A stretch of DNA of 63,629 bases, the filler included. It is 5 parts of 5 records of this genome, joined end to end, with 100 filler letters (N's around TTAATTAATTAA, not from the genome) between each part and the next. Parts side by side here need not be neighbours in the genome. Positions count along the whole stretch, not along the records: positions 14,834 to 42,795 come from SRR31156797_14378; 4 more parts are not named here. One strand, written 5' to 3'. Made by a program: the position numbers and the translations under genes. This document shows positions 1 to 63,629 of this stretch, in pieces (within the stretch, counting starts at the first letter, position 1; each line of letters starts with the position of its first letter). The notes beneath the pieces were generated by a model, which did not search any database, had not been told where the DNA came from, and saw only the letters and a program-made list of their open reading frames with translations.

Positions 1-170
1 AAACTGGCGGTTTTTCTTGCAAGAATAAAAGCTAACGCTCTACATCTTTAATATGTCGTTCACTCTATCTGAAGAGTGAGTATATATCGTATTTTCATTT
101 TAAAGATAATTCAATTCTTTTTCTTAATCTCGTTTTATAATAATGTTTCTGGTTTAAACTGGAGAAAAAC

Positions 171-1025
171 CTATTTTTCCAAATCATCCAACCTTCTTAA
201 TAAAGTTTCTCTCAGGTTATCTAAAAACCTCGTTCTGACTGTTTTCCTTTCCTGGATGTCTTTAAAAGAACGGTAAATATCATCCAGTTTAATATTAAAC
301 ATTTTTTCAAAAGTATTGGCAATTTCAATGAAACCAACTTGCCCGTTATTAATAACTTTTGTGTAATACAAGGCATAAATCAGCTCGACTGCTGCAATAT
401 GAGGCCCGGTCCAATCCAGTTTCGAAGTAGCTTCTTTTTGCTTTTTATCATTCAATGCATGAATTGGGTTAGTTTTAAGCTTTTCTATCTCGTTACCAAT
501 ATATTTCTTAAGCTGCTCATAGGCAATAATTCTGGCCAGTGTCTGATCGAATCCTGTCGAAAATTCGGGATCAATGTGGTTTATTATGCTATCTATATGA
601 ATACGGGTATCGGTGTTTCCCCTTATAAAATAGATATGGTCCGAAAATGTCTTTTCTCTTTTGTAATACTGGTAAAATTCTTTATTATCTTTTAGGTACT
701 TACAGTATTTTTGCAGCACGTCCCTTAAATATCTAATCTGATCTGTTGTATCCGATTCCGGCCGGTGTGTTTCAATGTTAAACACCTCAGTATGAAAAAT
801 GAACTTACTGTTTACTTTAGGTTTTATGTATTTAAAGAAATAAATCTCTTCCTTTTCATTTTTAAAACCTTCACTTATAACCTTTTCACGAAATTCAAGA
901 ATAACCTTGTTACAAAGCCCCATTGCTTTTTCAGTCAGTTCTATAAAATTTCGAGTCCTGATTTTTAAACAAGAAAGTTCATTTTCCAGTTTTCTGAGTA
1001 TTTCATTGAATGTTTGGGTATTCAT
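171..1025 (-). CDS. rteC: RteC-domain protein (regulator of excision of Bacteroidota conjugative transposons)
   Basis: 284 aa with RteC-type motifs F.NEKEEIYFFK.IKP, FYQYYK, LDWTG..IA.VELIYAL and C-terminal IYRSF.DIQERK..RTRFLD.L. Confidence 0.85.
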   Translation of the reverse strand: MNTQTFNEILRKLENELSCLKIRTRNFIELTEKAMGLCNKVILEFREKVISEGFKNEKEEIYFFKYIKPKVNSKFIFHTEVFNIETHRPESDTTDQIRYLRDVLQKYCKYLKDNKEFYQYYKREKTFSDHIYFIRGNTDTRIHIDSIINHIDPEFSTGFDQTLARIIAYEQLKKYIGNEIEKLKTNPIHALNDKKQKEATSKLDWTGPHIAAVELIYALYYTKVINNGQVGFIEIANTFEKMFNIKLDDIYRSFKDIQERKTVRTRFLDNLRETLLRRLDDLEK

Positions 1026-1351
1026 GATTTTGTGCCTTTAATATATTTATACCGTCTATTTAATTTTGTGCTATAGTACTGTATAAATATGGGGTTATAC
1101 AATATAACCTATTTCATATAAATTGATATTTTAATTAATGTTATTTGTTAAAATAAAAGAACATTTACAGTATTTACAAATCACTCTACAATTTAGTAAT
1201 GTGCCAAACATTAGTATTTAATTTCTCATTTTGGATAAAATTTGTTTTTAAATGAGATATACACATTTACCAATTTATTCGAATAATTTTAACTATTTCT
1301 CTTCAAAATTCCATTTTATAAAGAATTCATAAGTATATCAATTGATTAAGT

Positions 1352-2977
1352 TTAATTTTCAGAGAGTTTGTCAAAAAGTAAAAAACGGTCACGGTTTTGT
1401 TCTATTTCCTCCCTTGTATTTACATTAATATGCATAAATGGTGATGGTTGACCACCTTTCACAGTTGACCAGACTGGGAGACCAATTCCATTGGGATTAC
1501 CTGTCTTTATAAAATTAGCAAAATAAGCTTGCATAATTTCAGAGACTTTAAAATCTTCTGGTTGCCAATCAAAAACCCTATTCGAAGGCAGATTACCTAA
1601 AGCATACTCGATTTCAGCTGAGTGAACCGCTCCAAATGCTAATGGAGCTTTTTGTACTGTTGAGTCTTTTATTACTCCTCCAGCAAGACCAGCAACAACA
1701 TTCCCCATCTCTGCTCGTATAGCAGGGCGAGGACGTGAGTAATAATATCGATACACAGGGCTACCAACTGTTTTTGCATGCAAATCTGCCCATTTCCAAG
1801 TACAAAATCCATTAAAGTTATCAGATGCCAGATCTGTTGCTACTTTTTCTACTTCCTTATCGGAAGAAGGATTATATAATTTAAGAATCTCAGAAGCATT
1901 TTCCTTGTATGTATTTTGAACTGCATTAATAAAATTTTCCCTGGTTAACTCCTCTTGTCCCATTAAATATCTCAAACTCGATTCTTGTGAGTTCCACCCT
2001 ACTAACAAAGGAACATTTGCCTGTCTACCAGACTCATATATTACTTCAGGTTTTTGAGGAAAGAAATATCCATCAACTGTATATTTAAAAGAACCAACAG
2101 CTCTATTTGTTGTTAAATCCAATAATTTTGTTGCGGAAATTTCACGCATTTCTTTGATGGATTTTACTCCTGCAACCTTAGTAAATTCAAGACCTCTCTT
2201 TTCTGCTTCAGCAAACGGAATAGGCTCATGTCTTCTAAGAAAGGATCCACTTTCACCAATTGCCCCTGCGATAAGATTTTTAGATAATGGAGAAACCATT
2301 TGTGAAATTACAGATAAAGAACCAGCAGACTCGCCTGCTATAGTTACCCTATTTGGATCTCCACCAAAAGCAGCAATATTCTGGTTTATCCATTTTAAGG
2401 CTGCAGCCTGATCCAGCAGCCCATAGTTACCAGAAGCATTATGTGGTGACTCTTTTGTGAGTTCTGGATGTGCCATAAAACCAAAAAGACCGAGACGATA
2501 ATTAACTGTTACAGACACTATACCCTTACGAGCCATACTTTCGCCATCGTAGCGAGGCTCAGATCCATCACCAGCGATATAACCACCACCATAAAAGTAA
2601 ACTAATACTGGAAGTTTTTTATTTGATACTTTTAATGGTGCCCATACATTTAAATAAAGACAATCCTCACTCATTCCATCGGAGCGGAAATTCATATCAC
2701 CAAATACAGACAGCTGCATAGGGCGAGGTCCAAAATTATTGGCTTTGCGCGCACCTTCCCAATTAGTCATAGGTTGTGGTTCTTTCCATCTCAAATTACC
2801 CGTTGGAGGTGCTGCATAAGGAATTCCCTTAAAAGTTAGTATTCCTGAATCGTTAATACCTTCCAAAATACCGTTAACGGTTTCTACTTGTGGTAATTTA
2901 TTATTTTTGTTTGATTGCATACAGGCAGAAACTATTATAAGAGTAATTAATAATAAAAAAACAGAGTTTTTAATCAT
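1352..2977 (-). CDS. Carboxylesterase type B (para-nitrobenzyl esterase-like), predicted lipoprotein
   Basis: FKGIPYAAPP.G.LRW, SEDCLYLNVW, GESAG nucleophile elbow, HSAEI His motif. Start moved to ATG 2977 (MIKNS...VSAC lipobox); the ORF track starts at 3010. Confidence 0.9.
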   Translation of the reverse strand: MIKNSVFLLLITLIIVSACMQSNKNNKLPQVETVNGILEGINDSGILTFKGIPYAAPPTGNLRWKEPQPMTNWEGARKANNFGPRPMQLSVFGDMNFRSDGMSEDCLYLNVWAPLKVSNKKLPVLVYFYGGGYIAGDGSEPRYDGESMARKGIVSVTVNYRLGLFGFMAHPELTKESPHNASGNYGLLDQAAALKWINQNIAAFGGDPNRVTIAGESAGSLSVISQMVSPLSKNLIAGAIGESGSFLRRHEPIPFAEAEKRGLEFTKVAGVKSIKEMREISATKLLDLTTNRAVGSFKYTVDGYFFPQKPEVIYESGRQANVPLLVGWNSQESSLRYLMGQEELTRENFINAVQNTYKENASEILKLYNPSSDKEVEKVATDLASDNFNGFCTWKWADLHAKTVGSPVYRYYYSRPRPAIRAEMGNVVAGLAGGVIKDSTVQKAPLAFGAVHSAEIEYALGNLPSNRVFDWQPEDFKVSEIMQAYFANFIKTGNPNGIGLPVWSTVKGGQPSPFMHINVNTREEIEQNRDRFLLFDKLSEN

Positions 2978-3414
2978 GATATATATTTTATTGTAAATTT
3001 TAAACCACATACATAGTGGCGATTATAAATAAATAGACATAAACCATTTCATACATAAATATATTTTAGGTATTAAGTCTTGTTAATTTTTTGATGTTCT
3101 CCCTATATGATATGCATATCGATTATTGAAATGAGAACAAATGATAATATTGGAAATGAAGTCCTAACTATTATTATCACCACATAATCAATAAAGAAAA
3201 ATGCATCAACATTGATTTTGGTGAAGATAAAGTCAATGAATATAAAATATCAAAAAAGGTTAGAACGAATAGTTTAACAACTACGCATTAACTTACGACC
3301 GATTAACATTACTTTCAACAAATCTTTTCATATAATGAATACGATTCATCGTTCATTAAATCAAAGGTTGATTTTAATAAATAACCATATCCTTCACTCT
3401 GAATCAATAATTAA

Positions 3415-4566
<1,152 letters not shown>

Positions 4567-4601
4567 TTAATTTGATTTTTTTGAGTACTTAATGTTAATT
4601 T

Positions 4602-5753
<1,152 letters not shown>

Positions 5754-5784
5754 TTACGTAAAACTTTTATTTGATTGAAGAGAG

Positions 5785-5812
5785 CCGGGCTTTTAGTTGC
5801 CCGGATCTTTTT
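5785..5812. terminator. Intergenic stem-loop between amidohydrolase and esterase genes
   Basis: CCGGGC-ttttagtt-GCCCGG stem with flanking purine and T tracts. Confidence 0.45.
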
Positions 5813-5837
5813 CAGAAACCTAACTAAACATTAACCT

Positions 5838-6851
5838 CTATGGAATATTTTTAGATTTTTCTTTAGGCCATTCAAAATAATCTTTTCCTAAGCGGAAAAA
5901 GCGTGCAGCATTATTAAAAAGAATATCTCTTTTTTGATCCTCTGACAAGAATTGGGCATGTTCTATTACTCCCATTGATGTTTCTATCATTCTTGGCCAT
6001 TTCATAAAATCAGTTCCATACATAATTCTTTTACCAAATCCTGCCTGAACGAGTCTTTTAATATAATTTTGCACGTCGTCAAGTGGGTAACTCCAAATCA
6101 TACCTGAAATATCAACATACACGTATGCATGCGCTCCCATAAGAGCAATCATATGCTCCAACATTGGATAACCAGCATGCATTACATATACTTTTAACTT
6201 AGGATGTCGAGCCAACAAATCTTCCAACAAAAATGGATCTCCTAATGAAGCTCGATACCTTGAATTTGTAATATTAGCCATTCCGTTACCGCCTGTTCCC
6301 ATATGTATTCCAGCAGGAATATTTAATTCTTCAGCAACTGCAAAATAAGGATCAAGTGACATATCGCTAGGCGAAAGCCCCTGATATTGTGGTGCTACCT
6401 CAGCCATAACTTTATAGAAACCACTTTCCAACGAATCGCGAAATTGCTCAACAGTAAGTCTTCCTGGGCTTATCCCAGGAATAATCCTCCCTTCAGGAAC
6501 TTCTTTCATCCAGCTTCTAATCACACCCGGATCACCAAAAGCTATCATGGTCAAATTCATATTTTTGATTCGATGAACAATTTCACTTTTTAATTCTTCA
6601 TCGCTTGTCGCTGCCGGAAGAGGATCCAGACAATCGTTGTTTGCAAATGCCCTTCTATCTAATTCATCATTAGGATCAGCACCTGGCATATTACTTAAAA
6701 ACCAAGGGCACAATGGCTGTGAACCAGGTCTTATTTTTGATACATGAACATGTACATCGAAGGTAGGCAGTTGTATAACTCTTTCAGTTTGTTGTGCACT
6801 TAAATGAAAAAATATGCATGTAGAAAGAATAAATATAAAAATAATCTTCAT
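5838..6851 (-). CDS. Secreted amidohydrolase family (Amidohydro_2) metallo-hydrolase
   Basis: Signal peptide; DVHVH metal motif, GIHMG, VMHAG, YVDISG, RIMYGTD, ILFNNAARF. Confidence 0.85.
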   Translation of the reverse strand: MKIIFIFILSTCIFFHLSAQQTERVIQLPTFDVHVHVSKIRPGSQPLCPWFLSNMPGADPNDELDRRAFANNDCLDPLPAATSDEELKSEIVHRIKNMNLTMIAFGDPGVIRSWMKEVPEGRIIPGISPGRLTVEQFRDSLESGFYKVMAEVAPQYQGLSPSDMSLDPYFAVAEELNIPAGIHMGTGGNGMANITNSRYRASLGDPFLLEDLLARHPKLKVYVMHAGYPMLEHMIALMGAHAYVYVDISGMIWSYPLDDVQNYIKRLVQAGFGKRIMYGTDFMKWPRMIETSMGVIEHAQFLSEDQKRDILFNNAARFFRLGKDYFEWPKEKSKNIP

Positions 6852-7414
6852 TTGTTTTTAATTTTTTAAAACTATTTCATTTTGTATTATTTACTTCTCT
6901 GATTTTTTTCTCGAAAACAATTTTTAATAAAAAGTTGAATACAATTAAGATCAGAAATTTAGTTTTACATAAATTTATAGTTTGTTTAAACAATATTATA
7001 CCTGTAACAAATTCAATTCTTTATTTTAGAGCATGGACAAAATCGTTATCTCAATACGTGAAGAACAAGTTAATTACTGCTAATCCTTTTACATGTTTTA
7101 TTGAAATTACATGAAGTTATAATTAGCTTACAGTCTATGAACTTTACTCATTTTGTATTTGCATTAGGTTTAAATGTAAAGTTCCATCCTTTCTTTTAAA
7201 TATTAACTGTAGCTATTAAATGATAGCAATATGAAATGGAATTGCATTTTAAGAAGTTTAATATTTATAAATTAACATTTCTTCAACTAGCTTACTTTCT
7301 TTTAATAAGATAATCCGGTTAAACTATTGAAACCTATTTACAACGAAATAAACTTCTATGTTGATAATAAAAGAACTTGCGAACCACGTTTAATTTAGTG
7401 AAACATTCATTTTC

Positions 7415-7476
7415 AAAATCAGGATTAATCCTACAAAATAAAAGTTCTAGATTCTGCAAAATTAATCCTTGATTTT
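7415..7476. terminator. Long inverted repeat immediately downstream of susD
   Basis: AAAATCAGGATTAAT ... ATTAATCCTTGATTTT, starting 3 nt after the susD stop. Confidence 0.5.
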
Positions 7477-7479
7477 ATT

Positions 7480-9069
7480 CTAATATCCAGGATTTTGTTG
7501 TCCTTCCATAGCAGTATTAACGGTCATTTCATATTCAGGAATAGGCAGTAATTCATTTTTGCCCTGTTCGTAACCAGCCCCTTCTGGCTCATAAAAACCA
7601 CCCGAGCCATTAGGTACTTGTTTCCCCTGGTTTTTTAATGCCTCAAATGCATCACCCCAGCGTTGTAAGTCAAGATAGCGATGACCTTCGAAAGCCAATT
7701 CAAGTTTTCTTTCCAGCTTGATATCTTCAAACAGATCGTTACCGGTAGATGTTACTGGCTCCAACTCAACTCTCGATCTTACGATATTCAGGTATGTTTT
7801 TGCTTTATCATCATCTCCGCTTCTATTGTATGCTTCAGCAGCCATTAAAAGGACATCTGCATAACGGATCATTCGAATATTTGTTCCATTATTTTTAATT
7901 TTCGTGAATGCATCAGCTCCATTTCCTTCTGACAGATATTGAAGATATTTAAGTCTAATATAACCATCAGAACCGTATGGGACAAAACCTGCAGGGGTTT
8001 GGTATTTTCCACCAAGAGCTTCAAGTTCCTCTGGACCAATAATAGTTGAAGCCATTCGAACAATATCTTCTGCATTAATATATGAATCGTACATTTCCCT
8101 TCGAGGATTTACAAATCCCCACCCCCATGGATATAAATCTAAAGCAGCATAAACCATTGTAGGTAAATATTCCGGACGTGGACTCATCATATGTCCTAAA
8201 ACCCCTCCCAAATTTGAGTGTGGCCCATAATTTGAATTTGAATTTAATGTTGAAACAAAAGCTAATTCCCATATAGATTCAACACCATATTCACTTTCTT
8301 TTCTTAATACTTTTGAAAAATCTGAATACAAATCATATTCGCCTGAATCAATTAATAATTGAAATACAGAAGCAGCTTCTGTATATTTTTCCTGATACAA
8401 ATAATGCTTACCCAGCATAGCCTGTACAGAACCCTTATTTAATAACTGAGAATATGAAGCTGGCATTTGAGTACGAACTGGCAATGCAGCAATAGCTTCT
8501 GTAAAATCCTTTTCAATTTGTGCATTTATTTCAGCCATAGATGTACGGGGTTGATTGTATTCATCTGCGCTAAGTTCGTGAAGAACCAGTGGAACTTCTC
8601 CCCACATATTTGATAAGTAGAAATATGCATAAGCTCTTAATGCTTTGGCCATTCCTATAAACATGGCTTTATTTTCAGTATCAACTTCTGAGAAATCAAT
8701 TACAAGATTTGCCCTATTAATACAGTTATACATCCACGAATAATATGATCTAATTGGACTCGTAGTTGGTGAAAAACGGTATTCATTTATTTCTTCCATC
8801 ATGCCTGCGTTATCGCCTCTGGCACCACCACCTGCATACGATTCATCAGACAATCCGTTATGCATATACAAAAACCGTCCTCCCGCACCTGACTGCCATT
8901 CATTATAAACAGCCATTAGCGCTTCAAAAACCTGATCGTCGGTTTGATAAAATGATTCTACAGTTTGGACACCTCTTTGTGAGTAATCGAGAAACTCATC
9001 AGAACATCCAAAAGTGAAAAGAACGAATAAAATAAATACCTTCGAAAAGTTATATATTGTAGTTTTCAT
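7480..9069 (-). CDS. susD: RagB/SusD family nutrient-binding outer membrane lipoprotein
   Basis: Lipobox TFGC, AKALRAYAYF.L...WGEVPL, IRYADVLLMAAEA, ERKLELAFEGHRY.DL.RWG, QNPGY end; directly downstream of susC. Confidence 0.95.
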   Translation of the reverse strand: MKTTIYNFSKVFILFVLFTFGCSDEFLDYSQRGVQTVESFYQTDDQVFEALMAVYNEWQSGAGGRFLYMHNGLSDESYAGGGARGDNAGMMEEINEYRFSPTTSPIRSYYSWMYNCINRANLVIDFSEVDTENKAMFIGMAKALRAYAYFYLSNMWGEVPLVLHELSADEYNQPRTSMAEINAQIEKDFTEAIAALPVRTQMPASYSQLLNKGSVQAMLGKHYLYQEKYTEAASVFQLLIDSGEYDLYSDFSKVLRKESEYGVESIWELAFVSTLNSNSNYGPHSNLGGVLGHMMSPRPEYLPTMVYAALDLYPWGWGFVNPRREMYDSYINAEDIVRMASTIIGPEELEALGGKYQTPAGFVPYGSDGYIRLKYLQYLSEGNGADAFTKIKNNGTNIRMIRYADVLLMAAEAYNRSGDDDKAKTYLNIVRSRVELEPVTSTGNDLFEDIKLERKLELAFEGHRYLDLQRWGDAFEALKNQGKQVPNGSGGFYEPEGAGYEQGKNELLPIPEYEMTVNTAMEGQQNPGY

Positions 9070-9090
9070 TTTTTAATATTTAAGTGTTAA

Positions 9091-12000
9091 TTAAAATGAG
9101 ATATTTGCTCCAAACAGATAAGTTCTGGTGAAAGGATACATCCCTCTGTCGATACCAAGACTATTTACCGAAGATGCCCCTACTTCAGGATCAACACCAG
9201 GGTAACTTGTAAACGTATGCAGATTTTCAACTGAAACATACAACCTCATATTTGAAATTCTGGCCCTGCTAACTAAATTCTTAGGAAGAGTATATCCAAG
9301 CTGAAGTTGTTTTATTTTCAGGTAATCTCCATCAAATATCAATAAATCACTATGCCATGCATTTGATTCTGTATGAGCTGCAGGCATAGTAGCATCGGTA
9401 TTATTTGGTGTCCAGCGATCGTCGAAATAAACCTGTAATTTATTAAAATTTAAACGGTCGGTTCGAACCATGCCGAACATAACATCGTGTCCTGAAGCAC
9501 CCTGAAGAAATGCTTTTAAATCAAATCCTTTATATGATAAATCAATATTTAAACCGTACATCAATGTTGGAATACCACTACCAATGTATGTTTTATCTTC
9601 AGATGTTACTGTTTTAACTGTTTCACCTTCTCTATTTATATATATTGGATTACCTGTTTCTGGATCGATACCACTTGTTTTATATCCATAGAAATACCAA
9701 ATTGGATTTCCTACATCGAAACGGGTAGCTGTTTCACCATTTATCGAAGCACCTGTTAAATAAGGTTGATTTGGGTTCATATATGTTACTTCATTATGAA
9801 GTGTTGCCAAATTAGCGCTGATACTGTAATTAAAATCACGAATCCGGTTTCTATAACTTAAATCAAATTCAAAACCTCGATTTTCGACATTTCCTGCATT
9901 TACTGTTGTAGCGGAGTTACCTGCAACAAGAGGAGGGGTACCGGTGGTCAACAAGTCTTTTGTTCTTTTTACATAATAATCCACAGAGAAAGAAACTCTA
10001 TCCTGGAAACCACGTAATTCCAATCCAATATCTGTTTGTTCACTGGTTTCCCATTGTAAACTCATATTGCTTAAATTTCCTGGAGCAGTAGCAATACCCA
10101 TATTTACCGATTCAAAAGTTTCGTAATAAGGATATGCACTTCCTGATTCAAGAGGAGAACCATACTGGTACCCACCAAGATTTGACAAACTGCCATTTTG
10201 TCCCCAGCTGGCACGTAACTTAACAAAGGTAACTGGTGTACCTTCCGGGAAGAAGGATTCATTTGAGAGAACCCATCCTGCAGATACGGCCGGATATATC
10301 CCCCAACGCGTACTTACCGGAAGAATATCAGAGCCAGCACCATCGCGTCGTAAACTGACCTGTAATAAGTATTTATTATCGTATTCATAATTAATACGTC
10401 CAAAATATGAAACCTTTCTGGTAATGGTTCTTGAACCTCCAACCTCGTCTGATGGATCAGCTGAAAGAAAATCAAGATCATCATACAACTGGCTATCTGT
10501 TGTTAGCGGGCTACCACTGGCACTTAAATTATTTAATTTTCTTTCATCAGAAGACATTCCTAAAAGAAAGGTCATATTATGCTTATCTATCTTTTTAGTA
10601 TAAATAGCAAAATTTTCCAATTGCCAATAAGTCATCATTCTGGTTGATTCGCTAACACTTGATTGTAAATTATTCCTTTGAGCATCATAATAATATACAG
10701 GAAAATAATTATGATTGCGTGATCCCAAAATTGTACCTCCAAAACGACTAGTAATATTCAACCCTTTAATGGGAGAAAATTCCATAAAAACGTTACCCAA
10801 TAAATTGTTTCTTTCATTCAAAGGAAAATCTGCATCTCTGGTAACAAATGGATTTGCAGTACTGGTTACATATTTCGAAACACCATATATTCTTCCTTGC
10901 TCGTCTTTAAGAAAATTAAACCCGGAATCGATGTTATTTTGTACAATATCAGAAATCTCACTATCGTTTCCATATACTACCGGAGTTAAGGGATCAAGCA
11001 TCATCGCACTGGTAATCACTGAAGAATATTCACTGTTCTCTGCTACCGACTTCAAACTTGTTTTTGAGAAAGTAATATTGTGCCCAACTTTCAACCAGTC
11101 GTTAATTCTATAATCGGAATTAAACATCAGAGTATACCTTTTGAAATTATCTTTATCTCCAACTACAACACCATCCTGATCGAGATAAGAAGCTGACATC
11201 ATAAATGAACCTCTCTCACTTCCGCCAGTAAATGATAAATAGTGTTTTTTAGTTGGTGAAGGTTCAAAAATAGCATCCTGCCAGTCAGTATCATAAGGAT
11301 CACTTAATGCGGATTCTGGTAATGTACCTGCTTCAGTCATGTAAGTTTTATAATCCGCAGCATTCAATATTTCTACTTTTCGGGCCTGAGCTTGAATACT
11401 ATGTTGATATTCGTATGTAATCTTTCCTTTTCCATCTGCACCAGTTTTTGTTGTAACTAAAACAACACCATTGGCTCCTTCTGCACCATAAATAGCAGCA
11501 GAAGCGGCATCTTTTAAAACTTCAATATTTTCAATGTCATTCGGATCAATGGAACCTAAATTTTCTACTTTTGTTCCGTTTACAATATATATAGGCTCAG
11601 AAGAACGATTTGAGCCATACCCCCTGACACGAATTTTCATACTCGCACCAGGAGCACCTGAATTCTGAATTACCTGAACCCCTGAAGTTCGTCCTTGCAA
11701 AGCCTGTTCTGCACGCGAAAATGATTGATTTTGCAGGTCTTCTGATTTCACACTTGAAATAGAACCAGTAACTACACTTTTCTTCTGCACACCATACCCT
11801 ATTGCAACAACTTCCTCAATACCAATGGTTTCTTCAACTAAAGTAATATTAATTACTGTTTGTTGTCCCACAGTAATTTCTTGGGTTTTCATCCCAACAA
11901 ATGAAAATTGAAGTATTGCATTAGAAGAAATTCCAGATAAAGTGTAATTTCCTTCAAAATCAGTTATTACCCCATTGGTAGTCTCTTTAACAATAACTGT

Positions 12001-12462
12001 AACACCTGGGATAGGAGATCCAGAAGAATCAGTAACTTTACCTGAAACAGTTATTTGTTGTGTTGATGAAATATTTGATCCTCTAATTTTTCCAATACTT
12101 TTGCCTTTGACTATAATATGACGATCATATATCTCATAGGTCATATTTGTTCCTATAAAAATATCAGATAAAACATCATCGATTCCCGTATTCTCCTTAT
12201 TTAAATCTACTTTTTGGGTTAAATCAAAGTCACTGCTGTCATAGAAGAATCGAAACTCCGAATTATTTTCAATCTCTTCAAAAACTTCTAATAAAGTAAC
12301 ATTCTTTAGATGTAAAGATAACTTAGTCGTTTGAGAATAAGTTATTGCAGATACCTGCATAAAAGCTAACATGACAAAGAAACATGTAATCTTCATAACT
12401 CTCACTAGTTTAAGCAAATGAGGACTTAAAACATCCCCATTGGTTGTGTTAATTTTTTTCAT
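9091..12462 (-). CDS. susC: SusC/RagA TonB-dependent transporter with N-terminal signalling (STN) extension
   Basis: STN domain (LSLHLKNVTLLEVFEEIE), CarboxypepD-like domain, EEVVAIGYG, plug DIENIEVLKDAASAAIYG, C-terminal F. Confidence 0.97.
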   Translation of the reverse strand: MKKINTTNGDVLSPHLLKLVRVMKITCFFVMLAFMQVSAITYSQTTKLSLHLKNVTLLEVFEEIENNSEFRFFYDSSDFDLTQKVDLNKENTGIDDVLSDIFIGTNMTYEIYDRHIIVKGKSIGKIRGSNISSTQQITVSGKVTDSSGSPIPGVTVIVKETTNGVITDFEGNYTLSGISSNAILQFSFVGMKTQEITVGQQTVINITLVEETIGIEEVVAIGYGVQKKSVVTGSISSVKSEDLQNQSFSRAEQALQGRTSGVQVIQNSGAPGASMKIRVRGYGSNRSSEPIYIVNGTKVENLGSIDPNDIENIEVLKDAASAAIYGAEGANGVVLVTTKTGADGKGKITYEYQHSIQAQARKVEILNAADYKTYMTEAGTLPESALSDPYDTDWQDAIFEPSPTKKHYLSFTGGSERGSFMMSASYLDQDGVVVGDKDNFKRYTLMFNSDYRINDWLKVGHNITFSKTSLKSVAENSEYSSVITSAMMLDPLTPVVYGNDSEISDIVQNNIDSGFNFLKDEQGRIYGVSKYVTSTANPFVTRDADFPLNERNNLLGNVFMEFSPIKGLNITSRFGGTILGSRNHNYFPVYYYDAQRNNLQSSVSESTRMMTYWQLENFAIYTKKIDKHNMTFLLGMSSDERKLNNLSASGSPLTTDSQLYDDLDFLSADPSDEVGGSRTITRKVSYFGRINYEYDNKYLLQVSLRRDGAGSDILPVSTRWGIYPAVSAGWVLSNESFFPEGTPVTFVKLRASWGQNGSLSNLGGYQYGSPLESGSAYPYYETFESVNMGIATAPGNLSNMSLQWETSEQTDIGLELRGFQDRVSFSVDYYVKRTKDLLTTGTPPLVAGNSATTVNAGNVENRGFEFDLSYRNRIRDFNYSISANLATLHNEVTYMNPNQPYLTGASINGETATRFDVGNPIWYFYGYKTSGIDPETGNPIYINREGETVKTVTSEDKTYIGSGIPTLMYGLNIDLSYKGFDLKAFLQGASGHDVMFGMVRTDRLNFNKLQVYFDDRWTPNNTDATMPAAHTESNAWHSDLLIFDGDYLKIKQLQLGYTLPKNLVSRARISNMRLYVSVENLHTFTSYPGVDPEVGASSVNSLGIDRGMYPFTRTYLFGANISF

Positions 12463-12469
12463 AAATTTG
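12440..12469 (+). promoter_or_regulatory. Bacteroidota sigma-A promoter antisense to susC (-33 TTG, -7 TAAATTTG)
   Basis: Exact TAnnTTTG at 12462-12469 overlapping the susC start codon; TTG at 12440-12442, 19 nt upstream. Confidence 0.6.
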
Positions 12470-12471
12470 AC

Positions 12472-12575
12472 TTGTTAATTAAATAATTAAGCAATCTTGC
12501 TTGTTATTGATTCTTAGGGAAATAGGAATTTATTTCCACAGTTAACGGGAGATGTGTGCGCATTTCCCGTTTTTG
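12472..12575 (+). ncRNA. Putative cis-antisense sRNA (~100 nt) in the fecR-susC intergenic region, DonS-like
   Basis: Bracketed by the + strand promoter (12440-12469) and a + strand intrinsic terminator (12544-12575); same position as known Bacteroides PUL antisense sRNAs. Ends are approximate. Confidence 0.5.
12544..12575 (+). terminator. Intrinsic terminator oriented antisense to the PUL
   Basis: AACGGGAGATG-tgtgcg-CATTTCCCGTT hairpin followed by a T tract on the + strand. Confidence 0.7.
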
Positions 12576-12599
12576 TTAGGTTATTTTCACATAGCTATA

Positions 12600-13598
12600 T
12601 TAATTTTTTAATTTCAAATAAATTTTATCTCTTTCTATTATAAAATCAAAAGGTTCCTGTGATGCTCTTTTAAACGCTTCCATTACGGTAAAAATATTAT
12701 CAGTAACTTTAAATGTACCGGTAAAAAGGCGCTCGCATAATGTTACATCCTCAAAAATTAATTCAACATTATATATACGCTCAATCTTTTTTGCCAAGTT
12801 TTCAAACGATTCATTTTCAAACTCATAAATCCCTTCTTTCCAGTATTTGAAAAAATTATCCGGGATTTCTATGTCTTTAAGAATCCCTGATGTTTTATCT
12901 AACACTAAACTATGTAAAGGTTTTAACATATAAGATTTATAGCCTTCTGAATTATTTTCATCAAATATGTCAAGCTGCACTTTCCCTGTAATTAAATCTA
13001 CCTGAACAATATTATCATCGGGATAGGCTTGAACTGAAAATTCCGTACCCAATACTTTAATTCGTTGTCCTCCCAGGTCTACAAAAAATGGTTTTTTAAG
13101 ATTATGTGATACTGTAAAATATGCTTCGCCCTCTAATTTTACATTTCTTGATTTACCAGTGAAAGTTTCAGGATAAATCAATTTAGAGCCGTTAGATAAC
13201 CACACCTGGCTTCCATCTGGCAATACAACCTGGCTTCTGTTACCATTAGGTACTGTTATTTCATTTATTGAAATTTCATTCTTTCTGTGCTGTAATCCAA
13301 TTGTATTTATATAAAAACCAAAAGCAATGGCAACAATAATAATTGCGGCATATTTGATAAAATTGTTTAACCTTATTTTATTTTTGGTTTTATCAATACG
13401 ATGTTTCACTAATTTATAATCCTTTGAAACATATTTAGGTTCCATCTCCTTTCCTCGTTGTAACAATGCCCAAAGATTTTTATACCGGATATATTCTCCC
13501 TGATTCTCTTTGGATTCCTGAATCCAGCTTATAAGTTCCCTGGAACCAGACAATGGTTCACCTTTAATTATCTCTTCTAAAATATTAATCTTCTTCAT
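12600..13598 (-). CDS. FecR family anti-sigma factor
   Basis: N-terminal anti-sigma helix, one TM segment, VVLPDGSQVWL..GSKL.YP..F....R.V.LEGEAYF.V, IKVLGTEF.V; lies between ECF sigma and susC. Confidence 0.93.
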   Translation of the reverse strand: MKKINILEEIIKGEPLSGSRELISWIQESKENQGEYIRYKNLWALLQRGKEMEPKYVSKDYKLVKHRIDKTKNKIRLNNFIKYAAIIIVAIAFGFYINTIGLQHRKNEISINEITVPNGNRSQVVLPDGSQVWLSNGSKLIYPETFTGKSRNVKLEGEAYFTVSHNLKKPFFVDLGGQRIKVLGTEFSVQAYPDDNIVQVDLITGKVQLDIFDENNSEGYKSYMLKPLHSLVLDKTSGILKDIEIPDNFFKYWKEGIYEFENESFENLAKKIERIYNVELIFEDVTLCERLFTGTFKVTDNIFTVMEAFKRASQEPFDFIIERDKIYLKLKN

Positions 13599-13697
13599 TC
13601 TGTATCGTTACAATTAATAAAATGCTTTACGTGAGATTTACCCTATGTCTATAATTTAACTTTTATACTTTCTGCATAAAAAAGTATTTAGTTTTAT

Positions 13698-14288
13698 CTA
13701 CTGATTGGTAATCAATAAATAGGCTATTAAAGGAAGATAATCCTTTAAGGCAGTTTTAAATTTCTTAATTGCTTTGGTTATTTGAGCCTCAACCGCTTTT
13801 TCCGATATGTTAAACTCCTCAGCAACTTCACGGTTCTTTTTCCCTTCAAAACGGCTTGCCGTAAATATTTCACGACATCGCGATGGTAACTCAGCAAGTG
13901 TTTTATCAATTATGGATTGCATTTCCTGAAATGTTAAAAAAGAAGTATCCAATTGTTCAAGTGCCGATTCATAAACATCATTTTGAATTTGTTTTTTAGA
14001 ATTGTCGTTGAAGTTTTTTTTGACCTTTTCATGCCTTAATAGCATTAAACAATTATTTTTTACCGTTGTGTACAAATAACTTTGAAGTTGGGATTCATTA
14101 AAAACAACCGGATTTTTTTCCCAAAATTTAACAAATGCATCCTGAACAAGATTTTTAGCTTCATCGTATGCTACATATTCTTTGGCAAAATAAACCAAAC
14201 GCGGATAATACAAATTAAAAACAACCTGAAAAGCCCTTTCCTGTTTGTGATTTAATAATTCAATTATCTCATTTGACAAAGAATTCAT
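13698..14288 (-). CDS. ECF RNA polymerase sigma-70 factor (Bacteroidota PUL type)
   Basis: AF..VF..YYPRL, LVQDAFVKFWE, YLYTTVKNNCL, LPSRCREIF..SRFEG..NREVA..FNISEKAVEAQITKA. Confidence 0.95.
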   Translation of the reverse strand: MNSLSNEIIELLNHKQERAFQVVFNLYYPRLVYFAKEYVAYDEAKNLVQDAFVKFWEKNPVVFNESQLQSYLYTTVKNNCLMLLRHEKVKKNFNDNSKKQIQNDVYESALEQLDTSFLTFQEMQSIIDKTLAELPSRCREIFTASRFEGKKNREVAEEFNISEKAVEAQITKAIKKFKTALKDYLPLIAYLLITNQ

Positions 14289-14473
14289 TTCGGCTAATTA
14301 TTAATTTTAGTGCAATCTTAAGTTTTTCCTATTCGTTAAGATACCATTATAAAAATTATGGTATTTATCTTATAATATTAATGATGAATTTAATAATAAA
14401 TCTCATCATTTAATATTTTTTTATACCTCTTCGAAACATGAATATAAACTCTTCCTATTTATAAAATCAGATA

Positions 14474-14497
14474 AAGGCCTGTTCAACAACAGGCCTT
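14474..14497. terminator. Stem-loop upstream of the sigma gene
   Basis: Perfect 10-bp stem AAGGCCTGTT-caac-AACAGGCCTT. Confidence 0.45.
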
Positions 14498-14733
14498 ATC
14501 TAACTAAATTAATAATTAAGGAAATCAATATTTCCTTGCGAAAAATTATTTTTTTAAAACGAATATTCATGCTCAATTTTACATATAATGCATAAATATT
14601 GATTTACCCTATTTGAGAACAGAATTTTTATAAAAAAATTAGCATTCAATTTCTAATGGAAGGAAATTTGGTATTATCGACTTATTATTAAATTAAATGA
14701 AATGAAAAGAAAAAAATTGGCCCTCACCGCTCC

Positions 14734-14833
14734 NNNNNNNNNNNNNNNNNNNNNNNNNNNNNNNNNNNNNNNNNNNNTTAATTAATTAANNNNNNNNNNN
14801 NNNNNNNNNNNNNNNNNNNNNNNNNNNNNNNNN
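14734..14833. other. Artificial contig linker
   Basis: 44 N + TTAATTAATTAA (stops in all frames) + 44 N; composition and taxon change across it. Confidence 0.98.
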
Positions 14834-14862
14834 AGCGTGTCTACCAGTTCCACCACTTCGGC
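14834..14862 (-). tRNA. tRNA-Leu, 5' fragment truncated by the contig end (anticodon not visible)
   Basis: Reverse complement reads GCCGAAGTGGTGGAACTGGTAGACACGCT, an acceptor 5' strand plus D-arm typical of tRNA-Leu; canonical position after secG. Confidence 0.85.
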
Positions 14863-14872
14863 ACACAATTTT

Positions 14873-15256
14873 TTATTCTGTTTTTTCCTGCTGCATAGGT
14901 TCCTCAACGGGAGCTACAGTCTCTCCTGTTTCAGCCTTAGGCATTGGGATTGTCACCTGCTCTGTTGAAAGCGGATCGGCTTGTTCCTGTACCGGCGCTG
15001 CAACATCTTTCATTACTGAGCTGGTGCTCTTGTCCGCTGAAATATACGCTAAAGAAACCGAAGTTGCCATAAAAATAATAGCAGCAAGCGTTGTAATTTT
15101 ATTTAGCAACGGCACAGGCCCCTCAGCTCCAAAAAGAGACTGACTAGAACCACCGAAAGTTGCCCCAATATCTGCACCCTTACCGTGCTGCAAAAGCACG
15201 ATTCCGATCAGAAAGAAACAAACTACAACATGAATTATAATTAATATCGTTGTCAT
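14873..15256 (-). CDS. secG: Preprotein translocase subunit SecG
   Basis: IVLLQHGKGADIGATFGG.SQSLFG, two TM helices; tpiA-secG-tRNA-Leu synteny. Confidence 0.96.
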   Translation of the reverse strand: MTTILIIIHVVVCFFLIGIVLLQHGKGADIGATFGGSSQSLFGAEGPVPLLNKITTLAAIIFMATSVSLAYISADKSTSSVMKDVAAPVQEQADPLSTEQVTIPMPKAETGETVAPVEEPMQQEKTE

Positions 15257-16008
15257 ATAAAATTAATAATTCGAGCAAAAGACTCGAATTTAAGCGCTGC
15301 TCCCCCCACCAACGCCCCATCAATATCGGGCTGAGCCATCAGGGAATCAACATTATCTGGCTTGACCGAGCCACCATACAGTATTCTTACTTTATGGGCA
15401 ATATCTTTTTTAAATTTTTCTAACATGAGTTGACGCAGGTAGGCATGTACCTCTTGAGCCTGCTCTTTGCTTGCCGTTTTTCCAGTACCAATCGCCCAGA
15501 CTGGTTCGTAGGCAACTACAATGTCGCTAATCATTTCCGCAGTACAGTCCTCCAGCCCCTCTGTCAGCTGTGACTCAAGAACTTCGAAGGTCCTGTCCGC
15601 CTCGCGTTCTTCCAAGGTTTCACCGATGCATAAAACAGGAACAATACCATTTGCAAGGGCCCCTTTGAGCCGGAGATTCACCATTTTATTGGATTCCAGA
15701 AAAATCTGCCTTCTTTCCGAATGTCCAATTATCGCCATGGGTACCCCAAGGTCGCCAAGCATAGTTGGTGAAATTTCACCAGTGAACGCCCCTTCTTTTT
15801 CCCAAGCTACATTCTGAGAGGCAACAATCGTAGATGTCTCCCCCACTGCCTTGCTAACAGCATCCAAAGCTGTGAACGGGGGAGCAATCATTACATCCCT
15901 GTCCTTGCACTCAGCAGCAATTCCTGCAATCTTCACCGCAAGCTCAACTGCCTCGGCAACAGTCAGGTGCATTTTCCAGTTTCCAGCAATTAAAGACCGT
16001 CTCGGCAT
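15253..16008 (-). CDS. tpiA: Triosephosphate isomerase
   Basis: IAGNWKM, IIGHSERR, AYEPVWAIGTG, ILYGGSVK, GALVGGA. Confidence 0.99.
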   Translation of the reverse strand: MPRRSLIAGNWKMHLTVAEAVELAVKIAGIAAECKDRDVMIAPPFTALDAVSKAVGETSTIVASQNVAWEKEGAFTGEISPTMLGDLGVPMAIIGHSERRQIFLESNKMVNLRLKGALANGIVPVLCIGETLEEREADRTFEVLESQLTEGLEDCTAEMISDIVVAYEPVWAIGTGKTASKEQAQEVHAYLRQLMLEKFKKDIAHKVRILYGGSVKPDNVDSLMAQPDIDGALVGGAALKFESFARIINFI

Positions 16009-16045
16009 AATATCCTCCTTTTACGACAGGAATGGTAAGCATTCA

Positions 16046-16210
16046 TTGATGGCATCGTCAAAACTTTGGTTTACGGGATCGTGACATTTTTCACAGTAAT
16101 CGATACGCCTGTGTATGTCTTCGCACCATAAAGAACACCTCTTCTTCCAACCTGTGTTTTAGCTAGTTAACCATCTCTTAGAGTGTATAAACTTTTTACG
16201 AGTCCATTAA
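16046..16210. mobile_element. Putative degenerate MITE (165 bp) between pgk and tpiA
   Basis: Imperfect 20-bp terminal inverted repeats TTGATGGCATCGTCAAAACT / ACTTTTTACGAGTCCATTAA (15/20 match); non-coding interior. Confidence 0.55.
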
Positions 16211-17385
16211 TCAGACAACGCCACGACTCCAGGAAGTTGCTTGCCTTCCATCAGCATCAAAAATGCTCCCCCACCGGTGGACATATATGATATATTGGCA
16301 GCTTCCCCAGACTTTTTAATAGCAGCGTTGGAATCTCCGCCCCCGGTTACACTAAACGCATGGGACATAGCCACACAATGTGCAATTGCCATGGTTCCAC
16401 GGGAGAAGGCATCCATCTCAAACGCGCCCATCGGCCCATTCCATACTATGGTTTTGGCATCGGCAAGCACCTCTTCAAAACACAGGACCGATGCCGGCCC
16501 AATATCCAGCGCCATCCACGCCTCAGGAATATCCTGTATGGTTACATGTTTGCTCACTGCATCTGGGGCAAACGTATCTGCTGCGACAACATCCACAGGC
16601 AAATACACCTTTACCCCTTTTGCTTTTGCCTTGCCCATCAGACTGTTGGCAGTTTCAAGCAGATCGTTTTCCACCTTGGAGGCACCAACATCATACCCCT
16701 GGCCTTTTAAAAAAGTATTGGCCATGGCACCACCGAGTATCAGCCGATCAACCCGATCCAGCATATTTTCCAGGGCCTCTAATTTACCGGAAACTTTTGC
16801 CCCACCGACAATGGCAACAAAAGGCCGTTGGGGTTCAGCACAGGATCGGTGGAAATAGTCGAGTTCCTTTTGCAGGAGCAGCCCAGGGGCTTTAGTATCG
16901 ACATAACTTGCAACACCTACCACTGAGGCATGGGCCCGATGCGATACGGCAAAAGCGTCATTGACATATACGTCTGCCAGCCGGGCTAATTGTTCTGCAA
17001 ACTGCAGGTCATTTTCCACTTCCTGCTGGTGAAATCGAACATTCTCCAGCATTATAATATTGCCCGGCTCCATTGCCGATACAACCGCTTCCACCTCTGG
17101 GCCGATACAATCCGGAGCCAATTTGACCGACTCCCCTAGCAAGCCTGACAGATATTCGGCCACTGGAGCAAGGGAAAACTTTGCAACCCTTTGCCCTTTC
17201 GGCCGCCCCATATGAGTACAGAGAATAACCTTGGCCTTTTTCTCTAATAGATAGGTGATGGTAGGGAGCGCCATTTGGACACGAAGATCATCGGTCACGT
17301 CACCGGCATCGTTCATTGGTACATTAAAGTCAACCCGCACCAATACTCTTTTTCCTGTAACATCAATTTCGCGAAGTGTTTTCAC
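16207..17385 (-). CDS. pgk: Phosphoglycerate kinase
   Basis: RVDFNVP, HMGRPKG, LENVRF, NDAFAVSHRAHAS, WNGPMGAFE, STGGGA. Confidence 0.99.
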   Translation of the reverse strand: MKTLREIDVTGKRVLVRVDFNVPMNDAGDVTDDLRVQMALPTITYLLEKKAKVILCTHMGRPKGQRVAKFSLAPVAEYLSGLLGESVKLAPDCIGPEVEAVVSAMEPGNIIMLENVRFHQQEVENDLQFAEQLARLADVYVNDAFAVSHRAHASVVGVASYVDTKAPGLLLQKELDYFHRSCAEPQRPFVAIVGGAKVSGKLEALENMLDRVDRLILGGAMANTFLKGQGYDVGASKVENDLLETANSLMGKAKAKGVKVYLPVDVVAADTFAPDAVSKHVTIQDIPEAWMALDIGPASVLCFEEVLADAKTIVWNGPMGAFEMDAFSRGTMAIAHCVAMSHAFSVTGGGDSNAAIKKSGEAANISYMSTGGGAFLMLMEGKQLPGVVALSD

Positions 17386-17839
17386 AACCCCCTCCCAGCT
17401 CCTTGATTACATTTTTTTTCATCAGGACAGCAGCTTCCACGGGATTTCTATAATATTTTGGCCGCATCCCTTGATTGAGGAACCCCTTGCCCAGATAAAA
17501 CTGCTGAGCAGATACATTGGATGAACGAACTTCCAGGCAACATTGTTCAACGTCCTCGCCGGCGAGGAGAGACAACCCTTTATCCACCAACGCCCCACCT
17601 ATACCGAGTTTTCGTGTACTGGACGCAACCCCAATGCGCATCAGTTCAGCTTCGGGTCCACACCATCTAAAAAAGATATAGCCGCACACCTTGCCATCTA
17701 CTTCTGCGACCAACTGCACACTTTCAACATATTCGCTTTCTGAACGAATTTGATTTTCGCTCCAGGAGGTTTTCATAACCTCCTGTTCAATGAAATGCAC
17801 AGCAGCAATATCTTCCGGCAGCATTTTGCGGACAATCAC
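17363..17839 (-). CDS. rimI: RimI-like GNAT N-acetyltransferase
   Basis: EAELMRIGV....RKLGIG, LEVRSSN..AQQFY...GF...G.RPKYY.NPVE.A.LM. Confidence 0.85.
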   Translation of the reverse strand: MIVRKMLPEDIAAVHFIEQEVMKTSWSENQIRSESEYVESVQLVAEVDGKVCGYIFFRWCGPEAELMRIGVASSTRKLGIGGALVDKGLSLLAGEDVEQCCLEVRSSNVSAQQFYLGKGFLNQGMRPKYYRNPVEAAVLMKKNVIKELGGGCENTSRN

Positions 17840-19056
17840 ACCATTTTTTCTGCAACCGATACGGTCAAGTCACCCAGCATATTGGTGTAACTCCCAAGCT
17901 CATTATCATACCAACCGTAAATCACTGACTGAGTGACAGGTACCTGCAGCACAGGAGGCACTTCCCCTTTATCGAAGGTTACCCCTTTCACGTGCTTCAG
18001 GTTCACATTGATAGAGGCTGTTCGAGTATGAATCTCGGTTGATTCTATGACAGCAGCTGCCTTGGGCATTCCAACGATATCAGAAGAGACATTTTGTTCC
18101 TTGGAATGAATAAGATACGGAGTATTGGCTGCGTACTCGTTGTAAATGGAATTGATCAAACCACGCTTAATCGGATTTTCAAGTTCGTCTTGAAAATTCA
18201 GCACCAGCACGATCAATGATCCCGTCGAGGTGGGGATCCTGACGGACTCCGCAATAAAGCCAATATTTTTCATTTCAGGAATAACCAACCCCAGAGCCTT
18301 GGCGGCACCGGTGGTGGTTAATATAATATTATTGAAGATTGACCTGTCCTTACGCAGGTCAGTCGCTCCAGCGGCGGGCATACGGTCCAAAACCTGTTGA
18401 CTCCCTGTAGCAGCATGCACTGTTACCATAGAGGCAGACAACATCCTGTCTGCTCCAAAATGATCCAGCAAGGGTTTCATCATATAGGAGAGGCAGGTTG
18501 TTGTACATGATGCGGCAGAAACTACGTTATGTCTGGAAGAATCATAGTCGTCATCATTAATCCCCATGACCGTTGTAATGGCATCATCAGGCATTTCCAA
18601 CCCCTTTGCCTGAATCTTAAAGGGTGCGGAAAGCATGACCTTTTCGGCACCAGCCTGCAGGTGACCGCGAATTGCACCTCTGCCTTCGTTTGGATCAGCC
18701 GTGGGATCTTTAAAAACACCGGTTGTATCAACCACAAGTCGAACCTGATTGCCCTTCCAGTCAATATCTTTCGGATTACGGGCTTCACGAAGAATCGTGA
18801 CCGGCACCCCGTTTATGGTCATCGTTCCTGTTGTATCATCAAGATTTTCAATAACCCGTCCACCTTTATGACCATGGAGATACATACTTAAGCGACCATA
18901 ACTTGAGTCTCTTTCAATGGATGCAGCGATATCTTCCAGCCCTGAGCCAACGTTTCGGCCAAGATTTACGACTACTTCAGAAAAATGCTGGCGTGAGACA
19001 TGGTGCCATAATGATAATTTTCCGATTCTGCCAAGGCCATTGAGTCCGAGCTTCAT
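17836..19056 (-). CDS. gap: Glyceraldehyde-3-phosphate dehydrogenase, divergent long form
   Basis: GLNGLGRIG, ASCTTTCL catalytic Cys, TVHAATGSQ, TTTGAAKA, RIPT, WYDNE; heads the gap-pgk-tpiA cluster. Confidence 0.9.
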   Translation of the reverse strand: MKLGLNGLGRIGKLSLWHHVSRQHFSEVVVNLGRNVGSGLEDIAASIERDSSYGRLSMYLHGHKGGRVIENLDDTTGTMTINGVPVTILREARNPKDIDWKGNQVRLVVDTTGVFKDPTADPNEGRGAIRGHLQAGAEKVMLSAPFKIQAKGLEMPDDAITTVMGINDDDYDSSRHNVVSAASCTTTCLSYMMKPLLDHFGADRMLSASMVTVHAATGSQQVLDRMPAAGATDLRKDRSIFNNIILTTTGAAKALGLVIPEMKNIGFIAESVRIPTSTGSLIVLVLNFQDELENPIKRGLINSIYNEYAANTPYLIHSKEQNVSSDIVGMPKAAAVIESTEIHTRTASINVNLKHVKGVTFDKGEVPPVLQVPVTQSVIYGWYDNELGSYTNMLGDLTVSVAEKMV

Positions 19057-19338
19057 GGGTATGCTCTCCTATGCGGTTGCAATTAAGTCTCTAGTTAAAC
19101 GGTTACCAAAACGGGATGATACCGCCTCTATTCCTAAAATATATTAATGTGGGAGTAAGTATAGTCGAAAAACGGTGCCACTGAAAGTGCTAATCTGACA
19201 AAAAAATCCAGCCTTTCAATACCATATCAAGGATAGTGACTCAAATAATACAACTGAGAAAATTGAGTTGCATAGCACAGGATTACACTGTAAGCACTGC
19301 ACGACTGTTCTCGTTGCCAATTATCAAATTAACGACAG

Positions 19339-20055
19339 GTGACCATGCAATTGCCCCCAGTTCGCGCCAATGCTATCTTACTCAAGCGCTACAAGCGTTT
19401 TCTTGCAGACGTACAGCTTCAAGACCAACAACAAATGACTGTCCATTGTCCCAACAGTGGCTCCATGCTTAACTGTTCTGACCCAGGCAGCCCAGTAATT
19501 ATATCAAAATCTAATAATCCCAGGCGAAAATATCCTTGGACGCTCGAGATGGTACAAGCAAAAAATATCTGGATAGGTGTCAACACGTCCATAACCAACA
19601 AGCTGGTCCACGAAGCCCTCCTTAATGGGACAATAGGCAATTTTGGCAACATTACAAAAATCACCCCAGAAAAGAAGGTCTCACAAAAAAGCAGGTTGGA
19701 TTTTTTACTGGAATCAACAGAGGGACTGACATACCTGGAAGTGAAAAATTGCTCACTGGCTAAAAACAATACGGCAATTTTTCCTGATGCAGTAACGGCA
19801 CGGGGAACAAAACACCTCGTCGAGTTGATGCACCTGGCGCACCAAGGTTTTGCAGCAGCCGTTCTTTTCTGTATCCAAAGGGGTGATGTTGACAGCTTTG
19901 CTCCTGCAGCCGCGATTGACCCAGTCTATGCGCAGACATTACAGAAGGCGGCGAAGAAAGGCGTTCAGGTGTTAGCGTATATTGCAGAGGTCACGCCAGA
20001 GGCGGTCACAGTTAGCCGGCAACTACCTGTCCACCTCGGCCAAATGCAGACTTAA
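19339..20055 (+). CDS. sfsA: DNA/RNA nuclease SfsA (sugar fermentation stimulation protein)
   Basis: RYKRFLADV, HCPNSGSM, SRLDFLL, YLEVKNCSL, FPDAVTARG.KHL.EL. Start may be ATG 19345. Confidence 0.95.
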   Translation: MTMQLPPVRANAILLKRYKRFLADVQLQDQQQMTVHCPNSGSMLNCSDPGSPVIISKSNNPRRKYPWTLEMVQAKNIWIGVNTSITNKLVHEALLNGTIGNFGNITKITPEKKVSQKSRLDFLLESTEGLTYLEVKNCSLAKNNTAIFPDAVTARGTKHLVELMHLAHQGFAAAVLFCIQRGDVDSFAPAAAIDPVYAQTLQKAAKKGVQVLAYIAEVTPEAVTVSRQLPVHLGQMQT

Positions 20056-20097
20056 CTCTGCCAACCTTCCCTTCCCCCAGCTATGCAACCGAGGCAG

Positions 20098-21375
20098 TTA
20101 ATTAACAAAACGTGAAAACTGGACAGCGCCATCCACCATGGTCAGCATTGCGCGTCCGTTAAATAAGCAGTCAACAAAGGGAGAGTTCTGACTCTTAGAA
20201 ACAATCTGATCCACGGAATAGGTGAACTGGAGCTCCGGATCAATAATAGTTATATCTGCAGCCGCCCCAGGAGTGAGTTCTCCACCCTTAACTCCGAGAA
20301 TACGAGCTGGGTTCACGGCTAGCAATTCCACCATCCGAGACACATCAATCACCCCCTGGTTAACCAGTTCCAGGGTGAGGGGAACTGCTGTCTCGAGGCC
20401 AATAATGCCAAAGGCTGCGACATCAAACTCCACCTCTTTTTCCAATATGGAGTGAGGTGCATGATCCGTCGCAATCACGTCTAGGGTGCCGTCCTCCAAT
20501 CCACGAATGACCGCCGCCCTATCTTCACTGGTGCGAAGCGGAGGATTCATTTTCGCGCTTGTTACATAACCAGCCACAGCTTCATCGGTTAAGGTGAAGT
20601 AGTGCGGAGCTGTCTCTGCAGTGACCCGTACCCCGCGAGATTTGGCTTGCCGGATTAAATCCACAGACATTGCGGTACTAACATGGGCGATATGAACTTT
20701 TTTATCTGTAAATTCCGCCAAAGCTATCTCGCGATAAACCATGACCGATTCGGCAGCGTTGGGTATACCTTTTAAGCCAAGCTGAGTCGACATCTCCCCT
20801 TCATTCATCACCCCAGTACTCAAGGCAGGATCTTCGCAATGGGCGATGACGGCCAAGTTAAAATTACTGGCATATTCGAGAGCGCGACGCATAAGCTGAC
20901 TGTCAGTAACCGGCAGTCCGTCATCGGAGACGGCAACAGCTCCGGCCCCCTTCAACTCACCATACTCCGCAAGCTGCCGTCCCTCGCTTCCTTTACTTAT
21001 TGCCCCTACAGGGTACACACGAGCGGCTGCACTGCGTGCTTTTTCACGGATCATTGCACATACAGCACTGTTGTCATTCACCGGGCTAGTGTTAGGCATA
21101 CACGCAACAGCTGTAAATCCTCCGCTTGCAGCGGCGAGAGCCCCCGAAACAATATCTTCTTTGTATTCCTGGCCAGGTTCACGCAGATGAGTATGCATGT
21201 CTATAAGCCCAGGCACGACAAGACAACCAGCAGCATCTATGACTGGAAAATCAGCCACCCCAATTTCACCCGGTAAACCAATGACACCGTCCTGCACAAT
21301 AATATCGCACTGCTGGTCGATTCCGTTTACCGGGTCAACAACCCGCCCGTTTTTTATAACCCATGATCGTTCCAT
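20098..21375 (-). CDS. pyrC: Dihydroorotase
   Basis: DMHTHLREPG, MPNT.P, HIAHVST, KMNPPLR, ATDHAPH; follows pyrB. Confidence 0.97.
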   Translation of the reverse strand: MERSWVIKNGRVVDPVNGIDQQCDIIVQDGVIGLPGEIGVADFPVIDAAGCLVVPGLIDMHTHLREPGQEYKEDIVSGALAAASGGFTAVACMPNTSPVNDNSAVCAMIREKARSAAARVYPVGAISKGSEGRQLAEYGELKGAGAVAVSDDGLPVTDSQLMRRALEYASNFNLAVIAHCEDPALSTGVMNEGEMSTQLGLKGIPNAAESVMVYREIALAEFTDKKVHIAHVSTAMSVDLIRQAKSRGVRVTAETAPHYFTLTDEAVAGYVTSAKMNPPLRTSEDRAAVIRGLEDGTLDVIATDHAPHSILEKEVEFDVAAFGIIGLETAVPLTLELVNQGVIDVSRMVELLAVNPARILGVKGGELTPGAAADITIIDPELQFTYSVDQIVSKSQNSPFVDCLFNGRAMLTMVDGAVQFSRFVN

Positions 21376-21423
21376 TACACTTTCACACTGTCACGTTGGA
21401 TATTTGGTTTGAGCTTGTCATCA

Positions 21424-22356
21424 TCAGGAGTTGCCCATGACCAGATAGAGCAGCGCCATCCGAACTGCCACCCCATTTGTAACCTGGTTCAAGATGACCG
21501 CCTGAGTGGAATCAGCAACCTCCGGCGTGAGCTCTACGCCACGATTGACTGGCCCAGGGTGCATTACCAGCGCATCCGGTTTAGCCAGGGACATTATTTT
21601 TTTGGTAACTCCAAAATGGCGTGCATATTCTCTCAAGGAAGGGAGCAGTGGATCATTTTGCCGTTCCTGCTGTATTCGCAGGGTCATTACCACATCGGCA
21701 CCACAAACGACCTCTTCAATTGATGTGCTTACTTTCGCCCCCAGTTGCTCAAGCCCTTTAGGAATCAAGGTGGCAGGCCCAAAAACGTGGACCTCTGACC
21801 CCATGGTCGTAAAGCCTTCAATGGCAGAATGCGCAACCCGGCTGTGAGAAACATCACCTATGATTGCAATTTTCAGATCATTAAGCCGCCCCTTATGCTC
21901 CTTGACAGTCATCATGTCCAATAATGCTTGAGAGGGATGCTCGTGAGCCCCATCTCCAGCATTAATTACAGCCGCATCGACATAGCGAGACAGCATGTGT
22001 GGTGCACCTGAAAAGGAATGACGAACAATAATAATATCCGGATGCATGGCTGAAATATTACGTGCGGTATCGATCAAGGTTTCCCCTTTTGTAGCGCTGC
22101 TTGTTGAAGGAGAAATATTGAAGGTGTCTGCACTCATCCGTTTCGCAGCTATCTCAAAAGAAAGACGGGTGCGAGTCGATGGCTCATGAAAAAGATTGAT
22201 AATGGTGTGTCCACGAAGGGTGGGCACCTTTTTGATAGGCCTTGCTGATATCTCTTTAAAAGAATCTGCAGTATCCAGAATATGGAGAATATCTTCTTTG
22301 GAGAGGTCATCAATGCCAAGTATATGGCGGTGTGAAAAAAAATATCCGGTAGCCAT
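21424..22356 (-). CDS. pyrB: Aspartate carbamoyltransferase catalytic subunit
   Basis: EPSTRTR, NAGDG.HEHPSQALLD, HSRVAHS, LRIQQER, HPGPVNRG. Confidence 0.98.
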   Translation of the reverse strand: MATGYFFSHRHILGIDDLSKEDILHILDTADSFKEISARPIKKVPTLRGHTIINLFHEPSTRTRLSFEIAAKRMSADTFNISPSTSSATKGETLIDTARNISAMHPDIIIVRHSFSGAPHMLSRYVDAAVINAGDGAHEHPSQALLDMMTVKEHKGRLNDLKIAIIGDVSHSRVAHSAIEGFTTMGSEVHVFGPATLIPKGLEQLGAKVSTSIEEVVCGADVVMTLRIQQERQNDPLLPSLREYARHFGVTKKIMSLAKPDALVMHPGPVNRGVELTPEVADSTQAVILNQVTNGVAVRMALLYLVMGNS

Positions 22357-22371
22357 GCCGCCCTCCAGCGT

Positions 22372-23022
22372 TTAATGAAGAACATCCCCCAGCCGACTCC
22401 ACCGAATGGAACTGAGCCGGTCAAAAGATAATAGTGGTTTTTGTACGTCCCACGACCAGTAGATGAAAAAAGCTTTCCCGCGTACAGCGTCCAGGTCAAC
22501 AAATCCCCAAAAACGTCCATCATAGGAGTTATCGCGATTATCACCCATAACCAAAAGCTTTCCCGGGGGCACTGTTACCGGCCCAAAGTTATCTCTGGGA
22601 CCAATCGCAGCTGACAAAACATTGACATCGCGATGTACTCCATACTTATCCTCAAACGGCTGATCATTAACAAATATCTTTTTATTGCGAATTGCAACCG
22701 TATCTCCGGCAACCCCTATGACCCGTTTAATATAATCAAGTTTCGGGTCTTTAGGATATTTAAACACAACAATGTCATTGGTTTGCGGATCTTTAATCGG
22801 AATCAGAACAGAGCCGGTAAAAGGGACCTTAACCCCATAAATAAATTTATTTACTAGAATATGGTCTCCTATTTGCAAAGTAGGCAACATTGAACCGGAT
22901 GGAATTTTAAACGCCTGAACAATGAACGTTCTAATAAAAAGCGCCAAAACAATGGCGATAATTACGGCTTCAACGTTTTCGCGTAATCCGGATTTATTTT
23001 TTTTCTTTTTTAAATCTGCCAC
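22372..23022 (-). CDS. lepB: Signal peptidase I
   Basis: QAFKIPSGSM.PTL, YIKRVIG, MGDNRDNS.DGRFWG. Confidence 0.97.
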   Translation of the reverse strand: MADLKKKKNKSGLRENVEAVIIAIVLALFIRTFIVQAFKIPSGSMLPTLQIGDHILVNKFIYGVKVPFTGSVLIPIKDPQTNDIVVFKYPKDPKLDYIKRVIGVAGDTVAIRNKKIFVNDQPFEDKYGVHRDVNVLSAAIGPRDNFGPVTVPPGKLLVMGDNRDNSYDGRFWGFVDLDAVRGKAFFIYWSWDVQKPLLSFDRLSSIRWSRLGDVLH

Positions 23023-23240
23023 AGATAGTGCCTTTAATTAAGGGAAATGGACGTAAAACCAGGGCAAAATTAACCTAACAGCCTATAAAATACAAGCAGG
23101 ATTTCCAGCGCCTCGAAATGCACTACATTACACACGGTATTTCAATCAGTTACCAAAACAAACAACTGAGGGCGCATTCAGTTAACATAAGCTATCCCCC
23201 TGGTTTTTATTACATAAAACACAAAAAATCTGGCCTTACC

Positions 23241-23270
23241 TTGACAAAGCGAACTGTTTATGTGCTAATT
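23241..23270 (+). promoter_or_regulatory. Putative sigma-70 promoter of the pil operon
   Basis: TTGACA at 23241-23246, 17-nt spacer, GCTAAT -10-like hexamer. Confidence 0.4.
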
Positions 23271-23345
23271 AACAGGGGATAAAAGAAGAATCTGCTTTTT
23301 AACGTTAATTCAAGCTCATGCCTCAACCTTTTTAAAGAGAAAACC

Positions 23346-24392
23346 ATGGCTAAGAAAGACCAGCTAATTACGGGTGTCGATATTGGCTCCCACGCCATCA
23401 AAGTCTGCCAACTGCAGCAGACAGGGAAGGGATACAAACTTCTCTCCATAGGCAGCACCACATTGCCTCCGGGCGTAGTGGAAGATGGTGTTTTGCAGGA
23501 TCCCGATGTGGTAGGCAAAGCCATTGCAGCCTTATTTAAGAACTTGAAAATCAAAAACTCAAAAGTAGGCATATCCATCTCCGGCTATTCAGTTATCGTA
23601 AAAAAAATCAACCTTGAATACATGACTGACGAGGAATTATTGGAGTATATCGTAGCTGAAGCCGAACAGTATATTCCCTTTGATATTAATGAGGTATATC
23701 TCGACTTCCAAAAACTCCCCACCAGCAGTCAAGAAAATGACAGAAGTGATATAATGCTGGTTGCCGCGAAAAAAGAAGTGATTGACGACTACCTGCTTAT
23801 GCTCCAGGAACAAAAGCTCAAGCCTGTACTGGTCGACGTTGACGGTTTTGCTCTTGAAAACATCTGGGAGAAAATGTCAGGCAATGGTGAAAATATTGCA
23901 CTGGTTGATATTGGCGCCTCAAAAATGAACATTAATGTCATTGCTGATGGAGTAAGCGTCCTTGCTCGAGATATCGTTGTAGGCAGTAATCAACTTACAG
24001 ATCAGTTGGTAAATGCATTAGACGTCGATGAAGAAGAAGCGGAAAACATTAAACTGGGTATGGTTTCTGCAGGAGAAAACCAGAATAAAGTAGAAGAAAT
24101 TTTCATGCAAACCTGCACCCAATGGATACTGGAAATAAAAAAAGCTATTGATCTTTATATGGCAAATAACCCAGACAATCCTCTCAAATTGCTGGTACTC
24201 AGTGGGGGGGGGGCTAAAGTGAAAGGTCTATTGGATTATATCAAGCAGGAAACCGGGCTGGACGTTGTCTTGTTCAATCCGTTTGAAACGATGATAATTG
24301 ATGAGAAAAAAATCGACCGTCAATATCTTGACTCAATCGCTCCGGAAATGGCTATTGCCGCAGGGTTGGCCATCCGGGAAGCAGCCTTCTAA
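23346..24392 (+). CDS. pilM: Type IV pilus assembly protein PilM
   Basis: GVDIGSHAIK actin-like fold, EAEQYIPF.I.EVYLDF, MLVAAKKE, VDVDGFAL.N, LSGGGAK. Confidence 0.96.
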   Translation: MAKKDQLITGVDIGSHAIKVCQLQQTGKGYKLLSIGSTTLPPGVVEDGVLQDPDVVGKAIAALFKNLKIKNSKVGISISGYSVIVKKINLEYMTDEELLEYIVAEAEQYIPFDINEVYLDFQKLPTSSQENDRSDIMLVAAKKEVIDDYLLMLQEQKLKPVLVDVDGFALENIWEKMSGNGENIALVDIGASKMNINVIADGVSVLARDIVVGSNQLTDQLVNALDVDEEEAENIKLGMVSAGENQNKVEEIFMQTCTQWILEIKKAIDLYMANNPDNPLKLLVLSGGGAKVKGLLDYIKQETGLDVVLFNPFETMIIDEKKIDRQYLDSIAPEMAIAAGLAIREAAF

Positions 24393-24398
24393 GAAATT

Positions 24399-24971
24399 AT
24401 GATATATATAAATCTTTTACCTGTTAGGGAAATCAGGCGCAGAAACAAAGCTAAGAACCAAATCTTCACCTTAGCTGGTGCGTTCGTATTGCTTGTTGCC
24501 CTGCTCGCCATATTTGCAATTCTTCAGGGAAACACAATCACTGAGAGGAAGAATACCCTTGCAGACCTGAAAAAAGATAAGCAGCGCTATACCACCATCC
24601 TTAATAAGATTAAGCAGCTTGAAAAAGACAAACAGGTCTTGAAAAACCGAATCGCTGTCATCAAAAAACTCAAAAAGTCATCATCACTTACAGTGCATGC
24701 CCTTGATGAGGTGGCTAATCTTACCCCTTCCAAAAGGATGTGGTTGACCACACTGACTCAGAGCGGTTCAAGTATGAAAGTATCTGGAATGGCCTTGGAC
24801 AACAGGACTATAGCCAAATATATGGACGATTTGAAAACCTCTCCCTACATCAAAAACGTTCGCCTGACGAGTTCATCACTCAAAGGGTTTGCAGGGAGAA
24901 ACCTGAAGGCTTTTTCTATTTCTTGTTCCATTGCCGTTCCTGAAGATAAAAAAGAACCACAAACGAATTGA
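24399..24971 (+). CDS. pilN: Type IV pilus assembly protein PilN
   Basis: INLLP N-terminal PilM-binding motif, TM helix, coiled coil, MWLT.L. Confidence 0.94.
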   Translation: MIYINLLPVREIRRRNKAKNQIFTLAGAFVLLVALLAIFAILQGNTITERKNTLADLKKDKQRYTTILNKIKQLEKDKQVLKNRIAVIKKLKKSSSLTVHALDEVANLTPSKRMWLTTLTQSGSSMKVSGMALDNRTIAKYMDDLKTSPYIKNVRLTSSSLKGFAGRNLKAFSISCSIAVPEDKKEPQTN

Positions 24972-24986
24972 TCACAGGCACAAAAT

Positions 24987-25631
24987 ATGGCTGCTGGCAC
25001 TATTACAAACAAATTTGACACCTTTATCGACGAAAAATACAGTCCTCTTGATGTAAAGGTAAAAATTGCGATTGCAGTTTTAATACTGCTCATACCTGCT
25101 GCGCTCTGCTACTTCCTTGTGTTTCAGCCTAACAAGGAAGCGATTGCCAGACTTGACAACCAAATCGTCAAAGCACAGAAGGACTTGACCAAAGCTCGAA
25201 AAGCTGCGCAGAACCTGCCTAAGCATGAACAAGAACTGGCAGAGATTAAAAAAGAGTTTGAAGCAACGGCGGTTATATTGCCTAAAAGCCAGGAAATTCC
25301 CAACTTGTTGAGAAGTATATCAGACCGAGGGAAGAGTGCTGGTCTTGATTTTCTATCCTTTAAACCGGGTGCGGAAATTCCGAGGGATTTTTATGCGGAA
25401 ATTCCGGTCGATATCTCAACCAAAGGCCCCTACCACAATATGGGCTTCTTTCTCGATCAGGTAAGTAAACTGGAACGACTGGTAACAGTAAACAATATCA
25501 AAATGGGGTCGCCTAAAAAAGAAGGGTCGGAAATGCTTTTAAATTCGACCTGCAGACTTGTAACATACCGTTTCACCAACACCAAACTCCCTTCTGAAAA
25601 GAAGGGAAAAGGTAAAAAAAGAAAACGATAA
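24987..25631 (+). CDS. pilO: Type IV pilus assembly protein PilO
   Basis: TM plus coiled coil, LPKSQEIP.LL, FYAEIPV.I...GPYH..G.F...VSKL.RLV, TYRF. Confidence 0.95.
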   Translation: MAAGTITNKFDTFIDEKYSPLDVKVKIAIAVLILLIPAALCYFLVFQPNKEAIARLDNQIVKAQKDLTKARKAAQNLPKHEQELAEIKKEFEATAVILPKSQEIPNLLRSISDRGKSAGLDFLSFKPGAEIPRDFYAEIPVDISTKGPYHNMGFFLDQVSKLERLVTVNNIKMGSPKKEGSEMLLNSTCRLVTYRFTNTKLPSEKKGKGKKRKR

Positions 25632-25657
25632 CATAAGGCCCTATCAGGACTTATACC

Positions 25658-26203
25658 ATGCTACTTAAAAAAAACAGCAATCCTTATTTCGCCTTTTCCA
25701 CATTGACGTTGGCGGCGGCCTTCAGCTTCATTATGCTGCAAGCACCCCCATCGTATGCGACTGCAGAGGTGGTCCAACCTTCGGTACCTCTTAGTCTGGA
25801 ACAAGACGCACCTGCCGGCGGCACGAATACCTTTGTCTATGAGCTGGAGGGGCGGTCTGACCCATTCATTCCCTTTATCACGCCTAAAGCCACGACTGCG
25901 GGGCTTCTGGACCCTAATGAAATTATAGATGAAGAAACAATTTTAACAGGGATGCAGCTGTTTGAACCAGGGCAGTTAAGGCTGGTTGCAGTGCTGGTAG
26001 CGAAGGGTGAACCAATGGCACTGGTCGAAGATGTTACCGGCAAGGGCTATATATTGCGTGAAGGTATTCCCATTGGCCGCCGTGGAGTGGTCGATGAAAT
26101 TTTTGCATCGGAAGTAAAAATTACTGAAACCGCTAAAACTCGAGCGGGCAAAGAGATTTTAAAAACGATTACAATGAAATTAAAAAAAGAGGGAGACGAA
26201 TAA
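25658..26203 (+). CDS. pilP: Type IV pilus assembly protein PilP
   Basis: Y...GRSDPF.P, QLRLVAV, ALVEDVTGKGYI...G..IG..G.V..I; operon position. Confidence 0.88.
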   Translation: MLLKKNSNPYFAFSTLTLAAAFSFIMLQAPPSYATAEVVQPSVPLSLEQDAPAGGTNTFVYELEGRSDPFIPFITPKATTAGLLDPNEIIDEETILTGMQLFEPGQLRLVAVLVAKGEPMALVEDVTGKGYILREGIPIGRRGVVDEIFASEVKITETAKTRAGKEILKTITMKLKKEGDE

Positions 26204-26205
26204 AC

Positions 26206-28080
26206 ATGTTTCACTTTTCTTCCCCATCCAGTTGGACAACGCGATTATCTGCAAGCACTAAGCTGGCACTCCTATGCGTTGTGAGCATGGGCCTTCTTGC
26301 CCTGACCACTGGCTCTGCTTTTTCGGCAGAAGATGACAAGGGCGCAAATAAGGTGGGCTCCTTAACTGTGACAGAGAAAGGTACCTCTCTTGAAATTAGA
26401 GTCAACAGTTCGGAAACTCCGACTTATACAGTATACGAACTGTTCAACCCACCCAGAATTGTGCTGGATATTGCCGAAACATCGCCTACACCCGAATTTG
26501 CACCACAGATTCCACCTGAATTTAACATTAAGCTTGCAACCAAACAACTCACAGATGTTTCGCCATCTTTGTTTCGTTTGGAATTTACGTTGCCGGAGTC
26601 TATGCCTTTTGAGACCTCTCTGGATGGAAATGATGTTATTCTGACCATCAGCAAAGGTGAATCTGTCGCCCCTGAGGCGACGCCGACGAAGATGCTTGAA
26701 GTTACTGATATTCAGGTGAAGACATCACCAGATCAAACCCGCATCAAGATACTGGCAAACAGTGAAATTACCAATTACACATATGATGTTATTGACAGTA
26801 AGGGTAGCACGCCAGCCAGAATGTACATTGATCTCAACACGATCACAGGGGACACACTATTACAGGAACAGATGGTTGGCACCTCTTTGTCACGCATTCG
26901 TGTTGCAAAGCGCGGATCGGGGCTACGGATAGTTTTCGACTCATCAACAAAAGACCTGTTCCCGTTTACTGTCCAGTCGGTTCCCAATGGCCTCGAAGTC
27001 ATCATTGAGGAGCCACAACAGGTTGATCAAATTTCTACACTTATTAAAGAAAAAACCACCATTGAAAGTCAGCTTCCTGAGGTAGATCCCCTCGAGACGC
27101 GACTTTCTCCCCAGGCAACTGAGCAACAACTCCAGGATGCATTTAATTTTTCCGGCTACAATAAAGAACGCATAACCGTAGATTTTTATAAAATCGACTT
27201 ACACAATGTATTCCGTCTCTTCCGCGAAGTAAGTGGTATCAATATAGTTGTTGACGGATCAGTATCAGGATCTTTGACGCTTGCTCTTGACGATGTGCCT
27301 TGGGACTTTGCTCTTGATATTATCCTTAATCTTAAAAACCTGACCAAAGAAGAACGTTTCAACACTTTGGTCATTCTGCCTAAAGATAAATCCTTTAACT
27401 GGGCCAAACAGGCAGAGAATAATATTTCTTTTGAAGCAGATATTGAAGTCGCCGAGCAAGAAGCACTCATTATTAAACAGCAGCAGAGCCTGCCGAAGGA
27501 AGTAATCGAAGCAAAGCAGCTTATCGCTCAGGGTAAAAAGGCTGAAAAAAGAGAGAATTTCGAGCTGGCAATCAGCCTGTATGAGCAAGCATTTGCCAAA
27601 TGGGCTGACAATGGGAAACTGGCCAATAGGATTGCATCCATCTATTTGGTTAGACTGCGACAAAATGCCAAAGCAGTCTTTTACGCAAAAAAAGCACTTG
27701 CTGTAGATCCAGATAATACGGCTGCTGCTCTTAATGTAGCCATTGGCTTGGCAAATATGCAAGAGCTGCAACAGGCAGTAGAATTTTTCGACCAAAGCAT
27801 CAGCGCTGAAAAACCTAGCGCAGAGGCATTGTTGAGTTATGCGGTGTTTAGCGAAGGCAAGAAAGAATATGAAAGTGCCCTTAAACTCCTCTCCCGATAC
27901 GACAAGATCTATGGTCAAAACTTAAATTCCATGATTGCGGTGGCCCGTGTCAACGACAAGCTCGGTAATCATGCTGTTGCCACAGAAAAATATCAGGCAA
28001 TCCTTTTGGCCGGATTTAGAATACCACCTGATCTTGCCAAGTATATAAAGGGCCGTATCGCTCTTAAACAGACAATGTAA
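26206..28080 (+). CDS. PilQ-like periplasmic protein: signal peptide, 2x AMIN, secretin N0 domain, TPR repeats (no secretin beta-barrel)
   Basis: AMIN motifs (LFNPPRIVLDI; TPARMYIDL); PilQ N0 signature (ITVDF..IDLHNVFRLF.EVSGINIVVD.SV.GSLTL.L.DVPWD.ALDIIL); helical TPR-like C-terminus (AISLYEQA, AVFYAKKALAVDPDN, AVEFFDQSI). Confidence 0.85.
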   Translation: MFHFSSPSSWTTRLSASTKLALLCVVSMGLLALTTGSAFSAEDDKGANKVGSLTVTEKGTSLEIRVNSSETPTYTVYELFNPPRIVLDIAETSPTPEFAPQIPPEFNIKLATKQLTDVSPSLFRLEFTLPESMPFETSLDGNDVILTISKGESVAPEATPTKMLEVTDIQVKTSPDQTRIKILANSEITNYTYDVIDSKGSTPARMYIDLNTITGDTLLQEQMVGTSLSRIRVAKRGSGLRIVFDSSTKDLFPFTVQSVPNGLEVIIEEPQQVDQISTLIKEKTTIESQLPEVDPLETRLSPQATEQQLQDAFNFSGYNKERITVDFYKIDLHNVFRLFREVSGINIVVDGSVSGSLTLALDDVPWDFALDIILNLKNLTKEERFNTLVILPKDKSFNWAKQAENNISFEADIEVAEQEALIIKQQQSLPKEVIEAKQLIAQGKKAEKRENFELAISLYEQAFAKWADNGKLANRIASIYLVRLRQNAKAVFYAKKALAVDPDNTAAALNVAIGLANMQELQQAVEFFDQSISAEKPSAEALLSYAVFSEGKKEYESALKLLSRYDKIYGQNLNSMIAVARVNDKLGNHAVATEKYQAILLAGFRIPPDLAKYIKGRIALKQTM

Positions 28081-28113
28081 ATGCGCTCTATACTGAATTT
28101 GAGGAAAAGCCAT

Positions 28114-29805
28114 ATGAAGTTAGCTAACTGTTCATTGCCACTGGTTCTCTCGCTCATGATCCTTGCATTATCGGCTTGTGCCGACAAGGATACCGCCGAG
28201 GAGAACCCACCTGCTCAGGAGACACCGACTGCAGCCCAAGAGGCGACTCCCGCACCCCCTCCAGAACCGGCACAATTACCTGTCAGATTTCAGCAACCCG
28301 GTTTCGTTACAGCAGATCTTGAAGCAGAAGAACAGCTGGAAGACCAGTCAGGGGAATATCAGCTGAAAGTCGGTGCTACCATACGCTCAACAGCAGGCCC
28401 GCAACCCTTATGGGATATTCTGAACCGCTTAGGTGCCCTTAAAGGCATGAGCGTGAGCTGGGCTAGTGATGTGGATCAGACCGTATTGGTTGACGTCAAC
28501 ATTGCGGCTGAGGATGACTTTTTCACAGCCATTGACAACTTATTGCGCCAGGTTGATTACTACAATGAAGTAGAAGGCAATACCATCATTGTCAAATACC
28601 GCGAAACAAAGAAATTTTTCATTGCTATCCCTAATATGAAAGGTACCTATACCACGACTACTGGTGGTAATTACCTTACAGATCGCGATGCCGCAACCGG
28701 TACGGAAGGCACTATCAAGATAACCAGTGATGAAAATGGTTTTGATGTTTGGGCCAATATTCGTGCTAACCTCGACTTGATCATGCAGCAGTGGACTACA
28801 GTAACCACAGAACCGGATGATCAACCAGCAGATGATGCTGATGGTGCAGGACCAGCAGAGGCGGATGCTGATGAAAACAGAGCGACCAGGCGGATGGCGA
28901 CTGGTGGTTCCTACTATACCGTTGACCAGTCTGTTGGTCTTATCACAGTTACAGCGCCAAGACCATTACTGGATAAAGTTGAACTCTACTTGACGACCTT
29001 GAAAGAAGAAATTTATCGTCAGGTCGTGATTGAAGCAAAAATCATCGAAGTCTACCTTGAGGATAATTCCAAGATTGGCCTGGACTGGAGTCTTGTCTTG
29101 AAAGACTTCGACATAACCGGAACTACCTTTTTCGGTACAGCAGGTACCGGCGGAGACGGCCAGGTGTATCCTTGGATTCCTGCTGAAGGTGACGCAGACT
29201 CTATAACCACCTTTATCAGTAAGATCACACTGAACCCTGCAAACTTTTCAGTCATGCTCAATGCCCTTAATGAACAGGGTGATGCAAATGTTCTTTCCAA
29301 CCCAAAACTAACGGTTTTAAACGGACAGCCTGCTCTTATCTCTGTGGGCAAAGATATTGCCTATATCAAAACCGTTTCCCAAAATATTGACTCAGGCAGT
29401 GGAAGCAACTTGACTACTGTTACCTATACTGCTGAAGTCGATAATGTTGTAGAAGGTGTAGCTCTCGGTGTGGTTGCATCCATTGTCAACGACGAAAAAG
29501 TAGTGCTCCATCTTACTCCGGTAACAACCAATCTTATAGATGATACTATCGAGTATAGAACGTTTGGTGACGGGCTTGAAGTCGGTCTTCCCAAGGTCGG
29601 TGTTCGTGAAATGTCTACCATGGTGGAAGTCGGTAACGGCGAAATGCTTGTTATTGGCGGCCTTATAGATGAAGTCGATAGTTCAGTGGGTAAATTTGCA
29701 CCTGTGGTTGGCGAAATACCCATCGTTAAATATCTCTTTGGTTACGAAGAAAAAATCAAAACCAAACGGGAATTGGTTATTTTGCTGACCCCCAAAATTA
29801 TATGA
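28114..29805 (+). CDS. Lipoprotein secretin, MshL/GspD-like
   Basis: Lipobox LSAC with start at ATG 28114 after a GAGG RBS (ORF track starts at 28081); QVVIEAKIIEV.L...SKIGLDW, VLSNPKLTVLNGQPA.ISVG, LVIGGLI, P.V.YLFG, RELVILLTPKII. Confidence 0.92.
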   Translation: MKLANCSLPLVLSLMILALSACADKDTAEENPPAQETPTAAQEATPAPPPEPAQLPVRFQQPGFVTADLEAEEQLEDQSGEYQLKVGATIRSTAGPQPLWDILNRLGALKGMSVSWASDVDQTVLVDVNIAAEDDFFTAIDNLLRQVDYYNEVEGNTIIVKYRETKKFFIAIPNMKGTYTTTTGGNYLTDRDAATGTEGTIKITSDENGFDVWANIRANLDLIMQQWTTVTTEPDDQPADDADGAGPAEADADENRATRRMATGGSYYTVDQSVGLITVTAPRPLLDKVELYLTTLKEEIYRQVVIEAKIIEVYLEDNSKIGLDWSLVLKDFDITGTTFFGTAGTGGDGQVYPWIPAEGDADSITTFISKITLNPANFSVMLNALNEQGDANVLSNPKLTVLNGQPALISVGKDIAYIKTVSQNIDSGSGSNLTTVTYTAEVDNVVEGVALGVVASIVNDEKVVLHLTPVTTNLIDDTIEYRTFGDGLEVGLPKVGVREMSTMVEVGNGEMLVIGGLIDEVDSSVGKFAPVVGEIPIVKYLFGYEEKIKTKRELVILLTPKII

Positions 29806-29851
29806 ACCAGGATTATTTTTTTAACATATCCAGAAAAACAGGAGAAATGGA

Positions 29852-30871
29852 ATGAAGTACAGTCGCTATCTGCTGATTGGTTTACTTGCGCTGCTTCTCG
29901 GAGGATGCGGCACAACCGTTAAGGAATCGTTGAAGGTTCAACCGGTTGCCAAAAGTGATAAAGGTGCCGATAAAACCATAGTCATCCTTCCATTTGCGGA
30001 CTATTCATATGCTGACAACTTAGATTCCGCATACCGGCGAAATTTGTATGTCACAGAAAATTTGACAGACAACCTCGTCTCCAACAGCTTCCATCTACCG
30101 GTGCAGGAAGATGTTTTTCTTTACCTGGTTAATCAGAATATTATTAACGTGGTTGCCTACGAAAAGAAAAAAACCGGTATGCTTGAAGATGAGCTGGATG
30201 ACGAATGGTCTGCTGCAATGAAGGCCCAGATTCAACGCTATATTGACCTGACTAAAAGCAGGAACAATAATATGCCAGTGCTTGAGAGCCCTGGTACCCA
30301 TGGTCTGACCCAGCAGGAAGTTGTTAAAATTGGCCGCCATTTCTCTGCTGACTACATCGTACGTGGACGAATCATTCAGTACAAAGAGCGAGAGGATCCT
30401 TCTTGGGCCCCTTGGAAAAAAGGTGTGATCGGTTTTATCACCGGTGTAACCAACAAAATTGCTTTTGGTCAGGCCCGTTCAGACCAGTATGATCTCTGGG
30501 GTAACATGGCTGCAGGTGCCACTTATGGTGCTCTGATTGGTGATGGGGTTAACTGGCCATACACCGGCGAGGCTGATCAAACTATCTTCGGTATCTCCGG
30601 GGGTCAGATGGGCAATACCCTCTTTTGGGGAGCTGTAGGTGCAGGTCTTGGTAACATGGCACACAACACTGGAAAAATCCCACAGGCTGTTGTCCAACTT
30701 CGTGTCTGGGTACAGGATGCGTATAATGGCGATGTGCTCTGGACCAACAGAGTTGACGTGAAAGTGTCACCAGAATCGGTACTGGCCGATTACCAATATG
30801 ATGTTCTCTTTGAAGGAGCAACCGAAAAAGCAATTACCACCCTTATGGATAACTTCACCGCTACACTCTGA
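29852..30871 (+). CDS. Outer-membrane lipoprotein, CsgG/LpoB/TolB-N-like alpha/beta fold with glycine-zipper insertion
   Basis: Lipobox LGGC; IVILPFAD, IGRHFSADYIVRGRI, VQLRVWV.DA.NGDVLW; Gly-rich hydrophobic segments GATYGALIG and GAVGAGLG. Confidence 0.6.
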   Translation: MKYSRYLLIGLLALLLGGCGTTVKESLKVQPVAKSDKGADKTIVILPFADYSYADNLDSAYRRNLYVTENLTDNLVSNSFHLPVQEDVFLYLVNQNIINVVAYEKKKTGMLEDELDDEWSAAMKAQIQRYIDLTKSRNNNMPVLESPGTHGLTQQEVVKIGRHFSADYIVRGRIIQYKEREDPSWAPWKKGVIGFITGVTNKIAFGQARSDQYDLWGNMAAGATYGALIGDGVNWPYTGEADQTIFGISGGQMGNTLFWGAVGAGLGNMAHNTGKIPQAVVQLRVWVQDAYNGDVLWTNRVDVKVSPESVLADYQYDVLFEGATEKAITTLMDNFTATL

Positions 30872-30901
30872 TGTGAAGTGAAATCCATTCCTCCTCATAT
30901 C

Positions 30902-30940
30902 AAAAGGGGCTTGCCGATTATTATCGGTAAGCCCCTTTTT
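30902..30940. terminator. Bidirectional intrinsic terminator between the pil operon and secB
   Basis: AAAAGGGGCTTGCCGAT-tatt-ATCGGTAAGCCCCTTTTT between convergent genes. Confidence 0.9.
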
Positions 30941-30972
30941 CATGTGTACCACGTTTATGCTGCGGAGAATGT

Positions 30973-31437
30973 TTACGAGTCTTTTTTCTGTTGCTGAGCA
31001 TTATCGTACAGGGCCACAAAATTAATTGGCTCCATCAAGAACGGCATAAAACCACCGTCTACGGAAACCTGGCTAACCACCTGCCGGGTAAACGGAAAGA
31101 GCATCAACGGACAATCAACAGCCATAACCCTTGCCAGGTGTTCTTCAGGAATGTTTTTCAACAAAAAGACGCCTGCGTGTTCAATCTCTACAATGAACAT
31201 CACTTTATCATCTGCTTTTTTGTCCAGCACCTTGGCGGTAATTGCCAGGGAAACTTCGTAATGGTCATCATCCATTTTTGTATTATTGATCTGCAGATTA
31301 AAATCGACCTTTGGCTCCTGATTTTTTTCTAAGAAAATAGTCGGAGCATTGGGACTCTCAAAAGAAAGATCTTTAATGTACATCTTCTGCATCCGAAAAA
31401 CCGGGGCTTCCTGCTGATTGTTGGCTTCTTCTGTCAT
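30973..31437 (-). CDS. secB: Protein-export chaperone SecB
   Basis: YIKDLSFESPNAP, YEVSL.IT, CPLMLFPF.R, GGF.PF...PINF.ALY. Confidence 0.96.
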   Translation of the reverse strand: MTEEANNQQEAPVFRMQKMYIKDLSFESPNAPTIFLEKNQEPKVDFNLQINNTKMDDDHYEVSLAITAKVLDKKADDKVMFIVEIEHAGVFLLKNIPEEHLARVMAVDCPLMLFPFTRQVVSQVSVDGGFMPFLMEPINFVALYDNAQQQKKDS

Positions 31438-31604
31438 GTTCTATCCTTTTTTCAGTTTTATTGGTTAAGTCTCTACTTGCTTCTTGAACTTCTTTTCCTT
31501 CCACAGATACGCTACTGGATTGAAATCAATCGATTGTTTTCATCCTTGGATAAACCAATCCATGCCACCTTAACAGGGAAAAGCAATCAGGCAAATTGAA
31601 AAAA

Positions 31605-34442
31605 TTAGTCGTTGTTGAGTGTCTGCTTTAAAAATTTCCCCGTATAGGACAGGGGCTCGCTGGCAACCTCTTCCGGAGTGCCACTGGCTACAATGGTGCC
31701 ACCTCCGTCCCCACCTTCAGGACCAATATCGAGTATATAATCTGCAGTTTTGATAACATCGAGATTATGCTCAATAACCACCACACTGTTGCCGCCATCT
31801 ACTAACCTCCCCAGCACACGAAGCAGGTGTTGGATATCAGCAGGGTGGAGGCCAGTTGTCGGTTCGTCCAGGATATACAATGTCTTGCCGGTGGAACGTC
31901 TGCTGAGTTCCTTAGCCAGTTTTACGCGCTGGGCCTCCCCCCCCGAAAGCGTTACCGATGATTGCCCCAGTTTAATATAGCCAAGTCCCACATCAACTAC
32001 GGTCTGCAATCGCTTTTGAATCGGAGGGATATTCTTAAAGAACTCCAGGCTCTCTTCCACTGTCATGTCAAGAATATCAGCAATATTGTTGCCGCGGTAG
32101 CGAATGTCCAATGTTTCCTGATTATACCGTTTTCCATGACAACGCTCACAGGTCACGTATATATCGGGCAGAAAATGCATTGCAATCCGGATGACCCCGT
32201 CACCTTCACATGTCTCACAACGGCCACCCTTCAAATTAAAACTAAACCGACCCGGCTTATATCCTCTAGCACGTGACTCAGGCAACCTCGCAAGCAGTTC
32301 TCTTATGGGGGTGAAAATACCGGTATAGGTTGCCGGATTCGATCGGGGTGTTCTGCCGATTGGGCTTTGGTCAATATCAATGACCTTATCGATATTATCC
32401 AGCCCGCTTAACACGGACTTTTTGGCCGTGACAGTTTGCTTATCTTGAAAAGCACCCTGGGCCTCATTGTATAATGTTTCGATGATCAATGAACTTTTCC
32501 CGGATCCAGATACACCGGTAACACACGTCATAACTCCCAGAGGGATGGCTGTGGACAGGTTCTTAAGATTATTTACAGTGGCACCAGTGATCTGCAGCTG
32601 GTATTTTTTCCCCTTACGGATTTTCCTTCTTTTTTCAGGAACGGGAATCTCCAACCGCCCGGAAAGATATCCTCCGGTTTGTGATGCCTCGCAATCAAGC
32701 AGTCCTTTAACTTCTCCGGAATAAAGAATCTCTCCACCATGGACACCAGCACCGGGACCGATATCAAGCACGTGGTCGGCAGAGGCAATGGTATCAGTAT
32801 CATGCTCTACCACGATAACACTATTTCCCAGGTCTCGTAAATTGAGCAGGGTCTTTATCAGCTTGTTGTTGTCACGCTGGTGTAAACCAATACTCGGTTC
32901 ATCGAGAATATAGAGTACACCGGCCAGACCTGAACCGATTTGCGAAGCAAGTCGGATTCGCTGCGCTTCCCCGCCCGATAGTGTGCCCGCTTTTCTTTCA
33001 AGGGAAAGATAGCCCAATCCTACCCCCTGTAAAAAAGAAAGTCGCTCATTCACTTCCTTTAATATAGGCTTGGCGATAAAGGCTTGGCGTTCAGAGAACT
33101 CAAGGGTTTGCAGTTGTTCAATCAAATGCTCTATGGAAAACCCGGTCAGATCCATGATTGACCATTTCCCTACTCTCACTGCTAACGCTTCGGGTTTCAG
33201 ACGCATCCCGCTGCAGGCAGGACAGGCCTGCTCGTTCATAAACTTGGCAATTTCCTCTCGAACTCTGGATGAAGAGGTGTCTCGAAATAATCGATTCAAC
33301 CTAGGAATGATGCCTTCAAAACTTACCTGAGAAACAAGCACCTTGTTGCCACGCTGATGATGAAATTCCAGTTTCTCTTTACCTGTTCCATTTAAAATTG
33401 CCTTTTTTACTTTGGCAGGAAAATCGGCAAAAGGAGTATCAGGTTTTATTTTAAAATGACGAATAAATGCCTCGATCCATTGGGTTGCATAACTCGAAAG
33501 TTTGCGTCGACGCCAAGGCCCAATCGCACCATCGAGCAAACTGAGTTGTGGATCAGGGACGATGAGGTTTTCGTCAAGAAACTGGTTTACTCCCAGACCA
33601 CTGCATTCAGGGCATGCCCCTTGGGGATTATTAAAGGAAAACAACTGGGTGGACAGTTCTGGAACTGATATACTGCACCGGTGGCAGGCTGCCGATTCGC
33701 TGAACAAAACTTCTTCTCCGCTCTCAGGAAAAGAGGCAATCATTGTTCCCTCACCAAGCTGTACGGCTGTGCTTACCGATTCATCTAATCTTCTCCGAAT
33801 GGAGGATTTCAGCACCAAACGGTCAATAACCGCTTCTACAAAATGGTGTTTATTTTTCTCTAAAATAATCTCTTCACTTAACTGGCGAATCTCTCCGTCA
33901 ACGCGAACCCTGACATATCCTTCTTTGCGCAGGCGTAAAAAGATCTGCTCATGCCTTCCTTTTTTCTGCTTAACAAGCGGTGCCAGTAAAACCACCTTCT
34001 CACCTTCATCTCGTTGGAGCAAGGTCTCAACCATATCCTCAATCGATTGCGAACGGATAGGATCCCCGCACTCGGGACAGTGGGCCTGCCCGGCCCTCGC
34101 ATACAGCAGACGCAGGTGGTCATAAATCTCGGTCACCGTACCCACTGTAGAACGAGGGTTTCTACTCGTCGTTTTCTGCTCAATGGAAACTGCCGGGGAA
34201 AGCCCCTCCAGCAAATCCACATCAGGCTTCTCCATCTGACCGAGAAATTGCCTGGCGTAGGTGGAAAGCGATTCTACATACCGTCGCTGCCCTTCTGCAT
34301 AAAGAGTATCAAAGGCCAAGGTCGATTTCCCAGACCCAGAAAGACCTGTAAAAACGACCAATTTATTTCGAGGCAAATCAACTGAAATATTTTTCAAGTT
34401 GTGCATTCGCGCACCACGAATGCGCAAAAACTGTGGTTCCAT
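31605..34442 (-). CDS. uvrA: Excinuclease ABC subunit A
   Basis: [23 protein letters not shown], two ABC cassettes (LSGGEAQR), Zn fingers. Start placed at ATG 34442 (MEPQFL). Confidence 0.99.
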
Positions 34443-34723
34443 AAATAACTCATCAACAAAAAAAGAAAAAAGCAATGACTGGTGATGGACAAATAACCAA
34501 CCCTAGGTAACCTATATACAATTTCATTTGCCACATTCCGTTACTGTGGTAGACTATTATGTTCAAACATGAAGTACACATCTTGCATTTCGATCTTTGA
34601 AATGCAAACCAGTAATAAAGTAATAGAGGGTACGTGCAAAGCGCATTGCAACACGCCCCGTGGTCGGTTACCTAATAGTAGCCATCATTTTACAACAATC
34701 AATACAGGAACCATCTCTTTGCC

Positions 34724-35596
34724 ATGTATTTTCAAGATATCATTGGGACTCTGAACAGTTACTGGGCCTCTATGGGCTGTGTCGTTCTCCAGCCTTACGA
34801 CATGGAGGTTGGAGCCGGAACATTCCACCCTGCAACCCTTCTTCGTTCCCTGGGCCCTGAACCTTGGAAAGCCGCCTATGTTCAGCCGTCTCGACGCCCC
34901 ACTGACGGCCGCTACGGTGAAAACCCTAACCGCCTGCAGCACTACTACCAGTATCAAGTGGTAATCAAACCTTCGCCGCCAGACTCCCAAGAGATGTACC
35001 TTGAAAGTTTACGGCAATTCGGACTCGACCTGCTGGAGCATGATATCCGTTTTGTAGAAGACGATTGGGAATCACCGACCCTTGGTGCCTGGGGACTGGG
35101 ATGGGAAGTATGGCTGGATGGCATGGAAATTACCCAGTTTACCTACTTTCAGCAAGCTGGCTCCATCGATCTCAAACCTATCACGGTTGAAATCACCTAT
35201 GGGCTTGAGCGCATTGCCATGTATCTGCAAAAAGTCGACTCAGTCTACGACATCAAGTGGAATGAACATGTGACCTATGGTCAAATTTTTCATCAGGCTG
35301 AAAAGGAATTTTCTGCTTTCAATTTTGAAGAGGCCAATGTCGGTGACATGATTACCGCCTTTAACAACTATGAACGTGAAGCCTTAAAACTTGCAGAGAA
35401 AAATCTCATCCTGCCAGCATACGATTACTGCCTTAAATGTTCGCATACATTCAATCTCCTTGATGCACGCAAAGCAATCAGTGTAGCTGAACGGACTCGG
35501 TATATAGGCAGGATACGTAATATAGCCCGCCAAGTTGCCCAGAAATATGTCCAGCAGCGGGAAGAAATGGGGCATCCACTTCTGAAAAAAAATTAA
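34724..35596 (+). CDS. glyQ: Glycine--tRNA ligase alpha subunit
   Basis: [49 protein letters not shown]. Confidence 0.99.
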
Positions 35597-35619
35597 ATAA
35601 CTCCTTTCCACCTTAATAA

Positions 35620-35656
35620 AACAACCGGTGAAATCCTTGTGATTCCACCGGTTGTT
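35620..35656. terminator. Hairpin between convergent glyQ and hydrolase genes
   Basis: AACAACCGGTGAAATC ... GATTCCACCGGTTGTT stem. Confidence 0.7.
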
Positions 35657-35683
35657 GTGCTCTTTCTTCTTTTCCTAAAAAAT

Positions 35684-36367
35684 CTACAGCTCCAGGCCCT
35701 TTCCAGGGCTAAGCACAGTCACGTCCGAAGCTGTTTCCGCCCTCACCCTAGCCGCCCATGCGTCCGCATCCTGCTCAATAACATCAAATGTATTATAATG
35801 AATAGGCACTACCTGTTTGGGCGAAAGTAGTTTAACCGCGCGCAAAGCATCATCCGGACCCATGGTGAAATTATCCCCAATGGGAAGAATAGCCAAGTCC
35901 ACGCCTTCTTCACCGATAAGTTTCATATCGTAAAACAGGCCCGTATCGCATGCATGGTAAATTTTTTTTCCTTCCACGCTCAGCAGAAAACCGCACGGTG
36001 CCCCACCATAGGAGCCGTCAGGTAACTGTGAACCATGGTGAGCAATGGTCAGCTTAACCCGGCCCCACGGATAATCAAACCCACCTCCGATATGCTGGGG
36101 ATGCACCTTGTCAATTCCCTGGCTATTTAACCAGTTGCATATCTCAAAATTAGCTACGACGGTCGCTCCGGTACGCTTGGCAATGGCAATGGTATCACCA
36201 ATATGGTCACCATGACCGTGAGACACTAGGATATAATCTGCCTTCACATCCTCTGCCTCGAGCGGACAGAGAGGATTCCCCGTTATAAATGGATCTATGA
36301 GTATTCTAGTGCCCCCAGTTTCCATCAAAAACGCCGAATGGCTGAGCCACGTTACTTTAATTGCCAT
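35684..36367 (-). CDS. Metallo-beta-lactamase-fold metal-dependent hydrolase (UPF0173)
   Basis: LIDPFITGNP, SHGHGDH, YHACDTGLF, LPIGDNFTMG, PIHYNTF. Confidence 0.92.
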   Translation of the reverse strand: MAIKVTWLSHSAFLMETGGTRILIDPFITGNPLCPLEAEDVKADYILVSHGHGDHIGDTIAIAKRTGATVVANFEICNWLNSQGIDKVHPQHIGGGFDYPWGRVKLTIAHHGSQLPDGSYGGAPCGFLLSVEGKKIYHACDTGLFYDMKLIGEEGVDLAILPIGDNFTMGPDDALRAVKLLSPKQVVPIHYNTFDVIEQDADAWAARVRAETASDVTVLSPGKGLEL

Positions 36368-36805
36368 TTTCTCCTCCTTTCGTATGATAAAATCACCAAA
36401 TTTTCTGCGTAAAAAAACCTACGAGCCTGACTAGAGGATACCTTAAAAAAAAAGATTTTTCGATGCAGGTCAGGTAAGTTCCCTCCCAGGGATCCCATTT
36501 TTTCGAAAGACATATAATTGATATGGGTGTCTGCTGTTCTAAACTGTCCTAGAAATCCTTTCTTTCCGTCCCTCTACAATGATAATTTTTCCAGTAGTAT
36601 GCTCTTCCCATAACCTACACTATTACATTACTCAAACTTAACTATATTTGCCTTTGATAATGTTTACCCTTAACGTACTGAATATAAATATTCTGCTGGG
36701 TGCATATAAGAAGGACACAAACTGTGATTTCAAGATGATCAATCTTCCCAGGCTAAACAGCTGCCATTCAACCTCACCCATATAATCCAATTTACGTTAT
36801 GGAGA

Positions 36806-37372
36806 ATGAAAATGATTAAAATGCTGGTTATTTATGCAAGTGACTACGGCAGTACAGAAAAAATGGCTAACGCAGCAGTAGAAGGGATTACTTCTATATC
36901 GGGAGCAAAAGCTGTTTTAAGAAAAGCGGAAAACGTAACAGCTGATGACTTTACTTCAAGTGATGGAGTCCTGCTCGGCAGTCCGGTACATATGGGGAGC
37001 ATGGATTGGCGAGTGAAGAAAATGATAGATACTGTTTGCTCAGGCCTCTGGATGCAGGACAAAATGAATGGAAAAATAATTGGTCTTTTTGCCTCTGGAG
37101 GTGGGTTCGGTGGTGCTGGTGGCGGGGTCGAACTGACCTTTGTCTCCATGCTAAACAACTTCATCGAACTGGGTATGGTCTTTGTCCCCTTACCCAAAAT
37201 GACGAAAAATTACAAAAAAGGCGGGCTACACTGGGGCCCCTACGGACGTTCAGCAGATGAAGAGATGAATCCCAAGGGCGTCAGCGATCAAGTGCTCGCT
37301 CTTACCCAAAAACACGCCATGCATGTTACCCGAGTAGCCCAAGAACTCAAAAACAAAAATATATTTGCCTGA
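36806..37372 (+). CDS. Flavodoxin/WrbA-like NAD(P)H-dependent oxidoreductase
   Basis: IYASDYGSTEKMA FMN loop, DGVLLGSPVHMG, GGGVE. Confidence 0.8.
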   Translation: MKMIKMLVIYASDYGSTEKMANAAVEGITSISGAKAVLRKAENVTADDFTSSDGVLLGSPVHMGSMDWRVKKMIDTVCSGLWMQDKMNGKIIGLFASGGGFGGAGGGVELTFVSMLNNFIELGMVFVPLPKMTKNYKKGGLHWGPYGRSADEEMNPKGVSDQVLALTQKHAMHVTRVAQELKNKNIFA

Positions 37373-37671
37373 TATCTACGAAAACACCTCTCCATATAGG
37401 TTGCCACAAGTTGCAAACGAATGGGGAGGTCAACAAGGCCACAACCGTTCTTGAGAATATCCCACTACTATTTACTCACCCCCCAGCCCCCAGGCCACCA
37501 CCCCGAGTTGACAACAATCACCGCCTCATTTTTTTGATCCTTAATCTATTTCACTTTCAGGTTTCGAAAAAACTTGCTGTTATCCCCAAGACCTGCAAAT
37601 ATCTTTACATTAAGGTAGTGCCTTTATCCCAACACAAATTCCATTGTCATCGCACCAGGAACTCGAAAGTT

Positions 37672-40600
37672 ATGATCCAGCAACCGACTCAAGCTACATC
37701 CAGCCCAGTGCAGGAAGATCAAACCACTCCCGGCAGTGGTGCCGATATTATTAACAGGGCTGTCAGCGTGGGACTTGCGCCAAGGATACTGTACCAGGCG
37801 GTCATTGACCTTTCTTCCCAGGGATTGATAACTGCCAATTGTATCAACATGGCTGCAGGTATCCTGCTCCATGACCTTGGGTTGCCTAATTATTTTTTTG
37901 AACATATTCAACCAGCCGCACTGGCCCATCTCCTCCAATCTATTGCCACCAGTGTCAAGCGTATCGACGACAGCGTGGTTCTCTATGGCCGAGTGGCACA
38001 TGTTGACTTTGATGTAGAAATAGGCAGTGATATCCAACAAGTACGAATTGCCACCGAAGAAACCAGGGACAGCATGGAGGATATGCTGGAAGGATTTATT
38101 TCAGGACATCGTCGTGAATACTACTACAGCCCGGAGAGCAACTACTATACCTATATCATTCGTCCTGAAATCGTTAACGAACTCCCAAAAGAAGCCTTCA
38201 ATGAGTCTCGCTTTCTGTTCAACATCTCCCAGGACTACTCAAGCACTCCGGAACCAACACGCAGGCGCTATGAAAAATTCGTAATGCAGACCGAAAACTC
38301 GGTAATGCCGCTGATTGAATTTTTCAACCTTCCCCAAACCGGTGAGACCCGTTTGATGTTCAAAACCGATTTTGCCAATCCACAGCTTCCTGTCTTCAGG
38401 AAACTTCTTGAAGACCACTCCCTCACCCTGGTCCGCGCCTATTGGGAGCCTTATTATTCAGGGACAAACGTTCCCACCTCTATCTGCACTCTTTACATTC
38501 AAGGTGAACTCTCACGAACACAGGAACAAGCAGTTGCCGCTGATCTGGTTTCATTTCTTGCTTTTGCTGTTAATGGAGCAAAACGGCTCTACCTGGAAGA
38601 AAAGCTGTCTTTTCCGGAAATGCTTTTTGCCGGAAATGCAATTGACTTCACGCACATGTTCATCTTCCAGGAGAGTGAAAATGCCACAGACAGAGAAATA
38701 CTCAACAGTCTTTCCGGGCAAGATCATCAGGATGCTTTTGCCAAAAGAATTCAGGGAGCCAATAAGTCAACCTATGGCGATGCCCTGATTGAAGATATGG
38801 TCTGCAGACATCCGGATCTCATCCAGTATTTGTTTGAGCTCTTTGATCAGCGCTTCAACCCCGAAATAAAAAACCATATATCCGCAAACGAACTCAACAG
38901 TAAATACGAAGAATTTGAACGAATTATAGCCTCCAGGTTTATTGACTTCCATCTCGGCTACGATATTTTCAAATTCATGTTTAAGCTGGTTGTCTCCACT
39001 TTAAAAACCAACTTTTACAGTTCACAAAAACGCTCCTTTGCCTTTCGTTTTGATAACTCCACCCTTGACCCACTTGTATTCAGCCAGTTCGTATACGGAG
39101 TATTTTACATAAACGGTCACTATGCCTGCGGGACCCACCTTCGTGCAGCCGATATCGCCCGCGGCGGCCTCCGACTCATCAGGGTCTCTCCGACTAACTA
39201 CGAGTCCGAATTGGATAATGCGGTACTTCTTAACTACGCTCTTGGCCCCAAGGCCCAGCGACTGAAGCACAAAGACATTTGTGAAAGCGGCTCTAAGGGG
39301 GTTGTTGTTCCCCGTCCTCTCTACGCTGCCTATCCTCTTGAATCTCTACAGGACTATACAGAGGGAATCATGGACTTAATGCTCCCCGGCGATTCTGTGG
39401 TTGATTACTATGGGAAACCAGAAATGATCTTTTTCGGCCCCGATGAAGGAACAGCCCTGCTCATGGATAAAGTAGCTTATCGCGGTAAGGAAAGAGGATA
39501 TCCCTACTGGAGAACCCTGACGACAGGAAAAAGTTTCGGTATCCCCCACGATACCTACGGTCTACTGGAAAGCGGTGACCTTTTTGCTCTCTACGGGAAG
39601 GGAAACCAGGGAGTTGATCTCCATATTAGCGGGCAGTCTGTAGTTCTCACCGATGATATGGACCAGATATACCAGCACATAGGCGGTAAAATTGCGACTA
39701 GCGGTATGACGACCACCAGCGTGATGTCGACCTTCAGAACCTTGGTCTCCGAATTTGGCACCAAAGAAGAAGATCTGAACCTGATGTTGACCGGCGGTCC
39801 TGACGGTGACCTTGGAGCAAATCAGATTCAATCGTACCGGGGAAAAATCTGTCTTATAATTGATGGCGGCTCAATACTCTTTGACCCGAATGGACTGGAT
39901 AAGGAAGAGTTGACAAAAATAGCTTTTATGCGCCACACTTCACCACGGAAAAACACCCTTGCCTTTCCGGTGGACAAACTCAGCGCAAATGGCTTTATGG
40001 TACCAATAAGTGCCAAAAACATCCAACTACCTGATGGCACAATGATCGAAGATGGAGCTTATTTTCATCGCCATTTTCTAGCCACCCCTGAGAACCGCCG
40101 TTTCATCACCCAGGCAAATATCCGGGCATTCACCCCCTGCGGAGGTTTAAAAGATACGATAAATCAGAACAATATTAACCAGTTTCTCTCCCTGTTTGCC
40201 GAACTTCAATATATTGTTGAGGGTGCCAACGTCTTTTTCGATGATGCCTCAAGGCGCCATATCGCCACCACAACCGACATAAAGCACATCAAGGATTCTA
40301 CGGCTAATAAAGGTGGCGTTTTCAGCAGTTCCATTGCCGAAATCCTCACCGCATTTCTCTTTCAGGATGAGTATGAGCACCAGCTTCTACATAAAAATGA
40401 TATTAGATTGGCTTTGATCAAGGATGTCATCCTCCAAGTGGAAGAATATGCTCGTATAGAGACAACCATGTTGCTGCGTATCCACCAGCAGGAACCGCAA
40501 TTGAACCTTTTTGAACTTTCAGAAAGTACCAGTGAATCGATATTTTCCTTTCAGAATATTCTTGAAGAACAACTGCCAACCATTTTAGAGGACGATGCCC

Positions 40601-40839
40601 TGGTCTGGTCTGTTATCGAAGCATACACGCCGGCCATTCTCACCCAGACACTGGGAAGGGAGCAGATCATGGCAACCCTTTCAGCCCCTGATATGCAGCC
40701 ATATCGAAATGCAATCCTCACCAAAAAACTGGCCTCTACTGCATTTTATAGATTCTATACAGAATGGAAACCTTACCTGGAAGCTTCAAAAATGGACCTG
40801 GTAGGAGCTCTGGAAAAGGCTATGAGTGCAGGTGTTTGA
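37672..40839 (+). CDS. Large NAD-dependent glutamate dehydrogenase (GDH2, ~115-kDa type)
   Basis: ARGGLR, KDICESGSKG, FFGPDEGTA, TTGKS, GIPHD, TGGPDGDLG, VEGANVF, ANKGGV.SSS. Start placed at ATG 37672 (1055 aa) after an AGGA RBS. Confidence 0.85.
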   Translation: MIQQPTQATSSPVQEDQTTPGSGADIINRAVSVGLAPRILYQAVIDLSSQGLITANCINMAAGILLHDLGLPNYFFEHIQPAALAHLLQSIATSVKRIDDSVVLYGRVAHVDFDVEIGSDIQQVRIATEETRDSMEDMLEGFISGHRREYYYSPESNYYTYIIRPEIVNELPKEAFNESRFLFNISQDYSSTPEPTRRRYEKFVMQTENSVMPLIEFFNLPQTGETRLMFKTDFANPQLPVFRKLLEDHSLTLVRAYWEPYYSGTNVPTSICTLYIQGELSRTQEQAVAADLVSFLAFAVNGAKRLYLEEKLSFPEMLFAGNAIDFTHMFIFQESENATDREILNSLSGQDHQDAFAKRIQGANKSTYGDALIEDMVCRHPDLIQYLFELFDQRFNPEIKNHISANELNSKYEEFERIIASRFIDFHLGYDIFKFMFKLVVSTLKTNFYSSQKRSFAFRFDNSTLDPLVFSQFVYGVFYINGHYACGTHLRAADIARGGLRLIRVSPTNYESELDNAVLLNYALGPKAQRLKHKDICESGSKGVVVPRPLYAAYPLESLQDYTEGIMDLMLPGDSVVDYYGKPEMIFFGPDEGTALLMDKVAYRGKERGYPYWRTLTTGKSFGIPHDTYGLLESGDLFALYGKGNQGVDLHISGQSVVLTDDMDQIYQHIGGKIATSGMTTTSVMSTFRTLVSEFGTKEEDLNLMLTGGPDGDLGANQIQSYRGKICLIIDGGSILFDPNGLDKEELTKIAFMRHTSPRKNTLAFPVDKLSANGFMVPISAKNIQLPDGTMIEDGAYFHRHFLATPENRRFITQANIRAFTPCGGLKDTINQNNINQFLSLFAELQYIVEGANVFFDDASRRHIATTTDIKHIKDSTANKGGVFSSSIAEILTAFLFQDEYEHQLLHKNDIRLALIKDVILQVEEYARIETTMLLRIHQQEPQLNLFELSESTSESIFSFQNILEEQLPTILEDDALVWSVIEAYTPAILTQTLGREQIMATLSAPDMQPYRNAILTKKLASTAFYRFYTEWKPYLEASKMDLVGALEKAMSAGV

Positions 40840-40974
40840 TAAAAAAGCACGTTCACTCACAGCAAAATATAATGGGTGTTGAAATATATGAAATTGGCGG
40901 CAAACAACTCTTACAAGCAATAATAACGATGACACTACATTTTAATATCAAATAGTTACTGTGACGGAGCTCCT

Positions 40975-42795
40975 GTGAACAAAATAGTCCTTATATGTTG
41001 TTTGCTTTTTGTCTTTGCTATTCAAAATGCTAACTCGCGTCCAGTTGATGCGGAAAAGGCGAAACAGGTAGCTCTTAACTGGTTATTTGAAAAATCCGGT
41101 CGCAAGCTTGACCCATCTAGTAAGTCTGGCCGCAAGCTTGACACACCTACTATTACCACTGCATTTACCAGAAAGGTAGACTCTGAAAATATTTACTATG
41201 TACTTAATTACCCTCAAGGAGGCTGGGTCATTATTTCTGCTGATGACATTGCTAATCCTATAATTGCCTTTTCATATACGGGAACATATTCTTCCCAAGG
41301 GCACCCCATTCAGTTCGACCAATGGATGGATAATGTAACAACTCAAATCCACACTGCAAAAGATAAACAAAATGAACCGTCCCCTAAGGCTAAAAAAGAA
41401 TGGGATCGGTTAAATGTAATTCCAGCTGAATTCACAGCTCATCCTCTCTCTTCTTCTGCTATTTCCCCTTTGCTAACAACCACTTGGAACCAAGGAAGGT
41501 ACTACAACACGTCATGTCCTGAAGATTCATCCGGGGCTGATGGTCATGTTTGGGCTGGGTGTGTAGCAACAGCTATGGGACAAGTGATGAAATATCATAA
41601 CCATCCATCGATAGGTGCGGGATCACATTCATATGACGATAATTCCTACGGTATACAGTCAGCTGACTTTGGGATGACCACTTACAACTGGTCATCCATG
41701 CCTGACTCATTAAGAGATTACAATGTAGATGTAGCTACCATGCTTTATCATGCCGGAGTTTCTGTGGAGATGGATTATGGAACGTCCGGTTCATCTGCAA
41801 ATGTCGGTATTGATGCAACAAACGCTTTAAAAACATATTTCAAATATAGTTATTCTCTTTATTATGCTGAAAAGTCTGACTACAGCATAGATGAATGGGT
41901 CGCCCTACTGCACACTGAACTCAACAACAGTCGTCCGGTTATCTACAGAGGGAGTGGAACAGGTGGACACGCTTTCGTCTGTGATGGATATATGGGGAGT
42001 GCAGATGATTTTTTCCACTTTAACTGGGGATGGGGAGGATACCTTGATGGCTATTTTTATTTACACGATTTGACACCTGGCAGTCACAGTTACACTAACT
42101 CTCAGGGGGCATTAATTGGCGTTACCCCTGTTGGGGACCCTCACTTATCATACCCTTATCATGAGAGTTTTGAAGAAGGGACTCCGGAAAATTGGGCTAT
42201 GGCTGGTTCGCTTGTGGGTATTATAACCGATGACTTCCATTGTGGTGCCAATAGCTTGGGACTCAGTGGTCCAGATATACGTGGTTCTTGGAGCAACAGG
42301 AATAATAGTGCAATTTTAGATATTAATGTCCCCGTTGAAGGAGCACAGTTGTCCTTTTGGGTAAAGCGAGGCTATGATCCAGCTGCGAGTCCCTACTCTC
42401 AACAAACAGCATCATTAAAAACGCAGTTCGGGGACACAACGTTATATACTTTTTATGATGGCGATTTTAACGACAGCCAGTGGCAGCAGTTTAGCCTCGA
42501 CCTATTGCCATATGCTGGTTCTAACATCAAATTAGTTGTTACCCAGTACCACAATAGTTCAAACTATTATCAATGGACGTATCTCGACGATGTCGAAATT
42601 ACTCTTCCCCCTACCTTATGCTTTGAAGATTTAGACCAAGATGGCTATGGATCCGGTAACATTATTGAAGATGATGGAAATGATGTTTGTGAGACAGAAG
42701 CAGGTGAATCAACTATAAGTAGCGACTGTAATGACACTGATCCCAGTGTACATCCTGGAGCTCCCGAAATTGCTGGGGACGGCGTTGATCAAGAC
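40975..42795 (+). CDS. Secreted C10 (streptopain/SpeB-like) cysteine peptidase with I69-like prodomain and C-terminal Asp/Cys-rich metal-binding repeat; 3' truncated
   Basis: GGWVIISADD prodomain, PLLTTTWNQG..YN, AGCVATAMGQ (Cys), GGHAFVCDG (His), HFNWGWGG; ends DCNDTDPSVHPGAPEIAGDGVDQD at the contig edge. Confidence 0.92.
41092..41142 (+). repeat. In-frame tandem duplication (30-bp period) in the C10 prodomain
   Basis: AAATCCGGTCGCAAGCTTGAC and AAGTCTGGCCGCAAGCTTGAC both encode KSGRKLD. Confidence 0.85.
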
Positions 42796-42895
42796 NNNNN
42801 NNNNNNNNNNNNNNNNNNNNNNNNNNNNNNNNNNNNNNNTTAATTAATTAANNNNNNNNNNNNNNNNNNNNNNNNNNNNNNNNNNNNNNNNNNNN
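42796..42895. other. Artificial contig linker
   Basis: N-run with TTAATTAATTAA. Confidence 0.98.
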
Positions 42896-45148
42896 ATCAT
42901 CCAATACTTTAACATAAGTTTCGCAAGTTCCGGTATTTCCGGAAGCATCGGTAGCCGAAACTACAACCACTACCGAATCGTTATAAACATGTATGCATTC
43001 AAATGATTTATCTTCAATTTCAATAATTAAATCCTCATAAGCAGTACAATTATCTGTTGTCCCAATAGACATATCTATTATGTCGTTTTCGTTGAGTACA
43101 TATTCTCCATTTTCATACAAATAAACTGTTAAAGGAGTACAGACAACATCCGGTGCCATGGTATCCAGAATAGTAACCTCTGCGGTATTTGAAGCTGTAT
43201 TCCCATTATAATCTTCTGCTGTAAGAGTAACTACATGAACACCAATGTCTTCGCAGTAAAAGGTATCCATATCTGTCCACATAGTGTCTATATCGCAATT
43301 ATCCCAACTTTCATTATCAATGTCTTCCGGTTCTAAAACGGCCATTCCGTTAACATCCAGGTACAATGTGTCATCGGCGGTTATTACGTGTGGAGGGAAA
43401 CTATCCTGAACAGTGATTATAGAAGTGCAGGTTGCTGTATTACCTCCTTCATCTGTTGCTGTTAAAGTAACCGAACTGCAATCAGTCCCCAGACAAACAT
43501 CGGCACAAATGAAAGAATCTCTTGATAACATAAATGTTACATCATCAGAACAATTATCATCAAAGTCCCAAAGTACATTGTTATTATCTAGATCTGTATT
43601 CATTAAATCGCTACCATCGGCAACAATTTTTGCATAACCATCAACTTCATCGTTTAGATAAATTGTTACTGCCTGGCATTCAACAGTTGGGGCAAGTGTG
43701 TCTTTTACTGTAACCAGAGAAGGACATGAATTTGTGTTCCCATGAATATCCATGGCTGTTAAAGTAACTGTTATATCGCCCATTATTTCCCAAATTGAAT
43801 CACAATCAAACGTGTATTTATCCAGCCACATGGTATCAATGTCGCAATTGTCCGAACTTCCATTGTTTATAAACGGGATAGTAGGATCTTCAAAATCAGC
43901 TGTTAATTCACCGTTTCCATCGCTATCAAGATAAACTATAGTATCGCGGCAAATCATGTCTGGTACATCATTGTCCCGAACTGTAACCGTTGTTGTACAT
44001 GTTGATGAATTACAATTGACATCAGTAACGGTTAAAGTAACTGTTGCACACGTTGAATCTATAATATTACCATCAATATTTGCACAAGCGTCGGCGCACG
44101 AGAAACTGGTGATATCTATTTCCCAAAACTCAATGCTACAAGCATCCGTACTTCCATTATCAATTGTATCCCATGTTATTGTAGCACTACCAGTGTCATC
44201 TAAATCTATGGTAATATTGTCGTTACAAACAGCTTCAGGAGGAACTGTATCCATCACAACCACAGTTGTTGAACAAGAATCAATATTTCCATTTACATCT
44301 TCAACGTATAACCAGATTGATTGGCAAGGATCCATAACCGGATCTGCAGTTGCCGATTTTAGCACGATTGCATCTACTGGAAAAGATGGAATCATGCAAC
44401 TATTCATACATACATCGCTGCAATCAAAATCCGTTTTACTTAACCACATGGTGTCAATACTGCAAGCATCAGAACTTCCATTATCAACGTCAGCAGCAGT
44501 TAATGATGCATCGCCAAACTCATCTAAATAAACATCAATCGAACCAACACATGATACATTAGGGTTAACCGTATCCATAACTGTAACATTTGCGGTACAT
44601 TGTTCAACGTTAAGCCCTGAATCGATAACCGTAAGCGTAACCGGAACAACACCAACATCGCTGCATGTAAAATCAATTTGAGATGTAGTCATGGTTATAC
44701 CACAATTATCCCAACTTCCATCGTCGATTGAATCGTTTGCAATTGTTTGTGCTCCTCCTGCATCAAGATAAACTGTAATGTCTTTACATAGTGGAACTGG
44801 AAGTTGATCATCGGATACTGTAATTGAAAATTGGCAGTGGTCTACAACAATACCACCTGGAGCGTTAAGGAAAACATCAACTAGGGATAACCCGACATTA
44901 AATTGTCCTGATGAATTCTGTGTAGTACCAGTTGTAGCTCCTGAAAAAACATATTCGTAATAGAATCCAGAAGCCAAACAACCCGAACATCCCGGGTCGT
45001 CAAAATTTATAAAGGCACTGCAGAGATCTATTGTTGCTGAAACTTCAATATCAACAGGGCAATCTTGAATTACATAAGGCTGTGCAAAAGCATTTGTTGA
45101 AAACAAAAACATTGCCAGCATAAACAACATAATGTAGAATTTTTTCAT
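42896..45148 (-). CDS. Large secreted Cys/Asp-rich HYR-like repeat protein (adhesin-like); 3' truncated
   Basis: Signal peptide MKKFYIM...AFAQ (ATG 45148); at least 7 repeats of D..P...C...T.YLD..G......ID.GS.D.C.I......F.C.D......L...D..GN...C...V.V; runs off the contig. Confidence 0.8.
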
Positions 45149-45532
45149 ACTTTGAAATTTAAGTTTATTGTATTTGTTTGATTTTAGTAGTGTTTGCAAT
45201 ATCTCTTAATATCGATTCTTCAAGTTCCGAATAATTATTGTTAAAGTCAAGTTTTTTTCCAATAAATATTTATTAACAAAAATTTCCAATAATATGTTAA
45301 TTGATAATGTGTCAGTACATTAATTAGAAATCATTTGTAAATAGCTGTAAAAATAAGGAACATTCGTTTTAATTTATATCTATTATAATTAAAAATACAT
45401 TAAATAGTTATTGACGATAAAAGCTAATTCTGTAGTTCAGAAAATAGTTATTCGACTTATAATTTCAGGAAATTTTCTTACTTTTCGCAAAAATTATATG
45501 TCATTCACTAAATAGCTTCACCTTAAATTCTT

Positions 45533-46336
45533 ATGCAAAATAAAGTGGTGGTTATTACGGGTGCTTCGTCGGGAATTGGTAAAGCACTAGCAGAAAAATA
45601 CGCTTCGAAAGGATGGAACCTTGTACTTGCAGCCCGCCGTTTAGAGAGGTTACAACAATTGGAAAAACAATTGAATAATGTTGAAGTAGTAATTGTAAAA
45701 ACCGATGTTTCCATAGAAGAAGAATGCAAAAACCTTATTGATAAGACAATTGAAAAATTTGGAAAAATAGATGTTCTCATTAACAATGCAGGGATTTCCA
45801 TGCGTGCTATTTTTGAAGATGTAGAACTTTCGGTAATGCACAAAATGATGGATGTGAACTACTGGGGAACAGTTTATTGCTCGAAATACGCATTGCCTTA
45901 TTTGCTGATAAGTAAAGGTTCGTTAGTTGGTGTAATTTCAGTTGGAGGTTATGTTGGTTTGCCGGGCAGAGCAGGTTATTCCGCTTCAAAATTTGCTGTT
46001 CGGGGATTTTTAGATACCGTAAGAACTGAGAATCTCAAAACCGGAATGCATGTCCTTGTGGCAGCACCGGGATTTACATCGTCGGAAATAAGAAAAACAG
46101 CTTTAACAGCTACAGGAAAACAACAAGGCGAAACTCCGAGAAATGAGAACAAAATGATGTCGGCCGAAGAATGTGCCGGACATATTTATAAGGCAATTAA
46201 AAAACGCAAACGTAAAATTATTTTAACCTTTGTTGAAGGAAAAGCAACCGTTTTTATTTCTAAAATATGGGCAAAACTGGTAGAATATGCCATGTATAAA
46301 ATATTCTCAAACGAACCCGACTCTCCACTCCGATAA
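45533..46336 (+). CDS. SDR family oxidoreductase
   Basis: TGASSGIG, NNAGIS, YSASK catalytic motif. Confidence 0.95.
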   Translation: MQNKVVVITGASSGIGKALAEKYASKGWNLVLAARRLERLQQLEKQLNNVEVVIVKTDVSIEEECKNLIDKTIEKFGKIDVLINNAGISMRAIFEDVELSVMHKMMDVNYWGTVYCSKYALPYLLISKGSLVGVISVGGYVGLPGRAGYSASKFAVRGFLDTVRTENLKTGMHVLVAAPGFTSSEIRKTALTATGKQQGETPRNENKMMSAEECAGHIYKAIKKRKRKIILTFVEGKATVFISKIWAKLVEYAMYKIFSNEPDSPLR

Positions 46337-46405
46337 ATTGAAACATAATAATTTACTACAATTAAATATTTTTACATTTTAGAATTAGACAAACATATAC
46401 AGAAA

Positions 46406-46942
46406 ATGGAAGAACTTACAGTTGGAACCCGTGTCGATCATCCACGTTATGGAGAAGGAATAATTAGTAAAAACAATGTAACAGCTTACGAAATATTTTT
46501 TGAAAGAGGAGGGAAAATTGAAATTACAAAACGTAATACCGATTTAAGTGTTATTGAAAAAAATGAAAATGCGCCCGCAAATTCAGGACTTTCAATTTAC
46601 GAAATCGAAAAAGTAATGAGTTATGTTCTTGATCAATATGGAGCATTAAATGAAGTAGTACCTTTGGGGGAAAAATGGATTGGAGGAACAATGTTACTGC
46701 AGCCTGAAAACAAAGATTTAAAACCCAAAGAAATTCCGATTGAAGGATTTTTTCATAAAATTGTAATGCTCCGCGACCGTTTAAGGGTTTTGGAACAAAA
46801 TATTAATAGTCATAAAGTTTTAACCGACGAAGAAAAAGTTAATCTCCAACAATATATTACACGGATTTATGGTTCTTTGACGACATTTAACATACTTTTT
46901 TCTGAAAAAGAACATTATTTTACAGGCGTTAAATCAAAATAG
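46406..46942 (+). CDS. Conserved hypothetical protein with N-terminal Tudor/SH3-like segment
   Basis: 178-aa ORF co-oriented in the operon; N-terminus VGTRVDHPRYGEGII; helical C-terminus FFHKIVMLRDRLRVLEQ. Confidence 0.75.
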   Translation: MEELTVGTRVDHPRYGEGIISKNNVTAYEIFFERGGKIEITKRNTDLSVIEKNENAPANSGLSIYEIEKVMSYVLDQYGALNEVVPLGEKWIGGTMLLQPENKDLKPKEIPIEGFFHKIVMLRDRLRVLEQNINSHKVLTDEEKVNLQQYITRIYGSLTTFNILFSEKEHYFTGVKSK

Positions 46943-46944
46943 TT

Positions 46945-47847
46945 ATGACTAAAAATTTTATATTATTTGGATTTATTTTCTGCAGTCTTTCATTATTTGC
47001 ACAGGATGAAATATTAAAAGTCTGGCCGAATGGGGCTCCGGTTCATAACGGAATGGATGAACCAGAAGTTACGTTTAGTGGCGAAATGATAAGAAATGTT
47101 TCAGAGGCAGAAATGTATATCTATTTACCTGAAAAGGAAATAAATACAGGAGCAGCCATGGTTATTTGTCCGGGGGGAGGATATATTGTAGAAGCAATGA
47201 AACACGAAGGATTTGACATTGCAAAATGGTTAAATTCAAAAGGAATAGCCGGAATTGTATTAAAATACAGGCTTCCTTATGGCCACGATGAAATACCATC
47301 GGGAGACACACGCCGCGCGATGCGAATGGTTCGTCAGAATGCAGAAGAGTGGGGGATTAACCCCGATAAAATTGGAATTGCAGGCTCTTCTGCCGGTGGA
47401 CATCTGGCATCTACTGTCGGAACAAGATTTGACCTTGGGAATGAAGATAGTTCTGAACCGTTAGATAAAATAAGTTGTCGGCCCGATTTTATGTTGTTGC
47501 TTTATCCTGTAATTACTTTTAATGAAGAATTTGGACACATGGGCTCGAGAGTTAACCTGATTAAAGAAGGAAATAATTGGGAAATGGTAAAGAAATATTC
47601 AAATGAGTTGCATGTAACACCTGAAACACCACCTACATTTCTGATTTTGACAGACGATGATGATGTGGTCCCCTCCAGAAATTCAATAGAATTTTACCTG
47701 GCTTTAAAAGAAAATAATGTGCTGGCAGAAATGCACATTTTTAGAGATGGTGGGCATGGATTTGGAATGACCCCTAAAAATCTTCCGGTAGATCTTTGGC
47801 CCGATTTATTTTATCAATGGTTAAAATCGCAGGAAATAATTAATTAA
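46945..47847 (+). CDS. Secreted alpha/beta hydrolase (acetylesterase/feruloyl esterase-like)
   Basis: ICPGGGY, LKYRLP, GSSAGGH nucleophile, RPDF..LLYPVI, GGHGFG. Confidence 0.88.
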   Translation: MTKNFILFGFIFCSLSLFAQDEILKVWPNGAPVHNGMDEPEVTFSGEMIRNVSEAEMYIYLPEKEINTGAAMVICPGGGYIVEAMKHEGFDIAKWLNSKGIAGIVLKYRLPYGHDEIPSGDTRRAMRMVRQNAEEWGINPDKIGIAGSSAGGHLASTVGTRFDLGNEDSSEPLDKISCRPDFMLLLYPVITFNEEFGHMGSRVNLIKEGNNWEMVKKYSNELHVTPETPPTFLILTDDDDVVPSRNSIEFYLALKENNVLAEMHIFRDGGHGFGMTPKNLPVDLWPDLFYQWLKSQEIIN

Positions 47848-48390
47848 ATGAGAAAAACGCATCCTTTTCGGTCGTTAAAATATTGCCCAAAATGTGGTTC
47901 GTCGGGATTTGAAAAATTGGGTGAACGTTCGTTAAAATGTACTGAATGTGGATTTCATTTTTACATAAATTCTGCAGCAGCGGTAGCTGCGCTTGTTGTT
48001 TACAAAGGTAAATTGATGCTAACAACACGTGGCGTTGAACCCGATTTTGGGAAACTCGATTTGCCAGGTGGGTTTGTCGATCCGGGAGAAAGTGCTGAAC
48101 ATGCTTTAATACGAGAATTGAAAGAAGAACTGAACTTGGAAATTAAATCATTTAATTATATCGGTTCTTTTCCTAATGAATATATTTTTTCAGATTTTTC
48201 TGTTTTTACAACCGATTTGGCATTTCTTGTTGTACCTGAATCGGTTAATAATCTGGTTGCCATGGATGATATAATCGATTTTAAATTTTACAGCGAGAAT
48301 AAGATTAATTTCGATAATATTCCTGCACCTTCCATTAAACACTTTGTAAAAGAGTACTTTCAAAATGAACGAAATAAGAACAAGGCTTAA
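47848..48390 (+). CDS. NUDIX hydrolase with N-terminal zinc ribbon
   Basis: CPKCG...CTECG; Nudix box GGFVDPGESAEHALIRELKEELNL. Confidence 0.92.
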   Translation: MRKTHPFRSLKYCPKCGSSGFEKLGERSLKCTECGFHFYINSAAAVAALVVYKGKLMLTTRGVEPDFGKLDLPGGFVDPGESAEHALIRELKEELNLEIKSFNYIGSFPNEYIFSDFSVFTTDLAFLVVPESVNNLVAMDDIIDFKFYSENKINFDNIPAPSIKHFVKEYFQNERNKNKA

Positions 48391-50146
48391 AGCTTTACGG
48401 CTTGAAATGTTAAAGTATAATTTGGATGCTTTTTATATTTCGGGAACCGATCCACATTCGAGTGAATATTTACCTGAAAGATGGCAAAGTCGTGCATTTA
48501 TTTCAGGATTTACGGGTTCGTTTGGAACAGTAATTATTACCCAGGAAGATGCAGGATTATGGACCGATTCCCGTTATTTTCTTCAGGCCGAAGAACAGTT
48601 AAAAGGATCAGGTATAAAAATGTTTAAACTCAGAGTTTCTAATGCTGTTTCTCCTGAAAACTGGCTTTCGAAAAATCTTTCTCCTGAAAGTAACGTTGGA
48701 ATTGACGCACAAACTGTTACAATCTCTGTATTTCGAAACCTGAAAAAGAGACTAAATGAAAAGGAAATAAATCTTATAAAAACATCCGATTTATTAGATA
48801 AAATATGGGAAGATCGCCCTGAAATCCCAAAACATAAAATTTTAGAGATGGGAATTGAATATACCGGATTTTCAAGAAAAGAAAAACGAGTTTTAGTCGC
48901 AGCCGAATTGAAAAAAAGAAATGCCGATTTACATGTGATTACCACACTCGATGAGTTAGCCTGGTTGTTCAACCTTAGAGGAACAGATGTAGATTATAAT
49001 CCTGTTTTTACGGGGTATGGAATAGTGGGGAAAAGCGACATGATTTTATTTACCAATAAAAATAAACTCTCAATTGAACTTAAAACAAAACTGGAAAAGG
49101 AACGAATTGTTATTAAAAATTACGATGGGTTTTTTCCTTATTTATCGGGTTTGAATAAAAAGAAAATTTTTATCGATTCATCATCGGCAAATTATTCTAT
49201 TTATGAAATTTTAAATAAATCGGGAAATGAATTGATTGAGGGTACATCGGTTGTTTCGCTATTAAAAGCACAAAAAAATAGTACCGAGTTAAAAGGATTT
49301 GAAAATGCCATGATAAAAGATGGTGTGGCTTTGGTCGAATTTCACTATTGGTTGAAGAAATCAATTGGAAATGAAAATATTACAGAATATGATGCCGGAA
49401 GAAAACTGGCTGAGTTACGTTCAAAACAAGAAGGTTTTCAGGGAGAAAGTTTTCCTCCAATTGTTGGATATAAAAGTCATGGAGCAATTGTACATTTAAG
49501 TGTTGGAGTTGATGATGCTTTGTTACTTCAGGATGAAGGATTATTACTTTTCGACTCGGGTGGGCAGTATATACATGGAACCACCGATGTTACCAGAACA
49601 GTTGCTTTGGGAAATATTTCAGCACAGCAGAAAAAAGATTTTACATTGGTTCTTAAAGGAATGATTGCATTAACATGTGCGAAATTCCCTGAAGGAACCA
49701 AGGGTTGTCATTTGGATATTCTGGCACGAAAAGCACTTTGGAAAAATGGAATTAATTATGGCCATGGTACCGGGCACGGAGTGGGACATTTTTTAAATGT
49801 TCATGAAGGGCCAATGGCAATTCGACAGGAATACAACCCGAATGCTATTGAACCTGGAATGGTGTTATCGAATGAGCCAGCCATGTACAGAACAGGAGAA
49901 TACGGAATAAGAACCGAGAATTTAATTGTTTGTGTTGAAAAAGAAGAGACTGAATATGGAAAATTTCTTGGTTTCGAAACGCTCACACTTTGCCCAATAG
50001 ATACCCGGTTAATGGAAAATAGTTTATTAAATTCGGTTGAAAAAGAGTGGTTGAATGAATATCATAAAAAAGTGAACGAAAAACTAAAACCGTATTTAAA
50101 CAAAGAATTACAGGTTTATTTGGCCGAAATAACAAAACCGGTTTAA
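48365..50146 (+). CDS. Aminopeptidase P family protein (Xaa-Pro aminopeptidase, M24B)
   Basis: DPHSSEY, WTDSRYFLQA, DSGGQY..GTTDVTRT, HGTGHGVG.FLNVHEGP, SNEP..Y..GEYGIR.EN. Confidence 0.96.
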   Translation: MNEIRTRLKALRLEMLKYNLDAFYISGTDPHSSEYLPERWQSRAFISGFTGSFGTVIITQEDAGLWTDSRYFLQAEEQLKGSGIKMFKLRVSNAVSPENWLSKNLSPESNVGIDAQTVTISVFRNLKKRLNEKEINLIKTSDLLDKIWEDRPEIPKHKILEMGIEYTGFSRKEKRVLVAAELKKRNADLHVITTLDELAWLFNLRGTDVDYNPVFTGYGIVGKSDMILFTNKNKLSIELKTKLEKERIVIKNYDGFFPYLSGLNKKKIFIDSSSANYSIYEILNKSGNELIEGTSVVSLLKAQKNSTELKGFENAMIKDGVALVEFHYWLKKSIGNENITEYDAGRKLAELRSKQEGFQGESFPPIVGYKSHGAIVHLSVGVDDALLLQDEGLLLFDSGGQYIHGTTDVTRTVALGNISAQQKKDFTLVLKGMIALTCAKFPEGTKGCHLDILARKALWKNGINYGHGTGHGVGHFLNVHEGPMAIRQEYNPNAIEPGMVLSNEPAMYRTGEYGIRTENLIVCVEKEETEYGKFLGFETLTLCPIDTRLMENSLLNSVEKEWLNEYHKKVNEKLKPYLNKELQVYLAEITKPV

Positions 50147-51007
50147 TTATCCTTTTGGAACTGTAAAACAGAATTTACTTCCAACATTGGTTTCACTTTC
50201 AACAAAAATTGCTCCGCCGTTTTTTTCTACAAATTCCTTACAGAGAATTAGTCCAAGTCCTGTTCCTTCTTCATTTGCTGTTCCCTCGCGCCTCACTTTT
50301 TCGGTAATATTAAACAATTTTGAGATTGTCTCTTTGTCCATTCCAATTCCTGAGTCGATAACACAAAATTGCCAAACATTATCTTTGTCGGTTACATCAA
50401 CGGTTATTGTTCCTTCTGGTTTTGTAAATTTTATGGCATTGGAGATAAGGTTTCTGAAAACCGTTGAAATCATATTTTGGTCGGCTTTGCAAACAATTCC
50501 GGAATTAATGTTATTAATCATTTTAATTTGCTTGCTGTCCGAATGTTGTTCCAGTACTTTCAGGTTTTCATTAACAATATGAGCTGCTTTGAATTCCGAA
50601 ACTTCCACTACAATTTTTCCGGTTTGCGACCGCGACCATTGTAATAAATTTTGAAGTAAATTAAACGTGGCTTTCGATGTTGAATTCAAATCTTTAATAA
50701 ATTCAATTTTATTGGCATCTTCAATCGCTTCCCAGTTCTCAATCATTATTTCTGTTAACCCTAAAAGTGCGTTAAACGGATTTTTCAAATCGTGTGCAAT
50801 AATCGAAAAGAATTTATCTTTCGATGCATTTGCAATGCTTAATTCTTTGGTTCTGAGCTTAACTTTTTCTTCGAGCGATGCATTCAGAATTTTTAATTCC
50901 TCGTTTTGTTTTCTGATTTTTAATTCCTGTAAAAAGCTTTTAATCGCCTCTTTTACAGTAAGTACCAGGTCGTCTTTGTCCCAGGGTTTTGCAATAAACC
51001 GATAAAG
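50147..51007 (-). CDS. Hybrid response-regulator/histidine kinase, 5' truncated
   Basis: The frame stays open to the contig edge: LYRFIAKPWDKDDL (REC C-terminus), coiled coil, IIAHDLKNPF (H-box), NLISNAIKF, DSGIG, GTGLGL. Confidence 0.9.
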   Translation of the reverse strand, partial: LYRFIAKPWDKDDLVLTVKEAIKSFLQELKIRKQNEELKILNASLEEKVKLRTKELSIANASKDKFFSIIAHDLKNPFNALLGLTEIMIENWEAIEDANKIEFIKDLNSTSKATFNLLQNLLQWSRSQTGKIVVEVSEFKAAHIVNENLKVLEQHSDSKQIKMINNINSGIVCKADQNMISTVFRNLISNAIKFTKPEGTITVDVTDKDNVWQFCVIDSGIGMDKETISKLFNITEKVRREGTANEEGTGLGLILCKEFVEKNGGAIFVESETNVGSKFCFTVPKG

Positions 51008-51008
51008 T

Positions 51009-51108
51009 NNNNNNNNNNNNNNNNNNNNNNNNNNNNNNNNNNNNNNNNNNNNTTAATTAATTAANNNNNNNNNNNNNNNNNNNNNNNNNNNNNNNNNNNN
51101 NNNNNNNN
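51009..51108. other. Artificial contig linker
   Basis: N-run with TTAATTAATTAA. Confidence 0.98.
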
Positions 51109-51109
51109 T

Positions 51110-51253
51110 GAAAATTTAGGTGAAAATGAGAGTTTAACGATCAATTTTGTCCTTCAATCAAATGAGAAAACATTTACAGAAGATGATATCAATGAGATTA
51201 TGGATAAAGTTATTGGAAAATTAAAAGATGATCTTGGAGTGGAGTTAAGATAA
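51110..51253 (+). CDS. pheT: Phenylalanine--tRNA ligase beta subunit, C-terminal fragment
   Basis: Manual translation [47 protein letters not shown] matches the end of the FDX-ACB domain; stop overlaps the aroA ATG. Confidence 0.85.
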
Positions 51254-52533
51254 TGAAAAATTTAACAGTTGAAAAATTAAATAAACCATTTAATGTAGTT
51301 ATTGATAATATTGCCAGTGATAAATCAATCTCTCACAGATGTGCAATGTTTTCACTACTAAGTGATAAGCCATCAACTGTTAAAAACTTCCTTCGTGGTG
51401 AAGATACTATGGATTCACTTCGAATTGCTGAAAAACTAGGCGCTACTATTGAAGATAATGGAGAGATCATCACCATCACACCTCCTCAAAATTTAAGTGA
51501 ACCAGATGATGTTTTAGATTGTGGAAATGCTGGAACTGGAATGAGACTCTACGCTGGACTACTTGCTGGAATAGAGGGAAGTTTTGTTTTAACTGGAGAT
51601 AAATACTTACGAAATAGACCTATGAAAAGAGTAGCTGATCCACTTAGATCAGTTGGAGCAAAAATCGATGGAAGAGAAGAGGGAAATAAAGCACCACTTC
51701 ATATTAGAGGGGGAAAACTTGATCCTTTTAAATACCACTCTCCAATCGATTCAGCACAAGTAAAATCAGCTCTTATTTTAGCCGCGTTAAAAGCTGATGA
51801 GAAATCTTATTATAAAGAGGATCTTTTAAGTAGAGACCATACTGAGCGAATGCTTAATGGAATGGGTGCAAATATCACTACAAATAATGATGGATGGATA
51901 GAGATAGCGCCAGTAAAAGGACCTTTAAAACCTTTAAATATTACAGTTCCAACAGACCCATCAAGTGCTTTTTTCTTTGCAGTTGCTGCTGCTATTGTAC
52001 CAAATGCATGTGTCACTTTAAAAAATGTCACATTAAATCCAACACGAATTGAAGCCTATAAAGTGCTTCAAAGAATGGGTGCAGATGTTGAATTTAAAGA
52101 GAGTGAAAACATCTACGAGCCTCTTGGAGATATTATTGTAAAACATAAAGAGCTCAACGGAGTAACTGTTGAAGAGAATATCGCGTGGCTTATTGATGAA
52201 CTACCAGCTCTTAGTATTGCTATGAGTATTGCAAATGGAAAAAGTTTAGTAAAAAATGCTAAAGAGCTTCGAGTAAAAGAGAGCGATCGAATAAGCGCTG
52301 TTGTAAACAATCTTAAACTATGTGGTGTAGGATATATTGAATATGAAGATGGATATTTAATAGAAGGAGATGCAACATTAAATAAAGCAACTATCAACTC
52401 CCATGGAGACCATAGAATCGCTATGAGCTTTGCAATTGCAGGACTTCTAGCTGGAATGGATATAGAAGATACTGAATGTATAGAAACATCATTTCCAAAC
52501 TTCCTAGAGATATTGGAAACTTTAAGAGGCTAA
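51253..52533 (+). CDS. aroA: 3-phosphoshikimate 1-carboxyvinyltransferase
   Basis: [44 protein letters not shown]. Confidence 0.99.
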
Positions 52534-52534
52534 A

Positions 52535-53362
52535 GTGAAAGTCAAACTTGCCTCTAGCTATGGATTTTGCTTTGGTGTAAAACGAGCTATTAATATCGCA
52601 GAACAACACCAAAATAGTGCTACTATGGGACCACTTATCCATAATCAAAAAGAGATAGATAGATTAAAAACAGATTTTCATGTGGGACTTTATCAAAATC
52701 TTGATGATGTTGAAAAAAATGATACAGTTATCATACGAACTCATGGAATTCCAAAAAATGATCTTCAAGCTTTAAAATCAAAAAATGCAAAAGTGATCAA
52801 TGCAACCTGTCCATTTGTTACAACACCACAACAGATCGTTAAAAAAATGTCTACTGAGGGGTATAGTATCTTGATCTTTGGAGATGAAAATCACCCTGAA
52901 GTAAAGGGGGTTAAGAGCTATTGTGAAGATGATATCCATGTGATTTTAGAGCCAAGTGAACTTAAAAATATCACGTTTAAATATGATAAAATAGCAACCG
53001 TTGCCCAAACTACGAGAAAAAAAGAGAAATATTTAGAGATCGTAAATGCTCTTATTTTAAAAAACAAAGAGGTTCGCGTCTTTAATACCATTTGTGATGC
53101 AACCTTTGAAAACCAAGATGCTGTTCATGAACTTTCCCATGAGGTTGATATTATGATAGTGATTGGTGGAAAAAACTCTTCAAATACTAAACAACTCCTT
53201 ATGATCGCAGAGGAAAACTGCAAGAATAGTTACTTAATTGAGGATGAAACTGAACTAAACTTTGAATGGTTTGAGGGGAAAAAACTTTGCGGTGTTACTG
53301 CAGGAGCGTCTACTCCAGATTGGATTATAAAAAAAGTTATCAGCCAAATCGAACTATATTAA
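52535..53362 (+). CDS. ispH: 4-hydroxy-3-methylbut-2-enyl diphosphate reductase
   Basis: GFCFGVKRA, ATCPFV, HPEV, NTICDAT..NQ, SSNT, TAGASTP. Confidence 0.98.
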   Translation: MKVKLASSYGFCFGVKRAINIAEQHQNSATMGPLIHNQKEIDRLKTDFHVGLYQNLDDVEKNDTVIIRTHGIPKNDLQALKSKNAKVINATCPFVTTPQQIVKKMSTEGYSILIFGDENHPEVKGVKSYCEDDIHVILEPSELKNITFKYDKIATVAQTTRKKEKYLEIVNALILKNKEVRVFNTICDATFENQDAVHELSHEVDIMIVIGGKNSSNTKQLLMIAEENCKNSYLIEDETELNFEWFEGKKLCGVTAGASTPDWIIKKVISQIELY

Positions 53363-53412
53363 GCCACCTTTAGATATAATGACAATTATTTAAATAAAAG
53401 GGTAGGCAAGTA

Positions 53413-55065
53413 ATGAAATTTGAAGATTTTGAAATAGAAGGTGAAGACTTCGCGACATTGTTGGAGGAGAGCGAAAAAAAATCTGAAACCAATACAGTAA
53501 CAGAGGGTGAGATCGTTATCATCAATGATGATAACTTTGTAGTAAGTATCTCAGGAAGAGAAGGAAGAATTCCTTTAAATGAGATCACAAACAATGATGG
53601 AACAATCAAGTATGCAGTTGGAGAAACTATTCCAGTTGTTATCACAGGTACAAGAGGTGAAAACTTATCTCTTTCATACAAAAAAGTATTACAAAAAGAG
53701 AAATTTGACCAATTTGTTGAAAAGTATGGTGAAGAACCAGAAGATGTTACAATCGAAGGTACAATTATTTCAGTTAAACCAAGAGCTGGTTTCGTAATCC
53801 AAGATGATGATGGGATGGAATACTTTATGCCAATGGCACAAGGGTTTTTAAAAGCTCATGGTGCAGTTGGAAAAAAAGTAAAAGCTGCAGTTTTAAAAGC
53901 AAAAAAAGAAACTACGAGTATTGTTGTTTCTAGAAAAAAACTTATCGAACAATCTCAAAAAAACAAAGAAGAAAAAATCACTGAACTTATGAAAGACAAT
54001 GAACCAAAAACTGGTACTGTTAAAAAAATCACTAGTTATGGTATGTTTGTTGATATGGGTGGAATTGATGGTTTAGTAAACTACAACGAGATCAGTTATA
54101 AAGGTCCAGTAAACCCAGCAAACTATTATGCAGAGGGTGATGAAGTTATTGTTGTAATGAAATCTTATGATAAGGAGAAAGGTCACCTTTCATTATCAAT
54201 CAAAGATGCACTTCCAAATCCATGGGAAGAGATGAGAGATGCATTAGAAGTTGGTGATACTATTACAGTAACTGTATCTAACTTTGAATCTTATGGTGCA
54301 TTTGTTGATCTTGGAAATGATATTGAAGGTCTTTTACACATTTCTGAGATCACTTGGAATAAAAACATCAAAAGTCCTAAAGAGTATTTAGAACTTGGAG
54401 AAGAGATCAATGTAGAAGTTATCGATCTTGATTGTGATAAAAAAAGATTAAGAGTAAGTTTAAAATCTCTTCAAGCAAAACCATTTGAAACATTTACTAA
54501 AAACTATAAAGTTGGAGATGTTGTAAAAGGAACTGTTGCAACGATCACTGATTTTGGTGCATTTATCAACCTTGGTGAAGTTGATGGTCTTTTACACAAT
54601 GAAGAAGCATCTTGGGATAATGGATCTAAATGTAAAGATCTATACAAAAAAGGTGATGAAGTTGAAGTAAAAATCATCAAAATCGATACTGAAAAAGAGA
54701 ATGTATCTTTAAGTGTAAAATCTTTACAAGACTCTCCAGCTCAAAGATTTGATAAAGAGTATAACAATGGTGATATCATCAAATCAACTGTAAAAGATAT
54801 TAAAGACTTCGGTGTATTTGTAAAACTTGCAGATAATTTAGATGGTCTTATAAGAAAAGAAGATCTTCTTAAAAAAGAGGAAGAGACTGAAGAGCTTAAA
54901 GTTGGTGACGAGATCGAAGCTGTTGTTGTAAATATTGATAAACAAAAAAACAGAGTAAGACTTTCTGAGAAAAGACTAGCTTCTCAAAAAGAGAGAGATA
55001 TGCTTAAATCTGTAAATGATGACACTTCAATGACTTTAGGAGATGCATTAGTAGGAAAACTATAA
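53413..55065 (+). CDS. rpsA: 30S ribosomal protein S1
   Basis: Repeated S1 domains (YGMFVD.GG.DGL, YGAFVDLG..IEGLLH.SE, FGAF..LG..DGLLH). Confidence 0.97.
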   Translation: MKFEDFEIEGEDFATLLEESEKKSETNTVTEGEIVIINDDNFVVSISGREGRIPLNEITNNDGTIKYAVGETIPVVITGTRGENLSLSYKKVLQKEKFDQFVEKYGEEPEDVTIEGTIISVKPRAGFVIQDDDGMEYFMPMAQGFLKAHGAVGKKVKAAVLKAKKETTSIVVSRKKLIEQSQKNKEEKITELMKDNEPKTGTVKKITSYGMFVDMGGIDGLVNYNEISYKGPVNPANYYAEGDEVIVVMKSYDKEKGHLSLSIKDALPNPWEEMRDALEVGDTITVTVSNFESYGAFVDLGNDIEGLLHISEITWNKNIKSPKEYLELGEEINVEVIDLDCDKKRLRVSLKSLQAKPFETFTKNYKVGDVVKGTVATITDFGAFINLGEVDGLLHNEEASWDNGSKCKDLYKKGDEVEVKIIKIDTEKENVSLSVKSLQDSPAQRFDKEYNNGDIIKSTVKDIKDFGVFVKLADNLDGLIRKEDLLKKEEETEELKVGDEIEAVVVNIDKQKNRVRLSEKRLASQKERDMLKSVNDDTSMTLGDALVGKL

Positions 55066-55099
55066 AAATAGTTTATTACTAAGATGGAGAAGAGATAGA

Positions 55100-56686
55100 A
55101 TGAATAAACCTACAATAGTTGTATGTGATCATATCCATGAGAGTGGATTAGAGATCTTAAAAAACAATAAAGATATAAACTATGTATATGCTGCTGATAT
55201 TGATAAAACTGCCCTTTTAGACAAAATTGCAGATGCAGATGTTTGTATCACAAGAAGTTCAACAGATGTTGATGAAAAATTTTTAAATGCTGCAAAAAAT
55301 TTAAAAGCAGTAGTAAGAGCTGGTGTTGGCTATGATAATGTAGATATGGAAGGATGTTCAAAGCGAGGTGTTATCGCTATGAACGTTCCAACTGCAAATA
55401 CAATAGCAGCTACTGAGCTTACAATGACTCATATGCTTTCTTGTATGAGAAAAATGCCTTATGCCCATTCTCAATTAAAAGATCAAAGAATCTGGAAAAG
55501 AGAAGACTGGTATGGACAAGAACTTTATGGAAAGAAATTAGGAATCATTGGGTTTGGTAATATTGGACATAGAGTTGGGATTAGAGCCAAAGGATTTGAA
55601 ATGGATGTAGTTACTTACGATCCATATATTCCTGCAAGTAAAGCAACTGACCTTGGAGTTTCATATACTACAAATTTTGATGATATTTTAGCATGTGATA
55701 TTATCACTATCCATACTCCAAAAAATAGTGAAACGATCAATATGATTGATGAAGCAGAGATTGCAAAGATGAAAGATGGTGTTATTCTTATCAACTGTGC
55801 AAGGGGTGGATTATATAATGAGGAAGCTCTTTATAACAACCTAAAATCTGGTAAAATAGCAATGGCTGGTATTGATGTATTTAATAAAGAGCCTGCAATT
55901 GATCATCCACTACTTGATCTTAATAATGTAACAGTAACAGCTCACCTTGGAGCAAATACAGTTGAATCTCAATATAAAATTGCAACTCAAGCTGCAAATA
56001 ATGCTATTAAATCAGCTAAAGGGATAGGATATCCACATGCTCTTAATCTTCCAATTGATGAGACAAAGATCCCATCTTTTGTAAAACCATATCTAGAGCT
56101 GACTCAAAAAATGGGATATCTTTTAGCACAGATGGATAAAACAGTTATCGAATCTATAAAAGTAGAAGCTGAGGGTGAAATTGCAGAGTATCTTGAATCA
56201 CTTTCTACTTTTGCTGTAGTTGGTGCGTTATCTCACTCTTTAAGTAATGAGAAGATCAACTATGTAAATGCTACATTTGTAGCCGAAGAAAGAGGTATTA
56301 AACTTGAAACTTCAGAGCATACAAATAATAGTCCATTTAAAAACCAAGTAAGTGTTAAAGTAACTACTAAAAACGGTTCAAACATTACAGCTGGAACTAT
56401 CTTTGAAGAAGATGTTCAAAGAATTGTAAGAATCAATGACTTTGTAATGGATATTGAACCAAGTGGAAAAATGATCCTATTTACAAACTCTGATGTTCCA
56501 GGTGTTATTGGAAATGTTGGAAAAACACTTGGAGATGAGAAAATAAATATCTCAGACTTTAGACTTGGACGAAGTAAAGATGGTGCACTAGCAGTTATCT
56601 TAGTAGATGACAATGTATCTGATTCAGTACTTGAAAAACTAGCAAATCTTGAAGCAGCACGTTCTGTTTCTTATGCTGAAATATAA
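55100..56686 (+). CDS. serA: D-3-phosphoglycerate dehydrogenase
   Basis: RAGVGYDNVD, GIIGFGNIG, INCARGGL, HLGANT.E, C-terminal ASB and ACT domains. Confidence 0.97.
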   Translation: MNKPTIVVCDHIHESGLEILKNNKDINYVYAADIDKTALLDKIADADVCITRSSTDVDEKFLNAAKNLKAVVRAGVGYDNVDMEGCSKRGVIAMNVPTANTIAATELTMTHMLSCMRKMPYAHSQLKDQRIWKREDWYGQELYGKKLGIIGFGNIGHRVGIRAKGFEMDVVTYDPYIPASKATDLGVSYTTNFDDILACDIITIHTPKNSETINMIDEAEIAKMKDGVILINCARGGLYNEEALYNNLKSGKIAMAGIDVFNKEPAIDHPLLDLNNVTVTAHLGANTVESQYKIATQAANNAIKSAKGIGYPHALNLPIDETKIPSFVKPYLELTQKMGYLLAQMDKTVIESIKVEAEGEIAEYLESLSTFAVVGALSHSLSNEKINYVNATFVAEERGIKLETSEHTNNSPFKNQVSVKVTTKNGSNITAGTIFEEDVQRIVRINDFVMDIEPSGKMILFTNSDVPGVIGNVGKTLGDEKINISDFRLGRSKDGALAVILVDDNVSDSVLEKLANLEAARSVSYAEI

Positions 56687-56708
56687 AAACTAAAAGGAGA
56701 AATACCTT

Positions 56709-57269
56709 ATGGCAATAGGGATGAGTGAGCTTAAAAAAGGTCTTAAAATAGAACTAGATGGAGTTCCATTTAAAATTATGGAATATGCACATGTAAAACC
56801 TGGAAAAGGTGCAGCATTTGTAAGATGTAAGATTAGAAACTATTTAAATGGTAAAACTATAGAAAAAACATTCCATGCTGGGGACAAATGTGAAGTTCCA
56901 GATCTCCAACAAAAAACTATGCAGTTTTTATACGATGATGGTGAGATGCTTCAATTTATGGATAATGATACATATGATCAAATCGGTCTTACTCCAGATC
57001 AAGTAGGTGATGCTGAAAAATGGATCATTGATGGGATGAATGTTGATATGATGTTCTTTAAAGGGGAAGCTATAACGGTTGAGCCTCCAATGACTGTAGA
57101 GATGAAAGTAGTTGAGACTCCACCTAACTTTAAAGGTGATTCTCAAGGTGGGAAAAAACCTGCTACTATTGAATCTGGTGCAGTGGTTCAGATCCCTTTT
57201 CATATTGTTGAAGGTGATATGATTAAATGTGATACAAGAACTGGTGAGTATCTCGAAAAAGTTAAATAA
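56709..57269 (+). CDS. efp: Elongation factor P
   Basis: [40 protein letters not shown]. Confidence 0.99.
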
Positions 57270-57396
57270 AAATGGCTAAACTTTTCGCGGATTACTCTGC
57301 GATAAAGTTGCCTCTTCATCAGTCACTTACTACACGTAAGCTCCTTCTTCAGAAACAACTTTCTCTTGGTACTCCACAAAAATTTTAACCATTTTA
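57268..57396. repeat. ERIC-like ~129-bp palindromic intergenic element
   Basis: Nested inverted repeats AAAATGGCTAAA/TTTAACCATTTT and AAAGTTG/CAACTTT around a central GTCACTTAC-tacac-GTAAGCTCC, which matches the ERIC core. Confidence 0.7.
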
Positions 57397-57409
57397 ACGT
57401 AAGGCAACT

Positions 57410-58045
57410 ATGAATAAAAAACAACTTATTATTTTCGATATGGATGGTACACTTATTGATAGTGGAAATGTTATAACAAATACTATAAATTTTGTAAGAG
57501 CTAATCTAGGTCTTGAAGCTATAGAAAAATATGAGATGTTAGAAAAACTCAATGATCCTACTATTAACTCAGCTAAATATTTTTATGGAACTAAAGAGTT
57601 TACTGATGAACAGACAAAACTTTTTCATGAGTACTATGATACTCACTGTATCAGTGATATTATTTTATATGATGGGATATTAGAGCTTTTAAAGGTATTA
57701 GAAGCTAAAAACTGTATTTTGAGTGTAGCTACCAATGCTTCAAAAGAGTTTGCCCTAAAGATGCTAAAACACTTAGAAATAGAGCATTGTTTTACAAGTG
57801 TTACTGGAGCCTCATGTGTTCCAAATCCAAAACCTCACCCAGATATGATATTAAAAACTCTAAATGAATCTAAAATTGATCATAAAAATGCTGTTTTAAT
57901 TGGAGATAGTCATAAAGATAGATTAGCAGCAAAAGCTGCTAATATTGATGGAATTCTAGTGAACTGGGGATTTACCGATCACAAAGAGTATGATGCAATC
58001 ACAGATGTAACGCAACTACATCAACACTTATTAAAACTTATTTAA
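57410..58045 (+). CDS. HAD-IA family hydrolase (phosphoglycolate phosphatase-like)
   Basis: FDMDGTLIDS, VATN, KPHPD, IGDS..D. Confidence 0.92.
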   Translation: MNKKQLIIFDMDGTLIDSGNVITNTINFVRANLGLEAIEKYEMLEKLNDPTINSAKYFYGTKEFTDEQTKLFHEYYDTHCISDIILYDGILELLKVLEAKNCILSVATNASKEFALKMLKHLEIEHCFTSVTGASCVPNPKPHPDMILKTLNESKIDHKNAVLIGDSHKDRLAAKAANIDGILVNWGFTDHKEYDAITDVTQLHQHLLKLI

Positions 58046-58047
58046 TT

Positions 58048-58203
58048 TTATGACTCTTTGAGTTCTTTTTTATGAACAACAGTTTCAATATCCATAATTA
58101 CAAGCATTTGGTTGTTTTCAAGTCTTACAAACCCTTTTAAGTATTTAGAGGGGATCCCTGAACCCATATCAGAAACTGGATATAAAGACGCAGAGTCTAA
58201 TTT
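58048..58203 (-). CDS. cheW: Chemotaxis protein CheW, C-terminal fragment
   Basis: Manual translation KLDSASLYPVSDMGSGIPSKYLKGFVRLENNQMLVIMDIETVVHKKELKES* resembles a CheW C-terminus; 5' end lost at the contig edge. Confidence 0.65.
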   Translation of the reverse strand, partial: KLDSASLYPVSDMGSGIPSKYLKGFVRLENNQMLVIMDIETVVHKKELKES

Positions 58204-58205
58204 TT

Positions 58206-58305
58206 NNNNNNNNNNNNNNNNNNNNNNNNNNNNNNNNNNNNNNNNNNNNTTAATTAATTAANNNNNNNNNNNNNNNNNNNNNNNNNNNNNNNNNNNNNNN
58301 NNNNN
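58206..58305. other. Artificial contig linker
   Basis: N-run with TTAATTAATTAA. Confidence 0.98.
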
Positions 58306-58364
58306 AGCGAAGCGTAACCCAACAATTTCAAGATGATAGGTTACGCTTCGCTAATTCAACCTAC
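58306..58364. repeat. GTAG-family REP doublet (REPIN-like), left copy truncated by the contig start
   Basis: AGCGAAGCGTAACCCAAC ... GATAGGTTACGCTTCGCTAATTCAACCTAC; the reverse strand begins GTAGGTTGAATTAGCGAAGCGTAACC. Confidence 0.7.
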
Positions 58365-58458
58365 GAGGAAATTAACATAAAGTTTTTCTGGGACGCTAGT
58401 TCAGAATCATGAAAATCTTGATCTGTTTGGCTAAAATAAGCATGTTAAGTAAAACTGA

Positions 58459-59367
58459 TCAACCCTCTTTCCCGACCCAGGCGGCGCCATATACTCCCGC
58501 GGAGTCGCCGAGTCGGTTCCGGAGGACCGGCGTTATGATATTCTGGTGAAATGTATAGTGTTTCAATTTTTCAACGCCCAGGTTATACAGTTCGCCAATG
58601 TTGGACAAGCCTCCGCCGAGTACGACGGCATCGGGATCGAGCATTGAAACAAGGCCTCCAAGGCACCTTCCGAAGTCGTCGATAAACCGCAGGAATATGT
58701 CCTTACAGCGAGGATCGCCGCTTCTGTATCCATGTACGATTTTTTCCATTTCCATGTACTGGCCGTATTTCATTTCAAATGACTTTTCAACTCCGGAGCC
58801 GCTGATTTTGGTCTCCACGCAGCCCCTGTTGCCGCAGAAACAATCATGCCCTTGCGGGTCGACCGACATGTGTCCCCATTCTCCGGCAATGCCGTTGAGG
58901 CCTGAATGAATTTTTCCGTTAATGCAAATGCCGCCTCCGCAGCCCGTGCCCATAATAACGCCGAAAACCACTCCGTAGCCCTTGGCCGCCCCAAACATGC
59001 CTTCGGCCAGGGTGAAGCAGTTGGCGTCATTTTCCACAGCCGTCTTTCGGCCGATGATATTCTCAATGTCGGTTTTGAACGGTCTGCCGGTCAGGCTCCG
59101 CGTATTGGCGTTATGAACAAGTTGAGTGTCGTTGTTCAAGGCGCCGGGTATGCCGATGCCGACTGTATAATGGCCGGCGGCAGGGACCAGGGCGGCTGTT
59201 TCCATAATCATGTAATTTACGGCTTCAAGGATGGCCTCGTAGTTGTCTTCCCCATCGCTCCGGGGAGTGGGAATCCTGTTTCTATATATTTCCTTATGGT
59301 CCTCACCCAGAAGAAGGGCTTCTATTTTTGTTCCGCCAAGATCAATTCCAATCTGATATTCACTCAT
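58459..59367 (-). CDS. ROK family sugar kinase (Mak/fructokinase-like)
   Basis: GIDLGGTK, ENDANCF.LAE, MGTGCGGG, GEWGH, CFCGNRGCVE Zn motif. Confidence 0.92.
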   Translation of the reverse strand: MSEYQIGIDLGGTKIEALLLGEDHKEIYRNRIPTPRSDGEDNYEAILEAVNYMIMETAALVPAAGHYTVGIGIPGALNNDTQLVHNANTRSLTGRPFKTDIENIIGRKTAVENDANCFTLAEGMFGAAKGYGVVFGVIMGTGCGGGICINGKIHSGLNGIAGEWGHMSVDPQGHDCFCGNRGCVETKISGSGVEKSFEMKYGQYMEMEKIVHGYRSGDPRCKDIFLRFIDDFGRCLGGLVSMLDPDAVVLGGGLSNIGELYNLGVEKLKHYTFHQNIITPVLRNRLGDSAGVYGAAWVGKEG

Positions 59368-59487
59368 GGTTATATTCTTTAGAATTCTTTCTTAATATTT
59401 CATCCGATATTCGGATTATACCAGACAGCGGACAGGACGGACAATAATGCATATCCAAATAGATTTGGGGGTGAACGGAGAAGGATT

Positions 59488-60357
59488 CTATTTCAACTCA
59501 ACCCCATGCTGAGTAAAATCCTCAATAAAGTCTATTATGTCATCAAAGGAATACTTGGAATCCAGGGTTGTTCTCAGGGACATGATCTCTATTATGCCGA
59601 TCAGGGCGTATGCCAGAAGTTCGGGATCTACGTCCCTGGCCTTATGCGCGGCCATGGCCTTCCGGACGTCCCGAATCACCGGTTTGCTCAGGTCCTGGTA
59701 TATTTTTTTAATCCTTTCGGCCGGCCATTGATTCCGTCCGGCCATTTCGGCTCTTAACTGGTGCAGTATTTCATTATATTTGCTGTAATTTTCATAAAAG
59801 ACCCGTCCGCGGACCCTTAACCTGGTAAAAGGATCTTTTTCCTTTTTTATGTCTTCCACTCCTCCGGCGATGATTTGCCGTATCACGTCATCTACAACGT
59901 CGATGAACAGTTCCTGCTTGTTTTCAAAATATATGTAGAATGTTCCGGTTGATATGCCGACAGCCGAGGTGATGTCCTGTATTTTGGTCTGGTGGTATCC
60001 TTTTTCGGAAAAAACTCTTATGGCCGCCGCCACAATTTGTCTGCGCTTGGGATTTTCATACAGGTTTTCATCCTGCGGCTCCACAATATTTGAGACGTAA
60101 GGTTGATGAGCCCCTTCTTTTAACGCTTCTTCAACCTTTTGTTTGACATAGGCGATCGGCAGCCGGTTATCTCCTTTAATTTTTTGGATAAGAGCCAGTC
60201 TGTCCAGGTGCGACTGGTCGTAATACGCCATGGTTCGCCCGCTTTTAAGAGGCGGGTGAAGAACGCCGTTCCTTAGGTAGTAATGGATGGTAGTCCGCGG
60301 CACGCCTGATTCTTCGACCAATTGTTTTATGCGCATCCTTTTTTTGTTCATTTCCAT
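59488..60357 (-). CDS. MerR-HTH / TetR fusion transcriptional regulator
   Basis: N-terminal MRIKQL...SGVPRTTIHYYL..G.L.PP (MerR HTH); IV.AAIRVFSEKGYHQTKIQDI...VGISTGTFYIYF.NK.ELF (TetR HTH). Confidence 0.9.
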   Translation of the reverse strand: MEMNKKRMRIKQLVEESGVPRTTIHYYLRNGVLHPPLKSGRTMAYYDQSHLDRLALIQKIKGDNRLPIAYVKQKVEEALKEGAHQPYVSNIVEPQDENLYENPKRRQIVAAAIRVFSEKGYHQTKIQDITSAVGISTGTFYIYFENKQELFIDVVDDVIRQIIAGGVEDIKKEKDPFTRLRVRGRVFYENYSKYNEILHQLRAEMAGRNQWPAERIKKIYQDLSKPVIRDVRKAMAAHKARDVDPELLAYALIGIIEIMSLRTTLDSKYSFDDIIDFIEDFTQHGVELK

Positions 60358-60372
60358 TTTACCCGACCAGTT

Positions 60373-60558
60373 CTTTCAACTGTATATTGAAAGTCTACAG
60401 AGTAGATATTTTTTTTCAACGCCTGTCAAGGTTAAATTGATGAATCGAATTTAGCTTGTATAAATTATATAATAATAAGAATAAATTAATCAGATTCATA
60501 AATACCTGTTGTAATTCTTTCTATTAACTTGACAAGACTCAAAACTATAGAGTAATAA
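60373..60558. promoter_or_regulatory. Divergent promoter region with candidate operators
   Basis: Minus-strand TTGACA (60429-60424) + 19 nt + TACTCT; plus-strand TTGACA (60529-60534); dyads CTTTCAA-N7-TTGAAAG (60373-60393) and TCTAC-aga-GTAGA (60394-60406); CTAyAGAGTA repeated at 60395 and 60545. Confidence 0.5.
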
Positions 60559-60701
60559 AAAATGAAAAGTCATTATTCAGAATATAGATTATCCGGCCGC
60601 GCCCAATTAGTCAAGCTGAGCGCCGTCCGAAAAGTTGCCGGCGCCCGAAAATTTTTTTCAATTACCCCTTATTTGTCTTGATAATTTGAAAGGAGAAAAA
60701 T

Positions 60702-61886
60702 ATGAGCAGAGGCAAACTGGCCATAACCGGAATCGGAGAGGTCCCCACCGGGATCTACCCGGAACGGTCCCGGTGGGACATACTGTATGAAGTATGCATC
60801 CAGGCCGTACGTGATTCCGGCTTTGACAAGGACGATATTGAAGCGGTTGTAACCGTGGCCCCGCAGGCCCAGCCCAGGCTGTCCGCTGAAATATCATTCG
60901 GAAAGCTGCCCGAAGAACTTGGGCTTAAGGGATGTAAGGACGTCTGCATCTGTAATGCCGGCGGCGCTTCAACTTCAAACTGCCTGAGGTTGGCCGAACA
61001 TCTGATCCAGAGCGGAACAGCCAAAGCTGTCCTGATTCCCCACGTCACGGTCCATTCAACCATACCCATGGACGACTTGATAAATTTCTTCGCCCAGGCC
61101 GGTATGGACCTCCAGTGGGAATATCCTTTCGGCACCACCTACAACGGCATTATCGCCATGATGACCCGCCGCTACATGCATGAATCCGGGGCCACTCCCG
61201 AGGAAATGGCTTCCATTGTCGTATCTCTGAGAAAATGGGCCGCCCTGGATCCAAATTCCATGTTTTACAAAAAAGAGGTCCCATCCATAGAAAAGATACT
61301 GTCCTCATCCTTGCTGGCCGATCCCCTGCACAAAAGGGAAGGAAATATCCTGGCTGACGGAGGCGCGGCCATGGTGGTCACATCGGCCGAACTCGCTCCT
61401 AAAGTCACCGATACGCCCGCATATAAACTGGGAGAAGGGGCCGCCTTTTTCAGCGCCTGCCCGGTGTTGAGGGACAATGACCAGGTTTGGGACAAGATGA
61501 AATCATCCGGCGAGGAAGCGCTTTCCGAAGCAGGTCTGACCAAGAACGACATAGACATCTGGAATATATACCTGGCTTATCCGGTGGGCCACCCCATGAT
61601 GATGGAAGTCATGGGCCTGTGCGAGCGGGGGCAGGCTGGAAAAATGTTTCTCGAGGGCCGCACCTGGCCGGGGGGCGACCTGCCCTGGTCAACAATCGGG
61701 GACGCCATAGGCAGGGGGCACACTGGTTCCGGGGTCAGCATGGCTACGTACGTGGAAACCGCCCGCCAGCTTATGGGTAAAGCCGGAGAAAGGCAGGTAA
61801 AGGACGCAAAATTTGTCTTTCAAAACACGGCCGGAGGTTCCGGGATGAACAACATCGCCACCGTCTGGGGGAGGGAATTGTCATGA
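60702..61886 (+). CDS. Thiolase-fold protein of SCP-x/Ltp2 type (possible aldolase)
   Basis: AITGIGE, DGGAAMVVTS, GLTKNDID, GLCERGQAG, G..TWPGGDLP, RQLMGKAGERQVKDA; next to a DUF35 gene. Confidence 0.85.
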   Translation: MSRGKLAITGIGEVPTGIYPERSRWDILYEVCIQAVRDSGFDKDDIEAVVTVAPQAQPRLSAEISFGKLPEELGLKGCKDVCICNAGGASTSNCLRLAEHLIQSGTAKAVLIPHVTVHSTIPMDDLINFFAQAGMDLQWEYPFGTTYNGIIAMMTRRYMHESGATPEEMASIVVSLRKWAALDPNSMFYKKEVPSIEKILSSSLLADPLHKREGNILADGGAAMVVTSAELAPKVTDTPAYKLGEGAAFFSACPVLRDNDQVWDKMKSSGEEALSEAGLTKNDIDIWNIYLAYPVGHPMMMEVMGLCERGQAGKMFLEGRTWPGGDLPWSTIGDAIGRGHTGSGVSMATYVETARQLMGKAGERQVKDAKFVFQNTAGGSGMNNIATVWGRELS

Positions 61887-63157
61887 CTCAGGAATATATA
61901 AAGCCGATACCAGTCATTCAGCCCTGGACCGAGGAATTCTGGAAAGCCAGCAAAAAGCACAAGCTGCTGATTCAGAAATGCAATGAATGCGAATCCCTGA
62001 TTTTTTACCCTCGTAAATATTGCCCCGACTGCTGGTCGTCCGACCTGGGCTGGCAGGAAGCATCCGGCCGGGCCAAGGTTAATACCTTTACCGTGATGCG
62101 CGACATGGTCGAACCGAAATTCATGCCCGATCTGCCATACGTGCTGGCCATGTTCGACTTGGAAGAGGGGATACGCATGATGTCCAGGGTCGTGGAATGC
62201 GATCCGGAAACAGTGGAAATCGGCCTGGATGTCGAAGTGGTTTTCGAGGATATAACCGATCAACATGCCTTGCCCTTGTTCCGCCCGATCGACGAAAGCT
62301 TGAGAATTGTTAAATCGGATGAAGATGAAAAGGATGATCAGGAAGACGCCGGCGTCCTGATGAGCCCGGACGATTACCAGACCATACTTTATGAAATCGG
62401 CGGTCCGGACGGCTCGGTCTGCCGAATAACCTTGAACCGTCCTGAAAAATACAACGCCATTAACAAGCGCATGGCCTATGAACTCTACGACGCTTTCCGC
62501 CGGGTCAGGCAAAACAGGAACGTGGGAGTGGTTGTTCTATCCGGAGCCGGAGACCAGGCATTCTGCACCGGCGGCGACCTGGACGTGTTTCCGTCCCTGG
62601 CCGAACACCAGACCGGTTTGAACTGGCTGGCCCATGAAGGCCTGGATGTGCAAAAAGCCATTACTGATTGCGAAAAAGTTGTCATGGCCAAGATTGACGG
62701 ACATTGTCTGGCCGGCGGCCTGGAACTGGCTCTCTGCTGCGACCTGCTTTATGCCAAACAATCCGCCCGTATCGGCTTGACGGAAATCGGCATGGGCATC
62801 CTGCCCGGCTGGGGCGGCACGGCCAGGATTGTCCGGAGCATGCCCGTGCAAAGGGCGAGGGAGCTTATTTATACCGGTAATAAAAATTATACGGCCGCGG
62901 AACTATATGAAATGGGATTGCTCACCCGAGTGTTCCCTGACGAAGTATTTGAAGTGGAATTCGAAAAAATAGCGGCCAATGTCGCTTCCAAAAAGCCGAT
63001 TGCCCTGAGAATGGGCAAGGAAATTATGGCCCGTTCGGCCGAGGGCGGCAGCATTGACACGGCCCTGGCCGTGGAGCGCAATGGAATTCAATGGCTCACA
63101 TACGCACCCGACATTCAGGAAATGATGGCCAAATTCAGACAGAGTACCAAGGGCTGA
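61883..63157 (+). CDS. Fusion of Zn-ribbon/OB-fold (DUF35) and enoyl-CoA hydratase (crotonase)
   Basis: FWKA...KLLIQKCNEC....YPRKYCPDC and PYVLA..DLEEG.RM (DUF35); acidic linker; ITLNRPEKYNAI, AFCTGGD, GHCLAGGLELAL.CD, GLTEI..GILPGWGG (crotonase). Confidence 0.9.
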   Translation: MTQEYIKPIPVIQPWTEEFWKASKKHKLLIQKCNECESLIFYPRKYCPDCWSSDLGWQEASGRAKVNTFTVMRDMVEPKFMPDLPYVLAMFDLEEGIRMMSRVVECDPETVEIGLDVEVVFEDITDQHALPLFRPIDESLRIVKSDEDEKDDQEDAGVLMSPDDYQTILYEIGGPDGSVCRITLNRPEKYNAINKRMAYELYDAFRRVRQNRNVGVVVLSGAGDQAFCTGGDLDVFPSLAEHQTGLNWLAHEGLDVQKAITDCEKVVMAKIDGHCLAGGLELALCCDLLYAKQSARIGLTEIGMGILPGWGGTARIVRSMPVQRARELIYTGNKNYTAAELYEMGLLTRVFPDEVFEVEFEKIAANVASKKPIALRMGKEIMARSAEGGSIDTALAVERNGIQWLTYAPDIQEMMAKFRQSTKG

Positions 63158-63169
63158 CAGGGGGAGAAA

Positions 63170-63629
63170 ATGGATTTCAGTTTTACCGAAGAACAGGAAA
63201 TGCTCCGCGAAACGATTCGCAGGTTTTGCGACAAGGAGCTTAACAGGGAAAAAGTCCGCTGGATGGATGAAAACTGCGACTTTGTTCCCGAAGATATCTG
63301 GAACGGCCTGGCTGAACTGGGTTTTTTCCGAATGGGCATGCCGGAGGAATACGGGGGCCTGAGCATGGGGCATATAGAGGGCATGATTGTAACCGAGGAA
63401 CTGGCCACAGCGTCGGTATCCGTGGCCCTGGGCGCGGGCGCGACCATGGGATTCGGCGCTGTGCCTCTGATGCATATGGGCAGCGAAGACCAGAAGGCCA
63501 GGCACCTGCCTCAAATAGCCGAGGGTAAGGAAAAATGGGCCATGGCCCTGACCGAACCGGCCGGAGGCACGGATATTCTGGGCGCCATATCAACCAGGGC
63601 CGAAGACAAGGGCGATCACTGGCTGATCA
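63170..63629 (+). CDS. Acyl-CoA dehydrogenase, 3' truncated (absent from the ORF track)
   Basis: GGAG RBS plus ATG 63170; MDFSFTEEQEMLRETIRRF...LAELG...PEEYGG...EEL...GSEDQK..HLP.IAEG....AMALTEP.GGTD. Confidence 0.95.
   Translation, partial: MDFSFTEEQEMLRETIRRFCDKELNREKVRWMDENCDFVPEDIWNGLAELGFFRMGMPEEYGGLSMGHIEGMIVTEELATASVSVALGAGATMGFGAVPLMHMGSEDQKARHLPQIAEGKEKWAMALTEPAGGTDILGAISTRAEDKGDHWLI

Follow-up and report, generated by a model that had tools for sequence, protein, structure and literature searches.

A pore-less PilQ-type AMIN–N0–TPR protein is encoded beside an MshL-family secretin in the Desulfobulbales type IV pilus operon

In the textbook type IVa pilus machine a single chain, PilQ, combines anchoring to the cell wall, docking of PilP and formation of the pore. 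The locus described here lies in a 63,629-nt stretch of DNA (the window; five joined records, filler included) and raises the question of how these jobs are divided when the gene in the pilQ position encodes no pore. Four genes precede it, on the plus strand like all features given below: pilM (23346–24392; 348 residues; TIGR01175, 266.6 bits against a cut-off of 133; PF11104), pilN (24399–24971; 190 residues; PF05137, 69 bits, above the Pfam cut-off), pilO (24987–25631; 214 residues; PF04350, 143.4 bits, above the Pfam cut-off) and a pilP-like gene (25658–26203; 181 residues), which PF04351 matches with 24.7 bits, slightly below its cut-off of 25.6, and whose product contains no Cys in the N-terminal signal region. 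PilM, PilN, PilO and PilP of a type IVa pilus machine are thus encoded in the operon, and PilB scores above the equivalog cut-off in all five related genomes (757–781 bits against 675.65).

The open reading frame at 26206–28080 runs from ATG to TAA as one frame without an internal stop and encodes 624 residues. We assigned its domains using Pfam, NCBIfam, PDB sequence searches, an AF2 model (mean pLDDT 78.5) and Foldseek. Residues 1–40 (26206–26325) form the signal peptide region, with a hydrophobic helix at residues 16–36 in the model; cleavage would probably occur after AFS, and no lipobox can be read in the sequence ahead of this predicted site. Two β-domains follow. The first (residues 48–149; 26347–26652; pLDDT about 84–92) is an AMIN domain, matched by PF11741 at residues 58–95 (27.2 bits; cut-off 20.5) and aligning with residues 33–151 of M. 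xanthus PilQ in the PDB sequence search. The second (residues 165–268; 26698–27009) is AMIN-like as judged by its hhalign match to the first (74.8% probability, E = 2.6e-5, 98 columns), with controls against N0 remaining below 1% probability.

Residues 322–392 (27169–27381) form an N0 domain of PilQ type, modeled as β-α-β-β-α-β-β. The STN family (PF07660) matches residues 345–393 with 27.5 bits, slightly below the cut-off of 28.4, and the NCBIfam PilQ model TIGR02515 covers residues 321–423 with only positions 2–104 of its 428, so that the whole-model score of 64.9 bits falls below the cut-off of 284.35. The closest relatives in the PDB are the N0 domains of PilQ from M. xanthus (3jc8, residues 469–552, E = 5e-21), Neisseria (4av2/4ar0) and P. 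aeruginosa (6ve2), with E-values ranging from 5e-21 to 8e-13. A linker (27382–27441), in which Trp399 and Phe409 are invariant and which is predicted to be disordered (pLDDT below 50 at residues 402–419), leads into a helical, probably MshN-like TPR domain (residues 413–623; 27442–28074). Several TPR families of Pfam match residues 441–600 of this domain, and the model places 12 helices there with pLDDT above 90 and nothing but helices after N0. Foldseek returns the PilQ chain of 3jc8 as the top match of the model, followed by TPR proteins. Pfam finds no match to Secretin (PF00263) anywhere in the 624 residues; the protein has no pore domain and is unable to form a pore. The original observation of a secretin-less AMIN–AMIN–N0–TPR chain in the pilQ position is borne out by Pfam, TIGR02515, PDB, AF2 and hhalign; as anticipated, Pfam recovers AMIN, STN and TPR and not Secretin, with the second AMIN added by hhalign.

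Across 32 homologues, mean pairwise identity is highest in N0 (82.6%), followed by the TPR domain (57.4%) and the AMINs (37–43%), and relatives carry zero, one or two AMINs. N0 plus TPR is the conserved core of the family, the AMINs are optional, and the pattern of conservation is that of strong purifying selection. The full-length N0–TPR frame is kept in hundreds of genomes, and the junction between N0 and the helical part is bridged by contigs of two other studies with no joint reported (X2 record 10, 27081–27479; X4 record 20, 27344–27689); a chimeric join or frameshift, which had been named as a possible refutation, is practically excluded. For the X1 contigs, too, no joint is reported; as X1 is possibly the source sample, it does not count as independent. 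PF00263 occurs in 0 of the 120 homologues listed, and a length-unrestricted search gave full N0–TPR matches only in proteins of up to 839 residues among the 150 proteins listed. The AMIN–N0–TPR gene is a real, conserved component of the Desulfobulbales type IV pilus operon.

The next gene (28114–29805) encodes a secretin of 563 residues counted from the Met at 28114; the frame itself opens at 28081, and a GAGGA motif sits 9 nt ahead of the 28114 ATG. The lipobox cysteine (LSAC; 28177–28179), Cys22, is invariant in 34 secretins. Counted from Met12 of the long frame, residues 85–170 (28366–28623) adopt an N0 fold in the AF2 model, which VIA-align superposes on the N0 domain of GspD (4jtm_B; Z 8.8, rmsd 2.1, 73 residues aligned) and on the PilQ N0 of 3jc8 (Z 7.5). 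A sequence-profile comparison of this domain with the N0 of the 624-residue protein gives an hhalign probability of 1%, so the secretin N0 is assigned by its fold and not by its sequence. An N3-like domain (residues 267–316; 28912–29061) was recognized from the secondary structure of the AF2 model, the TIGR02519 match beginning at residue 279 of the long frame, and the secretin domain proper (29218–29799) is given by the model and by PF00263 (113.2 bits).

TIGR02519, the MshL equivalog, scores this secretin at 260.8 bits, above its cut-off of 250.2, while the PilQ and GspD models reach 103.3 and 139.3 bits. In phmmer comparisons of the C-terminal part of the pore, secretins linked to N0–TPR genes score 167–610 bits, other MshL-type secretins 118–180, GspD 40–56 and PilQ 35–72. 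A quick, unrooted tree, with SH-aLRT values as its support measure, gathers the N0–TPR-linked secretins into one clade (99) that lies beside other MshL-type secretins (93) and apart from PilQ plus GspD (96). The neighbor, which had been taken for an unrelated secretin, is in fact a complete member of the MshL family with its own N0-fold domain and lipid anchor. Its gene follows pilMNOP and the N0–TPR gene and does not stand in the MSHA order mshI-J-K-L-M-N-E-G; no AAA_22 (MshM-like) gene was found in the pilMNOP operon of the window. An MSHA-type gene context is present at a separate locus, L117. The chain ends directly behind the secretin domain and lacks the sort of S-domain tail that TadD binds; a secretin that is lipidated and has no such tail does not obviously need classical pilotin-style targeting. 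Complex prediction for the secretin with the N0–TPR part of the 624-residue protein gave a median score of 0.34, with one control at 0.43, and weighs neither way on binding.

Sequence comparison lends moderate support to a resemblance between the TPR domain and the MshN-like TPR proteins whose genes lie close to those of MshL-type secretins. A profile of the TPR domain alone aligns colinearly, from position 9 to 175 of its 195, with the TPR proteins of MshL loci (56–63 bits). Genome-wide, the top TPR match is the product of a gene 4–10 kb from an MshL-type secretin in four of five genomes, with scores of 88.4 versus 44.3, 72.8 versus 55.7, 67.3 versus 32.0 and 61.9 versus 45.5 bits; in genome G288 the best match is not its MshN. 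The reciprocal best match is the N0–TPR protein in all five, by a margin of less than 1 bit in two. Aligned by hhalign with the MshN of a locus in full MSHA order, the TPR domain gives 63% probability over 177 columns, up to a common C-terminal PDL..Y/F motif; when the N0+TPR alignment (A2) is used instead, the match shrinks to the final 40 columns and 13%. Similarity between TPR domains is promiscuous. The hallmarks of MshN, an MS[LI][LI]..L N-terminus with a membrane helix and a locus with MshM (AAA_22), MshE and MshG, are not found for the 624-residue protein. An AMIN-like middle region considered for the MshN of L117 and L118 was dropped at hhalign probabilities of 0.3% and 0.06%.

Of 151 genomes sampled across Desulfobulbales, 138 carry the AMIN–N0–TPR gene, which makes it the lineage-wide trait that had been suspected. 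The order pilM-N-O-P, N0–TPR, secretin recurs throughout 80 related loci wherever the contig extends far enough: a secretin match lies directly downstream of the N0–TPR gene in 77 (the remaining three stop at a contig edge), and pilP lies upstream in 72 (the remaining eight begin at one). Twenty more distant loci (31–55% identity) all share this order, with pilP giving no tblastn match in two. In a sample of 401 genomes of the phylum, 28 contain a full N0+TPR match; 287 others give matches of much lower score (best E = 3.8e-24 or worse); among these, the rows listed cover the N0 part only, mostly in frames of 600–1200 residues. We read these N0-only matches, 10 of which were checked, as canonical PilQ. 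All 28 N0+TPR genomes have exactly one N0 match, so no second PilQ-type N0 is seen there, and the N0–TPR gene and canonical PilQ are complementary in distribution. The absence of a canonical pilQ was judged in relatives of the window's genome. The secretins detected in five related genomes comprise the neighboring MshL-type one, a GspD-type one (TIGR02517, 500–535 bits in the three genomes scanned) and, in two genomes, extras: three in G002 and one in G005. A single one of these four extras was typed, and it is not PilQ.

The fusion of a PilQ-type head to a TPR domain, encoded beside a complete MshL-type pore, suggests that this pilus machine uses a hybrid two-protein module. We favor, with a probability of roughly 0.6, the reading that the N0–TPR protein is the coupling half of such an outer-membrane module in a type IVa pilus machine. 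The 624-residue protein would be exported by Sec to the periplasm, where its head (zero to two AMINs plus the PilQ-type N0) would keep two jobs of canonical PilQ, namely to bind peptidoglycan and to dock PilMNOP at its PilP end. The TPR tail, probably related to MshN, would bind the adjacent MshL-type lipoprotein secretin while the pore assembles and perhaps as a permanent partner, and the outcome would be a pore of MSHA ancestry wired to the inner-membrane platform of a type IVa pilus. A role as hybrid adaptor or secretin recruiter fits all the data, and it is from these that we infer the mechanism, that is, the N0–PilP, AMIN–peptidoglycan and TPR–secretin contacts and their stoichiometry. 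As for origin, we tentatively suggest that an MSHA-type liposecretin and its MshN-type TPR partner may have been imported together, with the TPR domain becoming covalently joined to the AMIN/N0 head left from a displaced PilQ; Desulfobulbales and allied Desulfobacterota would then have a conduit of two proteins in which one N0 layer is stacked on another.

The N0–TPR protein could instead be a transient assembly factor like PilF, TadD or FimV, a reading that we consider unlikely; it would gather the secretin at peptidoglycan landmarks, promote its multimerization and leave, and PilP would dock on the N0 of the secretin. The two N0 domains bear on this in opposite directions. The pore carries an N0 fold of its own, so PilP could dock there and leave the N0 of the N0–TPR protein another role; the PilQ-type N0, however, is the most conserved part of its chain, which is hard to explain without a fixed partner such as PilP, and a second PilQ-type N0 is absent from the 28 N0+TPR genomes. 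The apparent MshN-like character of the TPR domain agrees with a transient factor, MshN being reported as a TPR protein homologous to TadD (PMC6668835), and TadD is reported to be required for assembly of the RcpA secretin and to hold the C-terminus of the secretin in its groove. AMINs, too, are described as localization modules (PMC2572700). Unlike PilF and TadD, the N0–TPR protein has no lipid anchor.

Less probable still is a wall anchor for PilMNOP that acts independently of the pore. The TPR domain would in that case bind itself or another partner, such as the downstream lipoprotein, minor pilins or a PilY1-type protein, and its link to the secretin would be genomic only. The lipoprotein (29852–30871; 339 residues; LLGGC lipobox) belongs to no known family, with no Pfam match and no PDB sequence match at E up to 1. 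Its conservation behind the secretin, where tblastn finds it in 65 of the 80 loci (the remaining 15 stop within or shortly past the secretin gene), speaks for this reading, as do the invariant residues and predicted disorder of the post-N0 linker, which are like those of a partner-binding motif. In most of the 20 more distant loci, however, the lipoprotein is absent or has moved, while the N0–TPR and secretin genes are adjacent in all 20, and the TPR domain and the secretin both appear to trace to MSHA-type loci. In the Atlas, the lipoprotein falls into unnamed clusters with two weak leads, LpoB in 12% of members and CsgG at a score of 0.89.

The phrase “PilQ cut in half”, under which the gene was originally presented, would imply simple gene fission, in which a canonical pilQ broke in two, leaving the downstream gene as a diverged C-terminal part. 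We regard this as very improbable. The gene's place behind pilP and its AMIN and N0 domains of PilQ type are in line with it, but the secretin encoded downstream scores above the MshL equivalog cut-off (260.8 bits, against 103.3 for PilQ), has its own lipobox and N0 fold, and groups with MshL-type secretins and not with the PilQ of its own phylum; as a complete MshL-family lipoprotein, it is not the missing half of PilQ, and the approximately 210 TPR residues encoded upstream come from no PilQ half. That the gene is a pseudogene, or the product of a chimeric assembly or a frameshift error, has no supporting point that we could find and is a negligible prospect given the frame kept in hundreds of genomes, the junction bridged by contigs of other studies and the signature of purifying selection.

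Under the preferred reading of a two-protein module, Desulfobulbales, which are abundant sediment sulfur bacteria, and a second related lineage divide the jobs of PilQ over two proteins, and the pore used here comes from a secretin family other than PilQ. If the adaptor model is true, the locus is a natural experiment on which PilQ functions need covalent linkage, and it informs both secretin swapping among type IV filament systems and the role of MshN-type TPR proteins. If the joint MSHA origin suggested above holds, the PilP-docking interface and the pore would be separable, exchangeable modules, and TPR domains of the MshN/TadD class would be dedicated secretin binders able to work without a lipid anchor. 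The JGI annotation names the N0–TPR protein ‘PilQ’; with this label on a pore-less protein, pilus inventories may name the wrong gene as the secretin.

The domain architecture is already known: AMIN + STN + TPR was listed by de Souza et al. in 2008 (PMC2572700), where, in the available part of the paper, AMIN–TPR proteins are predicted to be outer-membrane transport proteins with a TPR shell. The same part gives the listing without gene context, an MshL-type secretin, a link to MshN or AMIN-less forms. Our search of open main texts returned no paper on the N0–TPR protein, none on a type IVa pilus operon with an MshL-type secretin, none joining cable bacteria, pilQ and type IV pili, and no experimental account of MshN.

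Among known systems, PilF/PilW/Tgl and TadD are likewise TPR proteins that act on secretins, and the 624-residue protein shows weak sequence matches to PilW and PilF, its TIGR02521 (PilF/PilW) score of 27.5 bits falling below the cut-off of 154. Unlike it, these are outer-membrane lipoproteins without AMIN or N0, and in contrast to pilotin systems the secretin is here lipidated itself and has no C-terminal tail past the secretin domain. FimV, a peptidoglycan-linked secretin assembly and scaffolding protein, follows a logic of wall binding and secretin contact. GspA/GspB (ExeA/ExeB, OutB; for OutB, PMC9239104) are alike in that logic, pairing a wall-binding module with a secretin-contacting module. 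The domains of FimV and GspA/GspB (LysM, Pfam PG-binding, HR) are nevertheless unrelated to those described here, and the likeness is one of function, with no homology claimed.

The TPR domain of MshN can be aligned colinearly with that of the 624-residue protein up to a C-terminal PDL..Y/F..R motif present in both, and in both cases the gene adjoins or sits near that of an MshL-type secretin. The MshN-like proteins examined, however, lack an N0 and begin with MS[LI][LI]..[ILM]L and a membrane helix, where the 624-residue protein instead carries a signal peptide followed by AMINs and an N0 of PilQ type. With PilQ (3jc8, 4av2/4ar0, 6ve2) it shares the N-terminal AMINs followed by an N0 of the same sequence family and the gene position right behind pilMNOP; unlike PilQ, it carries about 210 residues of TPR in place of N1/N3 and the secretin domain.

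The gene at 26206-28080 (+) is an uninterrupted frame with an ATG start and a TAA stop, encoding a 624-residue N0-TPR protein. Pfam places an AMIN domain at residues 58-95, STN/N0 at residues 345-393 (27.5 bits, slightly below the cut-off of 28.4) and several TPR families at residues 441-600, and detects no Secretin domain in the protein. The NCBIfam PilQ model covers residues 321-423 with its initial 104 of 428 positions only, scoring 64.9 bits (cut-off 284). In a PDB sequence search, the N0 stretch lies nearest the PilQ N0 domains of M. xanthus, Neisseria, P. aeruginosa and V. cholerae (E 5e-21 to 8e-13), and residues 33-151 of M. xanthus PilQ align with the first AMIN domain. An AlphaFold2 model computed with 32 homologues (mean pLDDT 78.5, pTM 0.38, values at which the interdomain placement is unreliable) comprises a hydrophobic N-terminal helix (residues 16-36), two beta domains (residues 48-149 and 165-268) followed by a disordered linker, a beta-alpha-beta-beta-alpha-beta-beta N0 domain (residues 322-392) followed by a short disordered linker, and twelve helices (residues 413-623) with pLDDT >90. 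For this model Foldseek ranks the 3jc8 PilQ chain first among PDB matches, with TPR proteins, CTPR, OGT and MamA among them, coming next. As judged by profile comparison, the second beta domain is AMIN-like: it matches the first with 74.8% probability (E 2.6e-5, 98 columns), and in the control comparison each AMIN domain scores <1% against N0. Open frame, Pfam, NCBIfam, PDB search, model and Foldseek thus bear out the original prediction of an AMIN-AMIN-N0-TPR chain without a secretin channel. The linker between N0 and the TPR helices (27382-27495, residues 393-430) is predicted to be disordered and has invariant W399, F409, E419, I423 and Q425; this pattern resembles a motif that becomes ordered upon binding a partner. 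An antisense ORF within the gene (27265-27918 (-), 217 aa, TTG start) is very likely spurious, since the sense frame is strongly conserved.

The N0-TPR gene is not an artefact. A chimeric join or frameshift had been named as a concern and none was found: the Logan contigs of one sequencing run, X1, possibly the source sample, contain no joint in the gene, and the N0-to-helix junction is spanned by contigs from two other studies (X2 record 10, 27081-27479; X4 record 20, 27344-27689). A word-indexed search in which 8000 candidates were scored returned 1392 homologous proteins at E <= 0.001. The 120 homologues listed combine STN with AMIN and/or TPR families, and PF00263 occurs in none of these 120. 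In their sources, homologues are named 'AMIN domain-containing protein', 'secretin and TonB N-terminal domain-containing protein' or, at JGI, 'type IV pilus assembly protein PilQ'. A library search over all protein lengths gave 126 clusters at E <= 1e-30; full N0-TPR matches reach at most 839 aa among the 150 proteins listed, so no fusion of N0-TPR to a pore is seen among them. In some metagenome-assembled genomes (MAGs) the secretin or N0-TPR gene contains an in-frame stop or is matched in part or in separate pieces (loci L074, 10533-12287, and L109; genomes G454, G464, G482 and G536); either sequencing errors or genuine decay may lie behind this.

With one genome scanned per species, 360 loci with a gene for a relative emerged. 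Of the 80 best, nearly all are labelled Desulfobulbales or Desulfobulbaceae/Desulfocapsaceae, and Desulfogranum marinum DSM 2058 is the nearest named isolate among them (88% identity). Two homologous proteins, P0085 and P0118 (48-65% identity), and one contig, L010 (57%), bear the labels Prolixibacteraceae, Chlorobium or Oleiphilaceae; all three are MAG-derived, with longest contigs of 5.4, 16.6 and 2.3 kb, and we suspect that they are probably mis-binned Desulfobulbales DNA, not transfers. In a sample of the order of D. marinum, N0+TPR is matched at E <= 1e-40 in 138 of 151 genomes, nearly always at full length and in single copy. Across an even sample of the phylum, with at most 5 candidates scored per genome, 315 of 401 genomes match at E <= 1e-10. 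Both N0 and TPR are covered in 28 of the 315 (13 at E <= 1e-116, 15 at 7.5e-54 to 9.3e-85); the other 287 match far more weakly (best E 3.8e-24 or worse) and, among the matches listed, over the N0 part only, in frames mostly of 600-1200 aa. We read these N0-only matches as canonical PilQ; a C-terminal secretin region is present in all ten such proteins fetched. Each of the 28 N0+TPR genomes has exactly one match, and hence no second PilQ-type N0 is seen in them. At 20 phylum-sample loci the N0-TPR proteins span 355-700 aa with 0, 1 or 2 AMIN domains, a variation that marks N0+TPR as the conserved core. Homologues of an AMIN-less member are named for Dissulfuribacter, Dissulfurimicrobium, Dissulfuribacterales, unclassified Thermodesulfobacteriota or 'Deltaproteobacteria'.

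Gaps of 2-26 nt separate pilM, pilN, pilO, the pilP-like gene and the N0-TPR gene; on the 3' side follow the secretin gene, a gene for a 339-aa lipoprotein and convergent secB. When seven proteins of the window were compared with the 80 loci by tblastn, the secretin match lay directly downstream of the N0-TPR gene in 77 (the remaining 3 stop at a contig edge), pilP upstream in 72 (in the remaining 8 the N0-TPR gene begins <250 nt from a contig edge) and the lipoprotein in 65 (the remaining 15 stop in or shortly past the secretin gene). The order is also kept, as pilM, pilN, pilO, (pilP), N0-TPR, secretin, in all 20 loci fetched of the 28 in the phylum sample, where pilP has no tblastn match in two and the secretin match of one (L109) is partial. 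The PilP-like protein (25658-26203) scores slightly under its Pfam cut-off (24.7 vs 25.6) and, as its N-terminal signal stretch lacks cysteine, is not a lipoprotein; PilP of Pseudomonas and Neisseria are lipoproteins. The lipoprotein (29852-30871) belongs to no known family, with weak LpoB/CsgG-like leads. It is conserved 3' of the secretin in Desulfobulbales loci and absent or moved in more distant ones, lying between pilP and the N0-TPR gene in one (L107).

The neighbouring secretin (28114-29805) scores 260.8 bits on the NCBI equivalog for MshL (cut-off 250.2), 139.3 on GspD and 103.3 on PilQ. It had been called unrelated, and the gene before it half of a divided PilQ; it proves to be an MshL-type secretin and not the part that PilQ lacks here. 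An LSAC lipobox is present, and its Cys is invariant in 34 sequences. The first ATG of the ORF, at 28081, abuts the upstream stop (taaATG); the true start is probably 28114, because GAGGA lies 9 nt upstream and a typical 22-residue lipoprotein signal follows. A structural model of modest quality (pLDDT 61.8) consists of a disordered linker, a beta-alpha-beta-beta-alpha-beta-beta domain (residues 85-170 from Met 28114), a small domain, an N3-like domain and the secretin domain. In VIA-align, residues 81-164 match N0/STN folds: ETEC GspD N0 (4jtm_B, Z 8.8, rmsd 2.1, 73 aligned), LspD, DotD, the FecA/PupA signalling domains and 3jc8 PilQ N0 (Z 7.5). The whole-chain top match is BfpB of a T4bP system (9u5s_A, Z 11.7, rmsd 12.5, 331 aligned). 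As modelled, the pore has an N0-fold domain of its own, and a sequence-profile search detects no similarity between it and the adjacent PilQ-type N0.

With the C-terminal 301 residues of this secretin as phmmer query, secretins adjoining N0-TPR genes score 167-610 bits, other MshL-type secretins of the phylum 118-180, GspD-type secretins 40-56 and canonical PilQ of the phylum 35-72. In a quick IQ-TREE phylogeny (61 rows, SH-aLRT support only, midpoint root), all 33 N0-TPR-linked secretins and one Desulfosediminicola paralogue form one clade (SH-aLRT 99), placed beside ten other MshL-type secretins (SH-aLRT 93) and separate from the PilQ+GspD clade (SH-aLRT 96). MshL-type secretins occur at E <= 1e-50 in 146 of the 401 phylum genomes (46 above the cut-off); these include 27 of the 28 N0-TPR genomes and 119 with no N0-TPR gene. 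Neither a pilMNOP operon nor an N0-TPR gene was found by tblastn at ten of these other MshL loci, two of which gave weak PilM-like matches. These sequence comparisons agree with one event in which an MshL-type pore took the place of the PilQ pore. A split of PilQ does not fit the phmmer groups, the secretin tree or the distribution of MshL-type secretins.

A separate canonical pilQ was sought in five related genomes, all of which encode PilB above the equivalog cut-off (757-781 vs 675.65 bits) and thus have a T4aP system. Their Secretin-domain matches comprise the MshL-type gene, a 745-773 aa secretin and four extras, three in G002 (one a 103-aa frame only) and one in G005. The 745-773 aa secretin is GspD-type in all three loci scanned (L081, L083 and L086; TIGR02517, 500-535 bits). 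The L083 and L081 proteins have a short TPR stretch at the C-terminus (about residues 645-735), where L086 gives a weak match; to our knowledge this is unusual for GspD. In L083 (genome G001) this secretin (1087-3336) adjoins a GspE/PilB-like ATPase (1-1035) with an MshE-type c-di-GMP-binding N-terminal motif. Two of the four extras were typed: a 492-aa frame in G002 is above no family cut-off, and a second secretin of G002 falls inside the N0-TPR-linked clade. Among the typed frames no AMIN-N0-N1-secretin PilQ was found. The G002 secretin inside that clade, of Desulfosediminicola flagellatus (G002:C1:2700296-2700823, locus L093, 556 aa), lies far from the pilMNOP operon, and the 103-aa fragment about 24 kb from it.

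The origin of the TPR domain was approached through MSHA-like loci. L117 encodes, in order, PilM-like, PilN-like and PilO/T2SSM-like proteins, a small ORF, an MshL-type secretin, an AAA_22 ATPase, a 451-aa TPR protein, T2SSE+MshEN and T2SSF; by its predicted products this is the full MSHA gene order. The V. cholerae order is mshI-J-K-L-M-N-E-G, from which we take the 451-aa protein to be MshN. A second locus, L119, has an MshL-type secretin, T2SSE+MshEN, T2SSF, AAA_22 and a TPR ORF. The TPR proteins of L117, L118, L119, L123 and L124 begin with MS[LI][LI]..[ILM]L and a hydrophobic stretch, and a TPR-only HMM matches those of L119, L123 and L124 colinearly (positions 9-175 of 195, 56-63 bits). 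When five genomes were searched with 23 aligned TPR-only sequences, the top match in four was the TPR gene lying at a distance of 4-10 kb from that for the MshL-type secretin (margins 88.4 vs 44.3, 72.8 vs 55.7, 67.3 vs 32.0 and 61.9 vs 45.5 bits); in the fifth, the L117 genome (G288), the top match (36.9 bits) lies elsewhere than the MshN gene. In the reverse direction, a search with the L124 TPR region ranks the N0-TPR protein first in all five genomes, with margins of 14.8, 9.1, 7.7, 0.8 and 0.7 bits. With hhalign, the TPR alignment matches the MshN pair of L117 and L118 with 63% probability (E 6.9e-5, 177 columns), closing with a C-terminal motif common to both, ...G..rPD[LV]..[YF][ILV]..R[IL]; the N0+TPR alignment matches over its last 40 columns only (13%). 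Because TPR similarity is notoriously unspecific, we regard a relationship between this TPR domain and MshN-like proteins as moderately supported, and unproven.

Mean pairwise identity among 32 homologues is highest in N0 (82.6%) and TPR (57.4%), followed by the post-N0 linker (54.4%), AMIN2 (42.7%) and AMIN1 (37.3%); N0 and TPR are thus the most constrained parts, as expected with fixed protein partners. N0 is the docking site of the PilP/GspC HR domain in PilP-PilQ of Neisseria and Pseudomonas and in GspC-GspD (3oss, which is also among the VIA-align matches). The N0-TPR protein is a real, conserved and uncharacterised component, of a variant T4aP outer-membrane module, and we infer for it an adaptor role in which: (i) the AMIN/N0 head would retain the T4aP-specific contacts to PilP and the wall, and (ii) the MshN-like TPR tail would hold the MshL-type pore. 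This reading is weakened by the pore having its own N0, being itself lipidated and having no tail past the secretin domain. Our full-text literature search returned no account of the N0-TPR protein or of an MshL-type secretin encoded in a pilMNOP operon. The AMIN+STN+TPR architecture was catalogued in 2008 but is unstudied; de Souza et al., in the accessible portion of their paper, predict AMIN-TPR proteins to be outer-membrane transport proteins with a TPR shell, give no gene context for them there, and regard AMIN as a module that directs proteins to septal or polar peptidoglycan (PMC2572700). For the tail, the nearest known counterparts are MshN, the MSH homologue of TadD according to PMC6668835, and TadD itself, which PMC10499894 describes as a PilF-like TPR pilotin that holds the final residues of RcpA, a secretin, in its groove and is required for secretin assembly.
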